Source of the DNA: Stegostoma tigrinum
Lineage: Eukaryota
DNA length: 64,000 nt
Reading direction: 5' to 3'
Assembly (NCBI RefSeq): GCF_030684315.1
Contig: NC_081365.1
Span: forward strand, 70,488,898-70,552,897
Numbering within the stretch: position 1 is the stretch's first letter; each line of letters begins with the position of its first letter. A program made the translations under genes and the position numbers. Positions 1 to 64,000 of the stretch are shown here, one piece after another. The notes under the pieces are model-generated. The model made no database searches. It had not been told where the DNA came from and worked only from the letters and a program-made list of their open reading frames with translations.

Positions 1-270
1 CGGGACCAAAAATAGATGGCTGAAGCTGACTCTGCTCAAGATTAGATTCACACCTCCCGAGCAGAGAGCCTGGTAGGGAATGCAGTACAGTACTGGCATG
101 ATTCCCAGAGAAGGGGAGCCTTTCTCCCAGCTGACGCTGGTGTTAGGACAACTACCTGGGAGAACATGAAGGAAGAACAAACTCAATACAACTCCAGGAC
201 GAAATCAGGGTTTTCTTTGAAATTAAAATATATCTGACTGAAACTACAGCTTCACACGTACATACATGCG

Positions 271-314
<44 letters not shown>
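271..314. repeat. (CA)n microsatellite
   Basis: Near-pure CA run directly visible. Confidence 0.95.
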
Positions 315-318
<4 letters not shown>

Positions 319-635
319 TGATGTCAATAGCATTTCAGAGCCCTGCCCACATTTCAGCAGTAATATCAATGTTTAACAGGTGATCAGACTGACCAGCTAC
401 TGAAAGACAAGATGAGCTGCTTTCGCTCATTTCCAACTGAAGGTCTCCCCTACACACAGTCACACACCAGGACAAAGCCCACAGTGGCAGTGCCATAGCG
501 CTGGCAGCTGAAAGCACCATGGGCCTCTCAGCACTGCACTTGCTCATTGGCCCATCACACTGTCATGTTCTGACACGTACATGTGAATAACAACTGAACG
601 GCCTGTTCTCAACTATTCTTACATTCGGACCTGAC

Positions 636-1030
636 AAGCACGTAGGAACAGGCTGGCCATTCAGCCCCTCCAGTCCATTCTACCAAGGAGATGGATCGTA
701 ATAGATTTCCATTGTAACTTCGACCTTTCCTACTGATTCTCCAACAAACTACAATCTGTCAAATAGTATCCTGGAACTGTACACACTGCCACCATCCAGG
801 GCCCTCTCTTATAGGAGTGGCCGGGGGTGCCGTGACAGGAGAAGTGGTTTAGTGCCAGAGCTTCACTTGCCACTGGATGGAAAAGCGCTTCCTGATTTGC
901 CTCTCAACAGTGTGGTCTTTTAATATTAAGAGCATACCTCCTTGTTTCTGGCTCTTCCCCCCAAGAGGAGGAAGAATCGGTCCATCTGCACACCATCTCA
1001 AATTCTTTAATCATTTTAAAACACCTCAAG
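636..1030 (-). mobile_element. Old CR1-group LINE 3' fragment
   Basis: ggccattcagcccctc tail motif shared with other CR1 3' ends in the window; heavily decayed. Confidence 0.5.
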
Positions 1031-1339
1031 ACACTTGAGGTCTGTCTTGTCAAAAACAAAATCAACGCTGTGCAAAAGCAGCTCAATTCCCAAATCTCCA
1101 CAAAGTCGAACCGAAGTCTGGAAAGGTTTTTTTTTAAATCCATTTTTAAAATCCCTTTGAGCTTTTCCCCGGGTACATTATTCCTGATTTGCAGTGAGAA
1201 TCATAGTTGACAGCAAAATACTGAACAGTATGCCAAATTAAATATAGCAAACCAGGCGACATCGAAAAACGTCAATAGAGACAAAACTGTGCAACTTTAC
1301 GAGATTCTTAAAATCCATTTACCAGCAGTGCTCACGTTT

Positions 1340-1772
1340 GGGAAGAATATTGTCCATCCCTTATTGGCCTAACTGTTTGTGGCATCAAGGCTCCATGATG
1401 GGACTGAGGTCATGTTTCTGGGCCAAGCAAGGTACGGGCAGCAGGTAATCTTCCCAAGGAGATGTTACAAAGTGACATTGTTCGGATTTTCATGGCAATC
1501 TGAAATATCCAGACTCCTCACTGATGACTGCTTTTGTTCTCGAGACGACAACTTCAAATTCTCAAGCTGTCACAGATAAATTTCTCCCTCCATTGTTCTT
1601 CCATCAGGTCTGGGGGCTCACCGGCAAAGCAAGTTTCTGTCACCCAGCTCTAGCTGTTCCTGAACCGAGTGGCTTGTGAGGCCATTTCAGAGGATAGTTA
1701 GAAATCGACCAGAGTGCTGCGGGCCTGGAGTCACATGCTGGTAATGAAGGTAGATGTCCTTCCCTGAAGGTG
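1340..1772 (-). mobile_element. Decayed copies of tRNA-head SINE family 2
   Basis: ggccatttcagagg...gggcctggagtcacatg...ccttccctgaagg matches the reverse complement of the SINE at 10448-10790. Confidence 0.55.
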
Positions 1773-1778
1773 TGAAAC

Positions 1779-2228
1779 TTGAAAGAGTTTAAGAAAAAAA
1801 TCTTTAAAGGGACGTTGCTGGGGTTGGAGGGTTTGATCTATGGGGAGAGGCTGAATAAGCTGGGCCTATCTTCCCTGGAGCGTCAGAGGCTGAGGGGTCA
1901 CCTTACAGAGGTTTGTAAAATCACAAGGGGCATAGATAAGATGAATAGTCAAGGTCAATTCCCCAGGGTAGGGGAGTCCAAAACCAAAGGGCAGAGGTTT
2001 AAGGTGAGGGGGAGAATATTCAAGAGGGATCTAAGGGGCAACTTTTTCACACAGACAGTGGTGTATGAATGAAACGAGCTGCCTGAGGAAGTGGTGGAGG
2101 CCAGTACAATTATAACATTTGGACAAGTACAGAGGGATATGGGCCAAACACAGGCGAATAGAACTAGGAAACCTGGCTGGCATGGAGGAGTTGGGCCGAA
2201 GACTCTGTTTCTGTGTAATATGACTCTC
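1779..2228 (+). mobile_element. CR1/HER1-type LINE 3' fragment (ORF2 C-terminus + 3'UTR)
   Basis: ORF 1779-2072 (GLEGLIYGERLNKLGLSSLERQRLRGHLTEVCKI...GNFFTQ) is a typical CR1 ORF2 C-terminus; gggccgaag...ctgtttctgtg tail. Confidence 0.9.
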
Positions 2229-2754
2229 TGATGTCTTCGAAGAACTGGGGATCATCTTGCTACACATTGTTACACTTGTATTTAGCTTTCTTTCATATTC
2301 CAACTTCTTCCTCATGACTAACCTTATCCTCAGTTGTTCTTTAATCTCTAACTAATCAGCTGACCTAACACTCATCATTGCGTAGTTAATTTCTTTTGAA
2401 ATTTGGTGCTTTCCTTGATTTTGTTAGGTAACGGTTGGTGGAGTCCTCAATTTAGCATTTTCCTTCACAGTCAGAATATACATCGAGTGTTCTGAAATGT
2501 TCTCTTAACTCTCTGCCATTGTGATCTATCCTCTAGCCTAGTATGCCAATGCACTTCAACTAGCTCAGCTTTCACGCACACCCAGCTGCCATTATCTACG
2601 CTTATAATACCAGCCTCAAACACAGTCTTCTCTCTCTTAAACTAGCTGTAAAATTCATTCATTTTGTTGTTGCTGGTATCTCAGGGTGCCTCGATTCTCA
2701 GGTCATTCATTAATTGTGTCACATTAGACAATAGCAACCCTCATCCAACCTGGT

Positions 2755-2984
2755 TAACAAAGTGTGAAGCTGGATGAACACAGCAGGCCAAGCAGCATCT
2801 TAGGGGCACAAAAACTGACATTTCGGACCTAGACCCTTCATTAGGGAGGACTTTTCTGATGAAGGGTCCAGGCCCGAAACATCAGCTTTTGTGCTCCTAA
2901 GATGCTGCTTGGCCTGCTGTGTTCATCCAGCTCTACACCTGGTTATCTTGGGTTCTCCAGCATCTGCAGTTCCCATTGTCTCTA
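2755..2984 (+). mobile_element. Fold-back PLE-derived mini element, family A, with HHR core
   Basis: Inverted arms around 2845; TSD atccaacctggt at 2743-2754 and 2985-2996; ctgatgaagggtccaggcccgaaacatc at 2856-2883. Confidence 0.85.
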
Positions 2985-3429
2985 ATCCAACCTGGTCTCT
3001 GGTTTATCCCAAATAGTGCTGCTCTAAGAAACTATCATTTCAAAAGTATTCTGTGATCCTCACACTACAGCCAATTGGATTTTTCCAGCTTATATATAGA
3101 TTAAAGTCACCTATTCACTGCAATCCTTTTATTAGAAGCATGCAACTTTATTTCTTCTTCCATTTATCACACATGATGGCTGCGACTCAGGGGCCTGCAG
3201 ACCACTCCCACTACTAACTCTCCTACTCTACTATTCCTCAGCCTCACCTGAACTGTTCTATGCCCTGGTCTCCTGGACCAAGGTCATCTCCAACCACTGC
3301 ACAAATACCGTCCTTAACTAACAACACTACCTCTATCTAGCCCCCTATTCTACTTGATATTAAATGTTTTTGTACATCTACGGAACTTGGGTGAATAGCG
3401 GATCACTAATTGCAGTTGTGGGGAGCTGC

Positions 3430-4050
3430 GGAATTTTGATCAGGCAACGCTGAATGAATGGTGGTTAAACTCCAACTTGGGATGATATGCAACTTAAGAG
3501 GTGGCATCGTTCCCATGTACCTGCTGCCCTCGCTCTTCCGGGTGGGAATGGCTGTGGGTTTGCAAAATGTGAACTCAAGAAGCCTTGATGAGTTACTGCA
3601 GTGCTTCTAGTGGATGGTACACACCACTGCACCTGTACACGCGTGGCAGGAAGTTAGCACTGAACTGGGCTGTTGACTTCTGGAACGTAGAGAATTTCTG
3701 TGTGTGTTGGTGGAGCTGCCCTTGTCCAGGCAAGTGGAGATTATTCTATCACACTTTTGACCTCTAACTTGTAGATGGTGGACAGGCTCTGGGCAGTCGT
3801 GAGGTGAGTTATTAGCCGCAGCATTCGCAGTCCTTCGCCTGCTCTTGTGACCGTAATATTTACATAATTGCCCAGCTCAGCTTCTGTTCAATGGTGACTA
3901 CCCGGAAATTGATAGCGAGGGATTCGATGATGGCAATACTATTGAATGTCAAGCATCGATGATGAGGTGGTTCTGGCTTGTTGGAGATAGTCATCACTTG
4001 GCAGTTGTGCGGCGTGACAGTTACTTGCCACTTGTCAGCCCAAGCCTGGC
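3430..4050 (-). mobile_element. CR1-group LINE family 2 fragment
   Basis: ORF 3860-4084 WADKWQVTVTPHNCQVMTISNK; homologous to the element at 25217-27520. Confidence 0.75.
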
Positions 4051-4226
4051 GTGTAGAGGTGTGAGTTCCCATAACAGCCAGCATTGAAATGAGTTGGGGT
4101 TAGGCTGAAGGAAAGCATAGACCTCTTTGCAATGACCTTGCAACCAATGACAATAGATTAGGCTTGCTCCCAGCTGCTTTCAATCCGTACCTGGTCAACA
4201 AGCTCTCTGTCAACATTTTCATCCAA

Positions 4227-4430
4227 TCGACAAAAAGAACCACGGATGCTGTAAACCTGAAGCAATAGCAAATAATTGCTGGAAAAGCTCAGCAGGTCCG
4301 TCTGTGGAGAGAAAGCAGAGTTAACGTTTCAGGTCCAGAACAGAGTGACTAGGCCTGACACATTAACCTGGCTTTCTCTGCACAGATGCTGCCATTCCTG
4401 CTGAGATTTTCCAGAAATTTCTCGTGTTTT
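4227..4430 (-). mobile_element. Fold-back PLE-derived mini element, family B
   Basis: ttgctggaaaagctcagcagg / cctgctgagattttccagaaa inverted arms; TSD ttttcatccaa at 4216-4226 and 4431-4441. Confidence 0.75.
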
Positions 4431-5260
4431 TTTTCATCCAAACCAGACTGATTTCAAAGCCCGGTTTCCGTTATGACAGGAAATTACAACACTGTGTGCA
4501 TTTATGTGGCACCATTAACACAGTAAAGTATCACCGTCAGCCAAAAGTTGACACTTTTAGAGGGTGTCAAAGAACTGGTAGAGGTCACACTGATTCAATC
4601 CGGTAATGGGAGTGAAGGGGGCAATCCCTGTTGAGACTTCTCACAAGGCATCATAAGGACCAGCCTTCCTCTGTCTCCAGTTCCCGCTGGGGTGTGTGGA
4701 AGGAGAGAAACCCTGACATCAGGCGTTGCGTTGAGCTGGTCTGTAAAAGAAAACGAAGTGGAAGGGACTTCCTGACCCTTGTATCACGCAACATTTCTGG
4801 GGCTAGAAAACGTGGCGTTCTGCATTAGCTTCTGCAAATTGCAGATGGCCTCTCTTTTATTTGGATGTTGATAGAGAGAGGCTCAATGAATCATAGCCTT
4901 AGTATTCCCAGATAAGCAGCTTGCCTCACTGCATTGTTCTCTTTATCCCGAGACCTGTAGAAACACCAAGGCCAGTAGTCTCCTGAACGCGATATTTGGA
5001 ACGCAATAACACGCTGAGTTGCAAGATTTAAAGGCCGTGTGTTGTGTCTCTTATTGCTTGCAAGCCTGGTACCTAGGAAACAGAATGTCTTTGGTGATTA
5101 TTAATGAGGAACTTATCAGCTCCTGATTTTGAAATAAACAGAGTGTCTTTATAAATAAATTATAAGAACGTTACGATGGATGAACACGCTCTGCCATTTA
5201 TGGTACTGAGCAACATTGTCCAAGAATAGGCCTGTTTATATTCTGCTACAGTCTGTCAAA

Positions 5261-5528
5261 TCACAGAATCCCTACCGTGTGGAAGCAGGCCATTTGGCCC
5301 ATCAAATCCGCACCAACCCTCCGAATAGCATTCCAACTGGACCCACTCCCTAAAACCCTACATTTCACATGGCTAATGCACCCAACCTGCACATCTTCGG
5401 ACTGCGGGAGGAAACCGGAGGACCCAGAGGAAACACGGGGAGAACGTGAAAACTCCAAGGGTGGAATCGAACCTGGATCCCTGGCGCTGTGGGGCAGCAG
5501 TGCTAAAAACTGAGCCACCGTGCCGCCC
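5261..5528 (-). mobile_element. HE1-type V-SINE
   Basis: tRNA-like head ggcggcacggtggctcag, V-domain, CR1-type tail gggattctgtga. Confidence 0.9.
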
Positions 5529-5799
5529 ATTTTTCTTACTGGAAATATTTAGTGTTCACAGAAAACCTGTTCAGATATTGACAGTGCAGGGATCAATATA
5601 GTACAGGAAATAAAATACGAATGAACAGCACCATTGTACATCAACGCTGTACACAGTACAGTTGGTCACAGTATGGGATTGAGACTATTTTCTAGTAAAA
5701 CAGAACTCAACACTTGTCTCTGAAAGATTTGCCTTTTTTTAAAATCTTCAGGTAGAATACATCCTTTCCTGCTTGCCTTGTCCCTGATGTAAGGATATT

Positions 5800-6560
5800 T
5801 GAGAAGCAGAAGGCCATTCAGGCTTGAGGCCTGCTTGGCTATTCCAGATCATTTGACTTTAACACTGTATTTCCACTTTGGTCTCATGTTGCTTGGCGCC
5901 GTTAGCGAACAGAAATCCACCAATGTTCACCTTGAACTTACTTCATGACTAAGCTTCCACAGCCATCCGAAGATACAGAGCGTTCCAAAGCTTCCTCCAA
6001 GTGAGGAATTTCGGTGCAGTCCTGCTTTTAATTCCAAGACTGCACCTCCTCCACCTGGGGACATATAGTTTCTGCAGGTACTCTGCCGGTCCTGCTCGTC
6101 TCTTAATGTTCTAAACCATTGGAAATATAAGCCCAATCTCCTGAAACTCTCCCCATCAGACAGTCCAACCATTCCAAGCTTCAATAAGGTGAAACTCCTC
6201 TAAATACCCTTAATGGGAAATAAAATGGAACCAACACTCGACAATACTCCAGCTGTGGTCTAACCCATTTCCTGACAAAAGAAGAAAGATTTCTTCGTGC
6301 CCGATTTTGAATCCTTTTACAATGAAGGATAACACATCATTTGCTTTCAGAATTGCTCGTTGTACCTGCAAAATTAGCATTCTGTGAGCAAGGACACTCG
6401 GGTCCCTTTGGACATGCACATTATCCAAGAACTCAACAGTCAAACAAAATACTCTGAGCCTCAATTTCTCCTATCAAGGTGGACAATAATCTCATGTAGA
6501 TTAAATCCCATCTGCCATGGTCTTGCCACCCGCTCAGGCTGTCTGAAACCCCTTGGAACC
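5800..6560 (-). mobile_element. Decayed CR1 LINE
   Basis: Frameshifted CR1 ORF2 C-terminal motifs (QRDPSVLAH, KANDVLSFI) in ORFs 5927-6184 and 6210-6464. Confidence 0.7.
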
Positions 6561-6591
6561 TCTATAGCATCCTCCTTATAACTCTATTCTT

Positions 6592-6975
6592 CCTGAGTAG
6601 ATTTGTAGCTTGGGTTGAGGACGTTATGGTTGGTTGGCTCGCAGACGTTTCATTACCCTGCTGGGTAACATCATCAGTGCAGCCTCCGACGGTACGCCAT
6701 TGTGTTTTCGCACCTGGTATTTAAACTCTGGGGTCCACTGCAATGGGTTACCTCATTTTCAGTCTTTTTTTTGCACTGGTGTATATATAGGGTCTAGTTC
6801 TAAGTGTTTATTGATGGCCTCCTTGGTGGAGAACCAGGCCTCTAGGAATTCCCATGCCAGTCCCAGGATCCTGACATTGTCCCAATCAAACTGGTGGTTC
6901 TTCTTGTCTGTGTGTGTGTGGAGACAAGGGAGTATTGGTCATGTCAGTAAATGAACGCCAACTAGCAACAAAAAA
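6592..6975 (-). mobile_element. Penelope-like element family D, 3' fragment (end of endonuclease region + terminal repeat)
   Basis: Minus-strand translation HDQYSLVSTHTDKKNHQFDWDNVRILG..EFLEAWFSTKEAINKHLELDPIY, typical of the Penelope/Poseidon ORF C-terminus; HHR downstream. Confidence 0.8.
6636..6684 (-). ncRNA. Minimal type-I hammerhead ribozyme (PLE family D)
   Basis: Minus strand: GGCTGCA-CTGATGA-T-GTTACCC-AGCA-GGGTAAT-GAAA-CGTC|TGCGAGCC. Intact core, 7-bp helix II, helix I GCA/TGC extendable; predicted cut between 6644 and 6643. Confidence 0.8.
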
Positions 6976-6999
6976 AAACAGGTTATCTCACTCTTTCAA

Positions 7000-8580
7000 A
7001 GACCACAAGACATAGGAACAGAGATAGACCATTCAGCCCGATGGGTCCACTCCTCATAAAATCCCTCCACACTCAGGATCAACCCTGTGAGCCTTCTCTG
7101 GATAACCTCCAAAGCCAGTACTATATACCCCTTCTCAGATAAGGGGACCAAAGATGCTCACAGTAACAGTGAAGCATATATATTGACCAAGTCAGTGCAA
7201 AACCACTTTGTTCTTATTTATACATTACGTGATCTTGAAGTCCATTCAAACGAGCTTTAAAAGGGCCTTGCTTTAACCTCAGCTGAAAGTGAGTAGATTT
7301 GGAAATGAAAACCTTACTCAACATTACATTCAAGTGTCAATCTGCACTTGAATTTTTAGCACCAATAAATTGATTGAAGATGAATTCCCTTTGATGAAAC
7401 CATGTTGACACTTTCCAATTATTCTGAGGTTCTCAAAGTGCTGGGCTGCAATATATTTCACCATCGGTCCTCACATCTTCATCATGACAGATGTCAAAGG
7501 AATCTGCTAACCATGTGCTGCTCTCTGCCTCCCTCACCATGGACTAGAGCAATAATATTTGCTACTTTCCAGGACAATTACACCTCTCCTGAATCAAGGG
7601 CCTTCTGGACAATTATCATCACTGCATCTCCACCATTAGCCACCCCCTTTAACACCTGGATCCAGCAATCAGCTCCAACAGTTTGCTCAGGACTACTGCT
7701 CTCGTGACTGTACCATCACTAAGTTCTTCTCTCCCTACCACTTCCCAATTTACAGCTGTTACTGTAATGTTTTTCTATCATCTACAGTGAGGACAGAAGC
7801 AAAATATTTGCTCATTCCATCTGCCATTTCCTTATTATCTATTATACACTTCCCCATTCTCTCTCTTTACAGGACTAACACTTACTTCACTTACCCGATT
7901 TCCTTTTTGAATACACCTTAAGACCACAAGAATTAGGAACAGTAGACCCCTGTGGTCCCTTGAGCCTGCTCTGCCATTCAATAGGACCTTACTTCTCTGA
8001 TATTCCTCACGTCCACTTTCCTGCCTTTTTCCCACAACCCTCAATTCCCCTTCTGATTAGGAATCTCTCGCACCTTTGAAGATACGCAAGGACTCTGCCC
8101 CCACAGCTCTCCGTGGCAAAGAGTCCCGAAGACACTCAACTCTTGGAGAGAAGAAATTCATCCTCATCTCAGTCTTAAATCGGTGCCCGTTTATTCGGAG
8201 ACTATACCCTCTGGTCCTCGGCTCTCCACAAGTGAAACATCCTCTCTGCATTTACTCTGTTAAGGCCTTTAAGAATCCTATATGTTTCATTGGCATCATC
8301 TTTCATTCTTCTAAATTCTAGTCAGTAGAGTTCCAAGCTGTTTAGCCTTTGCTCGTAAGGCAATCCCTCCATACCAAGGATTAGACTAGCGAAACTTCTC
8401 TGAACTTCCTCCAATGAAATGATATTTCTTTAAAGAAGAGGACCAAAACTGCTCACAGTATTTCAGATGTGCTCTCACATGAAGCACCTTGTACAAGTCT
8501 TCCCTTATTGTAAGACCTCCTCACTCTTACACTCCAATTCCCTGGATATAAGGCTCAATATTCCATTAGCTTTCTTCCCC
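7000..8580 (-). mobile_element. Several CR1 LINE fragments (younger piece about 7919-8580)
   Basis: ORF 8057-8251 GEPRTRGYSLRINGHRFKTEMRMNFFSPRV; agaccacaaga tails at 7000 and 7921. Confidence 0.75.
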
Positions 8581-8667
8581 TGCAAGACCTGTCATAATGA
8601 TGGTCAAGATACAAAAAACACCTCAATTTGGACTGGACGAAAAATATTTATTCTTGTATTCCTATTC

Positions 8668-8920
8668 ATGACAGATGGTGGAATTTGAATTCAATAACAA
8701 AACTCTGGAATTAAGAGTCTAGTGATGACTGTGCATCTATTGTCAATTGTCACGAAAAACCCATCTGGTTCACTCAAGGAAACTGCCATCCTTACCTGGT
8801 CTGGCCTACATATGACTCCAGACCCACAGCAATGTGGTTGACTCTGAACTTCCCTCTGGGCAATTAGGGATGGGCAATAAATGCTGCCTAGTCAGTGACA
8901 CCCTCATCCCGTGAATGAAT
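8668..8920 (+). mobile_element. tRNA-head SINE family 2, 5'-truncated
   Basis: ccatctggttcac...ctgccatccttacctggtctggcctaca...gacccacagcaatgtggttgactc core; tail catcccgtgaatgaat. Confidence 0.85.
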
Positions 8921-10447
8921 TAGAAAAAACATACGCACATTTGACCCTCATTCACCAGGAAGGAAAACATGATCGTCACTACTTTAAACCAACATTCAAA
9001 TGAAATCAATGATTAGCCATGGGTGTGGATAAAAGAGACAGATTTAGCCACACGTAACAATTTCCATCGAAATCCTTTACATAAAGAGAAGCAATATGGG
9101 TTGATTTGCGTACATATCAATGAACGTCTCCCACTATTCAATAACTAAGGAAGTGAAGCACTCATAACAATCGAAAACCTCAGAATCTCTGCTCTTCATT
9201 TCTAGCTTTTGCCGCCGAGCACAAAAACAGCTTGAAGTTCACATATGTATCCTGTGCCAATATCAGGGCTGCAGACACATGTCCAACGCGAGTGTCTATT
9301 ACTAATCACCGATCAGAAACTCAGTGCACCACATGTGCATTCACTGGACATTACAGGGAGAAGCCCTGGTCCGAATGGTTAATCCTGAACTTGCTGTCAT
9401 GCCATGATATGCATCCACAGTGCACACAGTCTGACTCTCTCAGGCCAAAAGGTCAACACTGCAGCTGAATAAACTGGTAACTTCCCAGAGACTGAGCTAA
9501 ATGGATAAAATAAACTATTCAACAAATGCTACTCAAAAGGTCCAACTGGGTTCACCTCTTTGCGACATCTCACTCCTATGAAACGGACCACGGTTTTTAC
9601 TGGGGGAACAGGGTAGATGCCTATCTGTTCAGCAATGAATGAACCCAGACGGCCACTCTGTAATCCAAACAGGGTTTCAAAAGGCATCAAAACAATGCCC
9701 ATTTCGACACACATCATTCAATGTTAATTCTTTCTGTACTTTTCCCGTAGCTGGAACACCCTCTCAGATCATCATTCACCATGCCTTGCTCTCAGTTGAC
9801 ATTGCCCTGTTCAATGTTCATAATTATAGTCACATCACTATTGAAAATGCGCAAGGCAGAGTTGATAACCCAAATTACAGCTTTTGCTAGATTTCACAGC
9901 GAAGGTAATGAATGAGAAACTGCCTGGATATGGTTTTTATTGGAGACGAGTTTCTTTGATGTTTGGAAACTCGGGTTTTGTTCGATGCTGTGTTGCATGA
10001 AGACACAGAGGTCAAATTGAATACAACACTACATCTGTAACTTATGTTTAACGCGTGCCCCCCTATAGAGACACATTTGTTGCTACATGCTGACTGACGT
10101 ACTGATTTTTCCTACAGATACTTAGGCACAGAGACAGATTTCTGATCCAGCACAGTGTTAACATGGCAAAACCCTACTATCCCAATCCATGTGCCAATTG
10201 TTGGATTCCTACTGTTCTCGCAATCTTTGTGTATAGGTAACTGAATGTGAATGCATTAGGACCTCAGATACATACACAAAGCATATCAAATAAATAAATG
10301 CTGCCCAGCCAGTAACGTTCATACCCCTTGGATAAATTAAAACATTTTTCTTTCAGTTGAGCATTAAAATGCCATTATTTTCTCAGAATTTGAAACCAGT
10401 GATTGTCAGACATAAGCAAAGACACAAGACCAGAATGATGACAGTTT

Positions 10448-10790
10448 TGGCCTAGTGGTATTATCGCGAGACTATTAACCCAGAGACGCAGGTAATGTCC
10501 TGGAGACCTGGGTTTGAATCCCACCATGGCGGATGGTGCAATTTAATTACAAATTTTCATTGAACTCAAAGTCTAATGACTTCTAAGAATCCATCGTCGA
10601 TTTTCAGAACAAAACCATCTGGTTCACGAATGTCCTATAGGGAAGGAAACTGCCATCCTTACCTGGTCTAGGCCTACATGTGACTCCAGACCCACAGCAA
10701 CGTGGTTGACTCTTAACTGCCCTCTGGGGCAATTACGGATGGACAATAAACACTGGCCAACCCTCTGTCGCTCACATCCCACAAATGAAT
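10448..10790 (+). mobile_element. tRNA-head SINE family 2, near full length
   Basis: A-box-like tggcctagtgg, B-box-like ggtttgaatccc, conserved core and LINE-like tail; exact family name not verified. Confidence 0.85.
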
Positions 10791-11750
10791 AACAAAAAAA
10801 ACCTCATAAACCTTCTTCCATACAGTGAGGGTCTGAGACTGTGGTGGAGGCGATTTCACAGAAATCTATAAAACTCTAACAGGACTTGCTCGGGTAAATG
10901 GAGAAAGGATGTTCCTGATGACCAAGAAGGGGTCACAGTTTAAGGATACAGGACAGGCCATTTAGGTCTGAGATGAGAAATTCTCTCCCATGAGTGGTTC
11001 AATAGATCGACGTGGTTACCAATTTGTCTCTCACTGGATGGCAATCTGCAATAGGAGGACAGCCAGAAGAAACAGAGTGTGTCTGCGGAGAACTCGCAAA
11101 AGATGGAGTGTATACTTGCAGACAAGGCCCTTAAATTGATTCCACGTTTGCAAGCAGCATTCCTTTCATGTCAGATCAGAAGTGAGAAGTCATAAATCTT
11201 GACAGGCTGCAAGAAAACACTGAACTGCTGTTCAGTGCAAGACACATTTTCCACAATTACCAACGCGCTGATGTTAAGAGTGGTGACCTTTGGCACAGTA
11301 CAAAGCCTTTTTCCTCTGTCACCATGCTCACGCATTTCATTTTCCCCCCACCCTTGCTTTAAGGTGCCAGACGTTCCTCAGGTAGTAACACGCTCACCTT
11401 CCGAGCTCGAAGGCTCTGTGCTCAAGTTCTACTTCAGAGAACTGAGCACAACAATCAAGACCAACACTCCCTGTGGAGTGTTACACTGTCAGTGGCACCG
11501 GTTTTCGGATCGAGACAATGAATTGCAGCCCAGTCTAACCTCTAGTTTGGATCTTCCCCACAAGTGGGGAAAATCCTCTCTCTGTCAACTTTCTCAGTAT
11601 CTTTCCTCAGTTTGAAGATCTGCATTAGATCAATCTTTTTACAACCTTTCCAATGCATCTATATTCTTGTCATAATGCTACTACCAGCACTGTAAACTAT
11701 ATTCAAATCCTGACAACACCCCTTAAAATTGTGCTTCCCAGTTGGCTCAG

Positions 11751-11803
11751 TAACAAAAACAGAAGTTGCTGGAAAAGCTCAGCCGGTCTGGCAGCATCTG
11801 CGA
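11751..11803 (-). mobile_element. PLE family B terminal fragment
   Basis: aacaaaaacagaagttgctggaaaagctcagc matches the arm of 45700-45925. Confidence 0.7.
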
Positions 11804-13289
11804 AGAATGATCAAGATGATCATGGCTGATAGGATTGTAATCTTGAACCACATTCCTGCCTACCCCGATTACCTTTCACCCTCCTGCCTAACTAGAATCA
11901 ATTCACCACTTCTTTAAAAATATTCAGAAGCTCTGCTTCCATCACCCTTTCAGGAAGAGAGTTCCAAAGATTCCTAGCCCTCTGACAGAAAGCATGTTGC
12001 GGAATCAGTTTTAAATGTATGACCCCTGATTTTTCAGGCTGAATGACCTGTTTCTACGCTGGCACGTTCAACGTATTTTCTCACAACGCAATGAACGCAC
12101 TTCAAAAAGAACTCCACTGAGTGTTGCTGTACAAGGTGTGAGGTCCTCAAAATGTTAATACCAAGGACTGCATTGTGCATGGCCTGTTGTGATGAAGCTG
12201 TAAGGTTTATTGTGAGGGAACAGCTCTGGGCTTTGAAGGAGATGAACCTAGCAACTAGATCTCCCTCAGGTCTTAGTGACAATGTTGAGATATTAACGTA
12301 ACTTGTGTCACACAATAAACTGCATCTTATTTGAGACAACAGTCATTTCTCGCTCTCGTTAAACAACAGTGGTTTTCCTTGACCACATTAAACCAGCCAG
12401 CCCCTTTGAATCTCACCCAAAAAGGATGACGTGGCGAAGACTCATTCAGTGATGATTGTGAAGCAATTTTAAGCAGTCGAGAGGTGGGAAAAGCTTTTCC
12501 ACAAACGTAAGCCATTTATTTCTTATATGGGCCACACGCATGGCTCCCATCAGGAATTTCTTCCCCACTTTTAGGCAAGGTGTTTAGCCTTGTGCCAATT
12601 GCAGTCCTCCCTTTCCAACTTGTCGGAGCTGGGACTGGTGAAAGGAAGGAGCACATGGAAAAGGAACTGAAGTGTACAAAACGGGCAAAGGCAGGGCAGC
12701 AGGGCTAGCTACGCAGGCATGAAGATGATTGTTCTGTGTGTGGAGGGCTTGACCAAGCGTGAAATTGTGACCACATTCTCACATCATGTGGCACGTCCAA
12801 TTCTTTGGCAACTGTGCGCCAGTCTGGCTGCCCTCAGGTATAGGACTGTCCATTTATGAACTGCAAGGCCTCAGGGGAACTACAGATCTGTCCAACTGCA
12901 ATTCAAGTCGTTTTAATGCAGCAGCTCCGCATTCAGATTCAGAAAACAGTTCCCACTGTTTGGAGTCACACTGACAAAAATAGCACTGGATATTTTAGCT
13001 GCTTATCTGCAGACACTGTGTAGGGCTGATACCAGCACGCCACTCTTGATATCATGGAAGCAATGGAAAACGTACAAGTGAACAGTTACATTCCAATAGC
13101 ACTGTCAGACTTCTGATGCTTATCCCTTGATAACCTACAGTCAGCTTCTCTGGGTCTAGGGCTGTGTCATTTTTTTCTAGTCTATGTTGCGGCAAGAAGA
13201 ATGTGCAAAACAAACATGCTGTGTTGTACAGGGGCAGGGACCAGTTTGGGAGATTAACAAACACATCCAATATTAATGCACAGGGGAAT

Positions 13290-13402
13290 GAGACAGAGAG
13301 AGAGAGAGAGAGAGAGGGGAAAAGAGAGAGAGAGAGAGAGCGAGCGAGCGAGGGGGAGAGGGGGAGAGAGCGCGAGAGGGCGAGAGAGGAGAGAGAGAGA
13401 GA
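13290..13402. repeat. (GA)n-rich compound microsatellite
   Basis: Directly visible; it generates the spurious ER/SL-repeat ORFs here. Confidence 0.95.
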
Positions 13403-13784
13403 AAGAAAATGTGGGGGAAGGGAAGAACATTGTGAAATGATTTGAGGCACAAAACAAGACAAGGGTCAGAGAAACATAGCAAGAGGTTGGAGAATGACAT
13501 TGAGAGGAGGAGAAAGATCTGGGCTGACTGTAATTAGGACCAGCCCAAAGCTAACTTGTCAGCATCTTCAGAAATGAGAGCAACTCTGAATTGCATTAAG
13601 TGGAAACTCAAAAGTGGAAACCCTTGAAACGAAACCACGGGCCACATAACTCAGCAGACAAAAGGCAAGTGGGAAACCAGTAAGACAAAGTAATTCAAAG
13701 CCTTTCAGTTCATCCAGAAAATAAGTTGAGAATAATAACGAGTAATCAAGAGGATTACAATAATAAAAGCAATTAAATAGAAAA

Positions 13785-14162
13785 ATGACTGAGGGATGAC
13801 CTTACAGAGGTTTATAGAATCATGAGGGACATGGATAGAGTGAATAGCCAAGGCCTTTTTCCCGCGGTGAGAGAGTCCAAAACGAGTGGGCACAGGTTTA
13901 AGGTGAGCGGGGAAAGATTTTAAAAAAGACCTGAGCAGTAACTTTTCCATGCAGTGGACAGTAGATATACGGAACAAGCTGGCAGGGAAGTAGTGAAGGC
14001 AGATACAATTACAACATTTAAATGGCACCTGGATGGGTATTTGAAGGGTTTCGAGGGATATGGGCCAAATGTTGGCAAATGGGATGAGGTCAGACTGGGA
14101 TATCTGATTGGCATGGACGAGTTGGACCGAAGGGTCTGTTTCTATGCTCCATGATCCTATGT
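13785..14162 (+). mobile_element. CR1/HER1-type LINE 3' fragment
   Basis: gactgagggatgaccttacagaggtttatag...ggaccgaagggtctgtttc; homologous to 1779-2228. Confidence 0.85.
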
Positions 14163-15602
14163 CCTTTCTTGGTTTGGGTTAATTGAGAACCAGGAGACAA
14201 CTTAATGTGTGTGTTTGGCTGCTCTGAAGTGAAATCTGGAAACACAATTTACTTTGTAGTCTCATTCTCCTAAGCCTGTGGTGTCGGGGCTGGTAGCAGC
14301 ACAGCTGGGGATGAAATTACAGGATTTTAAATTCCAGGAAAAACATTTTTCCACAGGCCACAGGGCAACACTTCACTTCTTCAATTAAAGCCCAAAATTC
14401 TCAGAGGTCAGAGCAGGCCATTAAAAATGAAAACATGAATACCTTAAATATAAAGGAGAATACTTTTAATATGAATGCTGTCATTCAACAAGTTATTCCT
14501 GTTCGATTTGATATTCCTCTTTTATGCAATTCTCCCTTTTCTCATGTTTCCCTCCTCTCATACACTCCTTAAAACTTAACTCTTTGATTCAACATTTTAG
14601 TCAGCCCTCCTAATATCTCCCACAGCTCAGCTTCAACTGTGAGTTAAACATGCCTAGGGAAGTTTTCCTATATTAAAAAGCACTAGGTAGAGGTGAGCAG
14701 TGGTTATGGGTGATTGGGGAAATGTTGGTATTGCAACAAAAACATGGTCTCATCAGGGCTGTTCTCGGACATGCGTGTGGGAGACAGCCAACTGCTTGCA
14801 CTCAGGAGTGGTCCCATTCAAGGCACTTGATTAAAACTGGAAAACTCCTCCCAGCTGAAAGGAGAAAGGCCACATTTCACTTTCAGTCTCTCTGCTTTTC
14901 AGTGGATCTGTCCTTCCTGTACTGATCTTGATCACTACGCTTCCTCTGAGGAAACTTGAAAAAATTGCACATTTTCCCCTCCAAAGCAAGAGGCCCGACC
15001 GTAGTAACCTTAGGAAAATTCCTTTCTCTTCATTCATAGGATGGGACTCCCCCAGACAGGGTCAGTATTTCTTGCCCATCTCTTGAGATGGCGGTGGTGA
15101 GTTTATCTGCTTGATGACTGTAGTGCTTTGGAAGGGGTGGGGTTGGAACACCCAAAGTGCTGTTAGAAAGTGTCTCCAATATTTGACCCAGTGACAGAGA
15201 GGGAATAGCGATCTAATTCAAGGTCAGGACGGTGACTGGCTTGGAGGGGGGTCTTGCAGACGGTGGTGTACATGTGACTGATGTCTTTCTGTGTTGTGCA
15301 GGTGGTGCTGAAAGAGCCTTGCAGTACTGCAGATGGTACGCAGTGCTGTCTGTGTGTGTCAGCGGGGAGGCAGGCTACTGTTTGGAAACATCACTCTTCC
15401 ACACACTTCACCACTTGGCTCCTACTCTTTCCTTGCTACACGCCATTCAGCCCATCGTGTCGGCACCAGCTCTCCAGTTCAGTGCATTGTTTCAAATGAG
15501 CATCTCATTCCCTTTCGCAGAGTCAAACCTGCCTCCACCCCAGTCTCAGACAGTGTATCTTCGGCCCAAGCGCTCACTGTGTGGCAAAAGGTTTTTTTTG
15601 TT

Positions 15603-15952
15603 ATTCATTCATGGGATGAGGACATCATTAACCAGGCCAGCATTCGCTGCCATTCCCGAATTGCCCAGAGGGCAGTTACGTGTCAACCACATTGCTGTGG
15701 GTCTGGAGTCACATGTCTGCCAGACCAGGTGAGGATGGCGGTTTCCATCCCTAAAGGACGAGACTGAACCAAATAGGTTTTTCTCTGATAACTGGTAATG
15801 GTTTTATGGCCATCATTAGATTCTTAATTCCAGATTTGTTTTTTTTTAATTATTGAATTCAAATTCCACCACTTGCTGCCAGATCGCCAGAACATTACTG
15901 GGGGCATCTGGATTAATAGGCTAGCAATAATACCACTAGGCCATCACATCCC
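15603..15952 (-). mobile_element. tRNA-head SINE family 2
   Basis: Reverse complement of the 10448-10790 element, head to tail. Confidence 0.85.
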
Positions 15953-18669
15953 TGCAAGCATCAAAACAAGTGCGGGCTGCTTCACAATCAGCTGGCCAAC
16001 AGCAGAACGCAGGATCTGACTTGGTACTGCATCAAGAACAGTGAGAAGCTGCTGCTTTTCTGATCTGGAGTCCAACTAAATGCACGTTCTCAGTCTTATG
16101 GTCTCAGATAAATAAAAAATACTCCATTCCTCTATTTTCCAAGAGCAGTGCTCCATTGTCTGCTCTCGAGCTGCAACCCATAATCTGATTGCTCACTCAT
16201 TTTCGGTGGGCTCCTGGTGTTCACCAATGTGGAGTGTCACATTCATTTGCGATTGTTAGCTTTGTAGCTAATTCAGTTGGGACTGACAGAATGCAAGGTG
16301 ACATTTACCTAAATGCGCCTTCTTCCTCCACTTTATGGTAGGGACCTGGAACTCTCAGCCTGAAAGGGGCAGAAACCCTCAATTCCTTTACAAGTGCTGA
16401 GAGAATGCACCTCAAGCGTGGGGCTATGGACAAAACAATGTGCCGTAGGATTACGATTTCAGAGACATAATGGCCTCTTTCTCTGCCATACATCTTCTGT
16501 GACTCGATAACAAATCATCAGTGGTGTATCTGGTGTAGCTCCTATTTTAGAACAGCGACACTACTTCCAATGAGAATGGAACACACTGACTGCCATGCAG
16601 TGTGTTTGTGTGTGTGTGTGCGGTGTCTCTCTGTGTGCGCTATAGAAATGCAAGTGCTTTCCTTTGACTCTTTTATTCCTTCACATCAACAAGAGCCCTC
16701 ATTCCACAGGACAAATGGCAGCCATCATTCTGGTCTGTGCTCCAAGCGTAGAGAATCGCACAACCGAGACAGTGTAGTGATGATGCCAAGTTTAGCGCTG
16801 CCCATCAGGCCAGCCTATGAATGGCCAGCTCCCTCTGCTGCTGGAATAAGAGACAGGGGCTTCTAATGCCACTGTCAGCATTGCAGTGGGCACAGAGCAC
16901 TAGGGTAGCCCCAGAACAAAGGCACCAGACACAAGAGTGCTCCCCTCAGAAAAACCAAGCCCCTGCTGCCAGTCACCCAAGCATCACTTCGACCATGGCT
17001 GCCCTACTTTGCAAACTGTGTGCGTAGGGTTGTGAAAGGCTGGAGCACTTCCTGATTCTGCAGGACATACCTGGGGCTGATGTCGCAACCGAAGGGGAAC
17101 AGTTCACTCCAACAGCCATTTTGCCAAACCAGAAGAAGAGCTCCACTCTAACCCTATCAACAGGGACCTTGGGCAGTCTCAGCTTGCCCTGTTGCTGAAC
17201 GAATCTGCTGTTCAAGTCCCACCTGCTCCACAGCTTTGTCAATGAGATGTCTGAACAAGGTGTCTGGAATTTTTCTGCTTACGTTCGAAATACAAAGACA
17301 CAGATCATGTCTCTGGATTTTCCAGGGGTCTTTTATCCCCCTTCAAGTTCCACTCTTCCTTCACTCAGCCCTAAAAGCCCACGTCTCAGACGTCTAGCTT
17401 AAGAGATTATAGGCCTGATTTTCTCCAATCCATCTTCGCTATCAGCACTTTAACAGCACAGGTCTCTGAGAGGAGGAGGGTTCTGCGCGGAATGCTTAAG
17501 CTTCTCAACAGGAATACATTCTGCATGCCACTCATTTCTGCAGGCCATAAACAACAGCCCACAAAGCTGACTTTCAACTGATGTGGTAGTGTGAGGTTAG
17601 CACACATCGAAGGAGGCGGCGATCATCAGGAATTTAAAAGCTTTGAACTACTGCATATTCTACGTTCAAACAGCGGCTCACGGGGTGGAAGGCAGGAGCC
17701 GGAAGGGGCGATCAAATCGGAGCTAAAGAATCCAGGGAGGTGATGGCGGCTGGTGGAAAAGGCTAAAGGAAGAATTGAAAGTTAGACTTCCACTTCCATC
17801 AGTCCTCAGGGCCACACCAGTCTGTGTACTCTGACAGGTCATACAGCTCAACAGCAGCCTACTGCCATCACAACATTTGGTCCAATGTTGCTTTTGAAGT
17901 TTTGAATTAAAAGTAAAAGCCATTTGGCGGGGGAGGAGTTAGAAGACCTCCCAGCACGATGTTGGATTGGAGCAGGGCTGCTCCCCCCAGGGTCTTGGTC
18001 ACTATTCACCCCTGAACCCCGCATCATCCTAGTTCATCGTCAGGTCATGACCTCACTGCAGCCTGTGTGACTCCATTCCATTGGTTATGGGATGGTCCTG
18101 AACATTGAAGATGTGCTATGAATGGCTCTTTGTTCATACAAACGCATCACTTCTTTCCAATAGATCCCAAAGTAGTACTGACACCTCACTGCATCTTCTA
18201 AACTTCAGGTATTTAAGCCCCTCTGGACTCCACCCTATCACAGATAACCTTCCACTTTCCTGTCCTCTTCCCACATGCTCAAAACTCTTACCTTTCTATT
18301 TTTCCTCGGTTCTGACCCAAAATGTCAATTCTGTTTCTCTCCAATGAATGTTGCCTGACCTGCTAAGTTTATTCGTTCCCCCCCACCCCAGCTTTATTGG
18401 TTCCAGCACCTGCAGCGTTTCTGTTAGTGCGTCTTCAAGCCCACCTTGATACGCTTTTGCCCGATATTGACCATTGAATCTGCCGGGCGGAAGAGGCAGC
18501 CAGCTTATACCAAGCACAATCCGCCAAAAGAGCACCATTGCGAAGGGTGAATGAACCAGGGTACACAGAGGGACAGGCGTCAGTCACAAATCTCACCTGG
18601 AAATGTCAACCCGAAGGAGGAAGAGGGAAATTTGGTTTAACCCAGAAGGCAACAGCTTCAACAATGTCT

Positions 18670-18992
18670 GGGGGTGGCACAGCGGCTCAGTGTTTAGCAC
18701 TGCCGCCTCACAGCACCAGGGACCTGGGTTCGATTCCACCCTCGGGCGACGGTCTGTGTGGAGTTTGCACATTCTCCCCGTGTCTGCGTGGATTTCCTCC
18801 GGATGCTCCGGTTTCCCGCCACAGTCAAAAGATGTGCAGGCTAGGTGGATTGGCCATGTTAGACTACCCACTGTGCTCAGGGATGTGAAGATTAGGTGGG
18901 TTATAGGGGGATGGGTCTGGGTGAGATGCTCTGAGGGTCGGTGTGAGCTTGTTGGGCCGAAGAGCCTGTTTCAACACTGTAGGGATTCTATG
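18670..18992 (+). mobile_element. HE1-type V-SINE, full length
   Basis: ggtggcacagcggctcagtg...ggttcgattcc...tgtgtggagtttgcacattctccccgtg...gggccgaagagcctgtttc...gggattctatg. Confidence 0.92.
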
Positions 18993-19057
18993 GTTTGGTC
19001 TCAGCCAGGAATACATCGTATCTTGAACCCTCAGATGACTGTAATGACACAAACTGA

Positions 19058-20097
19058 ACAACCTCGATAGTTCGAACACTCAATAACAGGAGATGAAATC
19101 CTTGAGGCGCCCTGCGATCATCAGGGGGTCAGGTCACATTAGAAACCATCAGGGGTCACTGAACAATCATACTGAAGTCAGTTAAATCCATGGGAACTGT
19201 TCCAGAATAGCAGTTGTCTGGTTTCATAAAAATGAAAAACAGAACATGGAACGTGAGGCGCGATATACCCTCCTCACGGCTAAACTTTGACAAAACTAAA
19301 AGCCCCTTTTTCTTTGGAAGAAGCCTTACTCTATCCCTTTCCACACTTCTCTTGAATGGCTGATGAGGTTATCACAGGGAGCTGCCTTCAATTCACATGG
19401 AGCCCCCGCAGGTCCGTATTCAGTGACACACCCCATTGGATGAATACTTTGGTTTGGGGTTGGAAGAGTGGAAAATGGAGGACAAAAACAGGAGGGAAGA
19501 TTTCCTGCACACTGAGGGTAATCATCTTTGCTATTCGCTCATGGCCAGCAATTGTTGCCTGTCCCTAGCTCCCCTTGAACTGAATGGCTCAGGAGGCCAT
19601 TTCAGAGGCCAGTTGACAGCCAACCATATTGCTGTGGGTCTGGAGTCATGTGCAGGAGGGGGTGGGGGTGACAGATTTCCTTCCCTGAAGGATATTAGCG
19701 AGCCAGGTGGGTTTTTCCAACAAACAGCAATGATTTACGGTCTTCAGTAGATCCTTAATTCCAGTTTTTTTAAAAGTGAACTCAAATTCCACTACCTGAC
19801 ATGACTGGTTTTGAACCCAAGTCTCTCGAATGTTAATCGAGTTTTTGGATTTATTGTCTAGTGATAATACCACTAGGCCATCACCTTCCCTATGTTTCAG
19901 CTTCTAAAAGATCTGTCTTTCATCTTTTTGTTTAAATATGTCATGTTATTCTATAACAGTTCCCATGGATTTAACTGAATTTATTATCACTGAAAACCAT
20001 CAGGGATCAGCAAACAATGTGACTGACCTCCATATAATCAGATAGCACTGCAAGGATTTCATGTCATGTTCTTGTATGTTCGCTCACTTGAGCTTGT
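19058..20097. repeat. Imperfect ~185-bp inverted repeat (arms 19058-19243 and 19912-20097)
   Basis: 24-nt perfect core tcagttaaatccatgggaactgtt (19178-19201) is the reverse complement of 19955-19978; flanking blocks (atgaaatccttg, gtcacatt) also pair. Confidence 0.85.
19541..19890 (-). mobile_element. tRNA-head SINE family 2
   Basis: gataataccactaggccatcacc head and gctgtgggtctggagtca core in reverse orientation. Confidence 0.8.
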
Positions 20098-21375
20098 ATT
20101 CCATAATGCCACCATTGCAAATATTCTCTATAGCTCCATCCAATACACTAGCCCAAAACTCTATCTTTCTCTAGTTTCTCTCCCATCTTCCCTTCATCTC
20201 ATTGGAACATAAGGCCAGCAGCAAGCCATTCAGCCTTTAAAATCTGCCCTGCTATTCAATACTATCACAGCTGATCAAACACTTCAGTGGTTTTTACTGA
20301 CTGCAACTCCTTCAAACTCTGAGCTGATCTTAACCATGAGACCCACCTCCTGCTCCATTGACCGCATTCCAATCTGCTGACCGCACAGCTCCTCGTCCTG
20401 ATCCCTTTATCAGTCAATACTGTTAGCTCGAGGGGTTGCCTCTCTCTATAAAATCTGTCATCACTCCTCTCCTCAAAAAATATAACAGAGCTCAGCACGC
20501 TTACAAAACTACTGTCTCATCTTCAACATCTCCTAGCCATTTCAACAATAAATATTTCGTCAATAAATAAATCATTCTGCTATTACTCAGGTACCTACTC
20601 AATACCCAGCAAAAGATACCACAATGGTCAATCTTCTCCAGCGAGCGCACACTTTGGCAATACTGAAAGTAAGGATAGTTAAGTGAGTGACAATGATGCT
20701 GGACTAGGAACTTAACAACTGCCAATTTAACGCAGACAGAGGGGCAAATCTGGAAGCAGCTTTCTGTTCTTCAGTCATACCTTGGCCGAGTTCTACCTCA
20801 ACCCCATATCCTATCGCATATATTCTTACTCCGCACAAAACCATCCACCTCAGTTTTCCGCAAGTTAATCGGCTCAGCACATTTCTCAAAGAGAATTACA
20901 GATTTCCACACGTCTGACACTGAGCCTGAGGAGACATGAGGGACAGGTGACAAGAACCTGGGTCAAAGTCGTGGGATTTTTAGCAGCAGCTTAAGAGGAG
21001 GGCTGAGAGGGAGAGAGGACAGACTTAGGGAGGCAAATCAGGGAGCGGTGAAGGGGGTGGGTTAGTGAGAAAGTTTTAAAAAAAAAGAGGGGGGGAGAAA
21101 AAAACATCAAACACAGCCTAGAGGACAAGAAGATAACATCAATAATGGGAAGCTGTGACGATGGATTCAATCCTGAAACAACAGCCAACTTATGCAAATT
21201 ACATAGGCAGGACAAATGTGGCTTGGTAACATTTAGAGGATAGGGGGTGGTCAATACAGAGGCTACCATTTGATTCCAAATGGCCCTTTCCTGTCCACTG
21301 AGTAACAAGTGCAAGAGGGAGCCACCAACCTACAGACTCTCACTGCCTCCTCAAAGAGGTAGCTGCGATATACAA

Positions 21376-21522
21376 GATAATAAAATGTGAGGCTGGATGA
21401 ACACAGCAGGCCAAGCAGCATCTTTTGTGCTCCTGAGATGCTGCTTGGCCTGCTGTGTTCATCCAGCCTCACATTTTATTATCTTGGAATTCTCCAGCAT
21501 CTGCAGTTCCCATTATCTCTTA
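21376..21522 (+). mobile_element. Fold-back PLE mini element, family A, lacking the HHR core
   Basis: Near-perfect inverted arms; 16-bp TSD tagctgcgatatacaa at 21360-21375 and 21523-21538. Confidence 0.9.
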
Positions 21523-23688
21523 TAGCTGCGATATACAAAGCAAGTTTGTGAAACCCTGCACTGGCCACGTCATTGCCTCAGGGAGCTGCATCGGCCCCGT
21601 CTCGATTCGCTCTGGAGTTGCTTCATCCACATTCACCCTTCCCACTCTCCAACACAGTGTGTTTCTCAACCACTAGGACGTGCCCCACTGGTGCGGCACA
21701 AACACTGTCGAGGTGCAACACCAAGAGCTGACACGCTTGCCAATGGAATGCAATCACAGGCTTCTCACAATTCACTTCCTCACTACAATTCAGCAATACT
21801 ACTTAGTCTCAGCAGAAAGCACTGCAATTTTTACTGTCCCTGAAATTTCCAAGAATGTTCAACAATAAAATGCAGGTTAAAAAATAACGCACCTCAGAAA
21901 AAGTTGGGGCCTGGTTTTTGTCAATGTGGGATTTCAAGGTTGAGAGCCACTGCTGTAATAGAGCTCCAACACAGTGCAGCGATTCAACATTAAAATTAGA
22001 ATTCTGTGTATATGGATATTGCTCCAGGCAATACCAGTATAGCTGGCATTCCTTTACTCATGCTACACAACAATCACGTGTACAGACTTGAAGACGGCAT
22101 TACAATTGTTTTCAGCTGCAAAACTGCCAAATAGCTTTAAAAGTCCAGGCAACACATTCAGAAAAACACCTTCAAATGGTGGATCTTGACCAATTAGCTA
22201 TCTCTGCTTGTTGGTAAGATGGCTGCTGTTCGGGTCCTTTGTCCAATGATCAACAGATTATCATGCCCATGGGTAAGAACCCTGAAATACAACAGACACT
22301 TCGAATCTGTAATTCTAAAGGTTTTTCTTTTTTAAATTGCGGCTGTATATGTAAAATAAGTGGGTGTCTGGACACCCAAGGGATTTCCTAACTACAGATG
22401 CAAAGGGAACTTCAAGCAACAGCCAGCTAAAAAGAAAAGGGGGGTGGAGAAGGGAGGGATGGAGGGAGAGAGGGAGGGGGAGAGACACACAAGTCAAAAT
22501 GGACTGTGATCTCTCATGACTACAAAGATAATGAAGGGTTGATGACCTCTTGAGGTTTATGTTGCAAACATTTTTTTTGGTTTTTCCCTTTGTAGAATAC
22601 GCAAGAGCCAGAATTAAAATGCCAGCTTCAAGTCTACTGAGTATGCCAGTGAGACTGAGCATGTATACCAGTGGTTTAAGTTACCCATGTGTAGCAAAAA
22701 GAAAGGAATGCAAACTATGCTGGTATTGCCTTTGGTGATATCCAAAGAATGAGCACTGTTGTGCACTGTTGGAACGAGCCTGGATTCAAACATTAGGATG
22801 CTGGGATGGTCACGGTCAAAGAACTATCCACTAGTTACCCCAGTGTTGCAAGCAAAGAGACTCCCTCACTGACTGCAAGAAGTTACCCAGTTAGGTATCA
22901 CCTTGGATGCTGGAATTCAGGTACTGGGAAAAGGAAACAGAACCACAGAATTTCAAACAAGCTGAAAACTAAAAAAAACTCGAAATTGATTGCTGACCCA
23001 AGAGCAGCCCTACTGCTAAAGTCACAATGTTCAACCATCCACTCTGTAGACGTTTCACAAACTGACCTGCACAGTTTTCAATTTCTCTTCCATCTCTTTT
23101 TGGACTCACCTCTTAGCGTTGCTGGTTCTTCTTGTGTTCCTTAATTAATAAACTCGTACTTTGGGGACTCAAGGAAATCTGGTTAAATTTGCTCTGATTA
23201 TGTTTACCTGGGTCTCGCAGAAAAGTAAGGGACCAAAACAAGGGAAGGGATCTGTTTCTAAGCTAACATGTTGCAGTGAATGAAGTAGGGGAGTCACCCA
23301 TCTTGGGAGTTTAATGATTCAGTGTATCTCTCCGAGAACCGGGACAACGTGGGAAACCTGGCCAAGGGTCTGTGTGTAACAGCATTCCAGCAGAGACGCT
23401 GCCTGAATCCCATCATGGGTGCTGTGTCATCAATGCATTTTAGAAGTAACCCTGCACACATTATGTAATGCTGCACATAAATCTCTCGTTCAGATCCCAG
23501 GGAGAAATCTCATGCTTATATGGGTTTCAAGTAGGGAGACTTAAAGTACACTGGTTTCATGTTTCATTTCTGGGACTCTCACAGCTGCTGTTTCAAAATC
23601 CATGCACTAATTTTTGACTCATGGTCTAACCTCCAGACTCAGCTGTTCCAAAACTGCCAGTACCTTCCATCTTCCTTAAAGGACAAGG

Positions 23689-25213
23689 TCAAAAATCACA
23701 CAACACCATGTTATTGTCCACAGGTTTTTGAGGACACAAACTTTTGGAGTCTCGCTCCTTCTACAGGTGCCAGAGAGAGAGGTGGGATTGGACGCAGCAT
23801 TTATAAGCAAAAGATCAAAGGTCATAGAACTGATGCAGTGATGAACAAACCGAAGATAGAACATAGAACATAGAACAGTACAGGCCCTTCAGCCCATGAT
23901 GTTGTGCCGACCATTGATCCTCATGTATGCACTCTCAAATTTCTGTGACCACATGCAGGTCCAGCAGTCTCTTAAATGTCCCCAATGACCTTGCTTCCAC
24001 AACTGCTGCTGGCAACGCATTCCATGCTCTCACAACTCTCTGTGTAAAGGACCCGCCTCTGACATCCCCTCTATACTTTCCTCCAACCAGCTTAAAACTA
24101 TGACCCCTCGTGCTAGCCATTTCTGCCCTGGGAAATAGTCTCTGGCTATCAACTCTATCTATGCCTCTCATTATCTTGTATACCTCAATTAGGTCCCCCC
24201 TCCTCCTCCTTTTCTCCAATAAAAAAAGTCTGAGCTCAGTCAACCTCTCTTCATAAGATAAGCCCTCCAGTCCAGGCAGCATCCTGGTAAACCTCCTCTG
24301 AACCCTCTCCAAAGCATCCACATCTTTCCTATAATAAGGCGACCAGAACTGGACGCAGTATTCCAAGTGCGGTCTAACCAAAGTTTTATAGAGCTGCAAC
24401 AAGATCTCACGACTCAAACTCAATCCCCCTGTCAACGAAAGCCAAAACACCATATGCTTTCTTAACAACCCTGTCCACTTGGGTGGCCATTTTAAGGGAT
24501 CTATGTATCTGCACACCAAGATCCCTCTGTTCCCCCACGCTGCCAAGAATCCTATCCTTGATCCCGTACTCAGCTTTCAAATTCGACCTTCCAAAATGCA
24601 TCACCTCGCATTTATCCAGGTTGAACTCCATCTGCCACCTCTCAGCCCATCTCAGATGGCTGTTAAATCTTCAATCAGTCAGAAATGATTAAAATGTGAA
24701 TTCCAGAATTTCTGTCATGTCACTGCCAAGAAATAACAAAAAGGTTTTATCAGTTCCCTCAGCATATCAGAGGTGACATCCCAGGTCACACAATGCATTC
24801 TGGGTGTGCGGCCTTGTTTAAAATCTGACTGTGTATCAACGTGGAGTCAGGCTGGTTTTATTTCCAAGGTAGGAATTTTAAAAATGCCAGTGTTCTTTTT
24901 GAACAAAACAGAATATATCCGCAATTAAAAATCTGCAAATGCAAACTAACCCCATAGATTTGTGTGCGTGCGTGCAGTCAGAGAGCAGCGGCGGTGGGTG
25001 GGTGGGTGGAGTGTGACTGTGTGAGAGCGTGCACGTGTGTGTGTGTGTCTGACAGAAACAGAGTGCTGTGCCAATATACCATATCTCGGGGCATCCTTGT
25101 CTGCAGCGTACGAGATAGACAGCATCGGCCAAGGTCACATGAGTTTCTGCCATGTACGTGGTGGGTGGTGTTCCGATGCGTGAGGTAGTGTCCATTTAGA
25201 AGACCTGACACGT
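23689..25213 (-). mobile_element. Penelope-like element family C remnant, interrupted by a CR1
   Basis: GIY-YIG-like segment HHVHGRNSCDL/AVYLVRCRQGCPEIWYIG near 25070-25195; decayed HHR at 23735-23770 (cac-ctgtaga-aggagcgagactcc-aaaa-gtt-tgtg); TSD-like cttaaaggacaagg / cttaaaggataagg at 23675-23688 and 25214-25227. Confidence 0.7.
23856..24652 (-). mobile_element. Young 5'-truncated CR1 LINE
   Basis: ORFs 24407-24631 and 23935-24546 give WQMEFNLDKCEVMHFG...LYKTLVRPHLEYCVQFWSP...WNALP; (ttctatg)3 tail. Confidence 0.95.
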
Positions 25214-25282
25214 CTTAAAGGATAAGGCTGAAGTATTTCTAACAATCTTTAACCAGAAGTGGATGATCCATCTCAGCTTTGG

Positions 25283-25627
25283 GGGAGGCAATGGCCTAGT
25301 GGTATTATCACTGGGCTGTTAATCCAGAGGCCCAGATAATGTTCTGGGGACACAGGTTCGAATCCTGCCAGGGCAAACGGTGGAATTTTAATGCAGTAAA
25401 AAATAATCTGGAATTAGGAATCTAACGATGACCACGAATCCATTGTCGAATGTTGGGGTAAAAACCCATCTGGTTCATTAATGTCCTTTAGGAAAGGAAA
25501 CTGCCATCCTTACCTGGTCTGGCCTACATGTGACTCCAGACCCACAGCAACGCGACTCTGAAATGCCCCATGGCATAAATGCTGCACAGCCAGCGATGAC
25601 CTCATCCCATGAATGAACAAAGAATGA
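25283..25627 (+). mobile_element. tRNA-head SINE family 2 nested in the LINE
   Basis: Full head-to-tail copy; LINE sequence resumes on both sides. Confidence 0.88.
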
Positions 25628-26837
25628 AAGCCTCTTCCAGTAGACCCCAGCATCACAGATGCCAGTATTCAGCCCATTCAATTCACTCCACATGATATCA
25701 AGGAAATGCTTCAGGCACTGGATGTCGAAAGGACTTTGGGCTCTGACAAGATTCCGGTGATAGTACTGAGGACTTGAGCTGCAGAATATGCCATTTCCCC
25801 AGCCGAGCTCATCCAGCAGAGCTACCACACTGACATCTACCCGATATATTGGAAAATTGCCTGAGTATGTCCTGTCCACAAAAAGCAGGACAAATCCAAC
25901 CCATTCCATCCATCTACTCTTGATATCCAGTAAAGTGATGGAAGGTGTCAGTAACAGTGCTATCAAGCAGCACTTGCTCAGTGACGGCTAGTTTGGGTTC
26001 CGCCAGGGCCGCTCAGCTCCTGACCTCATTACAGCCTTGGTTCAAACATGGACAGAAGAGCTGAATTCCAGGTGAGGTGAGTGTGACAGCCCTTGACATC
26101 AAGGCCATACTCAACCGAATGTGGCCTGAAGAAGCCCTAACAAAACTGGAATCAATGGGTATCAGGGGACAAACTCTCGCTGGTTGGAGTCATACCTGAC
26201 ACATAGAAAAATGAAGTTGTTAGAGGTCTGTCACCTTAGCTCCAGGACATCTCTGCAGGAGTTCCTCAGGGTAGTGTCCTTGGCTCAACCATCTTCAGCT
26301 GCTGCATCAAGGACCACCATTAGGTCAGAAATGGGAATGTTTACCAACGATTGCACAATGTTAGGCACCATTCATGATCCCTTAGACTCTGAAGCGATCA
26401 ATGTTCAAATGCAACAAGATCTGGACAATACCCAGTTGTGCGGAGACAAGTAACATTTGTGTTATGCAAGTGCTGGACAATGACCATTGCCAACATGAGG
26501 GAATCTAACCTCCCCTTGACATTTAGTAGCATGACCATTGCTCAAACCCTGCTTATAAATATCCTGAGTGGGTTAACCATTGACCAGAAACTAAACTGTA
26601 CAAATCATACATATAACTGTGACTACAAGAGCAGGTCAGAAACTAGGAATCTTGATGTGAGTAACAGACTTTGTCAGTCTCCAAAGTCTAGCCACTATCT
26701 ACAATTCGCAAGTCAGGCTTGTGCTAAAAACTCCCCACTAGCCTGGAAGGGTGCAGCTCTAACAACACTCAAGAAGCTTGGCACACTCCAGGACAAAGCA
26801 GCCCCAATTGACTGGCACCACTTCCACCTTCAACCTA

Positions 26838-27160
26838 GGGGCGGCACGGTGGCTCAGTGGTTAGCACTGCAGCCTCACAGCGCCAGGGGCTGGAATCGAA
26901 CCCGGTCTCGGGCGACTGTCTGTGTGGAGTTTGCACATTCTCCTTGTGTCTGCGGGCGTTTCCCCCGGGTGCTCTGGTTTCCTCCCACAGTCCAAAGATG
27001 TGCAGGCTGGGTGGATTGGCCATGCTAAATTGCCCGTAGAGTTCAGGGGGGTGTGGGTTATAGGGGGACTGGGTCTGGGTGGGATGCTTCAAGGGGCAGT
27101 GTAGGCTTGTTGGGCCGAAGGGCCTGTTTCCATACTGTAAGGGAATCTACTCTAATCTAA
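26838..27160 (+). mobile_element. HE1-type V-SINE nested in the LINE
   Basis: ggcggcacggtggctcagtggttagcactg head, V-domain, (tctaa)n tail. Confidence 0.92.
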
Positions 27161-29203
27161 ACCTTGACTCCCTCCCTCACTGCCTAGTGATCACAGTGGC
27201 ATAAACAAGATGCACAGCAGTAACACACCAAGGTTCCTTCAAGAGGACCTTCCAAACCCATGGCCACTTCCACCTAGAAGGACAAGGGCAGCAGTTACAT
27301 GGGAACAGCACCACCTCAAAGCCACTCACCACCCTGACTTGGAAATAAATCACCGTTCCTTCACTGTTGTTGGGTCAAAATTCTCCAATTCCCTTCTTGG
27401 ACTCACCAAAACACGCAGTGGTTTCAGAAGGCAGCTCACCACTACCAGCACCTTCTCCACGGAATCAGCGATGGGCATTAAATGCTGTCTTGGCCGGGGG
27501 AACCCCACATCCCATGGGCAAGTCATTTTAGAAAAAGGCAAAACAAATCAGGGAGAAGGCCAGAATTAGAGCAATGTCGAGGCTGGACAGTGGCGCAAGA
27601 CAGGGAGGGGCAAAGCCATGATGGGACTTGAACAAAAGGGTGAAGAAGATGCCGGTGGATCAGAAGCCAATGTGGGTCAGTGAATGCAGAATGAACAGAA
27701 TTTGGTACGTGCTAAGATACCAGCAGAGTTTTGGAAGCATTTAAGGACAGTAGAAGCTGGATGATTCTACCTTTTGCTTTCAGTGTGTGCATTCCTTTGG
27801 GAATCCTAACACACAGCAGTTGCCCAACTGTTGCTGAAATCTATGGCAGGCCCAGTTTCCCTGAATGGATGTAAAGGGAGAGGACAAAGTGGACTACAAT
27901 AACATAAGCATCACACAGTCTGCCCATTGCTTATGACGGTTCAGAAGATACTCTTCACTCTTGGTCTCCGTTTACAAAACGTACTAGTTTTGGAGGAACT
28001 GAAAACCTCTTGTGTAATCCTGCCAGAATTCTAATACACTCTTAAATCAGCACAAGATCTAGTAGAAGCCACAGAAATCTGGAACTCTGACATTGGATAC
28101 TTGACTCAGGAACAAACATTGCTTGGAGCCTTATTTCATCATATATCATTCCTGTACTGAGCAACGCAGCACAGCTTGATATAAACCTTCTTGCTCAATG
28201 CTGTGGTTCCTTTAAACATCAGCCATTAATTGCAGAGTGATCAGCTTGTTCTTAAGTGAATTACTTCCACAAAGCAGTCAGCAAACCCAAGAGAACGGCA
28301 TGCATTTGAAATTTCTGCTTTCCATCCCTCAATGTCCCGCCCAGCTAATTTTATTCCTGCGGTTTGCTAATACTCTGGCTGAGATAATAATTCCCCAGCG
28401 GCAAGGCAGTACCAAACAAATACATTCTGAGCATAATTGGCTAGCAATTACTGCACAGCAGTTAGCACACAGCAATCTTTTGCTACTGTATCTTTCTACA
28501 ACCACAGCCTTCCCTAGTGCATGTGATGTTTGTAGGCAGGAAGCTGACGAATGAAAATTGCTACAGTTACTCTCATTGTAGCTTATCTGCTGTCTGACAG
28601 AGTTACGAATTCACCTGGAAGTTGCAGCAATTAAAGACTAATCTCCAGGACACTATGGCAAGCAATCAAGAGAAAATTACAGAGGTGTTAAAACAATAGT
28701 TTCAATAACATTATGCTTAAAAAAGGCATTTCAGCACTTTTAATTAATACCCAATGCATGAAAACATTGCTTGATTTGCAGTCACAAATCATTCACTAGT
28801 ATTACAGCGAGTCCCCACCTTCTCATTAGCTGTGGGAGGGAGGGTCATGTTAACAAACACCAATGGGAACAAAGTCAAAGAGAGTTGGCAAAAAGGATTT
28901 CGACAGGTTGGATGAGTGAGCGAACATTTGGCAGAATATAAAAAGTGGGCAATCTCATGAGGTCCACTTTGGCGGGGAGAACAGAAAAGCGGAATATTGA
29001 TTGGAGTGGGACTGCAAGACACTAGGATCTGGGTGTCCTTGTATACGTTGGTAGACAGACACAGCAAGTCATTGGGAAGGGAAATGCAACAACAACCTTT
29101 ATTGCAATGGGCATGGTGCATACAACTAGGGGAACCTTGCTGCAGCTTAGAAGTGTTGAGTAGTGTGTAGTTTTGGTCTTGTATTGGACATCATTCCCAG
29201 AAG

Positions 29204-29395
29204 AACAAAAACAAATTTGCTTGAAAAGCTCAGCAGGCCTGGCAGCATCTGTGGAGGAGAAAGCAGAGTTAACATTTTGGGTCCGGTGACCCTTCCTCTG
29301 CTTTCTCCTCCACAGATGCTGCCAGACTTGCTGAGCTTTTCAAGCAACTTTTATTTTGTTCCTGGTTTACAGCATCCACAGTTCTTTCGGTTTTT
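29204..29395 (+). mobile_element. Fold-back PLE mini element, family B
   Basis: Inverted arms around 29295; TSD atcattcccagaag / atcattcctagaag at 29190-29203 and 29396-29409. Confidence 0.88.
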
Positions 29396-29479
29396 ATCAT
29401 TCCTAGAAGCATTATCAGATGGGGGAAGATTGGTTAGGTTAAACTTATGCTTAACTGCAGTTTCAAAAAATGAGAAACG

Positions 29480-29920
29480 ACGTGTAATAGTCAGGAATGT
29501 GATGGAACACACTCCACTTCCTTGAATGAGTGCAGCTGCAACAATGCTCAATCTCACACAACCCACTTGGCCAGCATCACAGCCACTCCCACCACAACCC
29601 TTACACAGGGGCAGCAGTGCATATCATCAACAAGCTGCACTGCAGCAAGGGGTCTTTCAACAGCACCTTCTAAATCCATATAGCCTATGCTTAGGGGGAG
29701 TACAAAACCACCATTTGCAACTTCCTCTCGAAGCTGCAAGCAATTCCAACTTAGAAATACATCTCTGTTCCACTAGCGTGCCAAGAGCAAACGTTTGGAC
29801 CTCCCTTCCCAATAGGCCAGAGTCCTTACAGCACATGGACTGCAGTCATTCAAAACTAAGCAAAGCACCACTTTCTCAAGAGCAATAAATGCTATCCTAG
29901 CCAGTGCCATCCACATGCTA
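29480..29920 (+). mobile_element. CR1-group LINE family 2, decayed 3' fragment
   Basis: gtcaggaatgtgatggaacacactccac...gcaataaatgct tail, similar to 26700-27520. Confidence 0.7.
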
Positions 29921-30534
29921 CAAACTTAATTTTTAAAGAAAAAGTTTTGACAGGCTGGAAGCTGAGAGGAATTCTTTTCCTCCTTTTGAGGCAATCTGGG
30001 CCACACAGTTCAGAATAAAAAGTGGGTCACTGAACTTTGGAATCGTTCTCCCACAGAGGACACTGGAAGTGGGCTCCTTGAAACCATTCAAGGCCAAGTC
30101 AGACAGATCCTTGTGCTCGGAGGCAGGGAATGAAGGATTGGGAAGGGCAGGCAGGAATGCGGACCAGAGACCACAATCAGATCAGCTGGGACTACCTCAA
30201 ATACCCCAGTGGCTCTGGTTCAGGACTGGACGCGGAGCTGAAGCCGAAAACAAAAATCAGGCGGGATTCCTTGATCCGTTTCCAATAACTCCAGCTGGAT
30301 ATTAGACTGAATTCTGGTCACTGCAACATCTCTGCGATGAGTAGTTGCTACAGTCTGCTCCACCACAGACAAGATCAAGCATAAGGGGATGACAGTCCAG
30401 AGGATGGTGGCATTTGGGGAATAGGTAGCAGCTTCAGGTGAAGGCCAAAGAAACATAGAAAGGAATATACATTAACGTACGGTATTGTTGTGGACCATCC
30501 AACCACCATTTTAAACACTGCTTATGTTTGCCTA

Positions 30535-30900
30535 GTGTCGGCTGTGTCTCAGTGACTCTCTCAGCCTTGGCACAATGTCACAGATTCAAGCCTTGCTCCA
30601 GGGAACTGAGCACAATGAATCAAGGTTGACATTCCAGGACAGTACTGAGAAAATTCTGCACCATAAGCTGCTGTGTTTGGGGTTTAATATTAAACCAAGG
30701 TATCGCCTCAGAGGGACGTAAAACATCCCATCACAACACTTTGGTCAAGAACAAGGAAGGCCGCCTGGTGCAATGGCCAATATTTACCTATACAGTACGC
30801 AAAAACCAATTTGTGGGGACTTGCTTCGTGGAAACTGAGTGCCATGTTTTCACAGACCGCAACGGCTCCAGTGCTCAATGGACAGGAGAAACAGCACAGG
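30535..30900 (+). mobile_element. Deu-domain (SacSINE1/AmnSINE-like) SINE, decayed
   Basis: cagtactgag...ctgcac...ttaaacc...ggacgtaaaacatcccat...ggccaatattta resembles the Deu domain. Further decayed copies lie near 11380, 34472, 35075, 35955, 40245, 45940, 56020 and 59478. Confidence 0.6.
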
Positions 30901-31957
30901 AACGCAAGCTCTTGCTGTCACCTTGTAAAATGGGTGCTTCCTGGCATAGTCTGTAAGCAATGTGGTCACACTGCCTGGACGCAGGTTCATTTTCCTCCAA
31001 CAGTCTGTCTCTCCAACAAACGGGCGATTCAGGCAACAAGAATAAAACATGGGGGTGACACCATGGTACATCCCAGCTGTAACCAAGCTCCTTGGGCTAC
31101 TTGGTTTCAGCAGACAATGTCCATTAAGAGATGAGGCAGACCATGGTTTACCAATCCTCATGGATTGTCCCAAAGGTTTCAGGAATTGAAGACAAATCCA
31201 AGGGAGCAAATCCGGCTAGCATTTGGTGAAGTGGGATTTTTTCTTTGAACACCTCTTCACTTCTTTGTTAGGAAGTGCTTAAAATGGACAGGCAGGGGAC
31301 TGAGAGGAAAGTGTACAGACTCTTCCAGATATAGCCTCTTCCCTGTTCAATTGGTATTGCAAGGCCTAGAGATGGACTGAATGGCAGCAGGTCACCCAAT
31401 GCAGCTTCCAGCTTTATGACCCAGAGTTGACAATCTACTCTGTAGTCAGGGAGATCTGAGAGGTCAAAGGTCCGATGAAGTCTTGCAGGATCTCACTTCT
31501 CACCATTTCTCCTGCATTTAAAGGCAACCTCCAGTCAAGACCAAGCCAAAAAAAAAACATTTTTATATGCTTTTGATGTTACAACAAACATAAAACAAAG
31601 CATGCCCTGATCCTGGAACAGATAAACCATATGCTAGAGCTCTCAATACCATACAGCATATCTTTACAATATAGTAGTCAATATTTTGGGTAAATTAAGT
31701 TATCCTGGTGACTGCTGGAGGGTCTCACTCCCACTCCCCCTATGCCAGCTGAGCTCCAGCAACCCCCATCCTGCAATCTGCAATTCAATGTATTTCCAGA
31801 GGTTTGACTGTGCGGCATGAGATTGGGTGAAATTTGCCAATATCACACTTGCCCGCACAGATTGAAAATATGCATTTCTATCAGAAAACCTGCACTTCAC
31901 CAGAGCCCCTACCCTCATGTTACCTGTCTGAGTGAAGGGCTTTGGGTTCTCTGCATA

Positions 31958-32095
31958 GCAGGAGGACAGAGAACACAGTGTGGGGCTGGAAGAACACAGC
32001 AGGCCACGCAGCATCAGAGGGGCAGGAGGAGGACAGACAACGCAGTGTGGTGCTAGAGGAACACAGCAGGCCACGCAGCATCAGAGGGGCAGGAG
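31958..32095 (-). repeat. Tandem duplication (~70 bp x2) of a PLE family A arm fragment
   Basis: gaacacagcaggccacgcagcatcagaggggcaggag occurs twice in direct orientation. Confidence 0.8.
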
Positions 32096-33511
32096 AGCCG
32101 ATACGAAACAAACACCAAAGGCAGTAGAGGCTCTTGTTTTTCAAATCACAACGTGAGTCGATCTCTCCAGTCTGCACCCCCCACACCACCCGAAACATCT
32201 AACAAGGGGAAAGAATTCTTGCTTCGTTGCTGACCTCCTGCTAAACCCGTGGCCCTCTCTGGGGGGTTGTGCATTCTCTCTCAAACTCTGCTATTGAAAT
32301 ACTTCCAAAGGCATCTGTGGAATGCAAACATTCCTGAACACAAGAACTACAGGCACCTTCTGCTCCTCGCAATTAAAGGGGAGGCAAAAATAAACTGAGT
32401 GCTTGCTATAGTGAAGTGATTAAAACTCACCGCAGCTACAGGACTGTAACTTTTATTGAGGACAGATTATTGCATTTGGGTGTCAGACCTCACTGAAGCC
32501 ATAGTCAGCAGTGAGAGTACGATTGACTGCCTGCTCACCTTCTCCCCTCATGAGCAAACATGAGCATCTGCTATGGCAGACTGACACCACTAGTTTGAGG
32601 GGTTCGAAATAAGAAAGCTAACACATTTCTCCCAACCTGTACTTCATTGTACGTGTGGCTGGGGGAGCAGCAGGAGGCCACTCAGCAGCTAAGTGGTCAA
32701 TGCTGATTGGTCATCCTCCTGTAGGTACCATCATGTGACTTCCTGCCTCAACTCACCCCTGCACATCAACCCTCCTCCCACCATCGGCCCATCCTCAAGG
32801 TCAAGCCTTCCTACACCAACTGGGAAGAGAAATAGAGAAAGGCTGAAACTAGGAACAGTAGGCAGCCATTTGGCCCTTCAAGCCCGCTCCACCACTCAAT
32901 GTGATCATGGCTTCCTGCTTTCTCCCCGTGACCTTTGACCCCTTTAGCTCCAGGAACAATGTTTGTAAGGAGGAGGTAGACAACGTTTTGGCCTCAACTG
33001 CTGCCCGTGACAAGGGACTATTTATATCAATGGAAAACAGAGTCTTCATTCTCCCCTCTTTGTCTACTTTCAATATTTTCTCGCATGGCTGACCCTGTAT
33101 CTCAAAACCATTTCCCAATTATCCACTGAAGTCTGCACATCCTTCAGCGGCTTTGTCCAACAAAAAGAAAACACCTATCAAGCTCCCCCATGGAATTTCC
33201 AATCGAGCCGTAGCGTTCGAAGATCCCCAACATTTTGCTGAGCTTTGGGGAACTGGGAGAGAAGACAGTCCTAAATTTTCACTGTACTTTCTGCAACACT
33301 CTACAACACGCTCACCTCACTGAACCCACTACTCAGAGATGCCAACACATGACTAACTGATCCAGGCAAGCAATGCAAGCAGCAACACAAAAGGGAGCGA
33401 CGATAAAAATTGGTGCTACAATGAGTTGGGCGGTAAACCACTGCGTAACCACATGTCAGCAATACAATACTGTCCTGTTCCATTTTACATCCATTTTACA
33501 ACTCACATTAA

Positions 33512-33900
33512 TTGATTTGATTTATTATTGCTGCATGTACCAGTGAAAAGTTTTGTTTTGCGTGCTACAGGCAGATCATGCCAAACAAAGTGCGTTAGGG
33601 TAACAGAACACAGAGCAAGGGATACAACGATACGGCTGCTGAAAGGTGCACAACAGCACAATCAACCTTAAAGTTTGTGGGGCCATATAACAGCAGGGAA
33701 GAAGCTGTTCTTGAATCTCTTGCTCCACGTGTTTAAGCTTTTGGACCTTCCGCCCGACTGAAGAGGTTGGAAGAGATTATAATGGGGGTGGGAGGGGTCT
33801 CTGACGATGTTAGCTGCCTTTCTGAGTATAGATGGAGGCAATGCATGGAAGGTTGGTTTGTGCGATGGACTCTGCAGCGTACATTATGTTTCTGCATGAA
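33512..33900 (-). mobile_element. Rex1/Babar-type LINE 3' end
   Basis: Minus-strand translation KAANIVRDPSHPHYNLFQPLQSGGRSKSLNTWSKRFKNSFFPA; tail cttttcactggtacatgcagcaataataaatcaaatc. Confidence 0.75.
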
Positions 33901-35644
33901 GGTGGACGGGAAAAACACAGTGCCAATACACACAGCTGCTGCAAAGTGGAAAGATCAAAAGGACAAAATAAAGGAAACAAGGGTAAATGCACGGCCATGC
34001 TTGCCAGTGCAAACTTGGTTTTGGACATCCTCGACGTTTGTTCAAATATTGATTGTCTCTCAGCCATTCAAGTCTGTGGCAGGGAAGCAGGGTTTAACCC
34101 GTGACATCCTCTCCAGCTTGGACTCCCTCTTTCACCATTGACCCAGCAACTAAGAAAGGGACCCGGTCAACACAGCACAGCAAACAGATTGGATTCCATA
34201 TCACAGACACCGGGAAACTAGTTCCACTGAATGGCGAGTCCTCAAGTCAAAATTCACCTTCAGCTGATCAGGAGCAAAACGGGAAACATGCCTTCGGACA
34301 AAAAAAAACACATCAGGAAATCTGAAACTCTTGTCCAAATGCCACCACGCTTCCCCTCTCCATCTTGCAGCAACAGCTACAGACACTAAGGGTTAAGTGA
34401 CCATTTCATGAGTGAGACCTAGTGTTTTTCTGCGGGTTTCACTGAGGATCCAACCGAATCTAACAAAATAAACAGCTGCATTTATACAGCCCCTTTTCAT
34501 AACCACCAGATGTCCCAAAATGCTTTGGCGGAGTAAGAAATACTATTTGAAGAGCAGTCACTGATTAAATGTTGACAACAAGGTAGCCCATCTGAGCAGT
34601 CTCAGTACCACACTGTAGCGTCTGCCTTGTTTACTGTACTCAATCCCTGGAGTACAGTATGATTCCAGAACCTTCCAACTCAGAGGCAAATGCGCTGCCC
34701 ACTGCACACTGAATACTAGAACAAGTTCGGACTTGATGAATGGCCTCCTGCTAATCAGAAGTTACACAGAGCACAGAGTAGCTTCTCATGGCTTAACAGC
34801 GGATCCATTGCCAGCAGGTCCACTCTACCCAAATGAATGGGTCTCACTAGAGGCAGCATGGCTTCCCAGTGAGACCAGCCCATGTACACATAGGAGGGAG
34901 TTATGCCAAAAGTATCAGAAATAATTACATAGCCAGAAAATGAGGTTACAAAAACTCCTCAATGCTGCACACAGGTAGAACTAGAAATTTAATGCCTTTC
35001 AATATCACCTTGAAGCCCATGCAGGCAAGACAGAGTGGCCAGTAACTGTGATGACAATCGTACCAACTAAAGAGGGAACTTGCATTTATGCAGCACCTGT
35101 CAGGCCAAACAAATGCTCTTGACAGCCGTAAGTTCTTGTACGAAGTGCACTCACTGAAGTAACGGAAGAGGCACAGCTTCCAGCTTTTGCCATACAAAAT
35201 CCCAGAAATAACTCTGAGGTGAATTACCAGACCATCTTTTTCTGTTGTTGGTTGAGGGACAGACACTGGCTGGCACGATGGGAGAACACCTCTGCTCTTG
35301 GTTGTGTAAAGGTCTTCAGGACCTGGGAGTAGGGTGTCATGGAGCTGCTCCTCACTGGGCATAAATAACACCACATAGGTGGAGTTAAGAAAGGAGAGAG
35401 AAAAACACACGGAATGTCAAAAGTCTAACAAAGATATATCAGTACGGTTAGAGTCTAATTTATTTCTAAAATACCATAATTTGCAATATTTACTCCAAAT
35501 ATGTAAAATATTGTAAAGAAGCCCTAAGCTGAAGCTACATCTTAACCATGACTCCTCTCTGACCAGTCTGCCCCAAACCCAAACTCTTGGACACTGGCAG
35601 AAAACCACAGCACACAAGTGATTCTTCTCCTCAATCTGGTATAA

Positions 35645-35825
35645 AACTGCCAGAGAAAATGGTAGGCGCAGGTACCGTTACAACAGTTGAGAGATATTTG
35701 GACAAGGATAGGAAAGGTATGGAGGAATACGGGCCAAATGTAGGCAAATGGGACCAGTTTAGTTTGGGAAACCTGGTCGGCATGAACGAGTTGGGCCGAA
35801 GGGCCTGTTTCTGTGCTGTGAGAAT
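35645..35825 (+). mobile_element. CR1 3'UTR fragment
   Basis: gggccaaatgtaggcaaatgggac...gggccgaagggcctgtttctgtgctg. Confidence 0.8.
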
Positions 35826-36482
35826 CTGTTTGTGAGAATTTTTGCATCCAGCTGAAAGAGCAGGTATGTTCACTGGCCCACAGAGCATGAAGGCTGCAGG
35901 TTCCAGGGGCTGAATACACATATTAAAGCTGACCTATTCCAACACAGTACAAAGTGGGTGCTGCCTTGCTGGAGGTGTCACTCTTCGGGTGAGAAGCTAA
36001 CGTGAGGGCCCATCAGAGACAAGCAGAAAATTAACCAAAACTGTTCAAACGAGGAGCGGGGAGTTATTCCTGGTCATCATTTAGCCATCCAGCCACCTCA
36101 GCAATACAGGCAGCCTGGTCATTGCCCAGTACTGTTTGAGACAACCTGCTGGGTAGATGCAATGACGTGCAGCACTGACCCAGAAGTTTGAACTGACTAT
36201 TCAAACACAAACAACTTGATTACCGATTACCAATCCGGTTCCGAGATCTGCATCTTACATCAATCAGGAACACGGAAACTCCTTCAGTGTGGACCAGTCT
36301 GCACTGCAAAAACAAAAAGTCTTAAGGTCCAGCAATCTGTTTATCGGTAAGGTTTCGAAGAATTTGGCACATTACCTGGTACTATACTAGACTCCGGGAC
36401 ATAATCAGGGAAGGTACGCTTCGGGAATCATTTCAAACTGCAAATGTGGGAGTATAAACAGTGAGGTTGTGACCTGTCGAAT

Positions 36483-36760
36483 GGCACGGTGGCTCTCAGC
36501 ACCAGCGACCCGGGTTCGATTCCACCCTCGGTCTCTGTGGAGTTTGCACATGCTTCCCGTGTCAGCATGGGTTTCCTCCGGGTTCTCCGGATTCCCCCCC
36601 CACAGTCCAAAAATGTGCAGGTCAGGTGGGTTAGCCATGGGAAATGCAGGGTTACAGGGATAGGGTAGGGGGTGGGTCTGGGTTTGATTCTCTTCGGAGG
36701 GTCAGTGTGGACTCGATGGGCCGATTGCCCTGTTTTCCACACTATATAGGGGTTCTATGA
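36483..36760 (+). mobile_element. HE1-type V-SINE
   Basis: ggcacggtggctc...gggttcgattcc...tggagtttgcacatgc...ttctatga. Confidence 0.88.
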
Positions 36761-37527
36761 TACTCTTTATGCCAGTGAACTAGGAATCCCAAGGCCTGGA
36801 TCAATGATCCAGAGACAGCGATTTCAAGTTCACTTCAGATAGTAGGCCATTCGAATTCATTGTCTGGAAAAAGAGGGGTCTGGAAAGGAAATGGGATCAG
36901 CACAAGTGGCAAGGAATGATAATATAACACACTGACAGTGACAGACAAGAGAACATTCAGTTTCCCTCAGGCCAGTCTGGGGGATCAGAGCAGGACAGAG
37001 GGATTTTAACTCCAGGTCAATACAGAGATGCAGCAGAGGAAGAGGTCGGTCAGAAAAAACTGCAATTTTTTTTGGGTGGCGGGGGGAACAACAGCCGAGG
37101 GACATCATCTGTGCAAAGGACATTTGACATAATGCCAGTGAGGATGTTGGGGGTGAGGTGGGGATGTTTGCCATATGGTCTAATCAGCAACTGAGTGAAG
37201 AGGGGTCTGAAAGCACAAGGTTCTCATGGAGGGGAAGGCTTTGGAGAAACTGCTTTCAGACTGAAGGATGAGACGGAGAATCAAAAGACAATACAAGGCG
37301 GGGAGTTGCGTGCAGCTGCGCGGCTGAGATGCTGATAGGGAACCTGCAGTTTAGGAGCAGGGGGCTCAGCGAGTGGGTGATGGCAGCACAGGAGGTGTGT
37401 GTGGGGGGGGGGGGGGGGGGGGGTGGGGGCTGCTGATGGTCTCACTACACCCACCGTCTCTTCATGTGTCAGTGACCACAAGAGGTCAGAGGTGGCCTTG
37501 TATCACAGGCAACACAGGGCAGATTCT

Positions 37528-37790
37528 GTTCTGATGAAGGGTCACTGAACCTGAAACATTAGCCCTGTTAACAAGGTGTGGAGCTGGATGAACCGAAACG
37601 TCAGCTTTCCTGCTCCTAAGATGCTGCTTGGCCTGCTGTGTTCATCCAGCTCCACACCTTCTGATCTCGGATTCTCCAGCATCTGCAGTTCTTATTATAT
37701 CTGATACAACATTAACATTGTTTCTCTCTCCACAGATGCTGACAGACCTGCAGCAGAATCTCTCCAGCAATTTCTGTTTGCATTTCGGAT
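37528..37790 (+). mobile_element. PLE family B fragment with HHR core, interrupted by a family A mini element (37570-37707)
   Basis: gtt-ctgatga-agggtcactgaacct-gaaacatt at 37528-37560; degenerate 15-bp TSD at 37555-37569 and 37708-37722. Confidence 0.78.
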
Positions 37791-40700
37791 TCTGTCCTTG
37801 TTCTCTATTTCCAGAAGGATTTGGCAGCGGGCTAAAAGGAGCAGACTGAGCTGAACTTCCGAACACACAACGCTGAGGGCCAGTTAATTTCCAAGCTACG
37901 TTGCCTTCTGCAAGTTGTATTAAAAGGTCAGTCTTGACAGTTTGTGAACGAGAAGGTCCCTGAAATCAGGGCCCTGTTTACTTCCATCCACACTTTGCTT
38001 TAAAAATAACAAAAATGGCTGCAGTTGTAAATCAGAAAGACATAGGCCCCTGTAGAGCGATGGAACCATTCAGCAGCTGTGATTCACACAGGTACAGGAG
38101 TAGAACAGAAAAGACTAGGAAGAGTGAAAAAGGAGGAAAGGCAATAAAACAACAAGAAAAAATTGGAAGAGCTGAGGCAATTGACAGTAATAGAGACTCA
38201 ACCCAGAGTAGCAGAAAATACAGCCGGCAAGCAGCAGAGTGTCGACCACCTCTGGTCAATGATCAGCCCTCAACAGGCAATACTGCTGACTGTGTAAGCT
38301 TGTTGTGTCAGTATTTCCCGTTTTTCTACATTGCTTTAGTGATTATTCATCAAAACATTGGCTATAAATGGGAAAAAATTGGCTACAAGCTACTCTGGGA
38401 CTTGAAGTTTATAGAAGTAAGGTGTCATTGCCTTTCTTTCCATTGTGAACACCAACAATTCTCAAACTGGATTATAGGATGCACTGCAGAAAGAAAAATC
38501 TAAACAGCTATGAAAAGCAAGGAAATAGTGCTCATTAAAGAGCTCAGTGTTACATATAAAGTATCACTGTTAAATGCAGTCAAATCCAATTTTGTACAGC
38601 CTTAAAGGGAGGCTGCTGTCACTGGCTCACTCTCTCACATTCTAACCAGTCACACCAATCTTGTCACCAGATAGTCTACAATCCATTCATTATAGCTTCC
38701 TCTTCTTTCTTTGTTAAAAAGAAAGACTGGAAGATACATGAGCAATAAATCAAAAGCCAAGATAAGAAGCACAGGCAGCATGAATTAACCTTTAGTTTGA
38801 ACCACTTTAGCTCAGCTTTCACAATAAGGAGATCAGTAATACACCTGCGCAGAATAACAGCATCTCCAGCTTGGTGTCCTCTGTGGGTGACAGCTCAGAT
38901 GAGGCTATTACAGTGAGTTAAACCAGTTTTAAAATTTTTGTTTTGAAATGCATTCACAGTATGTGGGCATCTCTGGTGACACCAACGGTCAAAGTGTCCT
39001 TGAGAAGATAGTGATGAGCCACCTTCCTGAACATGTCCGAGAGCCTTCATGGGCTATTTCAGAGGACGGCTGTCTGGCGGAGATTCTGGAGGAATAGATA
39101 TCCAGAAGGACAGCTCTAGAATGTACCACTGGTCACCAACAGCCTGTTCTGCCATTCAAGGAAATCATGGCTAGTCCAATCCCAGTTAAAGCCTTTGCAC
39201 TGTATAGACTAGGCCAACTACGAGAGGCAGATTTACTTCCTGACAGGGCAGTAGTGAACAAGGTCATGTTGTTTTAAAGTAACCATCCAGTCACCTTTAC
39301 ACAGACCAGCATTTTATTCCAGATTGATATAATTAACCAAATTTAAATTCTTTGTATTAGAAATCAAGTAGCATGCACACTATTCTAGGGGGCATACAGG
39401 TGGCAACACTTCAACTATTTTAACTCATGTTACTTCAGAACCCCCAACATGATCAATCAACGTGAATGTATCTCAAGCGTTAGCTATTTAACATCAGTCT
39501 TCAGTAGCAAGCATGTAATGACTTAAAAAAAATCACTCTATATTACGCTTCACTCTACACAACACTCACTCTTCCACTGTAAGCATACTAAAAGGTTGAT
39601 TCATTTGTGCGAAAATGAGGATGAGATCACCCTAACTAATAAAAGTCTCATACTAATTTAATAATTTACTTATCAGAAATACAATTAGTCATAGCTACAT
39701 TCCCAATTAGTCACATCGCCAATTGGACAGCCCTGAATTGATTTGTCGATTTATTATTTGGGTGAAAAAAAAGATACAAATTCACAGTTTGTATCTGTAT
39801 TTTCAAGGTGACTTCATAAAAGAATGCACACAGACTGGTGCATTCAGCTGATTTTTGAAACCAGTTACATCAGTATATTCCCAGAGGCAAACTGTTCAAC
39901 GTTACATGTCAGCAATTCTGCAGAGACTGCCTGCTCCTGGACCGGTTTGCTGACAGGCCCCCTATCCGGGATTTTTCTGGGAACTGCCCCTCTCCTATTT
40001 CGTTCCCATAGTCACTCCCTTGTCCTCGTGTAATACAGAAGACAGTAGCAATGTGCTACTGGTTGTAAGCTGGCTCAGAACTCCAACACAGATGGGCTTC
40101 TTCTTAAACTATATCTTTGCATTTTTCACTCAAACTATCAAAATGGCACCATATCATGGTAACAATTTAAAGTCTTCACTGTATTTTGTTGTATTTCGCA
40201 TGGTTACATGCATGTGACAATAAATCAATCAAATCGAACAATAGAAAAGGAACTCCCATTCATCACAACCCCAGGACACTCAAAGCACAAAGTTGAATCA
40301 CATCTGTGAAGTAGCACACATGGTCAAGTTTGCACAATTGGATCCCACAATGATCAGACAGCAAGCAAATGATATGTTTTACAGATAATGATTGATGAAT
40401 AAAGACTGAAGAGGATAATGAAGAGTGCAGACAAAGCCTTGGGTTAAGGTCTCATGCAATAGACAGTATCTCTAACAGGGCAGCATTTCGAGTCTCTATA
40501 TTGGATTCCCTGATCCATTCTGAGGTTGGGTTTTCACCCTCCGAGAAGCCATTCAGTCCCCAACATGGCAGATCCTAGAGAAAGCTTCTAGCTTTGGCTG
40601 CGCCAGGTTCAGCAATGCAGTTTTCCCACTTTTCCACTGCACTTCCACGGCCACTGCAGCAAGTTAAAGAAACAGTCGCACTTATATAGAATCGACGAAG

Positions 40701-41237
40701 ATCACCACACACTCCTAAGCACGTTACAGTCAATGGAATAATTTCAAAGTGTTGTAACACAGGCACTCTGCTTGGACAATAGCTGGCAAACAGCACAGAC
40801 CCAGGGTAATATGACTGAAAAGTCTCGGCTCTCAGTACATGCCCTCCCCCCAAAACTGACGGGGAGTGGTCCCAATGGTGGTTCAGGTGGCGATGAGTCT
40901 CCAGAGGGAAGAGTGATTCACATCACACATTTAATGCCAGTGATCTAATGAAAGGTCATCGATCTGAAACCTTCCCTCCGTTTCTCTTTCCATCGCTGCC
41001 TCCCTTACTGGGGAAGGTTTGCTGACCTGAGATTGGGTCCAGAGGTCAGTTGTGGAAAATGGAAACACCTCGTTGACTGGTTCTTTGGTGGAGCGGAGAG
41101 GGCGACATCACCAAGCAGGATCTCCATTCGAATGGTGATCCATGCATAGGGAAAGCTCAGCACCGTGACCGGGTAGAAGCATATCCCTTGCCTGAGCAAG
41201 CATTAAATGGAAAGCAACTTCTTTACAATAAATTCAT

Positions 41238-41635
41238 ACAATCATAGAGATGGATCACGGAAGCAGACCCTTTGGTGCAACTTGCCCATGCCAACCAGAT
41301 TCCTAAATAAATCTCATCCCATTTGGCCCATATCCCTCTAAACCCTTCCTGTTCATATACCCATTCTGCATGTAAAAGTTGCCCCTTAGATCCCTTTTAA
41401 ATCTTTCACCTCTCACCTTAAACCTGTGCCCTCTAGTTTTAAACTTCCTCCACCCCAGGGAAAACACCTCGTCTATTTACCCTACCCATGCCCCTCATGA
41501 TTGTATAAACCTCCCTAAGGTCACCCCTCAGCCGCTGACCCTCCAGGGAAAGTAGCCCCGGCCTAGTCATCCTCTCCCTAAAGCTCAAACTTTCCAAACC
41601 CCAACAATGTCTTTGTAAATCTTTTCTGAACCCAG
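41238..41635 (-). mobile_element. CR1 3' fragment
   Basis: ORF 41439-41639 GLESLSFRERMTRPGLLSLEGQRLRGDLREVY. Confidence 0.85.
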
Positions 41636-41735
41636 GCAAAAATATAGTAAGGGTTGTGCTTGTATTGAGCTAACAAATGCCTCACAACGAACCTGCATTT
41701 CATTGGCACAGTCAAAAGGAAGCAAAGTGGAGATG

Positions 41736-41772
41736 GTGGTGGGGGGGGGGGGGGGGGGGGGGCGGGGGGGGG
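41736..41772. repeat. Poly-G tract (another at about 37401-37428)
   Basis: Directly visible. Confidence 0.9.
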
Positions 41773-43169
41773 AACCTCAGAGCCATCTCTTTGTTTTCCC
41801 ATGCACCAGGCCTGTGCTTTGCTCGGGCACATGGCAGAAATATTGCCCCTGCCAGCTAAATGCAATGAATGGGTCATAAAGGGATTTTCAATTGAAAGGA
41901 ACTCGTAACATTTGCACCTGGGAATAGGTCGGAGCAGAATGGATCAAAGCCATGTCAATCACTGAAAGAGGAAGGCAACCAGACAATGACACTGACTATC
42001 ATCCATTTACAGCTCAGAGCTGTCGGCAACAAAGAATCCAGAAGGTGCTCTTCACCATGCATTATTCAAGCTGGGTTTTTTAAAAAAAATTGACACGAAA
42101 TCCTCAAGAGTCATGAAATAGAATTCAGTGAGGAATAAAGCTGTAAAATCACCCAGATTCAGGAAAAGGGTGAGGGGGCTGAAGTGGTGCCCATTAGAAT
42201 CAATTTACTTTCTGCAGTGGAACTGAAGCAGGTTGACTTGTTTCCTGGTTGATGCACAGAGACAGAGAGAGAGAGGGAGGGAGGGAGGGAGGGGTGGTGG
42301 GGGGGAAGAGACAGAGAGAAGGAGAGAATCTGTTCCGACTGTTAGGGAGAGGCTGGAATCAATGTTGCTGTTTGTATTCCTGGGTGAGGCATTGGGGTGG
42401 AGCATGCACCAGACAACCTGCTCAGGATCACTAACCAGCGACTGCTACTCTGTAACTCACTTGTGGCCAGCCAGGCTCAATTTTGGTGTCCCCTGGTCTG
42501 ACACCGACAATTACCACCAGCACCCCTCACCATCGCATAGAGAAGTTTACCTTTCAACCTCTCAAGCCTGCACTTTCACATAATCAGCTTGAGAGTGCTC
42601 CGACTGCCCCAAGCCAGCTCTATAACGAGGAGGTGGAGGAGTTGCAATTGCTGTACACTGTAAAATCCCAAGAATTGAAAGGAGTCGATGAGCTATTTGA
42701 TTTTGGCATTGTTCCAGTGTCTCACAGACACCCAGTCTCAGTGCATCCAACAAGATGCAAGACGCACCAGTCCATGACTCACGACTCAGGAGCTCCAGGG
42801 AACCTGAGTCAGAGATTTCGACTCCAGAGTCTGTAACTTAAACACCCACCATACAATAGGATCAATTTCGTGCTGCAGCCAGATCCCCCGTAACCCTTGA
42901 TTCATAGTGTGCCTGCACTCTGAGTGATCCCATCTCAGTCCCAATGGCCGATTCCTTATCCCGAGTTACTGTGTGCCGGGGTGTGTGAAGAGAAGGCAGC
43001 CACTGAAACATCTGGAATGGAGGTTGGCACAGGATTTTGACCCAGTGATGGCAGGGGAACAGGGAGAAATATCCATGGCAGGATGGCATGCAACTTGGAG
43101 GGCAACTCGCATGTGGTGCCATAATGCTATTTAGAGGCTTCCTCTGTTGAGGCGGTGGAACCTGCTCAC

Positions 43170-43995
43170 AGGATCATGATGGGGCAGGAGTAGGCCATTC
43201 AGCCCATCATGTCTCCTGGGCACTTTGATTTAGTGTTAAATATGCTCCCTTTCCCCACAGCCTTGCGAAGTGTTTCCAATTAAATAATCATCTAACACCC
43301 TCTTGAATTGAACCTGCCTCCATCACACTGCCAGACTCTAACCACAATTTCTTTGGTCACCTCACATTTGTTTCTTTTGCTAACACTTTAAACCCGTGCC
43401 CTCTGGGTCTTAACCCTTTTGCGAGCAGGAACAATTTCACCCTACCCAATCTGTCTAGACACCTCATGATTTGAAAACTCCAATTAAAGCTCCTCTTAGT
43501 CTTCTTTCTTTCATGGACATCAGTCCCAACTTCTCTAATTTCTCCTCATAACTGAAACATCTCATCTTTGGAACCATTCCTGTAAGCCTCTTCTGCATTT
43601 TCTCTGATGCGTTCACATCCTTCCTGCATTGTGGATCCCAGTACCATACACAGTACTTCAAATGAGGTCTAATAAAGGATTTTTTTTTAAGTTCTTCATA
43701 ACTTCCCTGCCTCCTGCACTCTGTGCCCCTGTAAATGCAGCATAGAATACTGTATGCTTTATTAACAACTCTTTCTCCACTTATGCTGCCTCCTTTAATG
43801 ATTTATATGTATGTACAACTAGGTTTCTCCATTTTCCCCACACCTTTAAGAATAGTGTCTCTATTTTCTACAGTCCCTCCATGTTCTTTGTACTGAAGTG
43901 TATCACTTCACAATTCGCTGCATTGAACTTCATCCACCAAATCCAACTTGCCAGCGTCCTTTTGAAGTTCTACACCGTCCTCCTCACAGTTTACA
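43170..43995 (-). mobile_element. CR1 LINE fragment
   Basis: ORF 43464-43661 YCVWYWDPQCRKDVNASEKMQKRLTGMVP...RLRGALIGVFK. Confidence 0.85.
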
Positions 43996-44384
43996 GTTTT
44001 CCACCATCATCCTCAAGTTCACACTACAATGACGACAGTAAATCTACAATATAGCACAAACAACCTTTCCCTGTCATCTGAAGCTTCAACCTGAACATGG
44101 TGGCTCAAAAAGTAGGAACCCCTTCATTGTGTCACAAGACTTAAAGAACCCAACTCCTTTTTTTTAAAAATGAAAAACAGATCGCCTCAGGGTTAACCAC
44201 TCAGTTACAAACACTTCAAAACCCAGCTCTTAACTACAAAGTCCAATAACTATCAACAGCTGTCAATCAATTCTGAAGCTGTTCAGGTTGATCCTTAAAA
44301 GGGACATGTATTACAAACACTGACTATTTGATTGATTTGGCCGACCTCATTCCAAAAGGATCTTCATTCTCATTAAACTGGACA

Positions 44385-45165
44385 TTTTCTTCTTATTGCA
44401 AAAATATACTTTCTTCATAAAAATATAAAGTACATACAAAAGTTCCAAAAACAGTTCTGTACAGATTTTGCACAGAGAACAACAATACTTCAGAATTTCA
44501 CATTACTCACAGTTTCCATGCAGTTGCAAAACAAAGCCATTTTCTACTCACGAAAGGAAAAGTATTTACATTCCTTTTAAGGCAACAAGGGGGCTTCCGA
44601 CCTTTACAGACACTTTGGTAGAAAGACCTCAGACAGTGGTCTTTCCCCACTGTACCTTGGCGACAGCTGCCCCAAGCTGCAGTGCGTCCCTCAGCATGTA
44701 GTCCTGGAGTTTGGAATTTGCCAGTCTGTAGCACTCGATCAAGGTCAACTCTTTACACTGGAAGACCAACAGGATTCGGGTAGACCAAAGAACATCTTTC
44801 ACCGAGTTGATGGTCCTCCAGGCTCAGTTGATGTTTGTCTCAGCGTGTGTCTCGGGGAGCAGGCCATACAGCCCAGACTCCACTGTCACTGAAGTGCTCG
44901 TGATGAACCTCAACAAAAAACACTGCATCTCTCTCCAGAGATAATGGGAACTGCAGATGCTCGAGAATCCAAGATAACAAAGTGTGGGGCTGGATGAACA
45001 CAGCAGGCTGCTTGGCCTGCTGTGTTCATCCAGCCTCACACTGTGGCATCTCTCTCTAGACCTTCTTTGCAATGGCACATTCCAGAAGGAGATGTGGTAC
45101 AGTCCCTTCGCCAGTGCAGCCACTTTGAGGGCAGGGAGCGGTGGCACACGGAGTCTGGGCGTACA
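44385..45165 (-). mobile_element. Tx1/L1-clade LINE 3' end
   Basis: Minus-strand translation CPQSGCTGEGTVPHLLLEC (zinc knuckle) ... LRDALQLGAAVAKVQWGKTTV*, followed by an AT-rich 3'UTR. Confidence 0.75.
44936..45045 (-). mobile_element. Fold-back PLE mini element, family A (110 bp), inserted in the Tx1 element
   Basis: TSD gcatctctctc at 44925-44935 and 45046-45056; inverted ctggatgaacacagcagg arms. Confidence 0.88.
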
Positions 45166-45302
45166 TAAAGGATCTGATAATACTTCTGAACACAAACTAT
45201 GAGTGTCTGCTCTTCCCTGTTCCCTTTACCCTATCACATGAGGAATTAAAGTCTTCTGTTGTTAATAGCCTGTGCTATTTATACCTGTGTAATGTCCTTA
45301 CA

Positions 45303-45630
45303 GAATTAGAGTCATACAGTCATAAAGCACAGAAACAGGCCTTTCAGTCCAACTCATCCATGCTGACCAGACATCCTCAATTAATCTAGTCCCATTTGCC
45401 AGAATTTAGCCCATACCCCCCTAAACTCTTCCTATTTCATATACCCATCCAGATGCCTTTTAAATGTTGTAATTGTGCCAGCCCCCACCACTTCCTTTGG
45501 CAGCTCATTCCATACACGCACCATGCTCTGTGAGACAAAACTACCCCTTAGGTCCCTCTTAAATCTTTCCCCACTCACCTTAAACCTATGCGCTCGAGTT
45601 TTGAACTCCCTACCCAGGGAATAAGACCAT
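45303..45630 (-). mobile_element. CR1 3' fragment
   Basis: cacagaaacaggcctttcagtccaactc...taaatctttcccc...ccttaaacctatg. Confidence 0.85.
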
Positions 45631-45699
45631 TAATCTCAGTGTATTTCAGTCAGAGTTGTATTATATTCTCTGGTCTACTTGCCTAAAGCACTATAATAT

Positions 45700-45925
45700 G
45701 GAACAAAAACAGAAATTGCTGGAAAAGCTCAGCAAGTCTGGCAGCGTCTATGTGGGAAAAATCAGAGTTAACGTTTTGGGTCCGGTGACCCTTCCTTAGA
45801 ACATTTGACGAAGCGTTAACTCTGACTTTTTTTCTTCACAGATGCTGCCAGATGCGCTGAGCTTTTCCAGCAACTTCTGTTTTTCTTTCTGATTTACAGC
45901 ATCCACAGTTCTTTTGTTTTTTATT
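45700..45925 (+). mobile_element. Fold-back PLE mini element, family B
   Basis: Inverted arms; decayed antisense HHR at 45767-45802; short TSD-like cactata on both sides. Confidence 0.82.
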
Positions 45926-46497
45926 CACTATATAATAGAAATGTGGCAGCCAATTTGCATATAGCAAGGTCCTCCACAAGCAAAGACACTAATAACATTA
46001 ATCCATGTAAAGCATCAGAGATAAGATAAATATTGACCAAAATAATAGGGAAAACTCTGTTCTGTGAATATAGGACAATGGGATGTATTATGCCTATATG
46101 CAAAGGCAGATGGGACTTCTGTTTAATGCATCATCTGAGAGAACTCCAAGAGTGCAGCACTCCCTCGTCATGCACTACATGCCTGGACTGTGCACTCTGG
46201 ACTGGGGCTATATATTCCCATTATGAAACACATTAGGCAAGCCTAGGTTCAAAGACACAGTCACATAGGAGTATTCAAAGGAGGCATAAAAGGGCAATTA
46301 GGAAGGGGAGATGGCCATTCAGCCCCTTGAGCCTGTTCTGTGATCCTGCGAACCATGGCCATGCTGTACTTATACTGTATCTAACGAAGAACCATCACTG
46401 TCAATCCCAGCATCTCACCCACAGTGTTTGAGAGTAACACAGAGGGCCACGGTTCCATGACCCTATGTGCGAGAAAAAAAATCTTGCTGATTTTCAA

Positions 46498-46688
46498 TAG
46501 ATAACAAGGTGTAGAGCTGGATGAACACTGCAGAACAAGCAGCAGAGGAGCAGGAAAGCTGACGTTTCAGGCCTGGAGCCGCCTTCTTCAGCTCTCCTGC
46601 TCCTCCGATGCTGCTTGGCCTGCAGTGTTCACCCAGCTCTACACCTTGTTATCTCAGATTCTCCAGCATCAACCGTTCTGACCATCTC
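46498..46688 (+). mobile_element. Fold-back PLE mini element, family A
   Basis: Inverted arms; TSD tgctgatttt at 46485-46494 and 46689-46698; antisense HHR core at 46557-46591. Confidence 0.85.
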
Positions 46689-47072
46689 TGCTGATTTTAC
46701 AGCTCATTCTAATTTGAAGGATAACCTTCTGCTACCAGAGGAAATAACTTCTCCATCAATTCCTCCTATAGCTCCTTTATAACATCGACAAGGCCTCAAA
46801 CTAATCACCTCTCAATCTACTTAACTCAGCGATGAGTTGAGGTTAGAAGAATTTAATTGTTTGACCACTCCCCCATTACATTAAGGGGAGTGCTTTTTGA
46901 AGCATTTACTTTAAAAGGTATCTCAAATCGATATAAGTTAGGCAACGGGCTAATGCCTCAGAATCTGGGCTTGGTGTCAGCGATCCTGAACACGTCAGTT
47001 CAATTAATAGCCATCGAACTCCCCTCCAAACCACACTAATAGGTGTGTCCACCCCCCCACACAAAAAAAACT

Positions 47073-47136
47073 CTGCTGTAAGAGATAATAAAATGTGAGG
47101 CTGGATGAACACAGCAGGCCAAGCAGCATCTCAGGA
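47073..47136 (-). mobile_element. PLE family A single-arm fragment
   Basis: agataataaaatgtgaggctggatgaacacagcaggccaagcagcatctcagga, identical to the arm at 50707-50760. Confidence 0.85.
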
Positions 47137-48189
47137 TCCTGGGTTGAAGCAGGGGGAGGGGGGGGGGGCTGGAGAAACCACACAGGTATCCTCTCACACA
47201 AAGAGCAAACATTCGAGGGCTGGCAAATGGAACATTTGAGTCACAATTCACACACTGGCTGCCAGCTCCCGGGAGACTTTCATGCTGCTAACAAGGTTTT
47301 GTTGAACAAGCCGCATTCCTCAAACAGCGGGGAAACCTCCTCAAATCCCACCGCCTCCAATCGCCCAACACCCACCCAGCCCCCGCCCCTTACAAACTCC
47401 ATCCTTGAAAAGAATCAAACATTCCCGCACTACTTCAGCTGCTGCAGCTTCTCATGAGCAAACAACAGAAAAAGGCCCAGCGTACAACAGCCTGGAGCTG
47501 TTACTCCGTTAACAGAGCTTGGAGCCCACAGGGCTGAATTTATTTTTATTTCACCAATAAAAATTCCTTTGCTGCTGATTCTGAGCTGCTTACCCAACTC
47601 GACACAGGGACTGAGGCAGTTCAAATTTAGCAGGCATCACAAGCAACACGGAGATAATCGCGAGGTGGTAAACGTTCCCAGTCGATCGTTTTGAAACACT
47701 AAGGGCAACTATGCCCCAGGGAAAATCTGAGCATTCAGTGTGAAGGCAGATCAGCCTCTCAATAAAGAGCATTGAAATTCCGATGCCATTGGGAAACTCT
47801 CTGGATGGTTTAATATTCCCCTATAAGACCAGACACACAACATATCCCAAAACCACAACACTCCTTTCTGCACAGCAGAATCACACTGGAATTATTGTTC
47901 AACAAACCTCACCGAATTAATATTTATCTCTCTCAAGACGTTCAGTAAATGAGGAGTATCAATAAATAAATCATGATAGGAGACAACATAAACTGGCAAA
48001 AGTTCTAGCTTTTGTGCTCCTGAGATGCTGCTTGGCCTTGCTGTGTTCATCCAGCCTCACATTTTATTATCTTGGATTCTCCAGCGTCTGCAGTTCCCAT
48101 TATCTCTGATACAATTTTAACCTCACTGCGAAACCTCTTCCAGGGATGCCTAACCTGAAGAAGTTACCCTCCTCCCTCCAGAAACTAGA

Positions 48190-49030
48190 ATACATCTCCT
48201 CCCACCCACACTCCCGCAAAAATTCCAACCCCTATTCCCAATCCTCCGCCGCATCTGCTCCCACAATGAGGCATTCCACTCCCGCACATCCCAGATGTCC
48301 AAGTTCTTCAAGGACCGCAACATTCCCCCCACAGTGGTCGAGAACGCCCTTGACCGCTTCACCCGCATTTCCCGCAACACATCCCTCACACACCGCCCCC
48401 GCCACAACCGCCCAAAGAGGATCCCCCTCATTCTCACACACCACCCAACCAACCTCCAGATACAACGCATCATCCTCCGACACTTCCGCCATCTACAATC
48501 CGACCCCACCACCCAAGTCATTTTTCCAACCCCACCCTTGTCTGCTTTCCGGAGAGACCACTCTCTCCGTGACTCCCTTGCTCGCTCCACACTGCTCTCC
48601 AACCCCACCACACCCAGCACCTTCCCCTGCAACCGCAGGAAGTGCTACACTTGCCCCCACACCTCCTCCCTCACCCCCATCCCAGGCCCGAAGATGACTT
48701 TCCATATTAAGCAGAGGTTCACCTGCACATCTGCCAATGTGGTATACTATATCCATTGTACCCGGTGTGGCTTCCTCTACATTGGGGAAACCAAGCGGAA
48801 GCTTGGGGACCGCTTTGCAGAACACCTCCGCTCGGTTCGCAACAAACAACTGCACCTCCCAGTCGCGAACATTTCCACTCCCCCTCCCATTCTTTAGATG
48901 ACACGTCCATCATGGGCCTCCTGCAGTGCCACAATGATGCCACCCGAAGGTTGCAGGAACAGCAACTCATATTTCGTTTGGGAACCCTGTAGCCCAATGG
49001 TATCAACGTAGACTTCACCAGCTTCAAAAT
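48190..49030 (+). pseudogene. PLE ORF remnant: RT C-terminal/thumb region, Cys-rich linker and GIY-YIG endonuclease
   Basis: CNRRKCYTC...FTCTSANVVYYIHCTRCGFLYIGETKRKLGDRFAEHLRSV; frameshift near 48870, then HFHSPSHS..RRLQEQQLIFRLGTL*PNGINVDF with an in-frame stop. Confidence 0.88.
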
Positions 49031-49350
49031 CTCCCCTTCCCCCACCGCATCCCAAAACCAGCCCAGTTCGTCCCCTCCCCCCACTGCATCTCACAACCAG
49101 CCCAGCTTGTCTCTGCCTCCCTAACCTGTTCTTCCTCTCACCCATCCCTTCCTCCCACCCCAAGCCGCACCTCCATGTCCCACCTACTAACCTCATCCCG
49201 CCTCCTTGACCTGTCTGTCTTCCCTGGACTGACCTATCCCCTCCCTACCTCCCCACCTATACTCTCCTCTACACCTATCTTCTTTTCTCTCCATCTTCGG
49301 TCCCCCTCCCCTTCTCTCCCTTTTTATTCCAGAACTCTCACCCCATCCCC

Positions 49351-49385
49351 CTCTCTGATGAAGGGTCTAGGCTGAAAACGTCAGC
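49351..49385 (+). ncRNA. Minimal hammerhead ribozyme (family A, helix II mutated)
   Basis: ctct-ctgatga-agggtctaggct-gaaaacgtc|agc. Confidence 0.55.
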
Positions 49386-50767
49386 TTTTGTGCTTCTGAG
49401 ATGCTGCTTGGCCTGCTGTGTTCATCCAGCTCCACATTTTATTATCAAAGTACTGGAAAGAATTGGTTTCAGCATGCATTGCCCAATTTGGCTGGACCAC
49501 ATCAAGATACATAGAACATAGACCAGTACAGCACAGTGCGGGCCCTTCAGCCCAGGATGTTGTACCGAAATTTTACGCTAAACCTAAGATCTATCTAACC
49601 TCCACTGCTATCTTATACTAGCATCCACATGCCTATCTAACTGCTGCTTAAATTCCCCTATTGAGGCTGACACCACTACCCTCTCTGGCAATGCATTCCA
49701 CACCCCGACCACTCTCTGAGTAAAGAACCTACCTCTGACGTCTCCCCTATATCTATCTTTACTCACTTTAAAACTATGCCCCCTCGTAATAGCTACCTCC
49801 ACCCCAGGAAAAAGTCTCCACTCTATCTATTCCTCTGATCATTTTGTACACCTCTATCAAGTCACCTCTCTTCCTTCGTCGTTCTAAAGAGAAAAGCCCT
49901 ATATCCCTCAACTTTTCCTCGTAAGACCTTCCCTCCATTCCAGGCAACATCCTGGTATATCTCCTCTGCACCTTTTCCAGTGCTTCCACATCTTTCCTGT
50001 AATGAGGCGACCAGAACTGGACACAATACTCCAGATGTGGCCAACCCAGGGTTTTGTATAGCTGGAGCATAACTTCATGGCTCTTGAACTCAATCCCTCT
50101 ATTAATGAAAGCTAACACACCATATGCCTTCTTAACAACTCCACCTACCTGGGTGGCAGCTTTCAGGGAACTGTGGACATGAACCCCGAGATCCCGCTGC
50201 TCCTCCATACCACCAAAGGATCTTTCCATTAACCCTGTATTCTGCTTTCAAGTTTGTCCTTCCAAAATGAATCACCTGACACTTTTCAGGGTTAAACTCC
50301 ATCTGCCACTTCTCAGCCCAGCTCTGCATCCTATCAATGTCCCTTTGTAACCTAGAACAGCCCTCTCAACTGTCCACAACACGACCCACCTTTGTATCGT
50401 CCGCGAACTTGCTAATCCACCCTTTCACTCCTACATCCAAATCATTTACAAAAATGACAAATAGAAGAGGACCTAGAACAGATCCTTGTGGTACACCACA
50501 TGTAACTGAGCACCACGTTGAATATTTTCCATCTACTACCACCCTTTATCTTCTAAGGGTCAGCCAATTCTGAATCCAATCTGCTACATTTCCTCCTATC
50601 CCATGCCTCCTTACCTTCTGCATGAGCCTACCATGGGAAACCTAATCAAACACCTTACTTAAATAGTATCAGAGATAATGGGAACTGCAGATGCTGGAGA
50701 ATTCCAAGATAATAAAATGTGAGGCTGGATGAACACAGCAGGCCAAGCAGCATCTCAGGAGCACAAA

Positions 50768-50803
50768 AGCTGACGTTTCGGGCCTAGACCCTTCATCAGA
50801 GAG
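50768..50803 (-). ncRNA. Minimal type-I hammerhead ribozyme (family A), opposite-strand copy
   Basis: Exact reverse complement of 50805-50840. Confidence 0.72.
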
Positions 50804-50804
50804 G

Positions 50805-50840
50805 CTCTCTGATGAAGGGTCTAGGCCCGAAACGTCAGCT
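50805..50840 (+). ncRNA. Minimal type-I hammerhead ribozyme (family A)
   Basis: ctct-CTGATGA-A-GGGTCTAGGCCC-GAAA-CGTC|AGCT; predicted cut after 50836. Confidence 0.72.
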
Positions 50841-52939
50841 TTTGTGCTCCTGAGATGCTGCTTGGCCTGCTGTGTTCATCCAGCCTCACATTTTATTACC
50901 TTACTTAAATACACATATACCACATCCACCGCTTTACCTTCATTCACGTGTTTGGTCATCTCTTCAAAGAATTCAAGAAAGGTTTGTGAGCCATGATCTA
51001 CCCCTCACAAATCCATGCTGACTATCACGAAGCAAGCAGTGCCTTTCCAAGTGATCATTATTCATATCTCTCAGGGCCCTTTCCAAGAATTTGTCCACCA
51101 CTGGCATAAGGCTAACTGGCCTGTAATTTCCGGGGTTTTCCCTATTTCCTTCTTTGAACAAGGGAATGACGTTTGCCTCTCTCCAATCTTCCAGCACCAT
51201 ACTCGTGGACAGTGAAGACAAAAAGATCGTTGCCAAAGGCCCTGTGATCTCTTCCCTCATTTCCTATAGAATCCTTGGATAAATCCCATCAGGACCAGGG
51301 CACTTACTTTTCTTCAACTTCTGCAAAATTCCTAGCACATCTTCCTTACTAACATCCACCTCCTCTAGTCTACGACCCTGTTTCACACTGTCTTCCTCTA
51401 CAACTAGATCCTTCTCAGTTGTGAATACCAAAGAAAAGTGTTCATTAAGGGCCTCTCCTATCTCTTTAGGCACTGTGCACAAATTCCCTTTACAATCCTT
51501 GATCGGCCCTACCCTTTCTCTGGTCATTCTCTTATTCCTCGTGTACGTGTAAAAAGGATCAAAGAAAACTCCAAGGCTATCCGAGGTTTCTCATGTCCCC
51601 TTATAGCTCTCTTAAGCCCTTTCTTCAGCTCCTTCCTGGATAACTTGTATCCCTCTCGAGCCTTTTCCATTCCTTGTTTCCCACACCTTATATAGCCTTC
51701 CTTCTTCAACCTAACCAGTGGTTTAACCTCTCGAGGACCAAGGCTCCCTCACTCGACCGCATCTTCCCTGCCTGCTAGGGTCAAACATATCGAGCACATG
51801 TGGTATGCATTCCTTAAACAATCTCCACATTTCAATAGTGTTCTTCCCTGACATCATCTGTTCCCTTTTTATGTTATCCAGTTCTTACCTAACAGAATTA
51901 TAATTACCCTTCCCTCAATTATAAACCCTACCCTGCTGTATGTACCTATCCTTTTCCATGACTATTGTAAAAGTAACAGTTATGATCGCTACCACTGAAA
52001 TGCTCTCCTACCAACAGGTCTGACACTTGGCTCGGTTCATTGCCAAGCACCAAATCCAAAGTGGCCTCTCTCGTGTTGGTCTATCTACATACTGTCAGGA
52101 ATTCTTCCTGAATGCACTGGAAAAAATCCACTCCATCTTAACAATTACAACTAAAATGTTTCCAATCAATATTTGGAAAGTTGACGTCACCCATGACCAC
52201 AACCCTGTGACTTCTGCACCTTTCCAGTATCTGCCTCCCAATCCGCTCCTCCAATTCTCTGCAACTATTAGGGGGTCTGTAAAAAACCCGCAACAAAGTG
52301 ACTGCTCCTTGTTCCTGACGTCAACCCAAACTGAATCTGTAGACATGTCATTCTCGAGCTACCTTTCAGTAGCTGCTATAAATAGCCCTGATTAGCAATG
52401 CCACTCCCCCACCTCTTTTTCCATGCTCCCCATTTCTTTTAAAGCATCTAAATCCCGGAACTTCCACAACCATTCCACTCCCGGAGTTGCCCAAGTTTCT
52501 GTAAAGGCCACAACATCGTAGTTCCAAGTACCCACCCATAAGTTCGTCCATATTTCGGTTACTTCAAGCATTGAAGTATCTGCAACTCAAACCATCTTTG
52601 CGTCCAACTCAACTGCTTTCCTTCGATAAAAGTGTATCTAGTTAATCTGGAGCCCCCAGTTTCCTTTCTTCATTACCGCTCACCTCGTCCAACCACTCTC
52701 CCTCACTCCCTCCATTCCCACCCCGAACAAAGTGATCACAGAATTCTTTCTCCCTGATCTTGAGAGGGGTGTTCAGCTTCGTCTGTCACATCCCATTCTT
52801 TTCCCTTGGTCTATTCAGCCAAAACTATTTCCTACTGTCTTTATCTTGTCTTTGCATCTGCTTCTGGTTTCTCGCCTATCTTGTTCAATTCATGCCTTGC
52901 CTGATCTAAGTTTTCCCTTTGAGATGAACCTGGGATTAT

Positions 52940-53222
52940 GTATACAGTCACGCAGCACAGAAACAGACCCTTCGGTCGAACTCGCCTGTGCCAACCCGAC
53001 ATCCCAATCTGACCCAGTCCCATTTGCCAGCATTTGGTCCATATTCTACTCGTGTCCAAGTGCCTTTTAAACATTGTAATTGTACCCACCTCCACCACTT
53101 CCTGTGGCAGCTCATCACATATAGGCGCCACCCTCTGCATGAAAAAGCTACACCTCAGGTCCTTTTTCTCACTATCCCCTCCCACTTTAAACCTATGCCT
53201 TCTAGTTTTGGACTCCACTCCC
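52940..53222 (-). mobile_element. CR1 3' fragment
   Basis: ORF 52841-53257 GVESKTRRHRFKVGG..FFMQRV..ELPQEVVEVGTITMFKRHLD. Confidence 0.85.
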
Positions 53223-53884
53223 TGCCAGCATGGCCTGCTGGGAGATGACATGGTCAACGGCTCTGCTTTGCTTTCAGAACCAAAACCATCTCCTTCCTTA
53301 CCAAACTCACCCAGACCCCTCTGTCATCGCAAACAACATCCCTCTGTAGATTTTGAACAGGTTATAACTTCGCTGATGCATGCCTGTTTTGTTCACAATG
53401 CTCTGTTCCAATCCATTGGGTTTGTACCATTGATTGGCCCTAAGTTCAAGTCGCACCTCACGCTGACAATCATAAACCGTAATAAGCACCAACTTGCTTT
53501 TGGAGACTTGGCCTAAACCTAAACACAACCTTTTGTTTCTATAGTTATCGTCAGGTCATGTTAGCAACTGCAAAAGGATCAGACCATTTGAAACATTCTA
53601 CTGCAACATACAGTCTCATCGTACCAGCTCAGTTAATGCAACGCCTGGTATCACTGTTGTATGCTGGACCAGAGGAATTTAGCGACTGTTGGTGAGGGCA
53701 ACTTCAATCTTCTTCAATATGACAGCCCAGCCAAACACTGGGCTGGTTCACACTGACCAAACAAGACAGCACTGCAGTCCAGAACCAGTTAGAAAACTGC
53801 AGAAACCATTCCATTCATTGTGTTAAAATCTGCCGTTCTCTGGAACTGGTGAAAAAGAATTCTTCTGCCTGAGCAACACACAAA

Positions 53885-54480
53885 CAGCAGCAGGCCATTC
53901 CGCCCCTCGAGCCTGTTCCACCACTCAATAAGATCATGGCCGATCAGTGCCCTAACTCAGTCTACCTGCACCCATTGTTGTTCATGAAACACAGCTCCAA
54001 ATATCTACCACCCTTTGTGTTTGTAAGCACTTCCTAACACCTCTCCTGAACAGTCTGGACCTAATTGTTAGACTATGCTCTCCAGTTCGCGAATGCCCGA
54101 CAAGTGGAAATCATTTATGTGGATGCTTTCTGGCCAACTTGTTCAGGTATGTTATTACACAATTCTGGAGAAGGTGGGACTTGAGCCTGTGGCTCAGAAG
54201 TGGAGATCCCCAGTCTTTTCCTATTATCTTGAAGACTTTTATTAGGCCACCACTTCACCTTCTAAATCCCAAAGAATACAGGCCTGCTTTGTACAATCTG
54301 TCTTCATCACTTAATCCCTCAAGTGCAGGTATCTTGAAAAGCCATGTTGTACTCCCTCCAGGGCCAATATATCTTTCCTAAGAGATTGATGCCCAGATCT
54401 GCTCACAGTGCTCCAAGTGGGGTCTAACCAGGGATTTGTATAACTGCAGCATAACTTATACTCCAGTCCTCTGGATATAA
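53885..54480 (-). mobile_element. Decayed CR1 fragment with a short tRNA-derived SINE insert (about 54128-54205)
   Basis: gcaggccattccgcccctcgagcctgttcc tail; gctccaagtggggtctaaccaggg (PHLEHC in antisense). Confidence 0.7.
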
Positions 54481-56922
54481 AGTTTTCTTTATCCTATTTT
54501 CTCTGCACACTTGGATCTTCTCCCATTTCATAACGTTTGTTCCATTTTCAAACAAAACAACTTATAATTAGCTTGCAGTTTTAACACGGTAAAACATCCC
54601 AAGAGACTTCACCGAAGTATCGTAAAGCAGAATTTTGTGAAGTTGTGACCAACGGTGACATTGGGGCAGATGATTAAAAGCTTGGTCAGATCGGAGTAGA
54701 TTTTCCCTGAAAAGATGCAGCGGTCTCTGCCTCTGCCACTTCCTCGGACACAGCGATCAATATTTGAGCAACCTTCTGCTGTCAGTTAGTTGGAGAGCTG
54801 GCCTGCGATGTAGAGGCATGGGCTCCATTCCTGCACTGGCTGAAGCTACCATAACATTGCTGCCTTCTCCACTTTACCCTTTGCCTGGGATGTGGTGACC
54901 CCTGGGTTTAAAATAGGTTCTCTCTCTCTCGGTTTCTGACGGAGCAGCCCTCTGCTCCTCTGGCACTATGGCAACTTTCACCACTGTGAAGGTATTTCCT
55001 TTTGCCATTGAGTAACAATCCTAGATTACCAATTCCCCTACTTGGATCATTACAGACTGCCAACTCTATAGCTTCAGCAAGGACTTACATCTTTTCAAGA
55101 CCTTTATTCAGAAGATCATTGCTTTTATTGAGAATACTCGGTCTCACTGTGTCCTTCTGACTACGACTTCTCATCCGTGCAGTCATTCTGGTAACACTGG
55201 TGTTTTCATTTCATATTGTACCTTCTAGACTAGCCCTCAGAAAACTAAATGCGTCCAAAGCAATGGAATGAACAAATTTATCACCATTTATTTAATCTTG
55301 TACCCAACTCCCCAATTTAAGAAATCTGCAAGTTGGTTGCCATTTTTCTGTCGCCTGTCTGTACCCACTCTTCCAAAAAATTGAGAGAGAACACATCGAT
55401 CTTTGTTCAGCAAGCCACACCCTCCACTGTCCTCTGCCATCTCTCATTCTCCTTCCTAAATGTATTACCTCCAACTTACCTAACAAATGCTCATTCCTTC
55501 CAAAATCTCTTCCACCACACCACTCCCCTCAAAATTTAATCAAGCTTATCCATTGGATACTGGAAGAAAATTTCAAAATTATGCTCCCTATAATGAAGTC
55601 CAAAGCCATATACACTGGATTTAAACTGGGGTATAAGGGAACTCAAACTCAATTTTTTCTGTCACCACAAAAATAGGCAAACTAGTCAAATAAAGGTATC
55701 TAGCAGACTATATATATGAATTAACGTGCTGTGTATGTGTGGATTCAACTTTGATCCCAGACTGAAGCAATTCCAACCCTTCTACAACCTGGCAACAAGA
55801 ATTTACCTCAAATTGTCCTTTATCTATCAATCAACCTCATACAATTGCTGGTGTACTCTCACTGACCACAGTGGTCAGTTTAGCAGTGGAACTAAAGGAC
55901 ATATACTGATCAGGACATACTCCCCTGTTCCTATTAGAACGGAATCACCTGCAAAAGAGGTAGAAACTCAACGCAACACCATCCAACAGACAAGAGCTCT
56001 GACAGGGTAGCATTCCCACACATTAACTCCAGTGTAGCTTCACCTGGATTTTGCGCTCAAGTCTCTGGTGTGGAACCTGAATCCAACTCCTCCGCTCTCA
56101 GGTGAGGCAAGGTTGACCAGTCATCTCCTGGTCATCAGAAGTGGGCACTCAAGGCTTCCACACAAATAGCTCTGAAACATCTCGAAGGTCAGCAGGAGTA
56201 GGGCGAGTTCAGTTGGAAATGAAAGCGGCTTTATTGTGCGTTGAGGTGAGACAGAAACAAGGCCAACTAGTACAATCTGTGTCCTCACTTCAATTAACAC
56301 TACTGGTTTACGTGGTCGGAAGTAAAATAAAAACGAAAGCATGACCATCTTTGACAAAGTGAGTCATCTTACATAAGTTCAATCATTCCTCTTCGCCCTT
56401 TCATCTAGCCCTAGGGCTCAACCTTTTCCCTTCACCATCTGACTGCTTATCTTCAAAAAGCAGAATGGTCAAACAGACTAATCACAGCAAGAACAGAGTC
56501 CAACATCTTCACCTGGCAATGACTCAGAGTTTGATTTTTGTTCAAACAACATAAACACGACAGCAATGTGACAGAATAGTTTAAAATTTCAAAAGGATGG
56601 AGTCGAAGCTGACTGTTCAGAGCACTCCACCAACAGACAGGGAGGAGAGAATACTTGAGGCTTAAAACAGAGAATTAACAGAGAATTCTTCATGCATTAA
56701 GATTTGGGGAGCTGTGGAGTGCATATCAAGGTTTAATAGTTCAGACAGAAACCACAAAGTTTAGATCAGATCACTGAGTGAAAGGAGGGATTGAAGGAGC
56801 ACATGAACTGGAAAATAACTAATGACATGGAGTGCATGGTACAAATGACCATTTCCATGGTTTCGATTTGGAGACTGAGATTGCCAACCAGCATTGAATC
56901 TGAACAGTCACTGCTATATCAA

Positions 56923-57792
56923 GGTGCAGAGCTGGAGGAACACAGCAGGCCAAGCAGCTACAGAGGAGCATGAAAGCTGACGTTTCAGATCTGGACGCTT
57001 CTTCAGAAAGTTGGTGGGGGGGAGGGAGGGGGGCAGAGGGTTCTGAAATAAATAGAGAGAGAGGGGGAGGCGGATAGAAGACAGGTCAAAGAGGCGGGGA
57101 TGGAGCCAGTAGAGGTGAGTGTAGATGGGGAGTTAGGGAGAGGATAGGTCAGTCCATGGAGGATGGACAGGTCAAGGGGGTGGGATGAGGTTAGTAGGTA
57201 GGAGATGGGGGTGGGGCTTGAGGTGGGAGGAAGGGATATAGGTGGGAGGAAGGACAAGTTAGGGAGGTGGTAGAGGGAGGGGAGCGTTTGAAGCTTGTGA
57301 AGTCCACATTGATACCATTGGGCTGCAGGGTTCCCAATGTGGATTTCACAAGCTTCAAAATCTCCCAAACCCCCACCGCATCCAAAACCAGCCCAGCTCA
57401 TCCCCGCCTCCCTAACCTGTTCTTCCTCCCACCTCAGGCCCCACCCCCAACTCCTACCTACTAACCTCATTCTACCCCCTTGACCTGTCCGGCCTCCCTG
57501 GACTGACCTATCCCCCTGCTAACTCCCCACCTACACTCACCTCTGCTGGCTCCATACCCGCCTCTTTGACCTGTCTGTCTCCTCTCCACCTATCTTCTCC
57601 TCTATCCATCTTCTATCCGCCTCCCCCTCTCTCTCCCTATTTATTTCAGAACAGCCTTCCCCTCCCCCATTTCTGAAGGAGGGTCTAGGCCTGCCTTCCT
57701 GCTCCTCTGATGCTGCTTGGCCTGCTGTGTTCATCCAGCTCTACACCTTGTAATCTCAGATTCTCCAGCATCTGCAGTTCCTACCATCTCTG
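56923..57792. mobile_element. Long fold-back PLE family A insertion (two inverted ~410-460 bp arms)
   Basis: Arms are homologous to 48975-49446 and switch orientation at about 57335; TSD ctgctatatcaa at 56911-56922 and 57793-57804. Confidence 0.9.
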
Positions 57793-58289
57793 CTGCTATA
57801 TCAATTGGCTCAGATGTCCCATCTGAAACAGAATACATGACCAAAAACCATGTTGCCCCATAACTTTAATGACTTAAAAGCAAAACAAAATTAATTAGTT
57901 GCACTTTTAACATATATCATACCCAATCGTACATTGGTTTTAAATCCATTATTATGTCCGAATTTCCTCAGAAACACAACACCATCCAGTAGATGTTTCC
58001 ATAGATCAGATTTTTAACTAGAACACTAGATTCAGGCCAGGCAAATCTCAGGATTAGACTGTTTCAGAATTCTACTGAATGAGAAACATGTTTTGGGATA
58101 CAAGTTGAATATGAGACTGTCGGGATGAAACAATTTTGCACTGCCTCCTGGCTGTCGCTCAACCTCTCAAACACTGATTATTGCAGGTAATCCTGGTCCC
58201 TCACTCTCCCTCTTCTCTTCAAATTCCTCCACCATCTCCCCTCATTAGCATCCTCCAGGTTGAAAATAATCCAAGGATGTCTTGTTCCT

Positions 58290-58870
58290 ACAAGTAGGGT
58301 CAGGAGAAGGCCTTTCAGCCCTTCCAGCCTGTTCCGTCATCCAACGAGGTCATTGCTGATCTGTGGCTTAACTTGTATACCTGCCTTTAGTCCATAACCC
58401 TGACATTTCTGTTCAGCAAAGGCATAACCTTTATCAGATTTAAAATTAAAACTAACAACTGATCCAGCATCAACTGCTGCTCGTGGGAGAGAGAGAGTTC
58501 CAAACACCTCCCACCCTTTGTATGTCAAAGTACTTCCAAACACCTCTCCCAAATGGTCCGAACATAATTCTCAGGCTATGCCCCTAATTCTAGAATCCCC
58601 AACTAGAGGAAATAGCTAATTTTTTTAAAAAATCTATCCTGTCTTTTCCTGTTCATATTTTGAAGGCTTCAGTCAACCATCTGAATTTGAGAGAAAACAG
58701 GCCAAGTTTGTATAATCTCTCCTCATAACCTAACCTCCAAGTCCAGGTATCATTCTAGTAAACCTACATTGTACTCCCTCTAAGACCAATACATCCTTCC
58801 CAAGGCATGGTATCCAGGCCTGCTCACAGTACTCCAAGTAGGATTTTGAACAAATGCAGCATAACTTCTG
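58290..58870 (-). mobile_element. Decayed CR1 fragment
   Basis: ggcctttcagcccttccagcctgttcc tail; CR1 ORF2 C-terminus in antisense. Confidence 0.75.
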
Positions 58871-59559
58871 TATCTCTGTCCTCCTGCTTGATCATTTGTT
58901 GCACAAATCCAAATATCACCATTTTGTCCAAGCTTTCAGTCACCTGCCACAGTGTTTCATTTTATGTGGTGTATTGTTCTGGTTTGAAGTGTCTTAGGAC
59001 ATTTCATTGCATTAAAAATGCTATACCAGTGTACACATGGGAATGACACACATTGCTACAACATGCCATAGTAATGGCGTCAAGGTAGACACTGAGGCAC
59101 AGCTCATGCATTTGATCTTGCTGAAGAACTGGAGCATTGCCCGGTACAGATATCACCCATCGGCTGGACAGTCAGATAAAGTGACAAGATGGAATTACAC
59201 ACTGCCAATACCCACACACAGGACGCTACACTTTTACAATAACACGCTGAGGAATGGAGTATCAAAACAATTGACGGGAAACCTCCACAATCAGCTTTTC
59301 TCTGGATTGCCATTCGCTAACCAATGTATCATCCAGTGCAACAATTCCAAAGCAAACAGCGAAAAAGGTCACATTTCACTTTCTGTTTGTCTGCCGTGTT
59401 ACAGGAGAACGGCGGGGAATTCACAAAGCTGCTGTTGGTAGAGTAAAAGGAGAAATTTGAGAGGGAGGACAAAATAAAACTTGCATCTTTCATAACCTCA
59501 GGACATTCCAAAATATTTTACGATGAATGAGGTACTTTTGAAGTGCAATAGTTGCTCTA

Positions 59560-61740
59560 ATAGAGTCATACAGCATGGAGACAGCCCCTTTGGTTCAGTA
59601 GTCCATGCAGATCATGTTCCCAAACTAAACTAGTCCCACGTGCCTACTCCTGGCCCATCCCTCTATAAACCCTTCCTATCCATGTACTTCTCCAAATGTC
59701 TTTTAAATGCTGTAACTGTACCTCCATCCACCAATTCCTGTGGCAGCTCATTCTGCACACTAAGCACTCAGTGAAAACGTTGCCCATTGTGTCCTTTTCA
59801 AATCTTTCACCTCACACCTTTAAAAAAATACTCCCCCTAGTTTTGAATCCCCTCACCCTAAGAAAAGACCTTTGCCCAATAACAAAAGTCCCAGTGTTTC
59901 TTGCCTCTCCTTATAGCTCAAACCCTCTATTCCTGGTAACATTCCAGTAAATCTTTTCTGTGCCCACTCCGATTTGCTAATATCCCTCCAATAGATCGGC
60001 AAGCAGAACTGCACACAGTACTCCAGAAGAGGCCTCACCAATGTCCAACCAACATGACGTCCCAACCTCAATAGTCATAGCAATAGAAGATGTGCTAAAT
60101 GCTTTCTTAATTACCCTATCAACCTGCCATGTATATTTCATAAAATTATGTAACCAAACCCGTAGAACTCTCTGTCCTACAACACTACCCAGGGCCCTAG
60201 CACTAACTGTAATCAGTCCAGCCCGTGTTTGTTTTACCAAAAGGCAATACCTCTCATTTAACCAAATTAAGCTCCATCTTCCACTTCTCAGCCCATTGAT
60301 AATTAATTAAGGTGTCTTTGTAATCTTCGATAACCTTCTTCACTGTCCACTATATTACCAATTTTGATATAATCCACAAACTTACTAAGCATGCAACCCC
60401 AGTTCTTCCTTTACCTGCAAACAATCTACTCCAATCAACTTCTGGAGGTTTTTGTCTCATATCATGAAAATTTCACTGACTCGAATCAAGAATTTGAATG
60501 CTTATAGAAGATTTATCCTTTTCCATGACGATGTTAAAACAAACAGAATTATGATCACTAGTCCCAAAGTGTTCCCCTACTAACACTTCAGTTACTTGCC
60601 CTGCCTTATTTCCCTCTCTAAGTACATTTGGGTATCGATAAAGAAAATTTCCTTCAACAAATTCCTCACCGTCCAAGTCTTTAACATTATGGCAGTCCCA
60701 GCCAATGTTTGGAAAATTAAAATCCCCTACTATTGCAATCCTATTATTCTTACAGCTATCCAAGCTCTCTCTACATATTTCATCCTCAATTTCCCTGACT
60801 ACTGGGGGCCTATAGTACGATCCCATCAAAGTGATCATCCCTTTCTTATTTCTACCCATAGATTTTCACTGGGTGATCCATCAGAAATATCCTACTTACA
60901 GTCGTAATGATTTCCTAAATCAAAAACACCACTGCCCCCGCTCTCTTGCCCCACTTTCTACCCTTCCAATAGCATCTAAAACATTGTCTAATGGTAGCGG
61001 CATGGCATGGGGCTGTTGTTGCCCGCAGTGGGACTGTAGCAGCAGAGAAGGAAAATTGTGCTGTTTAAGTTATCTTACTTTATGTTTTATTTTAAGTAAA
61101 TGTGAATGGCTCCAAGCATGGTGACGGTAGACACTTTTCACTGTATTTTGTTCTGAATGCACGTGATAATAAATGATTCAATTCAAACCCAGAACATGGA
61201 GCTGCTAGTCCAGCCCTCCCTTCAGCCAAGTTTCTGTAATAGCTATGACGTCCCAGTCTCATACTTGCATACATGCCGGGAGTTCATCAGCCTTACTAGT
61301 AAGACACCTCACATTGAAATAAATGCGTTTTAATTCTTCAGAGTTACTTTGTCCTCTGATTTGCTCTTGTCTGCCTTTACTAATTACATTTCGGGCCCAA
61401 AGCGTCAGGTTTTGTGCTCCTAAGATGCTGCTTGCGCCTGCTGTGTTCATCCAGCTCTAAACTTGGTTATCTCGGATTCTCCAGCATCTGCAGTTCCTAT
61501 TATCTCTGATACCCTCTTAATATATGTTTCATTTTTAGTACCCAAGATCTGACTGCCACTTCTATTTATCCCTTCTACAGTACCCAAAATGCAGTATCTG
61601 TTTGAGAGGAATAACCACAGCTGACTTCTAAACTAGTTTCTTACCTTTTGAGTCACCCATCGATCTGACTGATCCTGCTGTGTACCCACCCTCTAAATTC
61701 ACTAACAATCACACATCCGTGTCTTGAATGCCCTCAGTAA
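59560..61740 (-). mobile_element. CR1 LINE, internally deleted (APE region + 3' end), with nested inserts
   Basis: ORF 60473-60859 YYRPP..IVGDFNFPNIGW..GTSDHNSV; ORF 59853-60071 LVRPLLEYCVQF. Inserts at about 60985-61185 (Rex-type tail) and 61390-61512 (PLE family A). Confidence 0.85.
61390..61512 (+). mobile_element. PLE family A terminal fragment
   Basis: cgtcaggttttgtgctcctaagatgctgcttg...ctccagcatctgcagttcctattatctctgatac. Confidence 0.8.
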
Positions 61741-62879
61741 CATTAAACCCATAAAAAAGGTCTTAAAAGCACTTATATATTAAAAAAAAACTAGCCTTCC
61801 TTACCCACAGATTTTAATCTTAAGCACGCAAAAAAAAATTTAAACATTTAAAATGTTTTTAAAAGTCAAGCACTTAGCTGAAACTCTCATCAACTTAAAA
61901 AAAGCATCAAGTCCTCCATCAGCCAGATTTTCAAATCTACAGGTAAACAGGGAAAAAATAATCTCTCTCTCCAGAGCCATCAAACGAACACTTGGACAGG
62001 CCTCTCCCACAAGATCCCTGTAAACAGCAATCTCTCCTCCTTCCCATATTTTTTTTCCATTTTCTTTTCGGGCATTTTTTTCGGAATTATAAAAATCTCA
62101 AATGGAAAAAGAATCCCTCTCCAGGTCGACATACGACAATCGCAGGGAGGCCTCTCTCACAAACCCTCATCTTCACAGATTTTTTTCTATTCATTTTGTT
62201 CGTGGTCTAAAGTCCCAAAAAAAAATTTAAAATAAAAATGTTCTGCTGCTACTATATAATAACCATAAGAAATCCACAAAAGGAATGCCTACAACCTAGG
62301 CGCAGCTACAAGATCTCATTCCACCTTTTCTTTAATTGGAAAACCCATTTTGACACAACAAGATCTCACAAATATTCAAGAACAATGAATTTGTTTTTGT
62401 GATTCCTTCCCTGAAGCGTGAAACAATACAGGATTGGAACCTCAGCTCTCAGTCAAAGAGGACATAAAGGCTGCGAACTGACTATTGAAGACAGTAGGTG
62501 GAGGAAGGGATGGAATTTCCTCATATCTGAAGCCAAAGACATTCCATCTTGAGAATGTTTAGCTGGAGGAAATTCTGATTTACACATTAGGAATGGAATA
62601 GGCTACTTGGCCCCCATTAGCCTGCTCTACCATTCAAAAGATCGTGGCAGAACTGAATTCCACACATTCCCACTACCCTGACGAATTCTCGATAGAACGA
62701 CCGAGTGAAAATGTACTTGTGCCTGCCTTAAAAATATGCAAAAGGCTATGCTTCTGCCATCTTTTGAGGAAGGCACTTCGAAAGATTCACAATCCTCACA
62801 AAGAGGTGGTTTCACCAATGCCCCCTATAGCTGAAGCACAATGGTCCCACTTCTGGATTGAATACACCTTGTGATAAAT

Positions 62880-63008
62880 ATTTTCTCATCAACCTGTTCA
62901 GGGTTGTTAATGGCACACCTCTGGAGCAAACGGGACTCGAACACAGGCCTTGGAGCTCAGAGGTAGGGAGTCTCCCACTGCACCATACGGTGTCAGTTTT
63001 GTGACACA
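62880..63008 (-). mobile_element. Short tRNA-derived SINE unit (related copies at about 17195-17270 + and 54128-54205 -)
   Basis: tggtgcagtgg A-box-like, gttcgagtccc B-box-like, gctccagaggtgtg...ctgaacaggttgat body. Confidence 0.65.
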
Positions 63009-63045
63009 CTACAGTCCTCCACTTTACCAGCTGAGCTATCGGAGG
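63009..63045 (-). pseudogene. tRNA-Tyr(GTA) 5' exon-derived fragment
   Basis: CCTCCGATAGCTCAGCTGGTAAAGTGGAGGACTGTAG versus vertebrate tRNA-Tyr 5' exon CCTTCGATAGCTCAGCTGGTAGAGCGGAGGACTGTAG as I recall it (34/37); no 3' exon follows. Confidence 0.8.
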
Positions 63046-63563
63046 ACAGCATTCCCATCATGATAAGTAGTAACATCCTGTATACATTCCTAATTATTTG
63101 CTGTAACTACAACCATAAGTTTTGTGATTCATGCACCAGGACTCCCAGGGAGCCCTCTGTATTCCCCTCTCCATTTAGGTAATATGTTGTCAAAGTGGAT
63201 AATTTCACATTTGCCCCCATTATGCTCCAGTTTACAGGTTCAGTTCAACTGTCTATATTCATTTGTAGCCCCTTTTCTAGTCCCATTCATGGTTTATTTG
63301 TTTTATTATCTTTGTGTCGTCAAATTTAACAATATCTTCAGTCCAATCATCTAAGTTCTTCATATGAACTGTAAAAAGTCCAAGGCCAGAAGTGATTATT
63401 GCCACACTCATTATATCTGGCCAACCAAATAAAACCCATTTATAACTACTGCTTTTCATTAACTGGTCAATCTTCCATCCATGCCAGCATGTTACCCCAT
63501 ACCATGAGCTGTTATCCTCTGCAATAACCTTTGATGTGGTACCTTATCTGATGCCATACACAG

Positions 63564-64000
63564 TGTGATGACCCTAGCTGATAGTAATACTGGACAAACC
63601 AGGTTTCAGAGTGAAACCTGGCTCAACAGACTGTCAGTTTTATTTTTGCAATTTAGTTACTGTGGTCAGTCACCGAACACATTCATACAGGCTGTCAATG
63701 CAATTTCAACAAAACAACAAGTTTATTATTGCAAAAGAATAGGAAACAACAAAAGTTCTATATATAAAAAAAACCATTTGGAAAGATCTTATCTTTTCGC
63801 TGTTAATTATTCAACCCTTTTTCTCAATAATGGTCTTTACTGACAGTCAAACCCAGCAACATACTACTCCCATCTTCACTCAACCGAAGAGGTGATGTTT
63901 CCCTTTCAGTGACTTCCTGCACATTGACCAGACATGATTCTCTCTGTTACCGTCTCTCCAAGGTATACACTGATGTCAGCAAACATATTAAACTCTGAGA
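63564..64000. mobile_element. Possible LTR-like element edge, truncated by the window end
   Basis: Starts tgtgatgaccc right after the CR1 break; antisense AATAAA at 63722-63727; internal hairpin ccaggtttca-gag-tgaaacctgg. Confidence 0.3.

Follow-up and report, generated by a model that had tools for sequence, protein, structure and literature searches.

The window analysed here, a stretch of 64,000 nucleotides from Stegostoma tigrinum, contains a decayed LINE on the minus strand at about 49608–51748 (outer limits approximate), with a CR1/L2-like ORF2 disrupted by many frame breaks. Fragments of its reverse transcriptase match RVT_1 with E values of 2.5e-4 and 7e-4, both below the curated cut-off; its motifs suggest a CR1. 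The LINE is interrupted by an insert of 232 bp (50666–50897), on either side of which the same 14 letters, ACCTTACTTAAATA, are found at 50652–50665 and 50898–50911. When the insert is removed, the site aligns gap-free to 14 paralogous LINE copies (from 34 BLAST hits to the flanks). Because these copies cross the site with the target present once, the 14-bp repeat is a true target-site duplication (TSD). An earlier note on this DNA had described the insert, its exact TSD and a 44-nt tail, and all of these coordinates hold.

The insert consists of two inverted arms, perfect over 94 bp (50710–50803 and 50805–50898) and centred on G50804, together with a tail (50666–50709) which is present on one side only. 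The arms are perfect, as the earlier note had claimed, but its account of them requires correction. The 94th base of the right arm doubles as the opening base of the right TSD, so that 93 arm bases belong to the insert proper. The single central nucleotide, moreover, may be counted as templated position -5 of the left arm. If the C3 residue of the hammerhead core described below is numbered +1, the tail corresponds to about +91 to +133 of the parent element on the minus strand, the tail-bearing pseudo-LTR (pLTR) arm (50710–50804, minus strand) to -5 to +90, and the tail-less inverted pLTR arm (50805–50898, plus strand) to -4 to +90.

Arm and tail together match the 3′-terminal 138 nt of a Neptune-type Penelope element of 3,528 bp in the same genome, which encodes a reverse transcriptase and a GIY-YIG nuclease; the Penelope origin proposed in the earlier note is thereby confirmed. 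The tail is templated: in tandem copies its sequence runs on into the beginning of the ORF, and 1,568 exact tail-to-ORF junctions were found. The stub itself carries no ORF. A frameshifted tandem parent copy, L046, to which the tail-bearing arm is 99% identical, contains PADKG, YIDD and GIY-YIG motifs and a C-X4-C-X2-C linker. Its Pfam matches lie below the cut-off (GIY-YIG, E 7.5e-4; RVT_1, E 0.026), and its Atlas neighbours, at 0.95–0.96, include GIY-YIG/RVT_1 members. For three of the first four ORF pieces, Pfam found no match. The features of endonuclease-bearing (EN+) Penelope-like elements (PLEs) are all present: a reverse transcriptase with a C-terminal GIY-YIG domain in L046, a 3,528-bp unit lying between two pLTRs formed by partial tandem arrangement, and an inverted 5′-truncated copy with a one-sided tail and a TSD. 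The defining features of the Neptune clade, taken from Craig 2021 (PMC8557442), are a CX2-5CxxC linker and a CCHH motif; here the C-X4-C-X2-C linker lies upstream of the nuclease, two cysteines lie between GIY and YIG in the C-terminal nuclease, and a DKG motif is also shared. By these features the element is, as judged from its sequence, Neptune-type, with Nematis as a possible placement. The insert is almost certainly a PLE stub, extremely truncated at its 5′ end. The high copy number suggested earlier is borne out: in the 3.2-Gb genome, a 57-mer taken from the arm occurs without mismatch 58,172 times.

Each arm carries the motif CTGATGA-A-stem-GAAA-CGTC, at 50809–50836 on the plus strand and 50799–50772 on the minus strand, so that a hammerhead core is indeed present on both strands. 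Both were located by a motif scan, and cleavage is predicted after 50836 for the former and after 50772 for the latter (by standard hammerhead numbering). The motif has the conserved core, the extra base before helix II, the G10.1–C11.1 pair and the palindromic 15.2–16.2 pair of minimal hammerheads. In these respects it resembles the minimal hammerheads of metazoan PLEs set out in PMC4209133: type I cores with an extra base before helix II, a G–C first pair, and a palindromic ACGU replacing helix III. Helix I, however, is only 2 bp in its natural context rather than the typical 4–5 bp, and helix II is 4 bp; the same source gives 4–5 and 7–8 bp for Schistosoma, and describes a 2-bp helix I variant in D. 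virilis. In the predicted monomer fold the core is paired away (-11.4 versus -0.7 kcal/mol). Rfam covariance models of the hammerhead families gave no match at E ≤ 1 in the window, where the only Rfam matches were chance ones to miRNA and SRP models, driven by hairpins.

RNA of the full palindrome is predicted to form a single long hairpin of -199 kcal/mol in which both cores are buried, in keeping with the earlier proposal that a read-through hairpin would hide the ribozyme. The accompanying claim of a very recent insertion goes too far. The absence of differences over 93 bp still allows about 3% divergence between the arms at 95%, and identical arms were also found in 7 of 33 sampled palindromes. 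From its sequence, including the 99% identity to L046, the insert can be placed in the youngest tier and no more precisely than that.

The window contains 10 fold-backs from two or more families, and TSDs of 10–16 bp were found for seven of them. The earlier count of at least nine similar, TSD-flanked fold-backs is therefore nearly right; most of the fold-backs do not have the core on each of their arms. An older, core-centred palindrome of a sister subfamily lies at 2755–2986 (15-bp TSD, one mismatch), and a shorter palindrome of the same family as the insert, without a core, at 21373–21524 (16-bp TSD). A partial tandem of the insert's parent PLE, with an internal deletion and with the GIY-YIG region present, occupies 48007–49446 on the plus strand; it jumps from the ORF start to -1205 and its 5′ end lies exactly at +29. 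Fold-backs of a second, older PLE-like family, likewise with a one-sided tail, are located at 4274–4419, 29203–29361 and 45695–45894. A second kind of minimal hammerhead, whose helix II is long and which probably belongs to another PLE family, is found on the minus strand at 6630–6690, and two partial arm copies at 31968–32091 are direct rather than inverted.

Palindromes of this kind are abundant. Pattern searches of the genome identified at least 5,841 whose arms meet no more than 30 nt upstream of the two cores, while a reversed control pattern gave no matches, which shows that they have not arisen by chance. The explanation we consider probable for the insert is that it is a PLE stub formed at this site by two separately primed cDNAs, both of which would have been extended to the 5′ end of a single RNA before being linked head to head. 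The transcript would start 1–6 nt before the hammerhead core and would probably be capped. The endonuclease would nick both strands of the target about 14 nt apart, giving rise to the TSD, and each nick would prime reverse transcription inside the RNA, one at about +93 and the other at about +130. It is this difference in priming site that would leave a tail on one side only. Both cDNAs would run off the RNA start because even the tail site is only about 135 nt from the 5′ end of the RNA, and their 3′ ends would then be joined via 0–4 nt of microhomology. The resulting stub is a likely dead end, and both of its cores are predicted to lie hidden in the hairpin. The earlier note was right to call the insert RT-generated.

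The proposed RNA start derives from the distribution of arm ends, tabulated for arms at least 90% identical and reaching +70 or +76. Among 128 unselected arms, 19 end at -6 to -1, none at -54 to -7, and 41 run beyond -60; the number of ends falls off over some 15 nt downstream of the hotspot edge. A control window of the same size farther upstream holds 23 palindromes, though 22,069 tail arms pass -32. Centring of palindromes mainly on the cleavage site was also considered and was rejected, the main peak lying about 30 nt upstream. Taken together, these positions tip the balance towards the -6 to -1 hotspot being an RNA start, as the cause of the pile-up of ends.

An alternative, which we regard as unlikely, retains the PLE stubs but attributes the hotspot to a roadblock to reverse transcription, formed by the C-rich tract, or a protein bound to it, and by the hammerhead hairpin. 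In an older subfamily, whose upstream sequence differs, the arms likewise join at the first C of a C-run, so that two subfamilies stop at equivalent positions; this fits a sequence-linked roadblock as well as it fits a start site. The foot of the predicted hairpin at +30 is also in keeping with a roadblock, as is the rarity with which inner pLTRs start at the hotspot: few full-length copies begin there, and no inner pLTR starting at -6 to +1 was seen among 30 tail-to-ORF loci. A roadblock accounts less readily for the one-sided edge, with no ends over 48 nt upstream and a decay downstream. Nor does it explain why inner pLTRs of identical sequence should form the hotspot palindrome in a six-fold lower share (36 of 999, a count inflated by tandem arrays, versus 6,403 of 28,472 for all tail arms), or why pairs with one arm ending at the core and the other long are absent from 30 unselected pairs. 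Finally, reverse transcription of a cap can add an extra G. A G precedes the 5′ end in 6 of 10 lone copies ending at the hotspot versus 2 of 14 others, an excess which also speaks against a roadblock, although it is small and borderline (p=0.03; the set comprised 29 lone copies from 160 arms, with at least 92% identity and ambiguous ends dropped).

That the palindromes arise from two separately primed cDNAs is considered highly probable. Exactly one tail is present in 88 of 93 head-to-head pairs, whose arms were chosen with the same limits on identity and reach as above, and the 3′ ends of the arms cluster at +92 to +95 and at +127 to +133, in agreement with the two RT start sites observed in vitro for an anole PLE. 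A stretch of unselected DNA totalling 1.264 Mb yielded 30 one-tail pairs: in 19 the tail arm falls short of the other by more than 5 nt, in six it is the longer and in five the two are equal (p=0.015); when selected loci are added it is shorter in 28 and longer in 17, which is not significant (p=0.14). Extreme asymmetric pairs reach +74/-762 and +87/-62. Where the tail arm is the shorter and each arm has sequence absent from the other, neither can have been copied from the other, and the 19 such pairs among the 30 thus favour two separately primed cDNAs over a fold-back of one. Self-priming of a single cDNA, proposed for such junctions in Arkhipova 2013 (PMC3846280), would account for arms that are near-identical, share variants and are correlated in their reach (rho 0.62), and single symmetric copies, this insert included, could have arisen in that way. 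Those 19 pairs nevertheless contradict it for the majority of asymmetric pairs, and as a general explanation it is improbable. Subfamily variants are mostly common to both arms, being discordant in 5 of 89, 7 of 85 and 10 of 83 where 33–39 (39 for the first) would be expected; this fits copying from one RNA, but subfamily bursts or arm conversion could also explain it. At some palindrome centres, brief stretches of the core (TGATG, CATC) have been inserted, which suggests that priming was attempted more than once at the joint.

Two priming events at a pair of nicks have a parallel in L1 twin priming, whereby a second nick primes a second cDNA and the two are joined at a microhomology. L1 twin priming inverts an upstream segment, whereas in the present case a single 3′ segment would be copied from either primer, which gives a palindrome.

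It is very improbable that the palindromes instead constitute a non-autonomous family, of MITE-like or retrozyme-like type, that propagates itself by the copying of master palindromes. Thousands of units are of nearly equal size, some centres recur (the exact centre of this insert is found in 319 of the 5,841), 36 palindromes extend into the ORF start and could serve as masters, and non-autonomous tandem derivatives do exist. Against this, 32 different centres were counted by eye among the 50 matches listed. Of 20 loci sharing one centre, 10 have the tail on one arm, eight on the other and one on both, with one unclear, and palindrome sizes form a continuous series from about 120 bp to more than 2 kb. 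The earlier note had proposed a MITE-like class, and also a tabulation of TSDs across copies. An exact TSD of at least 11 bp is present in 30 of 41 loci, in 24 of them of 13–15 bp, and these TSDs vary in sequence. The MITE-like class is not supported: centres, tail side and arm ends vary from copy to copy, where a MITE would keep one constant structure through copying, and the arms derive from the 3′ ends of a retroelement, not from transposase-type TIRs. Non-LTR retrozymes consist of head-to-tail hammerhead units, whereas the insert is inverted, such arrays occurring elsewhere in the family. The stubs are likely to be made afresh at every landing site. An assembly artefact, of which perfect palindromes are a known type, is practically negligible given the exact TSD with a reconstructable empty site, the asymmetric tail, the existence of diverged sister palindromes and, at the family level, joints crossing the centre in contigs of other runs.

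A smaller class of ends may derive from RNA cut by the ribozyme. Ends fall exactly at +29 in 5 of the 128 unselected arms, two of which are lone copies. AGCT lies at the predicted cut in 15 of the 50 junctions listed of 2,929, while ACGT and CTAG centres each occur in 2 of 50 among the matches listed of 1,697. A stall of reverse transcriptase at the foot of the predicted inactive hairpin, which spans +1 to +30, and AGCT microhomology would also produce ends near +29, and the peak is therefore a lead only. That it is a footprint of ribozyme cleavage is conceivable from these sequences, though the odds are somewhat against it. Frangieh 2024 (PMC11167929) found that none of the reads had their ends at the cut site of the anole element. 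At G000:C1:4,383,730–4,384,080, a palindrome joined +29/+29 precedes a pair of tandem units, each of which begins again at +28/+29. This array was not counted as proof of cleavage, as it restarts at +28, or at +29 plus one base. Elsewhere on G000:C1 (L106–L108, L115–L116 and others), short head-to-tail arrays of up to seven units, with periods of 166–362 bp, combine the pLTR with the ORF start; they are non-autonomous, resemble retrozymes and derive from the same element, and the deletion junction differs from one to the next. Junctions from ORF start to pLTR in L012, L040 and L100, some at short pyrimidine microhomologies, suggest template jumps by reverse transcriptase.

The inverted pLTR with a one-sided tail and a TSD has been described for PLEs (PMC3846280, PMC8557442, PMC8969392). 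Pen2a_Av of Adineta, as portrayed in PMC3846280 and in the overview PMC8557442, likewise has a head-to-head inverted 5′-truncated copy, a TSD round the unit and partial tandems. Its tail, likewise at one end, is of 30–40 bp, against 38–44 nt here, and its TSDs are of 8–10 bp (PMC3846280) rather than 13–15 bp. The family described here differs from it in being cut down to the last ~135 nt, in its thousands of copies and in its sharp junction hotspot. Double-nick priming has been demonstrated in vitro with Poseidon, a PLE of Anolis carolinensis (PMC11167929): two RT start sites bracket the tail and both strands are cut and extended, and the element has a hammerhead in its pLTR. Poseidon belongs to another clade, and in the present element the long frame has its first ATG ~35 nt beyond the tail rather than within the hammerhead. 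Non-LTR retrozymes (bioRxiv 10.64898/2026.07.22.740005) are PLE-derived, hammerhead-bearing and non-coding. The tandem arrays of this family fit that description; the insert, inverted and single, does not form a head-to-tail array. Neither a hotspot before the hammerhead nor double priming as a cause was found in full-text searches of a collection that includes few subscription papers.

The insert is best seen as an ordinary stub among thousands, in which the clusters of ends likely record the RNA start and possibly the ribozyme cut. The inverted pLTR architecture is already known; what is added here is a further family, with exact positions that bear on mechanism. How the inverted repeat and tail of PLEs form, and what the hammerhead does, are posed as questions in PMC11167929, PMC3846280 and PMC8557442, and to these can be offered, as testable positions, a putative RNA start of -4, priming sites near +93 and +130, a nick stagger of about 14 nt and a predicted cut at +28/+29. 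More tentatively still, the stubs, tens of thousands in number, may constitute a base-resolution record of the PLE cycle, comprising a capped RNA that begins before the hammerhead, a tail-side cDNA that trails the other, and a second class of template cut by the ribozyme. If this were true, it would provide genomic evidence that a minimal hammerhead with a 2-bp helix I cleaves in vivo, in the germ line of a vertebrate.
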